64,000 nt of DNA, from contig LSRY02000005.1 in assembly GCA_001643675.2 (NCBI GenBank), positions 62,001 through 126,000 of the forward strand. Reading direction: 5' to 3'. Of the stretch, positions 1 to 64,000 are shown one piece after another; position 1 is the stretch's first letter; each line of letters starts with the position of its first letter. The position numbers were made by a program, and so were the translations under genes. The DNA comes from Monocercomonoides exilis PA203 (lineage: Eukaryota; Protista; Preaxostyla). The notes beneath the pieces were generated by a model that saw only the letters and a program-made list of their open reading frames with translations, was not told the origin of the DNA and searched no databases.

Positions 1-3000
1 AGAGAAAGAAATGAAAGAAGATGATTGCTTGCCTTCCTCATCTCCAATTGTTGGCTAACATTCGTGCAGTTCTGTAATTCTCCTTTTTTTATTCGTCTTC
101 CGAGATCATTGTCTTTTGCTTCTTTCGTATTTATGTTCAATAGCATTTTTGTCTCTTGTGCAAATAGGTTGGAATTGAGAGATTTCAAGCTAACAGACAC
201 ATTCTTTCATTCCTTTAATCAATGGAATTGTACTGTTATTGGCCTCATCATCTGCTCTGCAAAGCAAAAGATTGAGAATAATGGTTCTTTCTCGAAGAGT
301 AATTTTAATTTTATTAAGGAAAAAAACAATTCAAACGAATGCTCATATAATCTCATTATTTTAATATTTGACGAATTAGAGATTGATGATTTGAAAAAAA
401 GGAAAAAATTAAATTCATAAAAAAAAATCATTTTTGGTTCTAATTTAAATGTATTTTAAAATAGTTAATCTTCACTCTAATTAAATACACGAGCACCATC
501 AGAAATATCATCGTTTGAAGTATTATCATTTTTTGTAAAAGAAATATTGCAAATAACATCAAAATTAAGAACCTCACTTATGATTATAACTTTTTCATTG
601 TTTACAATCTTTTTCTTTTAAACTCTTCTATAAACATTATATCCTTCTTTGAGCAAAAAACAAACTTTCATTGTTTTTATCAACATCCTATTAGAAAGAT
701 AATCTCAATGAATTACTCACTTATTCCATGTTTGGAAAAATAAATCTCAGATGTGACTTCATTCCTTTTTGTGTGTGCAAGCATGAGCACGTTTGAGAAC
801 AGAAGAACTTCTTTGAATAATTCGTTATCAGATGAATGATACCATAATCCTTCAAAATGCTGTATTAACGCCAATCATCACTTATTATTATCGTTCCTGT
901 ATAAATAAGGAAATTTCAAATAGAACACTCGTTTCTCCAGTTCAATCAGAAACCTTAAAATAAATCCATTATTCCAACTTTTTTTTCAATTACTCAATAT
1001 ATCTGAATCTGTATTTTTTCTGCATCTTTTATATTTTCTTCTTCTCCACATAGGTGATAATTATCGAAATGATAACCTTTTTCGGAGTGTTTCTTTTTCA
1101 AAGGTTGCTTGTCATCGTGAAGAGATTTTGTGTTCAAATTGAAAAATTATCACAATTAATCGGAAAAAAAAATGCTTGAGCTCAAATATAGATGAATATG
1201 CTGTGAATATGCCTTTTCATTTTTCAGTGTTCTTTTGTTATTTTTCTAGGGAAATTTGCGTTTCAATTTTTTTTTTTGTTAGAAAAAAAATATGTTACCA
1301 AAAACAATCGCCCAAACACAGAAAAGTGTTAACATCTTTTAAATGATTCTTCTTCTTTCTATCTTCTCTTTCATTGGCTTTTGATGCCATTGCAACACAT
1401 TTCACATTTGTATTGAAAAGTTATTTCTGAAGATAAAAAATTCATTAATCAATACTCTAAAAACTTATGTGTTTCTAAAAAGAATCACCCAATTTCAAAA
1501 ATCCTTGTTTCAATCGGAAAATTTAAGAAATAATAAAGATTCTTCATAACAAATATTGTGAATATATTAATGAGAAAATTTGCGTATTTCGATAAGAAAT
1601 AAATATATCATTTTTTTGTTTTTTGTATTGTTGATAAAGAAAATGAAATCTTGAATTTTTGTGAACTTGTGGATTGAGTTGTTATTTGTTTTGCAGCTGT
1701 TGAAGCATTCGAAAACAATTTTTACTATTTTGTTAATTTTTCCATTTTTTTATCTCTTTTTATTCAATTTTTTTTCTTTTCTCCAAATTAATAAAAAAAA
1801 ATATTTTCTATCTTTATTGATGTTAATTGCAAACAGAATGTTTTCTTTTAAAAAATAATGTTTACCAATACACCCCCAAATTTCGACTTTTGATTTGACG
1901 AATTGAAAACAAAATCTCCATTAAAAACACAAAAAACAACACAAAACAAGCGGTCAATCGATTAAGCAAGGAAACAAACAAACAAAAAAATCAAATAACA
2001 AAGTGAAAATAAATAAAAATCAATGAAGTGAATCATTTGTGCATACGAAGAAAAAGAAATAAAAGCAAGAACTAACAATAGCTAAAGATGCATAAAGTTT
2101 ATGCCATCAACCAAAACATTTGCTAAAATCCTTCAAACATCAGTTTTATATGCTGCAGACAATACATCAAGATCTGCAAGTATTTGTTGCGTCTCTTCTT
2201 CTGTCATTTCCTGAGATTCCGTAAATAGTGATATTTTATCTTCCCTAAACATTTAATTTTGCAATAATTGAAATTGTTATTTTCAAAAAAGAAAAAGAAA
2301 AAGAAAAAGAAAAAAGAAATTAAGAAAAAAAGAAAAAAGTTTATCCAAAATAAAGCACACCATTTCTTAATTAAAGCTACATAATTGAATCCAGATTTAA
2401 AACTTATCTTTTCCAATGTGCCTCTAATCATTTTTAAAGGGTAAATAAACTGACGCGGATAGTTCGTTTGAGTTAAAATGCTTGTTTGAAGATCTTTTGT
2501 TGCATCGGACTGTTAAACGAAGATTTTTTTAAAAATATTTTTGCATTAAATATAATGCAAAAAAAGTAAAATACGCAAATGCACATTTAATTATACGCAT
2601 GCGAAGAAGAAAAAGAAAAAAATTGAACAAACAGCTGAAACAACAAGAGTGAGCTGATCACTGTTGAATTTTCGTTTTATATGCTCTGGAAATCCTCTAT
2701 TCAATCTGAAAATTGCACGGGAGCATCCGAGCTGTTTCATTATTTAATATACATCTTTGAATATGCAAATATCTATTCAAAGCATACCTGAAGATAATCC
2801 AGCTCTTGCTGCAATTGATCTGGAGTGAGCTGCATTCTTTCGAGACCATCGCGAATTCGGCTCATATAAATTGAACCATGTTCATAATAACTGAAAAATA
2901 AATTAGTTTATAAGTAATTTGCTAACAACAAAAAAGAAACCATTTATCCGAAACAAGGTCCTGGTTTGCAAGCTCATCAATAACATGTAGAGAGACAAGA

Positions 3001-3138
3001 TCTGGATATAAATCCGAAAGCTTGTCAATTCTGTTTAATATTTCAGTTGCTGTAACTTGGGCCATGATATTTTGTTCTCGATGAAAATAATTCTGAAATA
3101 TTTTTCGATCTTATGCCATATTCATTTGAATTTATATA

Positions 3139-6100
3139 ATGTCGGAGGTTTTATGCAAAGTAAAAATATCTGAAGATAACAAAGAACCGAACAACAATTT
3201 AAAAGAAAAACAAGAAGTTCAAAAAGTGATTCAAGCTCAGGAGACATCAGTTTGTTCTTATTCTAAGAAAAATATTCTTTATCAACGTGTTTTTGTTTTA
3301 TCAATTTCAACCTTAACAATATGCTCAAGAAAAACCAGAAATTAGATAACTATAGCACATTTGCAGTTTATCCTCCGATTTGTGAAGAAAATTTTATTTT
3401 ATCTGATTTGTGCAACGATTCAAGTTCAGTTGGATCGAATTGCGAAGTTGTAAATTTAAAATCGCGGTTCACTCCATGCCATTGTAATGAAGATGAAATA
3501 ATTGATCTCGAAAAACCTGAATCACCTTTTGAGCTCTGTGATTTTGAGGAGGAAAATGCTGAAAAAATGAATGCAATTCAAATACAAAACATTTCCAATG
3601 AATCTTCAAAGGAAGTCACCGAAACCAATCAAAATAAAAATGAAAAGGATATATATCCATTAGTTGATAATATTAAAGGACGAACACGATCAAGGTCAAC
3701 AATGATATCACATACATCAAGCTTTGCTACAGAGGCCGTTCATCGACAAATCACACCCCGTTCCATATCGAATTATGAAAAAGATGTGGTCTCGCACATT
3801 CAGAATTATGATGCTTGCGTTAATACTAACAGTTCAAAATCACATTCCGTTCAATTAGTTCCATCTGGTATATTGGCGACTCGTAACCAAATTAACACAT
3901 CTCTATCACAGGTATCGATGACCCCAGCCTCATCTTTGTCACAATTCTCTGCGAATTCTTCAGACTGTCAATCGTCTGCTGATTCTTATGAGTCTTCTGG
4001 AGATGGTATTCTTACAGAGCTGTCACAGGCTGATTTTTCTATCGATTCGTCTCTTGTGCCAGTTGTTGATTCTGATGACCAATGTTTTTTACATTTGCAG
4101 CCACTCGAAGATGATGCCAGACATTCACCTTCATCACTTCCATCTCCATCTGCATCAACGCCAGCCTCATCATCGCCATCTTCTTCATCTTCATCATCGT
4201 CACTTTCCCTCTTGACAACTGATTCTCCAAACAATGCCTCGTTTCCCATGGGCTTTGCATCATCTCCTCATTCACCAAAAGCAAAGCATTCTGTTTCTTG
4301 TCACTCAGCACTTAATTCACAAGGCAGCTTTGCAGCTGACGCTCTCAACTCACATTCTCACTTTATCAATGCAAACACAAACATTCCATATCAACCATCC
4401 AGAACACGTCCCTTCTTCTCCACTCACTCTGAAGGCGTTCCATCAACCTTCATTCAGTCTGACAGTGAATTGTCCACACAGCGCACATCATCTGTGAGAT
4501 CTGCAACTGTATCAGAAACATCAGAAACCATCGAAGAGTCAGAAACATCAGAGACTATTACATCGAGCATGTCTCTGCAGACACCTTCTACAGCCTCGTC
4601 CATTCTGCACTCATACGATTCAACTGGCTCGCCTGTGGAGCATGTCAAGCGATCAGTCTCTGAGAACATCGCACTTCTAAACGCAGGAAAGACATCCATC
4701 AGCAGCAGCGCCAAAAGGAAATCACCAGAGTTAAAAAACAAGCAGAGAATAGACAGATCCACTTCTTTAATCCACGAAACAGTCCCCAGCAGCCGCCAAA
4801 ACAGCGAAGTGCAATCTTCTGACTTTTCGTCAACTTCTGTTGATTCCAGTGCATCCGAGTCGACAAGCAGCGTGTCTCCGTTTGCGTCGGTATTGGCTAC
4901 AGCTGACTGCGTGGAATCACAAACGCCTCACTCTTTCCCGTTGGGATGCGAGTTCTCTGCAGAAGTGCTCCCTGATGCGCCTGAAGAAGAGGAAAAAATC
5001 GAACTGAAAACGCAAAAATTGAAAGAAGAAGAGGAGGAAGAAGAACCATTGGAAAAAGCTGAGCAGCCTCTGTCTCTTCTTCCAGATGATCACACTACAT
5101 CTGGGGTGTCTGCATCAGTGTCTGTATTGTCTGCTGTTTGCAACACTCCTTCTCTTCAGACTTCAGATGTGATTCCTCCAAGTGTTGGGTTTTCTTCGCC
5201 TTCAATGCCACATCTGCAGGTATTTCCACCTTCTTCATCAACACTGTCAACATCATTATCATCCTCATCTTCTTCATCATCCTCTTCTGCTTTTGATAAC
5301 CCTGCCACTGTTTCACACACCGATTCCTCGTTTGTTCTCTCTCTTTTATCAGCATTCAAGCCATCACAATTGTCTGAAAATGACACAGCCATTGGGAACG
5401 TCCCAGCACAAGATTTACAAACAAGCCAAAATCAAAGTCATTCGATTCCTTTTGAAACAAACAAATCTGCAATTCCTCAGAATTTTGAATGCTTAACGAG
5501 CAGCTTTGCAGATAATGATACAGAGTCAATGGCAGATAAACAACCTCCCATTCAGCAGAGACAAGAGCAAAAACCTCTTTTTATTATTCCACCATCATCT
5601 TCTTTCTCAGACACGATTTCTTCTTCTTCTTCTTCTTCTTCTTCTTCTTCTTCTTCTTCTACAACTTCTACTTCATCTTTTAAGCTTTTGGATTCACAGC
5701 GGGGTTTGCTCCCTTCTCCAACTTCTTTTCCCACCTCATCTGTCCAAAACAACACCTCTCAAATTCCTGGGCTGGATGCTTCAGCGACAGAATTTCTGCC
5801 CTCTTCGGCCAATCCAAACCCGCCAGGCTATTTCTATGCATTTCCAGCACCATTCCCTCAACTGCCGATCAACAGTTACATGGCATACGACAATTTTAGT
5901 TTTTTAACTCAAAAAGCATCTTTCCCTTCAACATTTCCTGTGCCTCAGTCTTTCGATGTAGAAAGAGCCTTCAAACCTAATTTCGCCCCATTTCCATATC
6001 AAGAGCTGCCCGAACCATCACAATACCAGCCAAACAACACTTATCCATCTGAACCATATTTGCCATTCTCAAGCGAGCATCCGTTGGGCGCAGAAGGCAA

Positions 6101-6823
6101 CATGCTGGCTGTTGGCAATACAAACAGCGCAGCTGACGATCCAGCAAATGCTGATGAAGCAACTGTGCCGACAGGACATCAGAGAAGAAAGCCCTTCTTT
6201 GGGTTTATTCCAGAAACATCTGAACAGACGAAACAAAATTCAGCAAAAACTGCACAGAAAGAAGACGCATCACTTCGCCATTCGTATGCAACATTTATTT
6301 ATTTATTTATTTATTTATTACTTATCTTTCATTTGTGTTTTGACTGTTTGAAATGTATTATTTTTTTAATTTTTTCCTTATTGGAACCAAAATTTGCATT
6401 TGAATGATAACCTATGCTTATACTAACCATCCCCCGCCCCCCTTACCCCTTCAATAATGTGATCTTTTCAGTGCTGTGCGCTGCTTCAGATGCTCTGCTG
6501 TTGGCCATACTTTCGACGAGTGCCCATTTCGATCAAAAGACGAAGTCTTGTCAAAAGCCGCGTGCTTCAAATGTGGGAAGACAGGGCATTTCTCGCGCAA
6601 CTGCCCCAACGAAGACCGTCGCGTGTGCTTTCTGTGCAAGAAGCCAGGACACGTCCAGAAGAACTGCCCGTCGCGTGCGTGCTCGCAGCTTCCGTTGACG
6701 GTGTCTCTGACTGAAGTGATGGCTCGGCACAAAGTGACAGACGTTCCGCTGGTCATTCCGCCGGAGGTTGTGAGAAGTGAGAATGCAGCCATCGCAAAGG
6801 CAAACTCGATGGCTATATCATAA
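3139..6823 (+). CDS. Ser-rich protein with PAM2-like motif and three C-terminal CCHC zinc knuckles; 3 exons (3139-3249, 3339-6283, 6472-6823)
   Basis: Introns 3250-3338 (GTTTGT..CAG) and 6284-6471 (GTATGC..TTTCAG, with TACTAAC branch site at 6421) join the three ORFs in frame. The last exon encodes CFRCSAVGHTFDEC, CFKCGKTGHFSRNC and CFLCKKPGHVQKNC (CX2CX4HX4C). Confidence 0.85.
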
Positions 6824-9240
6824 TAGTTGACTTGCTTTCTTCTGTTTATGCTGTACAATTTGAAAGTTTGTATATGAAGGCTCTTGAATGAGGAAGTATT
6901 CGCATCAATGTGAGCAATGAAATGATTTTTTTTGCATGAAATATAAGTTCATCAGATATTTGTGATTGATAAGAGAATTGTAATTACTTTTTTGCTTAAG
7001 ATATAGTTGCATACTCAGTTTCCTATTAACGTCGACACACAATTGTTGAATGGCTATGAATTTTTTTGCCAATGTTGTTTTTAGTATTTTGCGAGTTTTA
7101 TTTTTCATTAATATATTAATTTGTTTATTGAGAATGAATTTTATTGTTATGCTTGCAGTTTTCTTTGAAAGCATAAACTGAGTTTCAAAATATTTTTGTG
7201 TATAATTAATAAATGGTACAATTTTGTTGTAAAGATTCCATTTTTCGGTTTGGTGAATTTTGTTTTTGTTTTTGATTGGATGTATTTTATGTATTTGATA
7301 ATATCCTAAGCAAAGCCTTAGCATGAGTAATTATTCTCATTTAGGTTGACTTAGAATTTTTATGTTTGACAGTTTATTTCATTTTTTGCATATTTCATGC
7401 AACTCTTTGTTATCATAATCGAGATCAAAATACAAAAGCACAGAACAAATTTATATTCTCTTTTATTTTGCGATGAGAAATCATGAAGTGCATTACGTGT
7501 CTTTTTTTGAAAGAAACGTTTGTTGGCTTTTTAAAACAAATTGAATTTTCGAAGTGAGTATCGAAATAACCAATTACTATTTTTCTTCGTGTTAAATCCA
7601 AATTACACTTTATCCTCTCCATTTCCCAAACGAATTGCCTTGAAAGAAAACTTACAATCTTTCTGATTCTGCGAAATATGTTATTATCATTGATTATATC
7701 ATTCAAATAACAATGCTATTATTAATCTTCAATTTCGGATGAAAAATACATCTCAACAAATATATTTCGTATTTAAGGTTAAGTGTACAAGATAAAAATG
7801 CTTAAATAACAAATACAAAAGAAACTCGCAATTCTTCCGCTCAAATCCAAATCATCTGACAATGTTGTTTTTCTATATAAATTATAATTCACTGAGTACA
7901 AAGATTTCAAACACTCCAGCCTCGCTCCATTTAAAACAAAAGCATTTTGCGATGCTATTTATCGAAAGCAAAATATGAATATGAAATGATGAGCATTAGA
8001 GTAAATACAATAATTTAATCAACAGAAAAAGAGAAACAATGAAATATTTGTTCATAATTAAGATAAAGGTTAAAATGGACTTGCTTCGATCTAACTTTCA
8101 TTTTGCAATAACATCATTGTAAAAGTCCATAAAAATGGGAATAAGAAGAAAAAAAATTAAAACTTGAACATTAAAGGATTGAGGAACAGAATATATAACT
8201 AATATACTTTTTTTAAAGAAAAATTAAAAAATTGAAAAATGGCAGACACAGAAAAGGCAACACGATGCACTGGCTTCTATCCAAATTAGTGTAATTAGCA
8301 AAAAAACCATTCCAAATAAAATTTATTACACATATATTGATGACAAAAGATTTTGATGATTCTCGAAAAATAAAAAATCGCTCAATAAAAATAATATACA
8401 AAAAAAAAAAGAAAAGGAGTAAATGTATAAACAAGCTTCGAACTTAAAAGGTTTGCCTTTGCTTGCAATATGAGTTATAAGAAATTTACAAAAGGCGTCT
8501 AAACTTTCAAAACTGTCTGTGGATAATTTCCACGAAAACACGAAAAATATCAACAGAAAATGAAAGCTTTGATTACTCAAATAATTACAATATGCAAAAA
8601 AAGACAATCAAAAAACATTTGATAAAAATTTACAACCAAACACATTGAAGTCTATTATATTGATAACTATCCAATGATGCTATATGAAAAAGAAAAGAAA
8701 AGAAAAAATGAGCATAAAAATAAAAAGCAATATAGAATGCCTAGCGAACAAAATCAAGCAAAACAAGATGTCATGATTGACAACAATATATCAAATGATG
8801 CTGACAAGTGAATGGAAGCCAGTCACAAAAAATAAAATAAAAATGAAAATAAAAAAAGAAAAGAATAAAATGATAGACATTACTGGATTCATGCCAATTA
8901 CTTGCTCACAGCAGATCTAAATAAGAGGCGGTTGGATTGCGATATCACAGAAAAACTAAACAAAAGGTTTGTAGTGAGTTCCTCACTTTGTCAACGCAAA
9001 CACTTCAAAATATCCCTCAAATAGACAACAAGATGACCATAACAACAAATTGGAGGTGTGTGCGAAAAATTATGACTTCTTTCATTGTTTTGATCAAATT
9101 CTTATTCATCATCTTCTTTTGTTGCAGAAAATTCTTACAGAAACAGAAGTTCAAATATGAAACAACAACAATAAAACATTCATCGCATTCATCTTTTGAA
9201 TACAACATTATCTTCCCAACTAAAGAGACCAAATGCTTCT

Positions 9241-12200
9241 TCACAGAGCAGAATGACGATGCTTCCCATACTTTCCTGCTTCATCGCTGTCTGAATTCTC
9301 CTCATCCTCATCCTCGTCTTCTTCTCTGTCGTTTGATGGACTCTTCACATTTTCTCCTTTGATAGACGAGTCAAGGTGCTTGCTGCTGTGCTGCTTCGAA
9401 TGGAAATGATGCGACTGCTTCGGCTTTTCAGGAAGATCAGACTGAAGTTTCGCAATCATCAACACCTTCTGCACAGAAATCGACTCTCCTTTCGCTTTCT
9501 CTTCCTCCTCTTTCACATCAGCCACTTGAATGCTGTCAACTTCTGATGCATCTGCAATCTTCTCCCCTTCCGTCTCAACATCCCCTTCTTTCTCTTCCTC
9601 TGCCTCCGTCTTCTCTTTGCCCATGTTCACCTTCATCTTCATCTCCTCCAGTTCCTTTATCAGCGCCTCCAGCTTGTCCTGCCTGATGATTGTGTACCCG
9701 CTCTGCGACTGAAGCTCCGTCTCAGTCGTGTCCGACTTCAAAGAACCCATCGCCATGAGAGGCACAGACAACTCAGAAGAGATCGAAGAGCGCTCATAAT
9801 GCAGCGATGAGGTGGCAGCTGCAGAAGAAGCACCAGGCGACCACGTGACAGGCACATTGGAGACAGAAGAGACACTTTTGGATGGCACTTCATCTGCCAG
9901 AAGTGTTGGCAGGGTGGCTATTGAAGTGGAGACGAGCGAAGGAAGAATGGTCGGAGACGCAATGAGAGAAGGAAATGAGGACGAGCCCTTTGCGCTGGAT
10001 GATGGTGAATGCAGTGTGGATGAGGTTATCGTGTCTGTGTCTGCAGAATAGGAGCCTGCGGAAAGGGAGGAGGAAGAAGAAGGTGGCTGCAACGAAATAT
10101 TACCGATACTAATAGAAGAGGTGGTAGAAGAAGAAATTGAAGAAGAAGAAGAGGAGGAGGAAGTGGAGGAGGAAGAAGAAGAAGATACCGTATGAAAGTC
10201 CGCTGCTGAAAACGAATAACTTGACAGCTGAGGTGAAATTGGTGTCATGATTGGAGAATTCATTACAGAACACGAAAAAGTATCACACAACATGGAATCC
10301 TTTGAAGGAGCCAGATAGGAGTTGGCTGATGTGTCTATGACAGGATGTGTCCTGGCTGAATGAGCACTCAAAGTGGATGCTCCCATGTGTGGTGTGAAAT
10401 CCAGTTGTGAATGATGAGAGCGAGATGATGATGAGGAGGAGGAGGAGGATGAAGATATTGAAGATGAAGAGGAATATGCGAATGGCACATGAAGAGATGA
10501 CATAGCAGTATTTCTGACAGAAGTGTCATTTGACATGCGAGCATCTCTTTGAGTGTCTGGATGAGCTGAATGCGGCTGATGGAAAGTGATGTTTGTGGGT
10601 GGGCAGCAGGGCGAGTGTGGCCGTGTGTCTGAAGTGAGAGAGGAATATGTTGTGTCGCTGGTGGGTGAGTGGGAGACAGGAGAGCAGAGTGGATAGAATG
10701 TGGATGACAGGCCAGCTGGTGTGGCTGTTGTGTGTGTGTCGCTGACAGACTCCTTTGCCACTGAGGCAATGGACGATGGAGAGGTCGATGCAACAGAAGA
10801 TGAATAATATGAAAACGAATAGTTGTCCCTCTCAGGCTGCGAGAAAGAGGTGTAGAAGTGTCTGTTTATTTTGCCTTCATATGTGAACTGCCCATCTTCA
10901 GCAGGAGTTGCATTGAAATGTGAGTCAGAGTGTGTTTGATGGAGCTGCTGGGATGAATGCTCGCTGCCATCTTTGTTCGAGTTCTGCATCATCGACAGAT
11001 TGCTATAGGGAATATACACTTGGCTGTGGTTGCTCTTCACCAGCAGATCTGCACTGTCTTCGTCTTCATTCAGCTGCATGTCACTTTCTGTTGGCGACAA
11101 GTTGCTCCTCTTCTTCTCTGCCATCTGCTGCTTTGCTAACACCACTTCGTCATCTGTGTTGGCATTGCTAAGCACATTCTTCTTCTCATAGCTTTCTATC
11201 TTCGTCCTGTAAACTCGATCAAACGATGAGTAAGTGTCATCCTGATGCGTCCTCTTCTTCACCCCATTCCCATCTGCCAGCAAATGAAGGCTTCCAACTG
11301 ACTCTGCTTTGGATGCAGCTGAGCCAACATAAACATTCGCACTGGACAAACTGGCTGTGTCTCGTTTGCTGCTGTTGATGCTGGCAATGCTACTGCCATT
11401 GCTATTACTACTATTGTTATTGTTATTGATATTACGCACACTGCTGGATGATGAATTGCTTGAAATTGACTGCACAGCACCTGAGAACACCTTCTGTGAG
11501 GTGAATGATGAAGATGCCTGTGACGATGCTGGCAGAGAAGAGACAGAAGAGAACGAACGAGAAGAATGTGTTGATCTTTCAGACAAGCATTGCTCTGCCT
11601 CATTTTCCGAATAGCAGTCAGAATCTCCTTTGAATTGAGTGCGTTCTGACTGTTTGATGGAAGAAAGGGAAACTTCTTTGAGGGAACGAGAGGAAGAGGC
11701 AGATGAAGGAGATGAAGGAGAAGATGAGGAAGAAGAGGAAGAAGAGGCAGAAGAAGAGGCAGAAGAAGAGGCAGAAGATATGGAGGAAGGAGAAAAAGCA
11801 GCAGCAGCAGGAGAAGAATAGCTTTCGAATGAAGATTTGGCAGAAGAGGCAGAAGCAGATGAAGCAGAAGAAGTGACAGGAGACGAGCGAACTTTTGGCT
11901 TAGAGAAAGAAGATGAAGCAGAACGAGAAGGAATGTATGTGGATGCAGACATCACAGAAGAGGAATACGTTGAGAAGGAGGAAGAAGGAGAAGAAGGGGA
12001 AGAAGAAGAAGACGAAGAAATCTTTTGCATTTCATTAGAATTCTCTTTGTGATCACCTACATTTGACAAATGAGGTGTGTATTGAACATTCTCATTGAAT
12101 GATTCTTGTTTCGAAAGCAGATGCTGTTTTTCTTTCTTCACAGAAACATCTTCTTCTCTCTTCCAGTTGGAAGCAGAGGAAGATTCTGCTGCTTTGTTTG

Positions 12201-15200
12201 GATTTTTACTCGAACTGCTGCTAACAACAGCACTTTCATACACATCTGCTTTCTCTCTCATTTCTCTCTTGTTTTGCATATTCTGAATGTTTTGTGTGTT
12301 TTGTTCTCTTTTGCTGTTATTTTGCTGCCCTGATGAAGCCACCTGAACCGGAAAAACATTGTTTTCTGCTGAAAATGTGTTGAAATGCTCGTTTTGAATG
12401 CCCTTTGGATGGAATATCTTGTGAGGAAGAGAAGAGTTCTGCTGAACTGAGGAAGAAGAATTGTCAGAGGCAGATGGAAGAGGAGACAGCACAGATGAAG
12501 CAAAAGATGAAGCAGCAGCAGAAGAAGAGTAACTTGATATGAATTCAGAAGAAGAAGAAGAAGCAGAAGAAGAAGAAGGATATTGATTTGTTGTCATTTT
12601 CAAGTTTTTCAGATTCGGAGTGAATGGAGCAGCAGTCAAAGAGAGAACTGAAGTGATGTTTGAAGCAGCAGCAGAAGAAGACAAAGAAGAAGAAGAAGAA
12701 GTGGAAGAAGGGGTCGGAGAAGGAGAAGGAGAAGGAGAAGAAGACAAGGAAGATGTATCAGTTGCAGAAGAAGACAAAGAAGAAGAGAAAGAAGAAGAAG
12801 AAGAAGAAGAGGCAGCAGCAGAAGCAGAGGAAGCAGAGGAAGAGGAGGAGGAGGAGGACAAAGAAGATTGCTGGGACATGGAAAGAGGGAGAGGAGAGAG
12901 AGAGAACGAGTTACTGCTCTTTTGAGAGGGAGAAATCGATCTGCTTCTGGAGAGGCCAGGGGGAGGAGCAAGAGGAGTCTGATTGCCTGTCTGTTGAGAC
13001 AGCTGCTGGGGGTGTGGTTGGAGTTGTGTGTGAGAGGGGTCAGAGGGAAGAGAAGAAACTGCATCAGAAGAGAAGAGAGGCTGATATGGATAAGAGCTGA
13101 AGTTGTTTGGTGGCTGGGATGGGTTGATGGATTGGGTGTCTTTGTTGGGTGAATGCATGTCATCTGGCTGATGATGATGATGATGAGAAGGATAAGAAGA
13201 AGAGGAGGAGGATGAGGAAGAAGAAGGGAACGAATTGGCAGGTGGATAAGGTGCAGCTGTTGCAGATGAAGTGAAAGGCATTGGATAAGCAGGCTGAAGT
13301 GAATAAGCAGCAGCAGCAGCAGAAGAAGAAGAAGAGGCAGAAGAAGAGGAAGAAGAGGAAGGAGAATAAGAGGGGTTGATGAATGGCTGAGGGGCAGAAG
13401 GAGGCTGAGACGGATGGAAGGCAGCAGGGTTGAGGAAGGAAGAAGAGCGGATGGAGGATGGGTTGTCGAGGCTGGCCACTTCAGAGTTCTGAAGAGATGA
13501 ATGTCTGTCGTCTTCTTTTGGATGCTCCTTTTCGCTCTCTTCGAATGAGATGGAGGAGCAGATGCTGTCTGAAGGCGTCTGGACGTGGCTGGCCAATGAG
13601 TTGACAGACGAGAAGGAGAAGAGGGACGATGAGAAAGGAGCATATTGTGATGATTGGGTGTCCATCGGATGAAATAGAGAAGAAGAAGAAGAAGATGATG
13701 ATGATGCAATGGCAGGTTCTTCATTCAATTTGTGAGGGATGCCCTTCTGACAGGACAGGTTGAAATGAGAAGGGTAGTCAGCAGGGGAAGCAGAAGGCAT
13801 GCCCATTCGAGTTGGATTGAATGGATGCAGAAGTTGAGAGCCATCAGCAGCATTTGGAGCCATTTCGAGTGGAAAAAGAGGAGGAAAAGATGGCTTCATT
13901 GAAGAGAACTGAGAATAAGTGCTAACTGGATTGCGAGAAGCTAACTCAGCTCCTTCATGCCCTTCTCTCATCCCTTCCTGATTCTTGCCCTCTTTCCACT
14001 GCCCATTCATATTCCTGCTGCCGAGTCTTGTATGTTCTGACAAATCAGTTCTTTCTTCAAATGCTCCTCTGATTTCTCCTCTTCTTCCGATCCCTCTCTC
14101 CGCACCTCCCTCTCCCCTCTCCTCTTCTCTCTCTCTCACAGCCGCTTTCCTTCTTTTTGACATGCCTTCGTCTTTCTGCTTCACCCACGCCATGTATTGA
14201 GGAAATGATATGTTGTCATAGCAGATATACGGCCGATGTTTAAGACATGGATGCACAAAATTTGGATCAAGGTAAATGTTCTGGCAGAAGAAGATGATCG
14301 CATTCGTATCATAGAAGCCCATTTTGAAGAAGCTCAGCAAAAGCAAAGGCGTCTGAAATAAAATAAATGCATAGTAAAATTATTATAAAATAGATTCAAA
14401 AATATTAAAGAGAGAGATTAAAGATAGACAAATATATTAACAGTAATAAAGCATGAAGAATAAAAATACAGTTCAGTTGAAAAGCAAATATCACAGTTAG
14501 CAAGAAACTCACAATAGAACATCATACGCTCATTCTTCCCTTCTTCAGCTCATCTGTTGAGAAGAGGATGTATCCCATGTAGCACCCCCACGACTTCTGC
14601 GGATTCAGCACAACATCCAGCACGCCTGCATCAACAAGCTCAGAGGAAATAAAATGCCTCAAAATATCCTTTTTTGGATCAGCTGGGAACCCTCTCGATA
14701 TTTCTGAACGATCTACAGGAAGACTCAACACAGCTCGCTCCACAATAGCTCTGATATCCCCCTCGACCATCACAACCCCGTTCTTTGCCTTTAAATAGAA
14801 GGGAACAACAGTCGGTCCGATAAAAAGACTTGCCCATAGGGTTGATATCCTCACCGGTATTTCAGGCAACGATACAAGCTTTTCACGAGCAACTCTTGCA
14901 GCTGATCTTTCAAAAAACTCAATAAAACAAATTGAACAATCAGATGAAAGAGAAATTCCAATTACTTTGCCAAAGTGACTTCTAAACATTAATGGAAACA
15001 ATAAACAATTATTGTTTACGACATATTGTTAATAGTCATCTTGATTTACATAAAATAATTCATACTGGCAAAGAGAACCGATACTTTGCACAATCGGTAA
15101 AGAGAGGCTCCCATGAAGGACAATTGTTCGATTCATATATGGGCGTTGGATGCGACATAAATGTTTGCTCACAAGCTTTGAAAAAAAGCAAGGAAACATT

Positions 15201-15607
15201 TTTTTATAATCGTACAAAATGTATAAAAAAAACGCAAACTGCAAAATGAAACTGCTGTAAAAATTCAATGCTTTCCTTTTGACGAAAATAAACTATTGCT
15301 GTCCCGATGCTTGAAGAATCATTATTTTGAAGAACAACTTTTCGAACAGCTCCAATTTTTGCGAAATCTGTTTGTAATGATTCACGCGTAATAAAAAGAG
15401 GTGCATTTAGGAGCTTAATTGCATCTGATATAAACAATAAAATTCAACATTATAGCACGTTTTATAAATTGTATTTACAACAAAAAGTTAAATATTCAAA
15501 CCGACGTCTTCTTCTTCATGAGTACTCGCTATTTCAATATCACAGAACAATGGCTTTATGATAAAGATAATTTAAAAAAACATACTGTATGGATTTTGCT
15601 GGGACAT
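9241..15607 (-). CDS. Multi-exon RNA-binding protein: 2-3 N-terminal RRM-like domains plus a ~1700-aa Ser-rich disordered tail
   Basis: ATG at 15607 (MSQQNPY) followed by GTATGT/GTTTGA/GTTTGC/GTATGA-type donors. Exons encode IKLLNAPLFITRESLQTDFAKIGAVRKVVL..GTAIVYF, HFGKVIGISLSSDCSICFIEF and CYMGYILF (RNP2/RNP1-like). The final exon is the 9241-14346 ORF, with acceptor TTTCAG near 14352. Exact exon boundaries are approximate. Confidence 0.7.
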
Positions 15608-16632
15608 ATTAGACCCTTCGAAAACGCCAAAAGATATTATTTTCTCAAATCTTATTATGGTTCGATGATGTTCAATGATTTCTTCTTTAAATGAAATATT
15701 CAATAAAAATGAATATGATACTGAAATTTTATCAATATGAAATAAATTGTTATTAATTGAAAATGAAAAAATATATTTAACTATTTTTAATAATTATATC
15801 TTCACTTTTAGTAAAGAATATTTATGCAAAAAATAAAATGAAAACAAATAAAAATAATGAGCAAACTCTTGATGAAGGAAAGAATTAAGTTCGTCACGTT
15901 GATCACCAATTTTCCACTTATAGAAAAAAACGAAAGAAAAAAATTTTTTTTAAATCAACAAAAAAAATTAAAAAAAAATCTTATTAAAAAACAAAGTGTT
16001 GTATATCAAAAATTACAAAACACATTAAATGGCTAAGTTTAATAAAAATTACCAAACTTTAAAAGCAAACAACAAAAAGCTCGTTTGAATATGAGCAAGT
16101 CTTTGATCAAATAATAATCTAAAAAATAAAAGATCTGTTCACTACAATCACAAATAAATAAAAATTATTTTTTGGAATAGCACGTATTAACATTTTGAAG
16201 GTTTTCTATTGTTTAAATTTTTTCTGAAGTACTCTTTGAAGCCAGAAAATTTAGGTTTCGATTTAAAAAAAAAGGGGGTATGATAAATAACTCACCCTAT
16301 AAATGAAAAAAAACTATCTTTACAGTTTTATCTCTCATATTTATTACCAAACTCAATAAAACATAAATAATTCAAAAATAACTAAATTTCCGAATGAAAA
16401 CAAAAATGACTAGTTAAATATAACAATAATTATTAACGAATTCAAAAAATTAAACACAAGTGAAGCACAAACAAAATATTAAAAAAGATAATTTGAAAAA
16501 AAAAAAATCTTTGTAAATTGCAAGTCAATAAACATTTCAACAATTTTAATAAAATAACGTTTTATTTTTCTGATTCATTTGCATGCACCTTTTGAAACTA
16601 TTCAAATAGAACGTTGCAAGTAAAAACAACCT

Positions 16633-17760
16633 CTATTTTGTATATTTGTCGTGTAAAGGCTTAACAAGTTCTGAATTTGAAGGCACATCATATTTAATTC
16701 CAGGAGTTGATGCAAAGCTACCATCGAAAGAAGATTTTTCATTCGATACTGAAATAAATGTTGCCCGAAAATGAGAAAACGAAAGATAAAAAAATAGAGC
16801 GGAAAAAATAAAATCCAATAAAGAAAAGCGCAGTACAGATGTTGCTGAAATTCTGATTAGACTTTTCCAGCTTTATCGCAAACAAATTACATTTTAAAAA
16901 AAAGAATATGCTCAAAACAATGTTATAAAAAAACTGCAAACCAAACAGTTTCGTCATTCAAGCAATCATTCCATTCCTCTTCTGATGTAACAATTTGTTT
17001 TGTTGTAGCTTTGTATAATTCAGCAATTAAACAAATAAACGATAAAGTTAACATCGCTAAAACAAGAATAACAAGCATCTTCACTCTCATTAAAAAAGAA
17101 TCATTAAGAATAAATCGTTGACGAATTTTGTAGACAGATCGGCATAAATTAATTATAATGAACGGCAGAGGTAGCATTAGCAAGATATCATAAAGAACCA
17201 ATAAAACTCCTTTCACTTCCCAAGTCACATTTGAATATGGATCAGCAATATAGCAAATGAACGAGGAAATAACAATCAAAAATACAAGTAGAATGTGCAA
17301 GTTAATTAATATGGAAGTACATTTCTTAGAAGATAAAAATGGAAGAAGAGCGCTTTTCGCAAGATAAATCTCAAGGAATTCAGAAGTCAAATAATGAAAA
17401 TGTTTAATCACGTCATTTAAAATCGTATAATGAGAAGGCCAAGAATAAGGAAATGGAACAATGTGTACTAATGCAAAGCAAAAATTAAATAAACAAGCAG
17501 AAGAATAATAAATGAATTTCGTAATGTTCATTTTTCTCCCCTGTGACTTTATTTCGTCCAAAATAAGAATCAACAGCAACACCATTGCGCAAAAAGAGAA
17601 TATCACAGGAGGTAGAACAGCCGATCCACCAGTTCCGTAGATTACTAAAGACAGAGAAAATGTGTTAATTCCACTTTATTCATAAAAATAATCTGAAACC
17701 AGGAAATTCAAAAACCAAAAGTCCTTGCATCGTTAGATACAACATTTTGAAAATAAATTT
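16633..17760 (-). CDS. Multi-pass membrane protein (about 5-7 hydrophobic helices), multi-exon, function unknown
   Basis: ORF 16923-17606 has regularly spaced hydrophobic segments with short charged loops. Further hydrophobic and hydrophilic exon pieces lie at 16633-16820. The start codon is not determined. Confidence 0.5.
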
Positions 17761-18851
17761 TGGAACAAAATGTCTGTATTTCTTTGCAATTCACTAAAAA
17801 TATTAATATGCAATGAAATCACCTATTTTTATTAATGGGCATCAGAATGATTGTGATGCAAATAAATAAAAAATCAAATTGGTACGAAAGAATCTTAATT
17901 AAATATAAATAAACAACATGAGGATTTGAGAAAATTTCAAATGTTTTTTGAAAATAATGATGGAAATAAAAAAAAAAAGGAATTGAAATTCAATAAACTT
18001 TCGTTCAATCAACAAAAATAACAGAATAATAAAATGGACATGCATCTTCTCGTAAACTGAAAAAAAAAGCAAACTGCTTTGTTATTTTCCAATCTGCTTT
18101 GTAAAATTGTGTTTGCTGTTTAAACTTGTTCAAAAAATTCAAAAAATCAAAGATATCACTGGGGCATTTCTTCGGATTTGTTATCTTTTCAATTTTTTAA
18201 TAAATTAATTTTAGAAATTATTTACAGCCATGCGTAATAAAAAATGTTGATATCAAATTTTCTTTTGCTGTAATTATTAAAAATGAAAGAAAAATTTCCC
18301 AATTTCGAAATATTTTGCATTCCATTCATATTTTTCTCAATGGTAACATAAAATATTTATGAACAAACAAGCCGTTCAATATCGGAAATAGTTAATTAAA
18401 ACATCAAAAATTGATTAGAAGAATAAACGCCAAAAAAATAGCATTGCACCAATAATATATACTTACATCAATTTCCATTGACAAATTAATATTTTGTTTT
18501 TTTCTTTCTTCAGTCTAGAGAAATTCATAATTTTTCATTCTCAAAAAATTTATAATATCACTTGTATTTTTCGGATTTCGTATTTTCAAGTATTTATTAA
18601 TAAAATGATTATGGACTTTTTTTATTGAAGAAAATGAAAGTTTTTTTTCCCGATCAAAAGTTGCCATAGTCAAATTCATCATAATAATAATTGTTTGATT
18701 TCGCCAAATATTGATATTTTTTCAAAGGGCGAAACAAACTTGTGCATATCGTTAAATTTGTTTGAAATAATTTCGCTCTGTTGATTTAATTTTTCATTTT
18801 TATTTTTTTGTAATTCTTATAAATTCTATTCAAGGATACGTTGAGAAATAA

Positions 18852-21800
18852 ATGACTCGAAAACCAGAGTTTTCTATTCAACTGGTATGTTTTTTTGACT
18901 TTTGTTGGATCCAAGTATTTTTGGATTATTATTTACCGGTTTTTCGAAAATAAAATTTTTTTTTAGAGATTGCCATCTCAGCAAGCAGAAGCACCATCAA
19001 TTGATTGGACATCTACAACAGATGTGAGTGGATCTTTTCTCACAGATTTTTCAAGCAGTTGCACGTTTTCTGGGGAGTTTGCACCAAAACTTGTTTTTCA
19101 ATTATCTTTTGGTTTTTTTAGAGAAGATAACGCAACTGACCCCGAAGTTAATGTTTATGAAGCGAACACAGTTGACATTGAAAATACTCTGGCTAATGAT
19201 GTTGATTCTTTTGGGCAACAAGAAACAGAACGAAGGATCGAAACGCCAATCGAATCTAAAGAAGAATATTTGAAAAGACAATTACCAAAAAAATCATCCC
19301 CATTAATAACCTCTAAACCACTGCCTCCTCCTCCAACTCTTTCTGTTGAAATTCCATTGGTCAAACTTTCAGCAACGCTTTCTGTAAGTTCTTTTATGCT
19401 TGTTGAAGAAATCGCTCATTCAGTTACAGCTCCGTCTGTTGACTCACAGCTACGAGGATGTGTTTTGTTTTCCTTTCGCAAGTTTACTGATTGCAACACG
19501 CTCTTGATGCTCATGCAAAAGCGAATGGATCAGATCAAAAATGAAGAAGTTATCTGGGAGCAGCGGCTAAGGGAAGAGGAGGCAGAAGCCCAAATGAAGC
19601 AAAATGAAGAGGAGAGAAGAAGAGAAGAGGAAGAAAGAAGAGCAATGTCCAAAATGGAAGACGAAGAGCTCGGCGTTTCCGACCGAAGCGAGACCGATTT
19701 TTCAACAGAGACAGACAAAGACGATGAGAAGAAGGAGGAGCCGAGGAATCAAAGTTCATTGAATTATGTGAATGAAGCAGAGCTGCCAGACAATGAAAAG
19801 CGACACATAAGCAGAACAGGCACGACATCTTCTGTGTCTTCGATGAATGGAGCAGGCGCACACAGACAAGGGCACGGCCAAAGGGGGAAGAAGAAAGGAA
19901 AAAAGAAGAAAGGCAGAAAAAGAACGGCAGAAGCCAATGAGAATGCAGATGCTGTTGAAGAAGGAGCACCAATCAATCAGATCAATAAACGCAACACTTT
20001 TCTCTCATCTCATTCAAACACATCATCATCATCAACAACAACATCATCAATATCTTCTTCTTCTTCAACCTCCAAATTATCTCGCAACAGCACACGTCCT
20101 TCTCTTCTGTCACCTTCATCTCATCTTCTCTCTCTGCAGCAGCAGAAGCTGAATTTGTGTCTGTTTGTGTACACGTGGATCAAGACACACACCGACTTCT
20201 ACCGCGACCCCGCCCTTTTTGAGAGGATTAGCCGCTTTTTGGAGGAAATAGAGGCAGAAAAGCCAGTTCAAGCACTGGTGGCAAGATCAGCTGAGCTACT
20301 GACACAGAGAAAAGAGGAGAGGAAGAAGAGGGAGGAGGAATACAAGAGGAGGAAGGAGGAGGAGGAGAGGAAGGAGAAAATGGCAAAGGAAAGAAGAGAG
20401 AAAGAAAATGAGTTGCAGGAGCATATTTCAGCATTAGAGCATCAGATAGAAGAAGAAGAGGAGGAAGAAGAAAAAGCATTTCAGCAAAGCAGACCGAATA
20501 ACCAAAGAAATGTGAGCATAACAGCACCTCTTTCTTCTCCCACTGTGTCCCCTTCTCCTTCTCCCTCGTTTTCATCCACACCTTCACATTTCTCCGATTC
20601 TCCGACGCCGTTTTTGTCTTCTTTATCTCCTCTCTCAACATCATTCAGTCCTTCTATTCCGCCTTATTCACCAGTCAGCAAAGCTTCTTCTTCTTCTTCT
20701 TCTTCTGCTTCATCATCATCATCATCATCATCTTCTTCTTCTTCTTCTTCTTCAAATGACAATCAACATTCCATCTCCACACCAACACAAGCAGAACATG
20801 AAAAAGATGACACTTTCAATTTTCCTTCGATTTCTGCCTCAATATCTTCATCTCCTTCGAAGCAGGCTCTTCTAACAACTAATTCTCCATCACTTGAATC
20901 TTGCTCTAATCTTATTGCTCAAAAGCCATTGATAAGCCCCCAAACACCAAAATCTTCCATTGCATCTCAAAGTGACAATCATCCAATGAATTCTATAGAC
21001 TCTTCTGATGGCACACACACAACATCTCTGTTCACTAAATGTAATGAACCCCCTTCAAAACAGCCTTTGTCTCTTTCTTGTTCTCAATCACAGCATTTGA
21101 ATTCCCAATCGTCAACATCTTCTTCTTCTTCTTCTCTTTCTCCATCATTAACAGCAACATCAACATCATCATCAAATTCATCAGATACACTTCATCCATC
21201 TTCTGATCAGCCAGAGAATGAACAACTGAAAGAACAGCAACAAGAAAGCCAGTCTTCTGACACAGCACTTTCACCTTCCTCTTCTTCATCTTTTTCTTCA
21301 TCCACATCTCCTTCCCCTTCCACTCCATCTGCCTCTTCCTCTCAACTCCTCAAAAACCCCTTTGTAACATGCACTCCACTCTCCCTATCTACCCGCCCAT
21401 CTCCCTCTCCTCCTCCTCCCCTTCCTCTTTCATCATCATCATCTTCTTCTTCTCCTTCTTCTTCCTCTCCTTCTTCCTCTCTCCTCTCCACCCGAAAGCA
21501 ACTCCTGTCTGCCATTGCTTCCTTAGAGACATCGCGTATAGAGCGTCTGACATCCACGTTTCCTCTGTGTGAATTGGATCCTCTTCCTCTCGCCTTGTGC
21601 CTCACCTTCCGCGAAGACGCCCTCTTCAAAGCGCTTTCCCATTCAGAGTTTGTCGGGCAGAGCTGGATGAAGCAGCAGAAAGAGCTGAATTCACCTTGTC
21701 TGGTTGATCTGACAGACAACTTCAACAAGGTCACCCATTGGATCCCTGCTGTGGTGCTTGCATGGGACTCGCCTGTGCAGCGAGCGAGGAGAATCGAAGA

Positions 21801-24800
21801 AATCATCCAGATCGGCCTCATTTTGGCTGAAATGGGCAACTTCCACGGCGCCTTTGAGGTGTTTGTGGGCATCCGCCATCGCTCCATCATCCGCCTTCAG
21901 AAGACACTCAAACTGACTCCGCTGCATCCAAACTCGCCCCTCTATTCTGCACAGAACAAGTCGAAGGGGAAAAAGTCAAAATCTTTCTTGTTCGGAAATT
22001 CAACGCCTTCTTCTTCCTCTTCCTCCTCTTCCTCCTCTTCTTCTCCTTCTCCCTCTCTTTTCTCTTCTGATTCTAACAGCTCTTCTTCTTCGTCTCACAT
22101 GTCATATTTTGCCTCTCTCACAAGCAGACTTCTTTCTTCTGCTTCTTCTCTTCCTCTTCCTGAGTCCCTTCGTCAGTCTCTTAAACTGCCTCAATGCTCT
22201 TCTCCTCGTTCGCCTTCTTCTTCTTCTTCTTCTTCTTCTTCTTCTTCTTCTTCTTCTTCTTCTTCTTCTTCTTCTTCTTCTTCTTCTTCTTCTTCTTCTT
22301 CTTCTTCTTCTTCTTCTTCTTCTTCTTCTTCTTCTTCTTCTTCTTCTTCTTCTTCTTCTTCTTCTTCTTCTTCTTCTTCTTCTTCTTCTTCTTCTTCTTC
22401 TGACACCCCAAATGCACATCGCTTTTATGTTTCTTCTTTAACATCGCCATCATCATCGTCATCGTCATCAATTTCTTCTTCTTCTTCTTCAAATCAATCA
22501 GACAATACATCTTCTTCTGATAACTCAGATTTACAGACATCTTCTTCATCTTCGCTTCCTCATCGTTCTTATTCGCTTCCCTCTTCTCCATCGCCAGCAG
22601 ACATCGACAGCTTCTTCTCACTCTTCTCCCACCCGCCCTCTTATCCCAACCTCAAAAAAGCGCTTTCCACCCGCCAGCCTCCTTTCCTCACGCCGCTCCC
22701 CATCTTTCTGCACGATGTTGTGTATGCCGAAGAGAAAGGGCCATTTTACAGGAAGATGAGCAGAACGCAACTCGAAGACGAGCTGAGGGAAAAGATGGAG
22801 CCAGCAGAAAAGAAGGGGAAGAAGCAGAAAACAGGAATGGGGGTGAAGAAGGAGGAGGGTGGAAATAGGGAGAAGAAGGGAGAAGATGCAAAGGAGAATG
22901 CAACAATAGCAACAACAACATCTTCTTCTTCTTCTTCTTCAACAAAAGAAGCTATTCAAACACAAAATGACAGTTCTGTCTCTTCTCCATCATCTTCTCT
23001 ATCATCTTCATCTTCTGCCAGCACTTCAGACACAACAACATCACATTTCCATTCAAACACCCCACAAACATCATCCAATTCTGACACAGCCACAAATGAT
23101 GAAGCAGTCAAGCAGAATGTGAGTGAAGAAGAGAAGTGGGTGCTGATGGAGAAGTGCTACCAGTACTTCAAGCTGATCGACGATTTCAAAGCGAAATCGC
23201 GCCCTTCGTTTGACTTTGGGGCAGAATTGGAAGAGGAAATGGAGAGGGGGATGAGAGAGGAGAAGAGGAAGAGAGAGAACGAGTCGAATATGCAGCAGAT
23301 CGAAGAGGAGAAGAAGAAGATGAAAGAACAACCGCTTCTTTCGTCTTCACCAGAAACTGCTAACATTCCTGGCTGTTCTTCTTCTCAGTCATCTTCTTCC
23401 ACACGAAGAACCTCTTCTTCTGCTTCTTCTTCCATTTCCATTTCTTCCTCTTCTGAGACTTCTTCTCTGTTTCATTCAGCTCTTCAATCGAAAGAGACAG
23501 CAGATGCAAAGTCTTCGAGTGAAGAGAACAATCTTCTCAGATGGTTAGATTTTTCGTCTTTGTTTGTTCCGAGCGACGATGAACTTGTCGAAAGATCAAA
23601 AGAATTGGAACCTCCGCCTTCAAATTTCACTCACTCATCATCATCTTCTTCTTCATCTTCATCTTATTCTTCCTCTTCTTCATCTTCATCTTCTAAGCAT
23701 TCCAATTCCAATAAGTTCTCCCCTTCCTCCTCTCCTTCCTTCATCTCCCAGTCTCCCATCAGCGACTCTCGTCTGTCTGTGCCAAACTTCCCTCTCCCTC
23801 CCATCAACCCCCTCAGCACTCACTCCTCCTCTGAGCATTCTCCTCATTCAGACAGACTTTCTGCCCGCTTCCTTCCAAATCGATCGAGCGTTGACTCTCC
23901 TTACAACCAAGTCTCTTCTTCTCTCTCTTTCGACTCATCCAGTTCAGCCAACTCTTCTTCACTCTCTTCTGCCACTCCAAACAGCCTCTCTGAGTTTTCT
24001 GTCTCGACATTCACTCCTCCTCTCTCATCGCCTTCCATCTTCAGAATGCGCCTTCATTCAGAATCTTCCTCAGAATCTGCTTCTGAACCAAGCCTTCTTT
24101 CTCCTCTGGCAACAGCCTCGTCTGATGCTGATGTTCCTTCTAATTCGAATTCTAATCCAAACTGTGATTCTGTCAACATCAACACAAACACCCCCAACGA
24201 TGACAGCAACAATATCAACAATAGCAATAATAACACAATCTCTCCAGACACTTCTCCATCATCCATCAGCACAACTTCTGCTCGTCTTCCTGTTCCTTCC
24301 ACATCCCAAAAGAGCGACGTCCGCTCTTCTTCATCCGAAGACAGCCCACTCACCGCACAAAGTGCTCCTTCTCTGCCATCTTCTCTTTCCTCTTCTTTTC
24401 CCAACCCTTCTCTCCCTCAGCGTCCTCTCTCCCCCATTCTCTGCAGAACAACAACAAACACATCGTCCACGAAGCAGTTCAAGCGCTCTCGTTCTGTCAC
24501 TTTGTGGTCGTCCACAGCTGAACGCAATCAAGCTGCTTCTCTTCCGCTGTTTGCTTTCCATCCGCCTTCCTCTTCTGCTGCACCTGCTCCAATCGTTCCT
24601 TCGTCTTCTTCCAGATTTTCTCTCAAAACTTTTCCTTTTTCAACTTCTCTCACAAGTTCTCAGAAAGTGGCAGCTCCTTCTTCTTCTTCTTCTTCTTCAA
24701 ATGTTGAGAAGCCCAATCCCATCCAAAATAGCTCATCTGCTTCCTCCACAACAAAAGACTCAACAGAAACATCGAAGCCAACACCAAATGGCTCTTCTAA

Positions 24801-26574
24801 CAGCACCGAAGAGCACAACCAGCAGGAAGTGTCAGTGTCAGAGTCAAAATCAGATGATAAAGCATCTTCAAATGCTGTCTCACTTTCATCATTCATTCTC
24901 GATGCGCGTGTGCCTCTTCCACCGCCTTCTTTGAACATCAGCTTGGAAGAGTGGGGCAAAAGCGCAGACTCGTCAGCTCTTCCAAATGGATCAGCTGATG
25001 ACAAAAAGCATTCAGATGAGTCAGTTTCTGGATGTTCAGATAGGAAATCTGAGGAAGTGAAGTCAAAATCAGCTGATACTTGCAAATTATCTGATGAAAC
25101 TTTTGATGAAAATGAGACAAACAACCAGAACAAGTCTATTACCACCTCAAAATTAAACAGAGAACGCATTTCTTCTTCTTCATCGTCTCCAGTCCATTCA
25201 CAGGAAGCTTGTAGTGAGTCCTCTTCTTCTGTAGGGATAATGACTACTACTGAAAAAGATGAAAGTGAAGGAGAAAGAAATGCGTCTTCTTCTTCCTCAA
25301 AGCATCATCAATCGCTCCCGCTCGCACTTCATTCAACTAAAAATCCATCAAAAAATCCATCAGAATCGTCAACTCTCCAATCTTCTTCTGAAACATCAGA
25401 AACTTCAAAAACAGCTGCTGAAAACAAAACTGCTTTAGAAAACATTTCTTCCCAAGATCATTCCGCATCTTCAGGCTCTTCTGTTCAAAATAAAGATTCT
25501 GAAGAAAAGGAGCTGAAAGAAGGGAATCTTTTTGCGGAGGTTTGTGGCTCAGCTTCTGCTTCAGCAGACTCTCAAAGTGTGATCTCTAAATGTCTTCAGC
25601 TCTTTTCGCATCAGCGTTCTCTTTCAGATTCGAGTGAAAATTCAAAAGAGGCAGGAAAATGCACCAAAAGCAATTACAGCAGTGAAGCAGTAAGCAACAA
25701 GAATGATTGGACTAAATCACCGATGGTCGAGCACAATGAACAAATGATAGAGATTAAGGATGGCAATCACGAAGATGTGCATGTTGTGTATCATGGCAAT
25801 CCAAGAGAGCTGTTTCGAATGGGAATATTTCCTGGATTTAATCAGGAAATGTTTGATTTGCTTGTTCAGGAGGTTGAGGTTGAAGAAGAAGAGGAGGAGG
25901 AAGAAGAAGAGGAGGAGAAAATTGATGGTTTGCGGAATGAAAAAGTTGAAGAACAAGTAGAGGAAGATGCAAAGGAAGATGAGGATGAAGAAGAGTATGA
26001 AGAAGAAGAAGAAGAGGAAGAGGAGGAGGAGGAGGAATATGAGGAGGAGGAAGATGAGAATTATCCAAATGAAAAAAGAGAACGTAAAAGCGATACAAGT
26101 TGTTGTCAAACAGAAGCAGAAGAGTGCAAAGAAAAAGAAAAGAGCAACAAGAAGCGAGATAAAGGTAAAGAGGAATATGACGAAGAGGAAGATAAAGAGA
26201 AGATTAAGAGCAGCAAGTTTGAAGAGCCGAAAAAGCAAGAAAAGAACACGAATCCTTTTATGGATATGAAATCTGAATGTTTTGTGAGAAATGTTACTAG
26301 CTTGACCTGTGATACGAAAAGATTGAATGAAATTAGAGAAACTAAAAATGTGTTGATTTGTTATTCAAGTAACGTTAACGATAAACAAGAAAAGAACTTT
26401 GGAAAGGGGGAAAACTTGACAAAGCTCGATCAACCAGGCAATGGTTTTCGTCAGACTTCGAAAAAAGTGAATGATAACGTTAAAGATGAGCAATGCTGCG
26501 AAGATGATGTGGAGATTGGTGATTATGAAATTGTTACTGATAATGATGTTTCATCAATAACCCAAAGTTTTTGA
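18852..26574 (+). CDS. Ras guanine-nucleotide exchange factor (REM + CDC25/RasGEF domain) with large Ser-rich and acidic insertions
   Basis: Exon 1 18852-18884 (MTRKPEFSIQL), then intron GTATGT..TTTTAG ending at 18966, in frame with the 2534-aa ORF. REM-like FSFRKFTDCNTLL..VYTWIKTHTDFYRDP. CDC25 motifs LDPLPLALCLT, NFNKVTHW, RARRIEEIIQIG..GNFHGAFEVFVGI..IIRLQKT, PPFLTPLPIFLHDVVYAEE, DDELVERSKELEP. Confidence 0.9.
22216..22401 (+). repeat. Perfect (TCT)n microsatellite, about 62 units, encoding poly-Ser inside the RasGEF domain
   Basis: Uninterrupted TCT run from 22216 to 22401, in frame with the RasGEF ORF. Confidence 0.95.
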
Positions 26575-27553
26575 GTAATTTGTCATTTTTCCAATAATTA
26601 TGAAGAGATTTCATTATTTGAATAAGTTTTTATTTTTTCGTAATAATTCAATTATCAGAGTTTTCGATAAATTGATTTTTATTTTCAAGTTCACACTTAA
26701 AACTTTTCAATTTTTTAAAAAGAAACGATGAATTTGTTTTGTGAAAGATATTTATTATATACTTATACATCAAGAATTTTGTTTTGTTTTTTGGTCATCT
26801 GCACTTTTTCTTCTTTCATTTCCTGTTGTTATTATCGTTATTTCGTATGTGTTTGAGACCTTTATAAAATTTTTCTTTTCTGTCTTTTACGTTTTTTTAT
26901 TGCGTTTTTGTTTTACAAATATTTTTAATTTATTTTGAAATTTATATATTCTTGTGTTCAACTATGTTATTTTGTTTTTTTGACTTGCAAGATTTTAATA
27001 TGGATTTAGTGCTTGTCTCGGAGTTGAAATTGGCACTTACCATTTCCATGCGAATAAAAATATTACATGCTGCTTTGCATATCATAGTATTTCATTAATT
27101 TTCGATTAATATAAAAGTGATTCTGAAAGAAACAAAAATAATGGTGGTTGATAGAATTATGCCTCTGCGACACACATTTTTGGTGTGCAATTTGTCTGTC
27201 GAGAAACTTTTCATTTGTCGAAAAGTTTGAAATGATTGTTTCTTCTTGAACAATGCAATTCTTGAATATGTCTGACTTTCCTCAACAGAAACTTTTTGTT
27301 TCTGCAGATTTTTTTTTTCATTTTTTTGAACGCAAGCATATTTCATATATTCATATATTTGAATTTTTCAGAAATCCAATCTCTCATGGGGGTGGGGATT
27401 CAAATCCTTTCATTGAGCTTCCATGAGAAATATGGAAATCCAAAGGTGTGTAAATCCTTCAAATTCATTCAAATATTTTTATATCAATTTTATTAACATC
27501 AATAAGAATTAATTAATTTAATAACAATAATTAACGATCATAACGATAATATA

Positions 27554-29040
27554 TGGATAAAATCTTTGGTGAAAAAGAAAGTTGAAACTGTGCAGAAGAT
27601 GCTGAAGGAAGCAATATCTTCATTTATAAACAGAAAGAATTATTATAGATTGGAAAGAATCTTGCAATTGAAAAGGACAATTCGGTCATGCTGGTTGATG
27701 GAGTCAAATATGGAATGTTCATTAAGAACACTTGAGAGCATGCGATGAAGGCTATCAAATATAGTGGACAAATTGCAAAAATTGGGCATCTGCCAATTAT
27801 CACCAGCGAGAAAGAAAAACAATTTTTAGAAAAAGACACAATTGAATCAAGATTTGGAGCAAGTCTCACGTTACGAAAAGCGCGTGATCTGGTTTGTAAT
27901 TGAAATTTGAATTGTGTATTCATATGGATTTTGATGGAAAATTTTATAAATAATGAGGAAGAAGAAGAAGAAGAAGAAAAGAAGAAAAGAACAGCAACTC
28001 TGAAGACAGTTCACGCCTTCAGACAGAGACACCCGGCATTGAAATCATTTCTGTGAAAGCAAGTTCACATGAACAGACTTGTAGCATCTTGCCAGAAAGT
28101 CCTAAAGACATGGTTTTCCAAATTACAAGCATTACGCGACGCAAACAAATATTCCGAGGAATTAATCTTCAATATCTATGAATCTTCGCTTCGCATTCCA
28201 ACTTCTTCACGAGGTGTTGTTGTTCATCCCGCAGATGAACAAGCTGGATTCTAAAAGACTGCCGAACGGATGCAGAATGCAATTCTCGTTGCTAGAAAAG
28301 CTGCTGATGGTTTCTCGCTTCCGTCTGTGGTGCTGTGTCCGAGCGTTACACTTCCAATAGATCTAACAACACTGTTGACACCATCGCTTGTCATTTGGCC
28401 AAATACAAACGGCTGGATGGACAAAACATCATTCAAAAAATACACCTTATCAGTACTACTGATGGCCATCATTTGTCGAAGAAAGCGAATACTATAAAAA
28501 TCTCATCGTTGCCTTCTTCTCTTCAACCCATCCACATCCCAAGCAGATTCCACGATGTGGATACAGTTCAAGAAAGCTGAAATAGACATCGTCACTTATG
28601 TTCCACACACTACACACATATCACATCCGCTGGACAGAGGCGTATTTGAAGTGTTGAAGTTGGAGCTTTCCAACAACCACAGCTCTCTATCATCCACCTC
28701 ATCATCAGCAAAAAGAACAGCCATTGCAGATGTGTTGCCACAAGCCCTTCACACAGCATTCACACCATCTGTGATCAAAAAAGCCTTCATCAACTGCGAA
28801 GTCATCAGCAATAGTTCTGAAAGGGACTTATGAAGCTTCCATAGTCTTCACAACACTCCATTCCTTCTCATTCACAAAGGGACAACTTTTTCGGAAAAGA
28901 AAAAACAAAAAATAAGCTTTTCAATGAATGGGATGAGATAAAAGAAAAATACTTGATGAAAATTGAAGAAAGAAAAGAAATAGAAATAGAAATAGAAGAA
29001 GAAGAATTTCTTTTGGAGAAAAAAGTGAAAAGGACATCTT
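27554..29040 (+). pseudogene. Degenerate pogo/Tigger-type (DDE_1, Tc1/mariner superfamily) transposase
   Basis: Successive broken ORFs give a CENP-B-HTH-like GHLPIITSEKEKQFLE, then FRQRHPAL, IFNIYES (expected IFNxDET), AADGFSLPSVVL, NTNGWMD, PHTTHISHPLDRGVFEVLK and TPSVIKKAF. There are several in-frame stops and frameshifts. No TIRs were found. Confidence 0.85.
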
Positions 29041-29516
29041 GAATAATTATTATTATTGTTGATAAAAGTTCAGACAAATTTGACCCATTTGAATGTGAGA
29101 ATTGAAAAATGAAAGTGAAAAGAGGAACTGATGAGAGTTTTGCATTTTTCATAATGAGTTTTTTTGTCCTTTTCATTTCAAAAAATTCTTGTTCAATAAA
29201 GAAAAAAGTTCTAATTAAAAGACAACCCTCACTTTTTTCATTGATTTATTCCACTTCAAGGTTATAAAAAAAACAAAAGGATATTTAAAAATCTTATGCA
29301 AACAGTTTTCAATTTTGTGAAGTGCTGAAAAAAAAAGAAAATGAAAAAACATTTCATTTTTTCAAACATTTACATTTCAACTGATAATTAATCACACAAT
29401 TCAACAAAAATTATAAATTGAAAAATGCTGCAAACAACTTTCGCAAATAAAAGGAATAATCAAAAAAGAAAAAATAAGAATAGTGAAAATACAAAATGTG
29501 AAGAAATTTCATTTCC

Positions 29517-30944
29517 TCAAACATTCACAGAATAATCAGATATTTTCAACGATAAACCATTATAATATTTTCTGTTAAGAAAATGAAAGATTTTATGAAA
29601 ACTCTCGATGCAATCTTCATATCCTTCTTCTTCCATCCTTTCAAATATCTTTCTTTTCTTTTCATTTCTTTTTTCTTCTTCTTTTTCATCTTTCTCCTTT
29701 CCTTTCAATTTCCTTGAAATTAAATTAAAAAAATGCAAGCTTCCACCTGCCATTTCGTCAACAATTGTTGTCCCATGAATCTCCTCCAAAACAGCATCAA
29801 TTGCTCCACCTTTCAGCAAATCATCAACTTTCATATTTCTCTTTTCTGCTGCTCCTCTTAATGAATGAAGGCATTGATGGCTTGTATCTGGGTAATTATC
29901 CTTTGCTGCTCGATATAACCCCACAATACTGCTGATAAGTTCAACAAGTTCTTCATTCCACAATTTGCACGGGGGAATGAAATTATTAATTACATCCAGC
30001 CATCTCTTTAAAGCAATCTCTTCTTCCGTTTCTTTTCTTCTTTGTTCTTTCTTCTTCCAATCAATACATCTTGTTAGCTCTTCCAATTCTCTTACTTCTT
30101 CTCTTGGTAAATGCAGTTCATCCAAAATCATTCCTTCCAAACTTCCTTCATTTCTCAATCTGTTTTTCAAAAACTCCATGCAGACTGATAGGCGAGTTGA
30201 GTCAGGTTGTGATTTTTTTGATGATATTGGATGATTTCTTTGATTTCATTCACAAACAGCTCTTTTTCCACCTTCAATTACAGAAAATTGTTAAAAGAAA
30301 AATCAACATTCAATGATAATGAAAAAATTTCAGGCATCAATTATCCATGTGTTACTCAAGGAAAGCAATGACATTTCCACTTCCTTTTCAACTTTCTCAT
30401 TTCTCTCCTTTTTCAAAGATTCTTTCAGAAGGATAGGGACGCACATTGTTTTTTATTCTTCACTTATATCATAGTCATGGGGCATGAGATAGCATATGCA
30501 AAGATCAGCAAGAAGCCTTTCATTCTTTTCTTCTTTTTTCTCATTTTCTTCAAAAATCATCTTCTCAAATCTTTTACACAACGAAGATTCTTTAAAAGAA
30601 AACAATAAAATAAATATCATTATTTTATAATATCCAACGATCTTTAACAACAAAATTGCATTTTCCATCGAAAGTTTCTTTTCTTCAATCATTTGGTGAA
30701 TTTTGTTGAACAGCTTTTCTGTGAAAACTGATTCGAATTTTTTTTCATTCATTTCATCAATTAATCTATTCATTTCCTCTATTTTCTGCATTTGTTCTTC
30801 CTCATCGCAATTTTCAAGTCCATTAAACAATGCTTCAAAATTACAAAGAAAGAAATGCAATTTCCAAAAATTCAAATGCAGCAATGGATGCAAACCAGTA
30901 AACTTTTCAGTGACGTTCATTTCCCTCGACTTTTTGCAAAACAC
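29517..30944 (-). pseudogene. Disrupted member of a multicopy Glu/Lys-rich helical (ARM-like) hypothetical protein family
   Basis: ORFs 30453-30944 and 29517-30179 plus the intervening sequence (EKEVEMSLLSLSN, NEIKEIIQYHQKNHNLTRLAYQSAW) read as one protein broken by a TAA at 30453 and a frameshift near 30175. The family was recognised from memory of oxymonad proteins. Confidence 0.6.
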
Positions 30945-33264
30945 ATCATTCAGAAGACATCAACAATTTTATCAATACAAATGAAAAGAAAAATCGAGGC
31001 AGAAAATCAATGACAAATACTATATTTTCAAAACTTTCTGGAAAATGTCTTTCCTCAAACCACTCTTTTTATGAAAGCACTTTTGGCAAGGTATTGCAGA
31101 GAAAAAATAAACGCTTAATCCTTGTTGGTTTGTTGTTATGGATGTTTTGATCGAATTATTATTATTGAACACGAATGGAAATTTTTTTCATGATGAGAAT
31201 TTGCCAATAAATATATCTTGTAGAATTGGAGATATTATGTTTTGTGGTGGAACTATACAGCGACGGAGGGGAATTGATGATGGAATTGAGAGAGATGATT
31301 AAAAAAAGACATCTTGGAAGGAAATGCAGCAATTTGGTCAGTTGAAAGAAAATGTTATGCGTTTGTATTTTTTCTTCATTCTTGTTCATTTTAAAGATGC
31401 TTCCATCTGTGGCCTTCTCAGAGTGCAAGAATATGAAAAATTGAATAAATGGCTATTCTTTTGCTTTTCTGAGGAGATCATAAGAAGAGAGCTATGCCGA
31501 GAGACAATCAGCAAATGAGAATTGAAGATTTTTTGTATTCAGTTGGGAGAGGGGATGAAAATAAATCAATTTCAAGCATTTGGATGAGAGCAAAAAGGAA
31601 TGAAAACAATTGGACAGTTATTGGAATGAATAGAATTCGGAGATATTTTTTTCAGGAAAAAAAATGGATGAAAACATAGAAAGAAGGATATTTAAGGAGA
31701 AAAAAGGATGAAGGAGAAAGGAGCAAAGGGAAACAACGGAAAAGGAGATTGACAGCATCAGTGATTGAACAACCTTCTGCATTTGCGATAGAAAGGACAT
31801 ATGTGCTCTTTTGAGGAATTTTTTTAATCAATGCAAGACAAATAATTTTTATTTTATATCTTTTTTTCTCACTAATAACAGCTTTTTTTCATGTTGTGCA
31901 TCATTTTCAGGAACAATCCATTTCAATCGTAATTTTTTCAAATCAAGTGGTTCCTTCTCCTTCTCCTTCTCCTTCTATCTCTTCATTGACGATATTTTTT
32001 TAACTTGGCTGATGAAAAGAGCAGCTTCATCTTATTTGAGAATTAAGTTGTTTGAATAGCCATCAAATTCTCATGTTGCGACACACAATGAAACTACTGT
32101 CTGTTGCTGCTGTTGGCTGTTATGAAATTCGAATCCATTCAACATTTCTTCATTTTCTTCAATGAGTCTTGTTCGCCTTTGTCGCCCAGCTCGTCCAAAG
32201 AGAATCATTGAACTCATTTTATTCCATTTCTCTTTTTGATTCTTTTTCTTCTTCCATTTTCCTTTTCTGCAAAGGCAATTGCTGCACATCATTCAACAAA
32301 AAAGTTAATGATGGCTTTGCAACACACCAACATCATCGAACTCATTTTCTTTCATTTCCTGTTTCAATTCAATTTCATAATTGTTATTGCCCCATCATCA
32401 TCTTCTCCCATTTTCTTCCCCTATTTTTCTGCACATATTGCGTTTTTGTGCAAATAAGTAATTTTTTGTATTTCGCTCTGTCTTTCTTTGAACCAAATGA
32501 AGAAAAGGCGACTTTTTGAGGATGAATATTCGCCGTTGGAGCTCCAAGTGATGTGATCCTTATAATCCACCTCTTCAGTTAAATTTCTTTATCTATTTAA
32601 TTGCAAGACATGTATTCACGACAAAGCAACGAATCTGCCTTCCATTAGCCTGCTGTCGATGAAGTTGCAATCAGAGACGGAGAATAGAACAAGAAATCTG
32701 TGAGATCTCCGTTGTGTCTTCAACTGATGATAGTTCAAAATTAAATCACGTAGCGATATAGGTTGGACGAACGTTCATTCAACTATGAATGAGATAGATT
32801 GGAAGAAGAAGCAGTTACAAGCATTGAAACTTTGTCGCATCCCGCTTCTCACAAAATTTGATAAATGCATTTTGTCTTTCTCATTTCCACTGAATCAAAA
32901 CACAAGTTCATTGTTGAAGAAGTGTAAAAATGGCTATATAATTCTTTGATAAAGAAACCATTTCCACCAATATCTTCAATGGACTTAAAAAAATACTTGC
33001 AGTTCCTTTTATTGGACGAAAGTTACAAGGTAATTCTCTCTCTTCAACTTTTTGAGATTCAGTTATCTTGATATGCCTCATCAACTCACCAAGGAAACGT
33101 TGTGCATTCATATTCAACTGAAGAGTCCACCACTTTATCATAACCGCCAAACTATTGCGCATTTTGCAACAATATTTTTCTCAATTCACTTTTCCTGCGT
33201 AAGGTGAGGAGCGAGCGGCGAGTGATGCCTAAGAAGCTTCTCGGATGAATAAGTTAATTCTTCT

Positions 33265-34700
33265 TGTGTTCTTTGTTGGATGCATTTATTGACTGTTGTT
33301 TGTTTCTTCTTTTGAGCCAAAAATCATGCAAACAAGCAACCAGGAAAGATGAAAGCAACAAAAACAACTCTTGGAAGCACTTTTCTCAAAAGCATGTTTT
33401 TGATTGGTCAGAAAACCATTCATCATCTTCATAAAATAAAAAAATTTGAAAAAGTTATAATTAGGAAAACGAAAAGAATTGAATCACATTATTGAATACC
33501 CACATATAACCAAGAGCAAAACCTGCAATAAATTCAAAGGCAAAAAAAATGGAGCAAGCATTATTCAGAAAGTGGCTTGAAATGAATTTCCACAAACTGA
33601 AATAATATGTCTCCCATTCGGTTCAAACAGCATTCGCACAGCTTCAGCAAAGTTCAGCTTGAACTCCGCTCGATCTTTCAGAAAGGGCAATTGATTGCAT
33701 GCTCGAGACTTCCACAAGCATCGAAATATTACCGTTTTCAGAGGATCCGTTTTCTGTTCAGAAAAGATCTTGCAACCTCATTTGAGTCTCCATCGTTGGC
33801 AAATGCCGTTTGTGCTTTTTGAAGAAGATGCAGTTGAAGCCATTCGCACACTCACAATGATATGAGCGAGCTGCTTGAATCAGGGATCTGCGAGTTGCAC
33901 TCAGATGGCATCTGGTAATCAACTGCATCAGCAATGGTCATGACCATTGCTCCTTCTGGAAAGTGCTGGATGAACTCCTTCTTCAAATCAGTGAGTGTCG
34001 GCCGATCGTTTGGCTGCTGGCACAATGTGCATCTCACTGCGTTGCTCAAAGACGAGTTTTCAACAGCCTCTGGCTTTGGCTTTTCGCCATTCACAATCTT
34101 CTGCCCTGCCACCTCTGCTGGATACTCCCCAAACGGGATCTGCAGCGTCAAGCACTCCCACAGCATCATCCCAATCGAAAAGGCAACTGACTTCTTTGTT
34201 GCTCCCATCTTCTTGTTCATCAGCAGTTCTGGTGCCTTCCACCTCAGACACTCTTTTTTGAAGTCATCCTCATCCTCAAATGCCGATGAGGGAAGTGAAT
34301 CATCATCATCATCATCGTCAGTTGCAGATGTGACAACTGTTGATGAAGAGATGGATGAGGAATCAGAATCATCAGATAAGAAGTCTGAGTGCATCACAAT
34401 GCAGATCACCATGTGTTCTGAGAACAGAACAATGTGAGGACTCAGACTGGATAATGATTGGAGAGGATTTTCCATTTCATCAAATGAGTGGAGTGCGAGA
34501 TTGGCCACCCAGAACAGGATTTGGGCAGCTGTCTGTTCTCTTTGTTGAAGGCTTCCAATCGCCATCTCCTTTTTCTCGTTCCTCCCATGAAGAAGCATGA
34601 ACAGCGAATCCCTCAGATCAACAATCAGTTTCTCATGAGGCGATGAGCAGGCCATTGCATCCACCAGATTCGACATGGATGAAGTGGTTGGACACAGACT
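33265..34700. repeat. Dispersed direct repeat, copy 1 (pseudokinase 3' end plus ~590 bp non-coding flank); copy 2 at ~62550-64000
   Basis: Co-linear by eye. For example, ttttgagccaaaa(a)tcatgcaaacaagcaaccaggaaaga occurs near 33310 and near 62597, and the stop-codon context is identical at 33852 and 63148. Confidence 0.9.
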
Positions 34701-37700
34701 CTCCGATCGAACAAAAGTTGAATCTGAATCAGTCGTTGAAGTGGATGAGATGGAAGGTGAAGGAGTTCTCTTCCTTATCTCTTCTTCCTCAACCTTCTCC
34801 AGCATCCATTCTGGGATCTTGTCTGAATCTTTCCCCAGAATGTATTCTGTTGAGCCACTCTCACTTAACAAATGCTCTGATGACTCTGAATGTTCCATAT
34901 TCGTATCATACACCCTCTTCTTCACATTTCTTTCGTTATTCTGCTCTGCCTCCCTCTCTGCTCTCCTCCATTGCTCCTCTGGTGACATCTCCATCGTCAC
35001 CATCTCAATCAGCTTCGGATCTTTTCTGATGTTATCATTCACAATCCCTCTCAGATCTTCTGCTTCATTCTTGACCTTCCTCCACCGAAGTGTTGAAATT
35101 ACTGCAATGATGAGAACAATCAATAAAACCACAACAAGGATAATAACAATCAACAACCAATACGATTTCCCTTCTTTTCCTCCCTCGACAATTCTGTCAT
35201 CTCTATTAGCCTTGGGCTCACTTCTGTTCTTCACAATGAAAGAATCAGTTGATGATTGTTTTCCAGCATCTCCAAACAGAATGCACACTCTCACTTCTGC
35301 CTCGTTTTCTGCCTCATTTATTGATTCCTTTGCCAATCTCCCTTCAACTTCTGTCTCTGACACATATCCACTCTCATCACACTCATGCTTTTCTATCTGC
35401 TTTTCTTCTCCAATCTCCTTCACAACCATTACCGACAAGCTGCATGGGAGAAGCAGCTTTCCTTTGAACACAATCTCCACTTCTTCTCCCACTTCTTTTG
35501 TTTCCACACCCTCCAACACGGGAATGAAGAGTGATGAGTCCCTTTCAGATACAATCCCTTCAAAATTGCATCCTTCATTCAGAATCCAAAGTGAAGAATT
35601 ATCTTTAACCCCATCTCCTCCTTTCAAACTCATCACATTCAATGCTCCAGAATCAGAACAAATAATGTTTCTTCTCGCTGATGGGTAATTCTCAATCGAA
35701 GGATTGTTATCCACAAACTCCCCTTTTGCAATCGTCACAGATCCTCCACTCACACTCATCCCTCCCTTCGACGAGTTGTAAATCGTGGTGTCTCTCACAA
35801 CTGTTTCACTCATCGACAAGTCAACAACTGACCCATTCCATCGGCAGACTTCATCAGTGATCTTATTCCCTTCTTTTCCTGAAACCAAATTCCCTTCAAA
35901 CACACACGAATCCATTAATATCTTCTCCGCATTTGTTATCGCCATCTGACTCCCCTTTGCCGACTCTGATGTGCACTCGTGAAAAGAGCAGTTGAATATC
36001 TCAAAACCACTCATCGGATGTGTAGTGAAAACAATGCAAGAAATACTGGCCGATTGACTGATGTTTGTGAATGATGACAACACCAATGACAAAACAAGTG
36101 ATGAGTGGCTGTTTTCAAATGAGATCAGACTTTTCTCCTCCAACCCAACTTTTGTGGCTGCTAACTTCGAAACACTCACTTTCTCACTTTTCCCACATTC
36201 AATCAACGAACTCTTGCATTCCACATCATCCACTCCCACATCCTCAAATGTTGCCCTTTCTGAATGCAATATCTCAAATACAGGCTTCGAGAAGCTCAAG
36301 TGGCTAACAATGCACAGATCTGCCTCAAATACCCCTTCTTCAACAACAATCAGAGAAAAGTCAAAAATGGTCTGTGTATTTTCTACTATTCTGCTCTCTG
36401 AATGAAATGAAACAGATTCCAGAATGAGAGATTCATTCAGCTGGTGTATCAAGCACGAGCAGACGACATTTCCCATTCCACCAAAAACAAATGATACCTT
36501 CTCAAATCGAACAGACTCTGATGTCGTCACAACTCCTTCACCAGCCACCTCAATCTCTCTCACTTTTATCTCAGCATTCCTGTTTGCTTCCATCGACTTG
36601 ATTGTGACCTTCTGAGCAGAGCATGAACCAGTTAGTGTTGTTTCATTCCATATTAGCATCTGCGAATAACCCGATGGGATGATGTGACTCACCCCAACAT
36701 TCAGTGATCTGCATGTGCTCTTCATTTCCCCGCAGTTCTTGCTGTCGCTGCTATTCCCTGCAACCGATGAAACAAATATGAATTCGCTCCTTAACACAAA
36801 CACCCTCCCTAACAGATCCTCTTCATTCCCATAATGATCTAACGTGCATCCCCATATTGCCAGATCCCTCACAAATAGCTCCCCAAAATTTATCAGGAAC
36901 TGTGACTCACTTATTTGCGAGTCAAGATCAGTGCACTTCACAAACACATCTCTCCCCTTCAGTGCAACATTCCCTCGGAATGTGATGTTCGACAGCACAA
37001 ATGGCAATGCCTTTTGTGAGACACTTTGCGATTTTAAAAACAATCCTCCGCCTCTCCCAGTGTTCGAGCAGAAACATTCTGTCACATTTGTGTGATTCAT
37101 TTCCAATCTCCCCTTTTCATTGAGAAGGAAAAACATTCCTCCTCCTTCATTCGAGCTTGTCGATCCACATTTATCAATTGTCGAATTCTCCATTTTCATT
37201 CTCACTTCATTTGTCACATCACAGAAAAGCAGTGAAGGGTTGTTTGTCAAATTATTCTTCACATTCGCAAATGTGCATTGACCAAATAGAATATTCCACT
37301 CTTCTTCTGAATTATCATTCCAATTCACAGTAATCATTCTTTCACTCATCGCAATTGCACTTTTCTCACTCAATGAAATTGTTTCAAATGAAACATTGTT
37401 CATTATTATCACACAACAAGCTGATATGCACAGTATCTCATGCATTGATGTCAACCCTGCTATCTTTGACTTTTCAATCTCAACAATTCCTTTTGAAGCT
37501 CCAATCAACACAAATGACAATTCACCTTCAGCATTGTCACTCATGTGAATTGAGCATCCAATAACACTTGTTTTGATTGTATCTGAGTCTGTCTGGATGA
37601 GGATGTTTGCATCATTATCGAAGGCAGTTATGATCAGAATCCCCACTTCTTTGAATTGAACAACCCCTTTGCATTCAACAACAGCATCCTTGTCTCCTTC

Positions 37701-40700
37701 AATTGCTTTCACAAACATGATTTTGTCAGTTTCGCTATTTGTTCCTTCCAGGCTCATCCCACTCACGCTCATTTCACTCCTCACATCACAAATCCCCTGA
37801 ACTGCAATTGATTCGATTCCCAAACTACTCCCTCTCTTCAGCCCATAATCAACAGACCCGCACGGATACTCCAATAGCCCACACACAACCACATTGTTTC
37901 CTTCCCGTGCAACATGAACACTTGATCCAATAGATTTCCAGAAATAGATCAGTGGAATCGCACATTCCCTGTTCCTTCCATCATACCCTCTCATCGAGTC
38001 TTCTGTCAATGTCTCCAATCTATCTTTCACAAAAGGCAGAGTTTCATTCTTAACGCTCTTTGTAAGCGATGGAGATGAAATAAACAAATCTTTCCCATAT
38101 TTCGCATTATTCGGCTTTTCAGATGAAATAGTTGGTGAGAATATCACAAACCCCACTTCCTCCTCTTCTTCTTGTTTCAATATCTTCATCATTATTCCTC
38201 CCCCATATCCAATTGCTTCCCCTTCATATGGAGCTGCGCAGCTATAAAACTCACACCCATTCATCAACAGATTTGTATTTGCAGATGCTTCATAAAAGAG
38301 TGCTCCCCCTCCGATCTCTTCTTCCTCTCCAACAACAGAACATCCTTTAAATGTGCAGTCAAATATTTCCACTTTGTAATCTCCATTTTCATCCTCATTG
38401 TTTGAAACACTTATGCATCCTCCACTTCCCTTCGAACGAGTGATCGATGAAAATGTGCATCCAGACATCTCTTCAATTTTTCCGTTGTGGCACTCAACAA
38501 CACATCCATCGACAAATGTGATTTCGGAAAAATCACTATGAGTCATATTCATCGAAGGCACACTTTCTGCATTCCCCTCAACAACAAATATCGATGAATC
38601 TCCAATTTTCATATTCTCTGATCCAAACTCACTCACCTCCACAGCCCCTCCAATAGCCTTCACAAGCACTGTCGAAATAGCCTCAGTGCCTCCTTCCATC
38701 CCACATTTGTTCAGCGTGAGTTTCCCTGAACAGCACTCAAACACACTTTCATGAAAAGTCAGGGATTTAATCAAAGAAAATACAATTCCAGTTACAGATA
38801 CAGTGATTGTGCTTTCTATTAGTGCATTTTGTGCTCCATCTATCAAATCACAAACAACACATTTCATTTTTTTCTCCTTTGCTTTGATGTTCCACTCATT
38901 TGCACTCAAGCTCAATTCCTCCTCAAATGAAAATGAATCAATGATTGAGATATATTTTTTCCTATCCTCAAAATGAACTGATGCTGCCTTCGAAATAGTG
39001 GAACATGGAAACTCTTCAAATCCACACTTCGAAAAATCATGGCTCAATGATCCTCCTCCCACAAACGCTGGAGCTGAAAAGTTATTCCATAAATAAACGC
39101 ACAGTGGAATTGGAAACGATTCATCCCCATTTTCATATCCCTGAGTCTTGTTCTTTGTTTCTAACGAAGCTGTCAATGAAGTGATCTTCCCACTTTTTGC
39201 TGTTGTTTCCAGATCGATTGAGTCAATAAAAATGTCACTTCCCCATTTAGCTCTGTTCCCTTCAAATCCTGATGAGATCAGAAAGTTTGCATTTATATTG
39301 CTCACTTTCAGCCCAATCCCTCCTCCTCTCCCTTGTGTGGTTGAGGCATAACAGTTCTTCACAACACCTCCATTCATCTTCAATGAATTCCCACTTCCAA
39401 CTTCAACCATTATTCCCCCTCCAAACTCAGAATCTTCACTCCCACAGCCATCAATCGTGCATCCTTCAAGAGTTATTGAATGCGACCCTTCATCCACACT
39501 CATCATTGATGATCCGGCTGTTGTTCTTACAATATTGCCGAACACACAGTTATCCAGGGACAATGAAGCAGATGATCCTTGAGAAAGTGATATCACACTT
39601 GTGGTGCTGAATGTTCTACCCCATCTCACATCTTGCATCTTCAACTCTCCCCCTTCAATTTTCACAAGCGAGTTCTGAATGCTCCTCTCTTCTGAATGAG
39701 CTGAATCCATCGATATGTTCATTCGCTTCACATCTATCAACCCGCTTCCCTCGACCTCAAACAGTCTGCCTTGCCTGTTGTTTTCAAACGATGTATTGTG
39801 GATTACAGACAGATCATTCACACTCAACTCCCCTGCTCCAACACAAAACAGACTCAGTCCATTTGTCTCAAATTGTGTCTCAATAGAAGAGCCAGATGAA
39901 GAATCCCCATTCACAGTGATCGTTTTCTCGCCAATATCAATTCCTTTGTCTTCCACAACTGTTCCTCTCAACACCTTAATTTCCTCCACAAACCCCACAA
40001 TCATTTGGGAAAGGCAATGGCTGATTGTGAGACATGCACAACTTTCATTCAACCCACAGCTGAATGTATCTTTTGCATTCGCTTGACTCTCCTTTGATGA
40101 AATGAATCTGCTCCTTCCTCCTTTGTTGGGAAGCCAATCACTTTTATCTCCACCTGCATAATATCTCACTCCTTCTATTCGTGTAGAAAAGCACAAAACA
40201 AGTTGAGAATCTGTGGAGTTATCTGCAATATAAATATCATTTCCATAGGGTGCTGTATTATTATGGAAAAAGCAAAACCAAAGCAAGCTTCCCCCATAGC
40301 TCGTCAATTTCACAGCAACGCCACCTCCGTGATAATCAGAGTGGCTATCTTGAAATAGACAATTTCTTGTAACAACTTTATCAATTGGATTCCAATTTAT
40401 ATAAGCCCCACCGTCTGTGCTTCTAGGATCGTGTCCGCTGCAATTAATGAATGAACAATCCAAAACGCAATCCTTTGTTTTAATTGTTTGAATAGAAACA
40501 ATTGCCAAACCTCCTCCGTCATCTTCTGACCAACCATCTTTAAATAGACAATTTTCAATTATTGCTTGTTGAGATAAATCACGAACTTCAACACCTGCTC
40601 CACCGAACTCCGTTGATGCCATGCAATAACACTCTTTAAATGAACAGTGCTTTACAGTGCATTCTGCAATATTCGAAGCATATATTCCTCCTCCTCTTGT

Positions 40701-41588
40701 TGAAGTTGCATTGCATTTCACAAAAGATGAATTCTCAACAGTCAGCGTCGCACTTGAATTATCATGCACATACAGTGCCCCTCCACACGGAGCAGAGCAT
40801 TTATTCCATTCAGCATTCTTATATGTCTGTGTTTGAGTTGTTGAATTTCTTTCTGTATTTCCCACTCTCCAATCCATTCTTTCATTCTTAACAAATGTGC
40901 AATTGTTACAAAAAAAGTTAACAGATCCTTCCGTTCCGCTCACAATCCCTCCCTCAAGCACATTCATTGATCTTTCAATGTCACAATCCTCCATAAAGCT
41001 CATCCTCATCATCCTCTCTTTCACAGTTTGTATTTCCTCTATTTCACAATATTTCTTTGTGATATTCGCAAATCGACAGTTTTGAACACATTGAAAACCT
41101 CCTGCCCCCTTTCTCAAAATGCTTCCACTCCCACAAAACACAACGTTCTTCCACTCACTGTTTCTCACAAGCAACGATGAATCTTCTCCTTCCATCTTCA
41201 CAAGACCCTTCATCATCATATCACATTTGTTATTTCTTCTTTCTGTGTTCAAAGTTGTGTTCATCATTTCACATGTTCCTTCATTGAAGACAAAATGTTC
41301 ATTGAAACCTCTTTTTCTCATCAACAGGCAGTCATCAAGGCACAGGAATGATTTTGTTCCAATATCAAATGCCGCATCATCATCTGCCTTTTCCAACATT
41401 ATTTCCTTCAATTTGACTGACGAGTTATGTATTTCGCAGAACAGTCGAACAACACTTCCCTGCTCCAAAACATGACTTTTAGACTGAGCATGAATGCGAT
41501 AAATGAGATGTCCATTCCTTTGTGCATCATTTCTATCTGTGCCACAAAATATCAAATATAAACACTCGGCCAAAATAAAAAAAATCAT
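33852..41588 (-). CDS. Large type I membrane receptor-like protein: signal peptide, beta-helix (Pmp/pectin-lyase-like) ectodomain, single TM, degenerate tyrosine-kinase-like domain
   Basis: Intronless ORF (track 33852-41666; probable ATG 41588, MIFFILAECLYLIFCG). Repeated GGA(L/I/Y)/GGG(I/L) and FxxN motifs, four CG-x4-5-C-x-(S/T) modules, TM YWLLIVIILVVVLLIVLIIAVI. Kinase C-lobe motifs RWKAPELL, AFSIGMMLWECLTLQIPF and QPNDRP. Confidence 0.85.
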   Translation of the reverse strand: MIFFILAECLYLIFCGTDRNDAQRNGHLIYRIHAQSKSHVLEQGSVVRLFCEIHNSSVKLKEIMLEKADDDAAFDIGTKSFLCLDDCLLMRKRGFNEHFVFNEGTCEMMNTTLNTERRNNKCDMMMKGLVKMEGEDSSLLVRNSEWKNVVFCGSGSILRKGAGGFQCVQNCRFANITKKYCEIEEIQTVKERMMRMSFMEDCDIERSMNVLEGGIVSGTEGSVNFFCNNCTFVKNERMDWRVGNTERNSTTQTQTYKNAEWNKCSAPCGGALYVHDNSSATLTVENSSFVKCNATSTRGGGIYASNIAECTVKHCSFKECYCMASTEFGGAGVEVRDLSQQAIIENCLFKDGWSEDDGGGLAIVSIQTIKTKDCVLDCSFINCSGHDPRSTDGGAYINWNPIDKVVTRNCLFQDSHSDYHGGGVAVKLTSYGGSLLWFCFFHNNTAPYGNDIYIADNSTDSQLVLCFSTRIEGVRYYAGGDKSDWLPNKGGRSRFISSKESQANAKDTFSCGLNESCACLTISHCLSQMIVGFVEEIKVLRGTVVEDKGIDIGEKTITVNGDSSSGSSIETQFETNGLSLFCVGAGELSVNDLSVIHNTSFENNRQGRLFEVEGSGLIDVKRMNISMDSAHSEERSIQNSLVKIEGGELKMQDVRWGRTFSTTSVISLSQGSSASLSLDNCVFGNIVRTTAGSSMMSVDEGSHSITLEGCTIDGCGSEDSEFGGGIMVEVGSGNSLKMNGGVVKNCYASTTQGRGGGIGLKVSNINANFLISSGFEGNRAKWGSDIFIDSIDLETTAKSGKITSLTASLETKNKTQGYENGDESFPIPLCVYLWNNFSAPAFVGGGSLSHDFSKCGFEEFPCSTISKAASVHFEDRKKYISIIDSFSFEEELSLSANEWNIKAKEKKMKCVVCDLIDGAQNALIESTITVSVTGIVFSLIKSLTFHESVFECCSGKLTLNKCGMEGGTEAISTVLVKAIGGAVEVSEFGSENMKIGDSSIFVVEGNAESVPSMNMTHSDFSEITFVDGCVVECHNGKIEEMSGCTFSSITRSKGSGGCISVSNNEDENGDYKVEIFDCTFKGCSVVGEEEEIGGGALFYEASANTNLLMNGCEFYSCAAPYEGEAIGYGGGIMMKILKQEEEEEVGFVIFSPTISSEKPNNAKYGKDLFISSPSLTKSVKNETLPFVKDRLETLTEDSMRGYDGRNRECAIPLIYFWKSIGSSVHVAREGNNVVVCGLLEYPCGSVDYGLKRGSSLGIESIAVQGICDVRSEMSVSGMSLEGTNSETDKIMFVKAIEGDKDAVVECKGVVQFKEVGILIITAFDNDANILIQTDSDTIKTSVIGCSIHMSDNAEGELSFVLIGASKGIVEIEKSKIAGLTSMHEILCISACCVIIMNNVSFETISLSEKSAIAMSERMITVNWNDNSEEEWNILFGQCTFANVKNNLTNNPSLLFCDVTNEVRMKMENSTIDKCGSTSSNEGGGMFFLLNEKGRLEMNHTNVTECFCSNTGRGGGLFLKSQSVSQKALPFVLSNITFRGNVALKGRDVFVKCTDLDSQISESQFLINFGELFVRDLAIWGCTLDHYGNEEDLLGRVFVLRSEFIFVSSVAGNSSDSKNCGEMKSTCRSLNVGVSHIIPSGYSQMLIWNETTLTGSCSAQKVTIKSMEANRNAEIKVREIEVAGEGVVTTSESVRFEKVSFVFGGMGNVVCSCLIHQLNESLILESVSFHSESRIVENTQTIFDFSLIVVEEGVFEADLCIVSHLSFSKPVFEILHSERATFEDVGVDDVECKSSLIECGKSEKVSVSKLAATKVGLEEKSLISFENSHSSLVLSLVLSSFTNISQSASISCIVFTTHPMSGFEIFNCSFHECTSESAKGSQMAITNAEKILMDSCVFEGNLVSGKEGNKITDEVCRWNGSVVDLSMSETVVRDTTIYNSSKGGMSVSGGSVTIAKGEFVDNNPSIENYPSARRNIICSDSGALNVMSLKGGDGVKDNSSLWILNEGCNFEGIVSERDSSLFIPVLEGVETKEVGEEVEIVFKGKLLLPCSLSVMVVKEIGEEKQIEKHECDESGYVSETEVEGRLAKESINEAENEAEVRVCILFGDAGKQSSTDSFIVKNRSEPKANRDDRIVEGGKEGKSYWLLIVIILVVVLLIVLIIAVISTLRWRKVKNEAEDLRGIVNDNIRKDPKLIEMVTMEMSPEEQWRRAEREAEQNNERNVKKRVYDTNMEHSESSEHLLSESGSTEYILGKDSDKIPEWMLEKVEEEEIRKRTPSPSISSTSTTDSDSTFVRSESLCPTTSSMSNLVDAMACSSPHEKLIVDLRDSLFMLLHGRNEKKEMAIGSLQQREQTAAQILFWVANLALHSFDEMENPLQSLSSLSPHIVLFSEHMVICIVMHSDFLSDDSDSSSISSSTVVTSATDDDDDDDSLPSSAFEDEDDFKKECLRWKAPELLMNKKMGATKKSVAFSIGMMLWECLTLQIPFGEYPAEVAGQKIVNGEKPKPEAVENSSLSNAVRCTLCQQPNDRPTLTDLKKEFIQHFPEGAMVMTIADAVDYQMPSECNSQIPDSSSSLISL

Positions 41589-43384
41589 CTCCTTACACAA
41601 CAATGGGTTATCTGAAACCATTTTTTGGATAATAGTCACAAATTTTAATGTATCCTTGAAAATCACGATTCTTCCTGTCTCACTTTCTTTTTATAAATCG
41701 ATGGTAATTCATATTGCTTTGCCTTTTTATATATATTCTATTCTGTTTTAAAAGATTGATTTTTTCTTTTTCATCACTCTTTTATTTCTTTTGTTTTATT
41801 ATGTTCTATCTGAATGAAGTATGATTACCTCCTGAGGTCATTGCCAATAACATATTCTTCAATGTGTAATTATCTATCGATGAAAAGAAGAATAATAATT
41901 CAAAAAGATATTTTCGTTTGAAATATTTAAAAAAAGAAATTGGAAAAAAAAATGACAACATTAACACAAACTTTGAATGTTCAAAGAGAAGAGCTTATTC
42001 GTTTGATAAGTGCATTTGATTTTCATCAATAATTCCATCACTTTAAAGCCAACCTTGTTTTCGAAAACTTCATTTCGAATTCCTTTTTTAATATTTTCTC
42101 CTCTTTTCTCTTTTTCTTGTCTATCTTTTTCTTCATTCGCTATTTCTGAATCTTCATTATTTCATCCAAACTGTTTTGTCAAGTTTATCGCAATTATCTT
42201 CACTTTTTACATATTTCTTTTGTCGCTCACGTTTCATCTTCAAACCATTTAATATTTCCAAAAAAAAAATACTTTCCAATCATCAATGGTCTTCCTAGTG
42301 CAGCGCAAATATTTCATTTTTATGTGCATTCTTCCAATCCTCCTTCATGATTCTTTGTTAATGATTGTTTTGTAATATCCTGGAAAACATCTCATTCAGA
42401 GCTTCATTTCTTTTTTCGCAAAATAGGAATTGCTCATCAATATATCTTTCAGAATGAAAAAAGAAGAGATTTTCAACAATGGATCAAAATCTTTGTTATT
42501 TTTCATAAAAGCTAAATATCTCTTGATTCCTCTGACAATAACTTCAAAACTTTTCATCAAAAACAATGGAAAAATAAATTTATGAAGCAAGGAAGAAAAA
42601 ATTCAAAACCTTCAATTTTGTTGATGATGCTATTGTTTTCATTGAGTGATTTGTTTCAAATTCTGTTTTGGACTCAAATGCATCTTTTGTCATTTCCTCC
42701 CCTTTCTCAAAGCGAATAAATATCATCGATGCAAGTCATTGTTAGAAAGATATATGGATCGATGAGTTTATCCGTTTTATCTTCAAAGCGATGTGGTTCA
42801 ATATCAACAGGTGTTGTTTGTTCAAAAAGCACACTCACGACATATTTTTTTGTGTGTGCGTGATAAATTTGAGCCTCTATTAGACTGCAGAAAGGAATAT
42901 TATACACGAATCGAATAAAGACGATTTTTGCTATCATATCATCAAAATCATCCATTTCCTTCTGAAATAAAATATCTAATAAAAGCCAAAGTGTTGCTCT
43001 TTAATTTTTTGAGAAGCTGATGAAAACAATATCAAACGTTTGCAAAATGTATCTGAAAAAGTCTCTGGAAAACCGAAAGACTGTAAAAACAGAAAATACT
43101 AAATACAGCATAAGTTATTTTTTAATGGGTAATTATCTCAAATATTTTTTTATATACTCAATAATCAAAACCACTCGATGCAATCAGTTCCAATAAAAAT
43201 GATCAACGAAATATTTGCAAATAAATTGAATCAATCTTTTTATCGTATTTCTTGTGCCTTGAAAATTTTTAAATTTAATAATATAATATAATTCAAATAA
43301 AAATAGTTCATGTGGTACAAAATACTTCACTTATTGAATTTTGTTCCACACAATATTTTCAAATTAGACTCTCAATTTATTAAA

Positions 43385-43391
<7 letters not shown>

Positions 43392-43422
<31 letters not shown>
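43392..43422. repeat. Poly(T)31 tract (poly-A on the minus strand)
   Basis: 31 consecutive T. Confidence 0.9.
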
Positions 43423-43424
<2 letters not shown>

Positions 43425-43854
43425 ATTGTTATGAAAATATTGAAATGACATAATTGCAGGAAAAGTTTGGAACAAACCTCAGTTTTTTTAATTGCAAAAT
43501 TATTGCTCCATACATATTCGAAGTTAAAGATTGAAAGATTACATATATATTAATTATAAAACGTTACATAAATTGATTTGAAGAATTAACCTTTGGAACA
43601 TTGCTTCTCTAAACTTGAAACCTCGAAATCAAAATAAAACAGAATGAAGACAAACATTAAGAAAACAGGAACAATAAAAAATAACGAAAAATCTATCATT
43701 TTGCTTTCAATCAAAAAAAAAAAAAAATAAAAATAAAAATAAAAATGCAAAATGAAGCAACAATCGATAATAGAATAGATCGAATATATGCACGCAATGT
43801 GCATTCAACTAATTAAGATTTTCTGTGGAATGCTGTTTTCTCAAAAGCAGCATC

Positions 43855-45129
43855 TTACATCACCAGCCTTTTCAGCAGCGGTATTTTCTGCCAAAGCGCA
43901 GTCACAATCCATGTTGTCAAATACACGCTCACGCAAAGCAGAGGAGTGAACCACAACGGGTTCATATCGTAATAAGACTTCTTCAGCACTTTCGGAAACA
44001 GATAATCTGCCACAAACCTGAAGATCGCAGACTCGTTCAGCAAATAAATCCCCAACGTGCACGATCCTGTCGAACTGAAGAACCACATCACACACTTCTC
44101 AAATCTGCTTGTGGGCTTCCATTTGCACGTCAATGCATAAATCCCACACGCAAACCCCGCAAACGCAAAAGTCGTCGGCAAGCCATAATACTCGTAAAAC
44201 CTCCAGAACTCAGCGTTCTGTGCATAATGCCCAGTCAGAACAACCAGCCCCCAGTTGCACAACGAAGCAAGCACAAACACTCCAAAGCACACCAACGCTG
44301 TCACTTTGCTCTGCCAGTTCACTCTCCCCAGAATTGGGAGGTATCCTGGCTCTTCCACCCAGTTTGGGTGTTCTGCCGATGGATTGCGCTGATACTCCAT
44401 CACCGTCCAGCAGTAATACCCCACCAGAAACGTCAGAAACATCGCCACAAACGCATCTGCCCACACTCCTATTTGCATCCCAACCAGAAAAGTGTGCAGC
44501 AGGTGATGCGACACAAAGATCGACAGAATCGTCATTTCAAGCACTTTCCGGCTTGTCGCTTTCACTGCCTGCCTCACAAACGGCACAATCATCAGCATCC
44601 TCATCGCAATCTGCAAATACCAAAGCGTCCCAGGGTTCGCAAAAAAGATGTTTACCATCTGCCGAATCCGCTTGAACGGAGTCGCCAACTTCATTGCAGC
44701 TTCGAACAGCTTGAAGTTGTACGGGATCATCCACAACGTGTATTGCACCATTCGCCGCACCACATACTTCATCGTGCTTGTTGCGCTGTCGTTCAGCCGT
44801 TTCGGAGACAGCATGATGATCGCTGTCACCACCATAAACAAATGTGTCCCGATGCGCCCAAGTGCACAATACAGATTTGCCCAAATCCAGTACGAAAGCT
44901 TTTCGTTTTTGCAGTAAAGCTTGTACTGGTGCCTTTGCCGCAGCCCTGCATGGCTCAGCACAACTGCCAGAGCTGCAAACGATTTCAATATGTCCAACGA
45001 CGCAATCCTCTTTGTTGGCGCCGCTCCATTTTGAATGCCTCTTCCATCATTTGTTTGTTCGGAAAGTTCCTTCAGCTCTATCGCGCTCGAACTTTCCTCG
45101 TTTGCAATCAACGACTGCGTCTCATCCAT
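43855..45129 (-). CDS. Acyltransferase family 3 (OafA/YrhL-like) integral membrane O-acyltransferase
   Basis: N-terminal RIASLDILKSFAALAVVLSH (RxxxLDxL(R/K)..VxxxH), GTHLFMVVT, TLWYLQI and TLGIYLLN, with about 10 hydrophobic helices. No intron in the core. First ATG at 45129; an extra 5' exon near 45250-45340 is possible. Confidence 0.85.
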   Translation of the reverse strand: MDETQSLIANEESSSAIELKELSEQTNDGRGIQNGAAPTKRIASLDILKSFAALAVVLSHAGLRQRHQYKLYCKNEKLSYWIWANLYCALGRIGTHLFMVVTAIIMLSPKRLNDSATSTMKYVVRRMVQYTLWMIPYNFKLFEAAMKLATPFKRIRQMVNIFFANPGTLWYLQIAMRMLMIVPFVRQAVKATSRKVLEMTILSIFVSHHLLHTFLVGMQIGVWADAFVAMFLTFLVGYYCWTVMEYQRNPSAEHPNWVEEPGYLPILGRVNWQSKVTALVCFGVFVLASLCNWGLVVLTGHYAQNAEFWRFYEYYGLPTTFAFAGFACGIYALTCKWKPTSRFEKCVMWFFSSTGSCTLGIYLLNESAIFRFVADYLFPKVLKKSYYDMNPLWFTPLLCVSVYLTTWIVTALWQKIPLLKRLVM

Positions 45130-45686
45130 CTGTTGATGCGATGCACAAAATATAGCAAAATATCGCAATGAAAGCAAACAATTCAAAAATGCCCACGAGC
45201 CAACATCAAAAACATAAATTCACATTCGAATAAATCGAGAAATAAGCACACATATTTTTCTGCAAATTGCTCAGCCTGCAGTTGGCCATCATCTTCAGGG
45301 TTCTCATTTTGTCCAATGCAGGCGCAACCATCCATCAGATTTTCTCCTCCTTCTAAATAAATAACAAAGTCAAAATTTTCGCTTTAAAGGAAGAAAATCG
45401 CAGAATAATGTGTACCCATCGTTATAGCTTGAGAGGAAGTCGCTTCTCCTCCCCCCTTTCTATCTCCAATTTCATAATTTGCTAAACGAGAATCAAACAA
45501 TGAATGAACAATCTGAGAAATCAAACGTACTAAAAAAAATAACAAACATGTATGTGTATAAAGATATTATCATCACACAAACAACAAAATGGATTATCGT
45601 AAATATCAGCGTCATTGCTCAAAATTTAACATTTGCAGATGCTTATCGAAAAATTTTCATGTTCCAAACTATATTCACAAAAATTA

Positions 45687-48600
45687 CACCAAAAATAATT
45701 CTAATTCGAAAAAAAATAATTCAATTTCGAAAATTAATAATTCGAATTCGGAATTAATATTTCAATTTCGAAAAAAAATAATTCGATTTCGGAATTAATA
45801 ATTCAAAATCGAAAAAAAATAATTCGAATTCGGAATTAATATTTCAATTTCGAAAATTAATAATTCGAATTCGGAATTAATATTTCAATTTCGAAAATTA
45901 ATAATTCGAATTCGGAATTAATATTTCAATTTCGAAAAAAAATAATTCGAATTCGGAATTAATATTTCAATTTCGAAAAAAAATAATTCGATTTCGGAAT
46001 TAATATTTCAATTTCGAAAATTAATAATTCGAATTCGGAATTAATAATTCGAATTCGAAAAAAAATAATTCGATTTCGAAATTAATAATTCAAAATCGAA
46101 AAAAAATAATTCGAATTCGGAATTAATATTTCAATTTCGAAAAAAAATAATTCGATTTCGGAATTAATATTTCAATTTCGAAAATTAATAATTCGAATTC
46201 GGAATTAATAATTCGAATTCGAAAAAAAATAATTCGATTTCGAAATTAATAATTCAAAATCGAAAAAAAATAATTCGAATTCGGAATTAATATTTCAATT
46301 TCGAAAAAAATAATTCGATTTCGGAATTAATATTTCAATTTCGAAAATTAATAATTCGAATTCGGAATTAATAATTCGAATTCGAAAAAATAATTCGATT
46401 TCGAAATTAATAATTCAAAATCGAAAAAATAATTCGAATTCGGAATTAATATTTCAATTTCGAAAAAATAATTCGATTTCGGAATTAATATTTCAATTTC
46501 GAAAATTAATAATTCGAATTCGGAATTAATAATTCGAATTCGAAAAAAATAATTCGATTTCGAAATTAATAATTCAAAATCGAAAAAATAATTCGAATTC
46601 GGAATTAATAATTCAATTTCGTAATTTATTAATTCGATTTCGAAAAAGAATAATTCAATTTCGAAAATGAATGTTTTTTGATTTGTGGAATGAATAACTT
46701 GTGTTTGGGGTTTTAAATTCTTTCAATTTTTATCTCATCAGTATATTTTGTTTATCAATATTTGAAAAATGATGCATTTTCATAAAAAATTTTCTTTCAT
46801 TTTGAATGAAGATTTATTGATTGAAGTTAATTTGAAAACGAAATAAATTCATTTTCATGTTAAAAACCGATATTATCCAAAATTTTGCCAATGAAACAAT
46901 CACATTATTGTGAAGAAATAATTCAATAATCGTGATAATTTTTTTTTAATTTTTATTTGGTTATTCAATAGAATGAATATTTATTAAATTATTATTAATT
47001 GAGAGAATCTTTTCGAAAATGAAAAAAAAAATTAAAAAAATTGATTTATTGATTGTTGCAATAAAAAACAGTTTTCTATTAGTAATTAAATTTGATTGGT
47101 TAAAAAATAACTTGAACTTTTCTGAAATCCATTCTCGAGAAAAATTAAAAATTTCCGTTTTTAATGAATTTTGAAATTGAAATATTTATTTTCGAAATTG
47201 AATTATTCTTTTTCGAAATCGAATTATTTTTTTCGAAATTGAAATATTAATTCCGAATTCGAATTATTTTTTTCGAAATTGAATTATTCTTTTTCGAAAT
47301 CGAATTATTTTTTTCGAAATTGAAATATTAATTCCGAATTCGAATTATTTTTTTCGATTTTGAATTATTAATTTCGAAATCGAATTATTTTTTTCGAAAT
47401 TGAAATATTAATTCCGAATTCGAATTATTTTTTTCGATTTTGAATTATTAATTTCGAAATCGAATTATTTTTTTCGAAATTGAAATATTAATTCCGAATT
47501 CGAATTATTTTTTTCGATTTTGAATTATTAATTCCGAATTCGAATTATTTTTTTCGATTTTGAATTATTAATTTCGAAATTGAAATATTTATTTTCGAAA
47601 TTGAATTATTCTTTTCGAAATCGAATTATTTTTTTCGAAATTGAAATATTAATTCCGAATTCGAATTATTTTTTCGATTTTGAATTATTAATTTCGAAAT
47701 CGAATTATTTTTTCGAAATTGAAATATTAATTCCGAATTCGAATTATTTTTTTCGAAATTGAAATATTAATTCCGAATTCGGAATTAATAATTCAAAATC
47801 GAAAAAAAATAATTCGAATTCGGAATTAATATTTCAATTTCGAAAAAAATAATTCGATTTCGAAATTAATAATTCAAAATCGAAAAAAATAATTCGAATT
47901 CGAATTAATATTTCAATTTCGAAAAAAATAATTCGATTTCGAAATTAATAATTCAAAATCGAAAAAAAATAATTCGAATTCGGAATTAATATTTCAATTT
48001 CGAAAAAAAATAATTCGATTTCGAAAAAGAATAATTCAATTTCGAAAATAAATATTTCAATTTCAAAATTCATTAAAAACGGAAATTTTTAATTTTTCTC
48101 GAGAATGGATTTCAGAAAAGTTCAAGTTATTTTTTAACCAATCAAATTTAATTACTAATAGAAAACTGTTTTTTTATTGCAACAATCAATAAATCAATTT
48201 TTTTAATTTTTTTTTTTTCATTTTCGAAAAGATTCTCTCAATTAATAATAATTTAATAAATATTCATTCTATTGAATAACCAAATAAAAATTAAAAAAAA
48301 AATTATCACGATTATTGAATTATTTCTTCACAATAATGTGATTGTTTCATTGGCAAAATTTTGGATAATATCGGTTTTTAACATGAAAATGAATTTATTT
48401 CGTTTTCAAATTAACTTCAATCAATAAATCTTCATTCAAAATGAAAGAAAATTTTTTTATGAAAATGCATCATTTTTCAAATATTGATAAACAAAATATA
48501 CTGATGAGATAAAAATTGAAAGAATTTAAAACCCCAAACACAAGTTATTCATTCCACAAATCAAAAAAACATTCATTTTCGAAATTGAATTATTCTTTTT

Positions 48601-49053
48601 CGAAATCGAATTAATAAATTACGAAATTGAATTATTAATTCCGAATTCGAATTATTTTTTTTCGATTTTGAATTATTAATTTCGAAATCGAATTATTTTT
48701 TTTCGAATTCGAATTATTAATTCCGAATTCGAATTATTAATTTTCGAAATTGAAATATTAATTCCGAAATCGAATTATTTTTTTTCGAAATTGAAATATT
48801 AATTCCGAATTCGAATTATTTTTTTTCGATTTTGAATTATTAATTCCGAATTCGAATTATTAATTTTCGAAATTGAAATATTAATTCCGAATTCGAATTA
48901 TTAATTTTCGAAATTGAAATATTAATTCCGAATTCGAATTATTTTTTTTCGATTTTGAATTATTAATTCCGAAATCGAATTATTAATTTTCGAAATTGAA
49001 ATATTAATTCCGAATTCGAATTATTAATTTTCGAAATTGAATTATTTTTGGTG
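45687..49053. mobile_element. Non-autonomous foldback-type DNA element: TA-flanked, terminal inverted repeat CACCAAAAATAATTC, arms built of ~20-bp tandem subrepeats, internally an inverted dimer
   Basis: Left end TA|CACCAAAAATAATTC (TA 45685-45686). Right end GAATTATTTTTGGTG|TA (TA 49054-49055). The unique spacer ~46670-47170 recurs as its reverse complement at ~48065-48575. Orientation switches at the palindrome centred on 47777/47778. No credible ORF. Confidence 0.8.
45700..46670 (+). repeat. Tandem array of ~20-22 bp monomers (AATAATTCGAATTCGGAATT / AATATTTCAATTTCGAAAAAA variants) with a ~160-bp higher-order period
   Basis: The monomer variant AATAATTCGAATTCGAAA recurs at 46043, 46207, 46370 and 46528. 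Confidence 0.9.
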
Positions 49054-49295
49054 TATCAAGTTTAAAAAGAATTTTGCTGATAATACAAAAATTCTTGATG
49101 AAAACAGCATTTTCTCTTTTGCATTCATTTAATGAATCACATTCAAAAAGCCGACAACTAATTATAATAAACTTCACAATTTAAAATAAATATTTCAAAA
49201 ATAATTTTATAATATTAATTGTTGATCAAACAATTGCAATTTTTGTCTTAAAAGACCTATAACAACGTTATAGAGGAAGCGCGCTTGCACAAGAT

Positions 49296-52200
49296 ATGCT
49301 TCCGCTGCGACGGATACATGCAAAACATTTGAGTAGCGGATTTGGAGACAATCTCGTTTCCGCGCACTTTTCAAGTTCAACGCGAATGTATCGCCATATA
49401 ATTGATGATTATTGAATTTCACTGAATTATTGCTTTTTAAAAATAGGCTTTTTGCATTTATGAAGTCTGGATATCCAGTTTGTTTTTTTGTTTATTTGAA
49501 AAAGAAATTTTATTGTTTTGTCATTTTTTGGCTCAGCAATGGAAAGCCTTCACACGTAATACTTTCACTTTGATGTGCATTATCAATGGGTTCCAACTTT
49601 GCTTTTTGGGGTTCAAGCGAGTGGATATTTTTTCGATGGGATTTCCCGAAGTCATGAAGACATTGGGGTTTGCCCGCAGCAATATCTGAAAGAAATGATG
49701 ATAAATATGTGTTAACTTTATTTTCTGTGGAATTTTTTCCATCTTTTTTAGAAGATATCTCGATCCTTCGATCCGATTTTTGTCATCAACTGCGCTAATT
49801 ACCTTTTTCATAATATCTTCGATTTTGTGCATCATCCCTATTTTGCTAATGTTTGCATTATGTCTCACCTCAACAGCACAAAAAAGGATGAACCAGTTTT
49901 TGCGGAACACAGCATCATTTCTTCTGCTTTTAACAAGTCGAGTGCTGAGAATCCCCAACATCATATTCCTTCTTTCTCCGCTGATGTGCTTCATCAATTC
50001 TTCGATTGCTGACTCGTCCAGCATATCCATAAGCATCAAGTCGAACTTGTCATTCTGCGAAGGCGGCTCGGGGCTTGATCTTGGAATAACTGGTGCTGTG
50101 TTTGTGTTTGTGCTGAATGCGTTTTGGGTGCTTGTCTTCTACTTCCATTTCCAGCCCACTTTGTCTGAAAAAAGCGACTTCACTTTGCGGCGGACGGGGC
50201 TTCTGGCGTTTGTAGAGAGTGCCATTTCGGCTGTTGTGATGGCAGCCACACTGCTGCAGGTTCTGAGCCCTGTCTTCACATCGCTCGGGATCGGCCTGGC
50301 GTTCCTGCTGCTTGCGCTGCTTGTGGCACTGAATCAGCCCTTTTTCTCCATCCGGCCGAACACAATCTACTGCGCCATGCTGTCTGCCGCGTCGGGTGCT
50401 GGCTGGGCAAGTTTTGCGATCGGCTTCATTCAGAATCTGCTGGTGCAGCTGGGCGCAGTCTCTCTCCCTGAAACTAAAGCTCCTGAAATTGTAAGAAAAG
50501 AGCAGCTGAAATATGAGCCATCTTCAGTCAAATCAAATTTTCATTTTCCATCTACTTATTCTGATGCTTCTGTCACATTCTCTTCTTCCTCCTCTTCTTT
50601 CTCTTTGTCATCAAATCCTTCTTCGTCTTCTTCATCTTCTGTGTATTATTCGCTTTCTGCTCTTTCTTGGATCATTTGTGCCATTCTGCCTGTTCTCTTT
50701 GCCTTTTTGGGTGCTTTTCTATCAAAAGCAAATTCACACAGAAAATGGCTTCTGAAGCCTGTTTATGAACAAACAAAAGGAAAAACAACCAAAAAGGATA
50801 AAGAGGAGAAACAAAAGACGATAGAAAACGAAAATAAAGATTCTTTCTCAAAAATGACTAATTCCACTTCAACATCCTTTTTATTATCAGCCTCGTCATC
50901 GTCTTCTTCTTCTCCCTCGCCTTCTTCTTCTTCTTCTTCTTCTTCCTCGTCAACCTCATCCCCTTCCTCCATTTTATATTCAAACACTCAACCACCCAAT
51001 CCACAAACCACGTCACAAGAGCCTCCACATCCCTCTCAGCCCACACCTCATTCGCTTCTGCAGCAGCGTTTCTATCAGCAGCGCCAGCGTCTGCACAGCC
51101 TCTTCCACCCAACAAGCCACCGCTCCAGCCGCATCATCGGCTTTACTCTTGTTGTGGACGGGGTGAAGTCTGAATTCCGCCTCGACAGATTCCACCCGGA
51201 TGTGCTCAGAACACACACTGCGCTCAAAGCAAATGAGGGAAAAACAGGCGGAAAGGCAAAGAGGCACAAAAATGGAGCAAGCAGAGGGGCTGAAGTGGTG
51301 AAAATCAACACACTTCTTCCAAATCAGAACTTGTTTGGAACGCTGCCTTCGACTCCTCCTCAAACGCATTCATCTCCTTTTGCATCAACATCACCACCAT
51401 CATCTTCCTCTTCCTCTTCTGCAAATCTACTTCAACGCTCCGTTTCTCCTTCATTTCAGTCTGTTTCATCTCCAACCGCAACACCCAAACACCATCACTC
51501 ACGTCCCCATGTGCCTCCCCTCCAAATATCCCCCTCTTCTTCCAATTCTTCTTCTTCTTCCTCTGCCTCATCTCAACTGCCTGTCCAGCATCTCTCCTTG
51601 GTCGACCAGGAGAAGCTGGTCAAGCGGCTGGTGAAGAACTGGGAGAGTCCCGATGACATCGAGCCGTCGCTGCGCTTTTTGCAGTTTTCTGAGTTCGGTG
51701 AAGACCCGGATGTGCTCGGCCTGGTGCTCGCGCTGCTCGAAGAGGCGCTCAAAAAGCCAGTCGCCGTCGACTCTGCCGATGCGCGGGTGACTTTTGCGCT
51801 CTTTATGCAGCATCTGCTGGGCGTCACGAAGAAGCACAAGAAGCTCAGCACTGCCAAAAAGGCTGTTGTAGCCAGTGCGATTATGAACAGCAAGGGGAAG
51901 AACGTTCCATCACTTGCATCAAATCAGAAGGGATTGATGGCTTCTGCAAGTTCGCTGCTGCTTTCCTCTCAAATTACTCAAACAGCAACAGACAAAGAGA
52001 AGCCAAGTGAGAAGATGGCTGGAAAGATTCCAGTAGTACCCAATTATACACAGACAACGCTGCACAACTCAAAAGAACAATCTGCTTCATTCACTTCATC
52101 GCCCGCACACACATCGCTGTCTTCTCTTGCCACTCTTCATTCAGGTTCTTCTTTTGCTTCCTCTTCATTCACTTCTGACGGGATCATTCCACATTCAGCC

Positions 52201-55200
52201 ATTTATCCCAACTCCTATTTTGACACAGTGCTTTCCTCTGCCTCAGTCACAACGCGTCTCCATCTTCTGCTCCAGGAAGGCGTGCAGCTGTATCCCAGCC
52301 TCCTCAACAAGTGGATCATGGCGATGTTGGAGTTCCATCTGGACGAGTCAGGAGCGCTGAAGGAGCACAGGAAGAGGAAGATCAAAGGTGAAAGAGAGAA
52401 AAACAGCGGAGGAAAGGGCAGTGATGGCGGAGATAATCAGCAGGTGTATGAAGGATTGGTCTACACAGCGGCACACGCAGCAGAGCGGTCGTATGGAGTG
52501 ATGCAAGTGGTGGAAGAGGCACAGCGGGAGTATCTTTCTGCTGTGCTGCATTTGCGGGGGATGTGGGAAGAGTTGTGCCGACGGACGATCAACTGCAGCC
52601 GCGTGATGCACAGCTGCGAGGCAGCGCTGGAGGCAGCCAAGCGGAGCGAGAAGTTGTATTTAGAGGCGATGGAGAGGGCGCCGCTGAGTGTGAATGTGAT
52701 TGGCGGGTACGGCCGGCTGCTGATGGACGTGTGCAACGACGAGGAGTTCGGGGCAGAGCTGCTGCATTTGGGGGAGATTGTGGTGGAGGAGGAGAAGTTT
52801 GAGCAGCTCAGAATAGCAGAAGAGGAGAGGATGGCTGAAGACCAGCTGAGGCAGCGTCTGACGGAGATTGCGAAGGAGCGGTTTGACAGCTTCGCGAGTG
52901 TGGAGAGAGAGGCAGAGGAAGATGAAGAAAGAGGAAGAGAAGAAGAGAAGGAAGAACATGGTAGAGAAGAGGAGGATGAAGAAGGAGAAGATGACATACT
53001 GGATGAAATGAACGATGCATCACTGTTTAGCACGAAGCAGACATTTGATAGTGGGAAAAGTGATGGAGAACAGCAAAAGGAAAATGACATGAAACAAAAA
53101 AGCATTGGAATGCAGAACATTCGGAAGGAGAAAACAAGCAATGACAAACCTTCATCAAAGCTACCTTTTTCTCCTTCTTCATCAAAAAATGCAGAAAAAA
53201 CAGAGCATCCTATTTCTCCTTCACCAAAGGAGGACATCAAAAATGCTTCCCATTTGTTTCCATCTGCGCATGCTGATACTCACTCACTTTCACCTTTTCC
53301 TCCTCCTCCTCATCCTCCTTCCTCTTCTTCACCTTCACCCTCACCTTCTCCGCTGATGAAAACAGACACATTTTCAACTTACTCCTCGTCTTCTCAGCAG
53401 GACAGTCATCAGTCTCACTTGAGCAAACAGCCAAGCACCTTCAAGCTTGTTTCGTCGCGATATTCCACATCGGAGGCAGCTGTCGAAGGGATGACACACG
53501 ATGTCGCTGAGATCCTGAAGAAATATCCCTCTTCTCTCTCGAGCAGCTTTCAAAGCAGCAAGGAAAAGAGCAAAACGGACTCTTCCTCCGCACATAAGGA
53601 GAAAAGCAAGAATAATTCGCAGTTTGGTTACCTGGTGCCATCTCTGCTGTTGGTGGGGATTGTTGCTGGGCTGATTCTGGTGACTTCTTTTATTCTGAAC
53701 GAAGTGCTGATGAATGGAGTGAAGACGTTTCTGAAGGACATCAAGTTTTCCATCGCCATTTCCGAGTCAGCGAGCCAAATGGTGCGGTTTGTGCAGGACA
53801 CGTCGCTGGAGCTGAAGGTGCTCGAAGCAATTCTCAACCATACGACAACAGCAACAACGAAGAATCGAGAGAGAAAAGAAGAGGATTTACACACCGAATG
53901 GAAGGAGCATTACAACAAAGGAAGTGAACATTCAACTTTTTCGTCACCATCAACAGTCTCGTTCAAATTTGAACGAGACGAAAAAAGTATTTGTGAAACT
54001 TTAGATAAACACTCTTCTCAAACGTCTTCTCAAACATTTGATGCTCAGCATTTGGGGAGATATTCATTTCAATCAGACAAAAACAAACTTCAACGCATTT
54101 CATCCACACCACAAATTCAGAGCATTTCATCTCGACTCACAACTGACAATTCATTTCGCAACAATCTTATAACAACACTTCATTCGCATACACCTTTACA
54201 ATCGTATTTGCCTTTTTCTGAAATAACACAGCCACTTCAAAACAATTCACACATCTATGAAGAAGTACAATATCCTCATGCAAATTCCACACATTCACCA
54301 TCAAATTCACTTCATTCAATTTCTCTGCTGACTGATTCTCAATCACTCATCACACACACATTATCTATCCTCAATAAGATCATTCAGCTGCACACAAAAG
54401 CATTCATGACGAACTTCTCAATGCTATACGACTCATCGCCATACCTCTCCTTTTGGCACAGCAATTATTTTGCTCCCACTCTTCTGCTTCCTGTTCCTTC
54501 TGACTTGTCGCAGTTGTCGTCGTATGTTGCTCTAAAGACAGATTCTCTCAATGCGCTTTCGTGGGTGGCTGACTGCATTGCAGAGTTTGGATCACTTGCT
54601 GAAGAATTCGAAAAGCTTCTGTTGGATCAAGTTGACGAACCAGGAGGTGGTAATTCTTTTGGATTCAAAATGAACAAATTTGATCCGTCTTCATTCTCAG
54701 AATCTCATTATCCATCTTCTCTTTCCTCCAGCCAGTATTCAGATGATCCAATCACTCTTCTCTACTTCCTCCACGACACTTACATGACTTCTATTATGAA
54801 TGTCCCTATTTCGATTGCTGAATCTCTGAAGCAGCTGTCTGTTCTGTGCGTCTCCAGCTCCATCGTCCAGGCAGACCAGGCGCTGATTGCGTCTTCGGTG
54901 TGCTGCACAATCGGTGTGGTTGTCACGCTTGCGTTTATGATTGGACCTGTGCTCAAAGCACGTTCAGATGTCATCAAGCACAGAAAGTGCAGCCTGACAA
55001 CGCTGTGCGTGCTGGATGAGGACAGCATTGAACGGAAGATTGAAAGGCTTGATCCAACATTTGTGACGAAAGCAAAGAGAAACCAGATGCTGCTGGAGAA
55101 GGAAAGAGAAAGAGAGGAACTCAGAAAGAAACAATTGGAAGAAGAAAAGCAGAGAAGACTAAGGCTGAAAGAAGAGAAAGCAAAAGTCAGAGAAGCAAAG

Positions 55201-57657
55201 CCGATCCATCACACAGTCACGCAATACACCACAAGCTCTGGTTCTGTTTACTCAACTGCTTCTTCTTTATCTACTCCAACGCAATCTGCACCTGCGTTGG
55301 CTTCATATCCATTCATAGCAACTCCAACATCCAGCCTTCCGCAGTCCCAAATAATGATGTGCCCAATGGTGAGCCCTTCCATTTCTCCTTCTGCTTCCCT
55401 GGCTTATCCAATTAATACATATCAGCTGCAACCATATCGCAGTACGATAGCTGATTATCCAAAGGACTCGAAACAGCAGCAGTTGGCTCAAGATGGAAAA
55501 GTGGAAATGACGCAAAATCCAACATCACCACATTATCAATATGTTCCTTTTGCTTCATTACAAAATTATTCGCCTCAGGTGCCAGAAGGATTGTTCGATA
55601 AAGGTTTTTCAGAACGGACGGATAAAAAAGTTTTTACAAATGCTTCTGTATTTGACACGCAAACATCAATTGACAGTTCAAAATTTGTTCTCAAAAATCA
55701 ATCTTCATTCGATCCGCAGCCGACAGTATTTGTGGCATCTGAACTTCCAAAAGAAAGAAAGAATGCTGCTGAAGAGAAAACACATAAATATGATTCCACT
55801 AAATCTTCACTTAACAGAAAAGAAATTACAGGCAATAATAATAAAAGGAAAGAGGACGCTTCTTCTATAGAGGGTGATGAAGGAGATGAATCAAGCACAA
55901 TTACAAGCATCAAGAATGACAGTTCAAAATCTGCATCTCAGCGGCATTCTTCTCGGCATCATCACCATGCACGACGCAAAGTTATCGACAAACAATCTGA
56001 GGAAGAGCTGGAAATGCTGACCGAACTGGCAAAAGCAAACGAAGAGGATGCTCAAAAGCGAAAGGAGCAGCGTTCAACTGACGTTGAGGAACAGTTGCGT
56101 CATCTCACTCACATTGTGCCTGCAAGCTATCTCTCTCGAATGATTTGGGGAATGTGCTTGATGCTGTCGGTCATTGCTGTGTTCTTTGCACTGGTGATTG
56201 TTGAGAGTGTGCTTATCAGCGATGAGATGGGAAAGCTTGCGATGGAAGGACAACGAAGTGTGCTGACTTCACAAATAGCAGGATTTGCAGCAATGCTCGT
56301 GAGCAACTCGACGGTAGGGGAGGAGCATGCAGCTGTGTTTGAGTATGAGCGCTCAAATGGAAAAGAGTGGCAGGAAAGATTGAAGGAGATGAGCAAGCAC
56401 TCATCGAAACATCATTCAACGTCTTCTTCTCTTGAGGAGGCAACACAGGCATCTCTCCAGATTACTTCTCCTGTTCTCTTCAACACATCCTTTCTCTTGT
56501 CGCAGCAGAAGGTGGCTTCTGTGCTGAAAGGGCTGAACTCGCTGCTGATATCGCTCAACAGCATTTTGCTTGTGGGCTCGGATTCAGCTCCTCCGTCTGG
56601 CGATGATGCGATAGATTCGATGACAGCGTCGAGGTCGCAGGGGGTCAACCACGATGTGGAAACCTTGCTGAACAGCAAAGTGAAGTGCCTCATGCTGAAT
56701 GAAGCGCTGTGCAAAGAAGGTCGGATTGCAGGCATGACAGACGAGTTCTATGGGCTGAATGCTCTTCTTCTGCTTTTCATTGACAACGTGCAGACACTCA
56801 CAAACGCGAAGGACGAGGAGCTTGTTCCGACCAATCCGTCTTTTCAGTTCATCACGACAGCCTCAAAATTTGATCTTGGAGATGGGATTAAAATGGCAGA
56901 GCTCCTGCGGGAGAAGTACATCAAGGGAGTTGTGAATGTAATTCCTTCGCTTGTCATTGTGCTGTTCATCATATTTCTGATAGTGATGCTGATGGTGTTT
57001 GCGCTGTGCTTTTCTCCTCTTCCGCGAATACTCCGTGGCGTTCAAAGCAAAACGATGTATATTGAGCATCTTGCAACCTCTGCGGAGGAGGAGCAGATTG
57101 TGTGGAGCGAAGAGCTGGTGACGCAGGTGGGGCGGATGGACGAGGCACACCACGTGCTGGTCGACACGCTGGCAGCAATTGTGGCGCTGGTTGCGCAGCA
57201 CGCCCCGCTGGCAGAGGTGGCGCAGGCAGGGGACAAGCTGCTGGCAGTGGCGATGATCCACTTTGCAGACGAGGAGCAGATGATGGAGGCCACGCACTAT
57301 CCGGCGCAGGTGCAGAGCAGACACTGCCAGGCACACGTGGAGCTGCTGGGCTCGGCGCTGGCGTTTGTGGCAGGCATCGAGGCAGGCGAGGCGCCGCTGT
57401 CGGATGTTGTGGCGTTCTGCTCGATGTGGATCATGAGCCACATCCGCACAGCCGACCAGCAGCTGGCCATCTATCTGCTGCGCACCTTCGATGCCAAGCG
57501 CCTGGCGCAGCCTGTGCCCTTCGACCGCCTCGTGCTGCCGCCTTCCTGGAAGGCCCACATGCGCAGCGGGGCTCTTTCGCAGAAAGACAGAGAGCAGCTG
57601 CGGTGCACAGTGAAGAGGATCAAGGAGAAGGAAGAGAGGGGAGAGTCGATTTGCTAG
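49296..57657 (+). CDS. TmcB/TmcC-like multi-pass membrane protein with TPR-like domain and C-terminal hemerythrin domain
   Basis: ATG 49296 and three short 5' introns (donors GTATCG, GTTTGT, GTTTGC; the last is 49668-49751) splice in frame into the 2625-aa ORF. N-terminal TM bundle. TmcB-type helical repeat AQREYLSAVLHLRGMWEEL..LYLEAMERAPLSVNVIGGYGRLLMDVCND (~52510-52780). Four further TMs. Hemerythrin WSEEL..MDEAH..HFADEEQMM..YP..HCQAH..WIMSHIRTAD (57097-57480). Confidence 0.88.
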
Positions 57658-58174
57658 ACGGTTGCATTCATTTTTTCTCTTTTCCGTTCACTTTCAATTT
57701 CATTTTTCGATTTATTTGTGTTGTAATATTGCTTTAATGTTTGCGTTTTTCGTGAAGCTTTTTGTTAGATTTTTGGTTGTGTGTGTTTTCTGTTGTGGTT
57801 TTGAAGCATTCTCCATTATTATTGTGTTTTCCACTGCTTCACTTCTTCCTGCTCAATATTTTTTTCCCCCTATATTTTTGCATGTTTATTTAAAATGGGT
57901 AATTTTAAGTTGATGAATTGAAGCTGTCAGACGAAGCTTTCAAAACTTCTGTTTCAAGTTGAAAAAATGAAAATCTCTTTTTTTCCAATCTCTTTCCGAT
58001 TGAGCGACTTCAACGAATTTTTGCAAGTGCTTATCTGCTCGCATGCTTGAAGATAGACAAAAGTGCCTGATGGATAGGGTATTTGGAGTGGATGTTTTTT
58101 TTCTTGGCCCATAGGTTATTTTGTGCTGAGTGAATTTTTTTGAAAAAGCCCACTCTTAGCGCAGCAAGTCGCAG

Positions 58175-59065
58175 ATGGCAGACGAGGGCATGTGCGAAAT
58201 ATGCAAAAAGCAGGAGTGGAAGTACAAGTGCCCGGAGTGCGGGGTGCGGACATGCTGTGTGGAGTGTGTGAAGAAACACAAAGAACAGAGCGGGTGCACG
58301 GGGAAGAGGCAGCCGCAGCAGTTTGTGCGTCTGTCAGAGATGAACGTGCAAACGATGGTTTCGGACCTGCACTTCCTGGAGTCGATGGCGCTGGAGGTGG
58401 AGAGGGCGAAGCGAAAAGAAAAGGAAGCGAAAAGGCCTTCGTTTGTGCCTCCCGAGAACCTGGTAAGGAAGATGCAGCAGGCGCGCAAGGAAATAAAAAT
58501 TGGGGAACGTGGTGAAGAGGAGGTGCCGGCAATGCCACGGTTCGGGACAAAGCCGATTTTGTATGAAGCAATGATGAGCGAGCTGGAGGCTGTTGAAGCG
58601 TCGATGAGCGACAGCAGTGCAAAAAGGGAAGAGCCACAGCAATCATCGAAAGGTGCGCTGTTCCAGGCATTTATTGCGCAAGAAAAACGGGATGGGAAAG
58701 ACAAGAGCAAAGATGATGGAATGGAAGAAGTTCGACCGCAGAAGCAGCGACGCCTTGCAGAAAACAGCTCCGAGAAAGCTTCTGGGGAGCAAAATGGGGA
58801 GAAAGCGGTGCCTGTGCTTCAGCCAGCAGAGAGTGCCCCAGTGCTGCAGGGGATGGCTGGATATTATTCTCCTTTTTGCTATGCTCCCCAAGTTCCATTT
58901 CAGCCATTTTCTTTTGGAGCTTATTTGCCCCAAGGTTTCAGAATTCTATGATTTTCTTTTTTCATTTTTCGTGTTCACTTTTTCCATTCTTTTTTTGGAG
59001 CAGATTATTATGATTCATTTGCAGCCACGATGCACACACCTGCAATGCCACAGCCACCACAATGA
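58175..59065 (+). CDS. BCD1: zf-HIT protein, box C/D snoRNA assembly factor BCD1/ZNHIT6-like (N-terminal part clearly recognisable)
   Basis: CEICKKQEWKYKCPECGVRTCCVECVKKHKEQSGCTGKR..FVRLSEM..VSDLHFLE matches the BCD1-type HIT zinc finger and following helix. A probable intron at 58935-59003 leads to a stop at 59065. Confidence 0.72.
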
Positions 59066-59655
59066 GCATATTGCCTGGGAAAGTGTTTCTGGAGCTATTG
59101 ATGGACATCTGCAAAGCAACGCCTGCTTCAGCCGAATGCCAGAAGTTTGGGAGAAGGAATGGTTGGAAAAACGAGTTTTTGAGAGGGAAAGGATAAAGGG
59201 GAGATTGCCAGCCATGAAGAAGAACAAAATGGAATGCGACTGGCTCACCTCACAGCAAGAATTCGTGGTTACCTTTGAGATTGCGTTATTGTGCAGTTTA
59301 TTTATTTGTTTATTAATTGTTTTTTCCCTTCCCAATCCGTTTATCACTTTTTTGCCTGCCTCTTTTGAGAAATTGGCTGTTGAGTTTGTTTTTGGAAGCA
59401 CTTCACAAAGAGCACTTCTGCTTGGCTGCTTCTCAGCACTTCACAATCAGAGAGGCACGAATGGTTGAAGGTCTGGGACGGATGATGGATGCCTGGAAGA
59501 GGCAGGAGAGAATAATTATGAGCGGATCAGGACCATTTTTATATTTTTAATATAATTGTTTTGCGCTTTTCTTGCTTCACGGAGGAGTGAGGAGGCCAAA
59601 CAGCACAGAATCTTAGGGCAATTTAAATTCCAGAAAAATTGGGAAAGTTGTATAT

Positions 59656-61905
59656 TTGATTCAATTGGGATTATCAAACAAGAAGAATTTGTTTATGAAT
59701 TGCATTTTGTCAATGGAGATTGCTTTAGTCGGTCTCGACAAAACAGCAGACAAATGCACGCAAATTATAGAGGAAAGGCAAGTGGGCAGCGAAGACGAAG
59801 GAGCTTGGGAGGAATCAGAAGGATGGGACGAAGAGTTTGACAAACTGTTTTCGGAGGCATATGACGGAACGAGTCGCGAGATAGAAGACGGCGAAGCCGT
59901 GCAGTCACCTAGCACAGCATATGGAGTACATGGGTCAATTGATGAGGATGACTTGTTTTTGCCGATGACTGAAAAACTTACATCAAAAGAAAAAGTGAAT
60001 GTGGGGCATGCTGAGAGCAAGAAAGGGCAGCAGAAGGCGAACAGAAAAGAATCAGGTGCCAATGATGGGGAGAAAGGAAAAGGTTTTTTGGGAAGCGTTT
60101 TCGGACTTGGAGAAGCTGCCAAAGAAGATGAACCGAAATTGCATGCGGAACACATCAGCGCAGAAAGTGTTGCTCGTGCATCTGCAAGCGCTGATGAAAA
60201 ACTCCATCGAATGAGCAACGTGCAGCCCCCGAGAAAACGATTTCGGTTGGGCTTTTTGGGTGGAGGAATGAAGGAAGAAAAGGCAGAGCACATTGTCAAA
60301 GTGACTCAAGGGCTATCAGCTGAACAGACTGACAGATCTCTGCTGGCGAACACAAATGCATTGCATGATTCACCGAATCAGATGAAAATGTCGCATAGCG
60401 AAATCACTTCTCCATCTTCATCAGGCCTAAGGGAATCCTCTTCAGTGGTATCGTCGCTAATGCAAGAACCTTTATTATCTTCGAAGCAAAATACAGAAAT
60501 GAAGGCAGAGACTGCTTTGTCTTCAGGCGAAACATCTTTGGAAGCTGATATCAGCAGGATCGATTTGCCTTCTTCCGACTTTCCATATTCTTCGCTTCTT
60601 TCAGAGCAGATTGTGCTCAAGAGAGAAGGTGCATCAAGTCCGATTACAGTCTCTTTGGCAGACATTGCGATGATTGGGGGATGCGGGGAGAGCGAGATGG
60701 AGGATTTTGCTGAAGGAAAAGGAGATAGCTCAGAAGAAAGCGACAAAGCATACGACACTTTGAAGCGGGGGTCAGGGATTTACGAGTGGCACATTGATGA
60801 TGATGCTGAGGATAGAAAAGAAAGCAAACAGAAGATTAAAACAGGAATTAAAGAAGAAGAAGAAGACGAAAGAGGAGGAGGAAAAAGAAAAGAGCCAAGA
60901 ATTTACGAGGCTGAAAGGAGAGAGGAAGAGAGATGGGAAACAGGAATAGGCAAGAAAATTAGCATTGGGAGAGACGAGATATTTGAGATTGGAGATGCAT
61001 CTGAAGAAGAGGACCAAGATCTGTTTGAAGCGCAAAAGATGAAAAGAAGAGGAAGCACAGTAAACAAAAAAGAGGAAAAAGAGCACATATTTCAGAGAAG
61101 ATATATTGAAGGTTCTGAACAAGAAGATGATGATAATATTTTGAAGAAAAAGGATGGAGGAGAAGAAATAACGAAGGATGTTTTGAGTCAGGAAAAAGCA
61201 AGGGGAAAGGGAAAAGAGAATTTGCGTATAAAGGAAAAAAAGAGCTTGATATTTGATGACGATGATGATGATGAAGGTGATGAAGATGGCAAAGAAAAGA
61301 GACTAGCATTGGAAAAAGGATTTGAGAAAAGAGGACTTAGCGAGAAATCTGCTCGTATCATCTGTGTGGAGAAAAGAAAATCAGAGAGAAAAGGAGGAGG
61401 AAACGCAGATGAAGAATTAAATGATGAACCCAAAGGGGAAGAGAAGGAGCAGAGTGAATCTAGGCTTTGCAGAGACAGTTCAGATGCAAGCTCGATGGTG
61501 AGTTCGTTGAAGACAACCACAAAGCATGAACAAAGGCATCACAGGCGACATCATGATTGCTCTCATGGGTATTGTGACAATAGCTTCCTGAGAAGAGATA
61601 AAAACTCTTCACTGAGCAAATTGATTGAAGAATGGGATGCGCAACACACAATGAATAATGACCATTCTCATCACAGGCATCATCGACATGGACACAGGAG
61701 TCACCATATATCGCGTTCAGAGTCACTGAGGAGTGAGAGCGGAAAGGGGCAAGAAGCATATGATTATGGAGGGGCAGGCTTTTGCGAAGAGGAAGCGGGA
61801 AAGAGTTTGGGAATTGCGGTGAGCAGCGTGAAGGATGCAGAGCTGAGCAAGGCGGGACTTGGCAAGCAGGTGAAGTGGCTGTTGAAGGAAGCCAAAATCA
61901 AATGA
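59656..61905 (+). CDS. Hypothetical highly charged (Glu/Lys/Asp) protein with His-rich patches; probably has upstream exons (~59135-59530)
   Basis: 749-codon open frame with purine-rich coding bias. No domain recognised. Confidence 0.6.
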   Translation: MIQLGLSNKKNLFMNCILSMEIALVGLDKTADKCTQIIEERQVGSEDEGAWEESEGWDEEFDKLFSEAYDGTSREIEDGEAVQSPSTAYGVHGSIDEDDLFLPMTEKLTSKEKVNVGHAESKKGQQKANRKESGANDGEKGKGFLGSVFGLGEAAKEDEPKLHAEHISAESVARASASADEKLHRMSNVQPPRKRFRLGFLGGGMKEEKAEHIVKVTQGLSAEQTDRSLLANTNALHDSPNQMKMSHSEITSPSSSGLRESSSVVSSLMQEPLLSSKQNTEMKAETALSSGETSLEADISRIDLPSSDFPYSSLLSEQIVLKREGASSPITVSLADIAMIGGCGESEMEDFAEGKGDSSEESDKAYDTLKRGSGIYEWHIDDDAEDRKESKQKIKTGIKEEEEDERGGGKRKEPRIYEAERREEERWETGIGKKISIGRDEIFEIGDASEEEDQDLFEAQKMKRRGSTVNKKEEKEHIFQRRYIEGSEQEDDDNILKKKDGGEEITKDVLSQEKARGKGKENLRIKEKKSLIFDDDDDDEGDEDGKEKRLALEKGFEKRGLSEKSARIICVEKRKSERKGGGNADEELNDEPKGEEKEQSESRLCRDSSDASSMVSSLKTTTKHEQRHHRRHHDCSHGYCDNSFLRRDKNSSLSKLIEEWDAQHTMNNDHSHHRHHRHGHRSHHISRSESLRSESGKGQEAYDYGGAGFCEEEAGKSLGIAVSSVKDAELSKAGLGKQVKWLLKEAKIK

Positions 61906-62717
61906 AACAGAAGACGAATGAAGAAGAACAGATAAGTTTTGTGGTATTTTTGCTGCTTTGCTTCAGAAATGCGAGCAATTGTAATCATAAAAAAAGAAAA
62001 GGGTCTATTTCTATTTCGTGCACGCTCCAAGATGAAATAAAATAAATCGATCCAATTGTGGCATGAGATTTTTGGGATGAGTGAATGAAGGAGAAAATGA
62101 CTGTGGAAGAGACTCATTAACAAAAAAAAGTGAAATGGAAAAGAGCATCAATAAATAACTGTTTTTGCTTTCCTGAGGGTTTTGAACATGAAAGAGCAAC
62201 TAAAGGATTCGAACGAAAGGCAATGATTTTCAACGATACTCAAAATCTGAAATGGCAATAATGCAATTGAAATTGTTGGTTCGTCTTTTGTTTGACAATG
62301 GCTTGACAGATTGAAGTTGAACTTGACTTTCTGGCTTGGATACATTATTTTTCACTTAAAAACAATTGTTTACAATAAAATTGAAGATCGAAAGGTTTTT
62401 ACGAAGGAAGAGAAGATAGTTATGGGCAATTATTTTAGGAACTAAATACTCTCGCGCTGTTGAAAAGAGAGACTGCAAAAGTTGCACAAAGTTTTTTCAA
62501 CTCCCACATTCATTTTCAAACTTTTTTTGCTCAGTTTTTCAATATTTGCATGTGCTCTTCGTTTGATGCTTTGAGTGATTGTTGTTTGTTTCTTCTTTTG
62601 AGCCAAAATCATGCAAACAAGCAACCAGGAAAGACAAAACAGCAAAAACAACTCTTGGAAGCACTTTTCTCAAAAGCATGTTTTTGATTGGTCAGAAAAC
62701 CATTCATTATTCTCATT

Positions 62718-62748
<31 letters not shown>

Positions 62749-63147
62749 AAGAAAAAATGAAGAAAACGAAATGAATTGAATCACATAATCGAATTCTCAC
62801 GCTCAACCAAGAGCAAAACCTGACAATAAACTCAAAGGCAAAAAAATGGAGCAAGCATTATTCAGAAAGTGCTTGAAATGAATTTCCACAAACTGAAATA
62901 ATATGTCTCCCATTCGGTTCAAACAGCATTTGCACAGCTTTTCCAAAGCTCGGATTGAACTCCGCTCGATCTTTCCGAAAGAGCAATGGATTGCATGCTC
63001 AATACTTCCACAAGCATCGAAATATTACCGTTTTCAGAGGAGCCGTTTTCTGATCAGAAAAGATCTTCCAACCTCGTTTGGATCTCTTTCATTGGCAAAC
63101 GCCGTTTGTGCTTTTTGAAGAAGATGCAGTTGAAGCCATTCGCACAC

Positions 63148-64000
63148 TCACAATGATATGAGCGAGCTGCTTGAATCAGGGATCTGCGAGTTGCACTCAG
63201 ATGGCATCTGGCAATCAACTGCATCAGCAATGGTCATGACCATTGCTCCTTCTGGAAAGTGCTGGATGAACTCCTTCTTCAAATCAGTGAGTGCCGGCCG
63301 ATCGTTTGGCTGCTGGCACAATGTGCATCTCACTGCGTTGCTCAAAGACGAGTTTTCAACAGCCTCTGGCTTTGGCTTTTCTCCGTTCACAATCTTCTGC
63401 CCTGCCACCTCTGCTGGATACTCCCCAAACGGGATCTGCAGTGTCAAGCACTCCCACAGCATCATCCCAATCGAAAAGGCAACTGATTCCTTTGTTGCCT
63501 CCATTTTCTTGTTCATCAGCAGTTCTGGTGCCTTCCACCTCAAGCACTCTTTTTTGAAGTCATCCTCATCCTCAAATGCTGATGAGGGAAGTGATTCATC
63601 ATCGTCATCGTCAGTTGCAGACGTTGCAACTATTGACGAAGAGATGGATGAAGAATCTGAGTCATCATCGGACAATAAATCTGAGTGCATCACAATGCAG
63701 ATTACCATATGCTCAGAGAATAAAACAATGTGCGGACTGAGATTGGAAAGAGAAGAAAGAGGATTTTCCATTTCATCAAATGAATGCAGTGCGAGATTGG
63801 CCACCCAGAACATAATTTGGGAAGCTGTTTGTTCTCTTTCTTTCAGTGAGCCAATTGCCATCTCCTTCTTGGCATTCCTTCCGTGCAACAGCATGAACAG
63901 CGAATCCCTCAAGTCCACAATCAATTTTTCATGAGGCGATGAACAGGCCATCGCATCCACCAGATTCGACATCGACGAGGTGGTTGGACACATGCTCTCT
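63148..64000 (-). CDS. 3' end (pseudokinase domain) of a second receptor-like gene paralogous to 33852-41588; truncated by the window edge
   Basis: The 281-aa translation is nearly identical to the C-terminus of the 2604-aa ORF. Confidence 0.85.
   Translation of the reverse strand, partial: ESMCPTTSSMSNLVDAMACSSPHEKLIVDLRDSLFMLLHGRNAKKEMAIGSLKEREQTASQIMFWVANLALHSFDEMENPLSSLSNLSPHIVLFSEHMVICIVMHSDLLSDDDSDSSSISSSIVATSATDDDDDESLPSSAFEDEDDFKKECLRWKAPELLMNKKMEATKESVAFSIGMMLWECLTLQIPFGEYPAEVAGQKIVNGEKPKPEAVENSSLSNAVRCTLCQQPNDRPALTDLKKEFIQHFPEGAMVMTIADAVDCQMPSECNSQIPDSSSSLISL

Follow-up and report, generated by a model that had tools for sequence, protein, structure and literature searches.

What does a hemerythrin of bacterial type do at the end of a very large membrane protein in Monocercomonoides exilis, a gut protist that lacks mitochondria? 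The gene under study, MONOS_7061, encodes 2719 amino acids in exons that lie within positions 49296-57657 of the forward strand of the window, which is the stretch of 64,000 nucleotides that was analysed. An earlier note on this DNA described a TmcB-type membrane protein ending in an intact hemerythrin, and this core observation was confirmed by Pfam, TIGR02481, ligand alignment and a fold match. The protein is predicted to be a 12-pass, receptor-like membrane protein with the hemerythrin as an inner tail, and its order is an N-terminal membrane block of eight helices, a TPR_TmcB domain, two modules of the form TM-loop-TM (TM, transmembrane helix) and the C-terminal hemerythrin (Table 1).

Table 1. 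Features of MONOS_7061, in coordinates of the window
Feature	Position	Strand	Basis and remarks
Exon 1, public model	49296..49387	+	Start codon 49296; public protein P0152 maps; GT-AG ends read in sequence
Exon 2, public model	49447..49477	+	Public-model prediction; GT-AG ends
Exon 3, public model	49537..49667	+	Public-model prediction; encodes first membrane helix, weakly hydrophobic (about 49558-49614)
Exon 4	49752..57657	+	Frame unbroken to stop codon; last 2634 residues identical to P0152
Remaining seven of the eight helices in the N-terminal membrane block (the first is in exon 3)	49810..50709	+	Inferred from hydropathy
TPR_TmcB domain PF25474, then acidic coiled-coil-like stretch	52513..52794	+	Pfam, 32.1 bits against cut-off 27
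Module 1: TMs 53641-53697 and 54898-54954 around an outer loop that has long low-complexity inserts	53641..54954	+	
Module 2: TM 56161-56217, outer four-helix bundle PilJ/NarX/McpN-like, TM 56950-57006	56161..57006	+	Predicted model
23-residue cytosolic helix joining last TM to N-terminal loop of hemerythrin	57019..57087	+	Predicted; model residues 299-321
Bacterial-type hemerythrin, seven iron ligands and pocket residues	57103..57474	+	Pfam, TIGR02481, alignment, predicted fold
Two-helix C-terminal extension, conserved Pro-x-Ser start	57541..57636	+	In about half of the fusion family

Most of the protein is read from a single open frame of 2650 codons (49705-57657, + strand). The public model likewise begins at 49296, a start that would require three short predicted introns at the 5' end; in the Paratrimastix relative P0125, the position that matches the weak helix of exon 3 holds a clear helix. 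RNA contigs tile the gene without a joint from the TPR domain to the stop codon, over 51760-57750, and one of them covers both the last TM and the hemerythrin, although these contigs are from one study and strand, level and a single transcript are not readable from them. The single frame and the contig across the TM-hemerythrin stretch bear out the claim that receptor and hemerythrin belong to one gene. A separate hemerythrin gene, or an intron between the TM and the domain, was excluded by the one frame, by the same layout in 56 same-frame pairs and by the RNA contig. Bacterial contamination was excluded by the 2.1 Mb M. exilis contig, its eukaryotic neighbour genes and the introns.

Several lines of evidence identify the terminal domain. 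The proposed HMM searches placed PF01814 (31.4 bits, cut-off 25.3), TIGR02481 (65.9 bits, cut-off 51.75, E 3e-18) and PF25474 all above cut-off. The motif H-HxxxE-HxxxH-HxxxxD is present with 7/7 ligands, at H 57148, H 57259, E 57271, H 57322, H 57334, H 57439 and D 57454, and the two tryptophans that had been described as conserved lie at 57103 (N-terminal) and 57427 (pocket). The seven ligands, all of which the earlier note had listed, align with those of McHr and DcrH, and the pocket residues are likewise in register, including the positions of DcrH I119 and McHr L114. Residues L57157, F57262, W57427, I57430 and I57442 would form a hydrophobic pocket at the five-coordinate iron. The expected hemerythrin fold was recovered in a predicted model (pLDDT 91) that matches McHr and DcrH with TM scores of 0.82-0.84 and an rmsd of about 2 A, against 0.69-0.78 for invertebrate hemerythrins. 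From its ligands the domain should hold two irons; sensing of NO by it has no specific support.

McHr of Methylococcus (PDB 4XPX) is the best single-sequence and Foldseek match, but it is a soluble single domain, and the MONOS_7061 domain also falls below the cut-off of the bacteriohemerythrin subfamily model NF033749 (66.2-72.9 bits, cut-off 84). As proposed for MONOS_7061, DcrH of Desulfovibrio vulgaris (PDB 2AVK, 2AWC) is a membrane receptor whose sensor region lies outside and whose C-terminal hemerythrin is cytosolic. The two share the seven ligands, the use of the N-terminal loop of the hemerythrin as a tether and the fold (TM score 0.83), with 25% identity in the hemerythrin domain. Unlike DcrH, MONOS_7061 is without a HAMP or MCP signalling domain, has 12 predicted TMs rather than two, and is built on a eukaryotic TPR_TmcB scaffold. 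Bacterial hemerythrin sensors (DcrH, Bhr-DGC, Bhr-HD-GYP) carry by definition a fusion to a functional domain (MCP, GGDEF, HD-GYP, ATPase; PMC9388753), and further traits of the group are a large substrate tunnel, fast autoxidation and redox-dependent output. MONOS_7061 has the conserved iron ligands without any of these fusions. We favour, with middling confidence, the reading that MONOS_7061 is a receptor tuned by O2 or redox state at the di-iron site.

A PF25474 domain above cut-off downstream of an N-terminal multi-TM block places the protein among the TmcB/TmcC proteins of protists, with Atlas neighbours in Preaxostyla, Parabasalia and Heterolobosea. A hydropathy scan finds four hydrophobic helices between TPR and hemerythrin, the number given in the earlier note, and the same scan finds four in 36 of 39 full-length relatives. 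The numbers of K+R before and after each TM in 36 relatives (TM1 2.5/0.8, TM2 1.1/3.1, TM3 2.3/1.1, TM4 1.2/2.1) follow a positive-inside pattern that supports the proposed placement of TPR and hemerythrin together on the cytosolic side; N-glycosylation sequons were uninformative as topology evidence. The linker that follows the last TM, which had been put at about 25 residues, is corrected to about 30 residues up to the hemerythrin W, mostly predicted helix.

At E<=1, Pfam finds only TPR_TmcB and hemerythrin on the MONOS_7061 frame, in agreement with the claim that PAS, cyclase and kinase domains are absent from it. The lack of any catalytic or known output domain is a point against reading the protein as an O2/redox receptor. 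PAS and/or cyclase domains, which other protist TmcB/TmcC members may usually carry although they are not a curated criterion, are absent, and the chain ends in a hemerythrin. PF13426 found no PAS domain in the M. exilis genome, and its four cyclase loci lie elsewhere; in a parabasalid Atlas cluster whose fold is similar, 37% of the members have PAS. Paratrimastix KAJ4460679, which combines a hemerythrin with a kinase, hinted at a kinase output but was set aside: several introns and low-complexity sequence lie between the two parts, and the kinase portion possesses a Met of its own, so the gene model may be a merger.

The outer modules suggest a second input. In a predicted model (pLDDT 91, pTM 0.83) module 2 is a four-helix bundle flanked by two TMs, which is the PilJ/NarX layout, and VIA-align scores were Z 13.5 for PilJ, 12.3 for McpN and 11.6 for NarQ, values (11-13.5) close to the background that the tool shows for helical bundles. 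The best eight structural matches are without exception sensor domains of bacterial receptors, or complexes thereof, four rows among the Atlas matches are PilJ-family receptors, and module-2-like folds occur in the Atlas in Parabasalia, chytrids, chlorophytes and ciliates. Foldseek gave no significant match to module 2, the PilJ HMM (PF13675) gave no match, and Pfam and PDB sequence searches gave nothing significant. A profile comparison with NarX/NarQ gave a weak match (probability 6.5%), in which the family motif L-S-G-x-R (Arg in 45/57) aligns near A-G-S-L-R. Module 2 shares with PilJ, NarX, NarQ and McpN a predicted fold and the TM-bundle-TM layout, and perhaps a small-residue-plus-Arg motif just past the first TM, but its Arg motif is shifted by one residue from the NarX P-box when aligned, it is about 100 residues longer, it has a Cys pair, and there are two modules per chain. 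Arg 56254 and the cysteines at 56686 and 56710 in the outer loop are conserved. The C-terminal half of module 1 resembles module 2 (hhalign 93.9%). Because the second outer loop is modelled with a PilJ/NarX/McpN-like fold and resembles the first, the layout would be DcrH-like within one chain, and because such loops look like bacterial four-helix ligand-binding domains, the protein probably takes an external input too.

MONOS_7061 is not alone. Genome-wide counts from position tables show that 59/69 TPR_TmcB places in M. exilis have a hemerythrin downstream, and all TIGR02481 matches in the genome are these fusion genes plus two partial copies of MONOS_7061. The earlier interpretation is partly supported: it stands as to fold, ligands, frame, topology, missing enzymes and the occurrence of other fusions, but it missed the bacterial look of the outer loops, the loss of O2-iron histidines in most of the family, and that the fusion is the normal state of the scaffold in this genome (about 59 such genes, so that MONOS_7061 is no singleton). 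The fusions anticipated in other metamonads were found, all in Preaxostyla (Blattamonas, Streblomastix, Paratrimastix); Blattamonas KAK2957477.1, automatically annotated as 'putative hemerythrin', Paratrimastix KAJ4459726.1 and Streblomastix KAA6404451.1 have the same TPR_TmcB and hemerythrin architecture with the full seven ligands. In a FastTree of the short hemerythrin domain the fusions group together with six non-fusion rows inside (support 0.82); unfused matches carry no taxon, and this tree does not identify the hemerythrin donor.

The genome paper lists M. exilis hemerythrin as a laterally acquired oxidative-stress protein (PMC6759080). That reading, the confinement of all genome matches to these genes, and the terminal slot past the last TM with no other enzyme would suit a membrane-anchored scavenger of O2, NO or peroxide, or a redox catalyst, possibly switched by the outer modules, so that the hemerythrin is the output or protective part. 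We regard this as improbable: one di-iron site per 2700 residues would scavenge poorly, the 59 members with their divergent outer loops resemble receptors, and the ligands of the reactive iron are missing in most members.

Of 68 sampled fusion domains, 65-68 retain each of the three histidines at the six-coordinate iron and each of the two bridging acids, while only 13 retain the second histidine of the O2-binding iron. Both histidines of that iron survive in nine, including MONOS_7061 and its Blattamonas sister KAK2957477; the full ligand set is missing in 59, and in 53 of them the loss is at the O2-binding iron. Judged from the ligands, O2 sensing cannot be what the family as a whole is for, and classical O2 binding is unlikely as its common function, because most members have lost the histidines of the O2-binding iron; in most paralogues the fold probably serves another purpose. 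By the same residues MONOS_7061 is in the minority subfamily that keeps them.

The uneven conservation would also fit a sensor of iron or metal status, in which the domain folds or docks only when loaded with metal, O2 binding is incidental, and one- and two-metal paralogues read different metal levels. The hemerythrin-like domain of FBXL5 is an analogue. That no iron-uptake pathway is known from M. exilis (PMC12308965) also speaks for such a role, but we consider it unlikely for MONOS_7061, whose domain is of the O2-binding DcrH/McHr type and whose subfamily keeps both O2-iron histidines and a small hydrophobic pocket across two genera, beyond the needs of metal-dependent folding.

Frequent ligand loss, tolerated across several clades, might instead mean that the domain now serves for docking, stabilised by its metal but without a part in sensing, and that MONOS_7061 has simply retained an ancestral intact site. 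Intact sites are indeed probably ancestral, because Paratrimastix members also have them. Yet the seven ligands are retained at about 30% identity through a whole subclade (six rows, SH-aLRT 93; Blattamonas sister at 31% identity, 98), and the clustering of intact sites on the tree was reached in 0/500 shuffles, although kin share labels; this implies selection, and we give the docking domain little credence.

A receptor tuned by O2 or redox state could work as follows, with two inputs on one chain, the outer modules and the inner hemerythrin. The two related TM-bundle-TM modules, if they pair, would be the equivalent of a dimer of a bacterial chemoreceptor or NarX-type sensor, one module for each half, and would bind a small ligand. 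The last TM would run via the short helix into the N-terminal loop of the hemerythrin holding two predicted irons. Binding of O2 to the five-coordinate iron would oxidise the site. Such oxidation orders the N-terminal loop in DcrH (PMC9388753); because the loop here is tied to a membrane helix, it may pass the O2/redox state to the conformation of the receptor. Since there is no enzyme domain, the output may be partner binding at the TPR_TmcB/coiled-coil region or at the C-terminal extension.

No paper on the TPR_TmcB-hemerythrin fusion or family was found in a literature search covering few subscription journals, in line with the earlier statement that no functional description was known; the automatically annotated Preaxostyla relatives have names only, and the papers searched gave no description of their architecture or function. 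In M. exilis every hemerythrin match forms the tail of a large protein of receptor-like build, which changes the oxidative-stress reading of PMC6759080. For O2 sensing in anaerobic protists, above all in eukaryotes without mitochondria, MONOS_7061 is a good test case: as one of the few copies with a complete site, it has a soluble 200-residue tail that would lend itself readily to iron and O2 spectroscopy, and its half-site paralogues would be natural controls. A wider proposal, possible but doubtful, is that Preaxostyla swapped the usual PAS and cyclase parts of a protist receptor scaffold for a bacterial hemerythrin and then expanded it, and that the resulting enzyme-free receptor family is their main means of gas, redox and metal sensing, in which NarX/PilJ-like single-chain pseudo-dimers would read an external ligand and the tail would read O2 (intact sites) or one metal (half-sites). 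If true, it would mark the first case of a eukaryotic membrane O2 receptor based on non-heme iron, and in a cell without mitochondria.

Our analysis established that the C-terminal domain of MONOS_7061 has the fold, iron ligands and pocket residues of a hemerythrin and shares one frame with the receptor, that the fusion is family-wide, and that the intact site is conserved across genera. The tail scored above the cut-offs of both PF01814 (31.4 bits; cut-off 25.3) and TIGR02481 (65.9; 51.75), supporting the earlier note's identification, and missed that of NF033749 (66.2; 84). All seven iron ligands listed there align in register with those of the Methylococcus bacteriohemerythrin (McHr) and the Desulfovibrio chemoreceptor DcrH. 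The pocket positions are Leu, Phe, Trp, Ile and Ile, the last two aligning with McHr L114 and DcrH I119 in alignments with mutant structures. An AlphaFold2 model built from 57 sequences (pLDDT 91) had McHr and DcrH-Hr as its best Foldseek rows (TM by target 0.81-0.84, rmsd 1.8-2.4 A, probability 1.0), followed by invertebrate hemerythrins; E values for the McHr/DcrH-Hr rows were only 0.015-0.08 because the query model comprised 510 residues.

The gene start proposed previously, 49296, is also that of the public model, whose exons sum to 2720 codons and whose introns (3/3) read GT-AG. Over its last 2634 residues the open frame is identical to the public protein (P0152, 2719 aa, KAH7830242.1). 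Because the long frames of paralogues likewise open just upstream of the same Tyr-x-Asp motif, a putative shared 5' intron fits. No link was seen between the three neighbouring genes and the receptor.

Coordinates of MONOS_7061, its surroundings and related loci
Feature	Position	Strand	Remark
Exon 1	49296-49387	+	public model MONOS_7061
Exon 2	49447-49477	+	public model MONOS_7061
Exon 3	49537-49667	+	public model MONOS_7061
Exon 4	49752-57657	+	public model MONOS_7061
Single open frame	49705-57657	+	2650 codons, up to the stop
Membrane acyltransferase	43855-45186	-	Acyl_transf_3
Nested inverted repeats	45685-49050		AT-rich, directly 5' of MONOS_7061
zf-HIT protein	58175-58951	+
Kinase fragment	63148-63993	-
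Second copy	L016:1-4240 (G000:C47 about 469900-474139)	-	95-97% identical
Third copy	L015:1-1560 (G000:C47 about 217900-219459)	-	3' end only, from window 57041
Split member	L024 (G000:C80 about 948000-958000)		frames of 1665 and 1365 aa
Paratrimastix KAJ4460679.1	L027:8001-15256		TM modules, intact hemerythrin, protein kinase

In four RNA runs from one study, 91-93% of sampled words from 51700-57700 were present. RNA contigs, which inform neither on strand, level nor single-transcript status, occupied 30 of 30 bins of 51760-57750 and had no intron-type joint there; one (56857-57750) carries the last TM, linker and hemerythrin together. Since the second genomic copy, L016, has every one of the 23 letters that vary in the 3' part, the RNA libraries contain that copy as well, and the 3' contig mixes the two.

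The L016 copy, annotated as MONOS_6371 and MONOS_6372, lacks window 50839-56193, with 22 different bases at the junction and a changed frame; its variant letters and junction were both found in RNA contigs. MONOS_6372 (482 aa) comprises an outer loop, one TM and an intact hemerythrin. The duplicate starts at the edge (window 49054) of the inverted-repeat element, whose arms of about 450 nt are 97% complementary and whose end recurs at hundreds of genome places. In the third copy, probably MONOS_13539, the hemerythrin is cut short by an early stop codon, and this copy looks like a pseudogene fragment.

Hydropathy of MONOS_7061 gave an N-terminal block of eight helices, of which that in exon 3 is weak. 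Four more helices lie further along, and the same scan found these four in 36 of 39 full-length relatives. In these 36, flanking Lys+Arg counts alternate (in-out, out-in, in-out, out-in) as the positive-inside rule predicts, which most likely puts the hemerythrin, the TPR and the low-complexity middle region in the cytosol, in agreement with the earlier tentative placement of TPR and hemerythrin on that side. A Cys pair in the second outer loop is conserved in at least 90% of rows.

TPR_TmcB places in the M. exilis genome number at least 69, and TIGR02481 places 61, at E<=0.1 (57 at E<0.001; 18 over cut-off). Paired by position (downstream, same strand), a hemerythrin follows 59 TPR places, in 56 cases in an open frame of equal length; the two unpaired hemerythrins are the partial copies of MONOS_7061. 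Its layout is common to all 10 other loci examined. The four cyclase loci lie away from these genes, and a PAS_9 profile had no match in the genome. At L024 the TPR and hemerythrin sit in two long frames, pointing to an intron or frameshift between them; two further split cases lie on contigs C60 and C43.

Among the best 150 matches of a profile search over 1.84 billion representatives, about 74 were TM plus hemerythrin proteins. The 20 fusions identified come from M. exilis, Blattamonas nauphoetae, Streblomastix strix, Paratrimastix pyriformis and short JGI metagenome fragments, and none of these 20 was seen outside Preaxostyla; oxymonads and Paratrimastix therefore have the fusion in common. 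KAJ4460679.1 may be two merged genes. Five metagenome proteins (P0013, P0017, P0019, P0028, P0035) are soluble, with four or five tandem hemerythrin domains and mostly intact sites.

Only 9 of 68 fusion domains are intact. The two His that open the motif, which we take to be the Fe2 pair, are both missing in 26, the second alone is missing in 27, and 6 differ at other ligand positions; the five remaining ligands are kept in 65-68 of the 68. In a quick, unrooted tree built with ligand columns removed, MONOS_7061 is sister to Blattamonas KAK2957477 (SH-aLRT 98, 31% identity) within a clade of six intact rows (SH-aLRT 93), the other intact rows being from Paratrimastix and Streblomastix. Because unfused hemerythrins are nearly all intact, the fusions probably began with an intact site that went missing on several occasions, an order read from this unrooted tree. 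Ligand states and tree together make MONOS_7061 a candidate, among the family's best, for real O2 chemistry; O2 binding cannot be assumed for other members. An inert docking role, in a family where so many domains have lost ligands, is improbable for the MONOS_7061 hemerythrin, which retains all seven.

The model of module 2, the second TM-outer loop-TM unit (pLDDT 91, pTM 0.83), was compared with 48,161 solved chains. PilJ ranked first (Z 13.5, rmsd 2.2, 128 aligned), followed by McpN (12.3), PcaY (12.3), Adeh_2942 (11.7) and NarQ (11.6, covering both TMs), then MCP2201, HK9 and LytS, with designed bundles and talin below the sensor domains at 10.4; helical bundles reach Z near 13 by common arrangement alone. 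In the Atlas the best row was a parabasalid cluster (TM 0.62, PAS in 37%), and bacterial PilJ-family kinases, GGDEF proteins and chemoreceptors appeared at 0.52-0.56, where chytrid, chlorophyte and ciliate clusters were also listed. Module 1 resembles module 2 across its last 98 columns (hhalign 93.9%). Against this likeness to sensor domains, neither Foldseek nor the PF13675 profile matched module 2. A weak profile match of the family to seven NarX/NarQ sensor domains (6.5%, E 0.006), scoring above 40 column shuffles, set the family's L-S-G-x-R beside the P-box. Module 2 may work like NarX/NarQ/PilJ sensor domains; we do not file it as a member.

In hemerythrins three His hold Fe1 and two hold Fe2, where O2 binds; the N-terminal loop of the DcrH domain is ordered when the domain is in its met form, disordered when it is deoxy, and is the proposed route of signal to the neighbouring domain (PMC9388753). 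In the MONOS_7061 model the corresponding loop is carried by a predicted helix of 23 residues that runs on from the last TM, and the receptor could thus move when O2 oxidises the site. The same iron site might instead report iron status, which we consider doubtful. In the M. exilis genome paper, hemerythrin figures solely as a gene against oxidative stress that came from bacteria (PMC6759080). A scavenging or catalytic output here is rather unlikely. We give about an even chance to a receptor shifted by O2-driven oxidation, with outer modules that would read a second signal and an output that, as no enzyme domain is present, would be protein binding.

In the parts available, the Mastigamoeba and Naegleria papers suggest O2 sensing for their hemerythrins and do not describe a TPR_TmcB-hemerythrin fusion, and the word "hemerythrin" is absent from the portions seen of the supplements of the Preaxostyla genomics paper. 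Databases give names only, some members being called "putative hemerythrin" or named after the TPR domain, and the fusion apparently lacks a description in the literature searched. The architecture is real, apparently undescribed and assembled from known parts, and represents a new form of hemerythrin-tailed receptor with a putative function.
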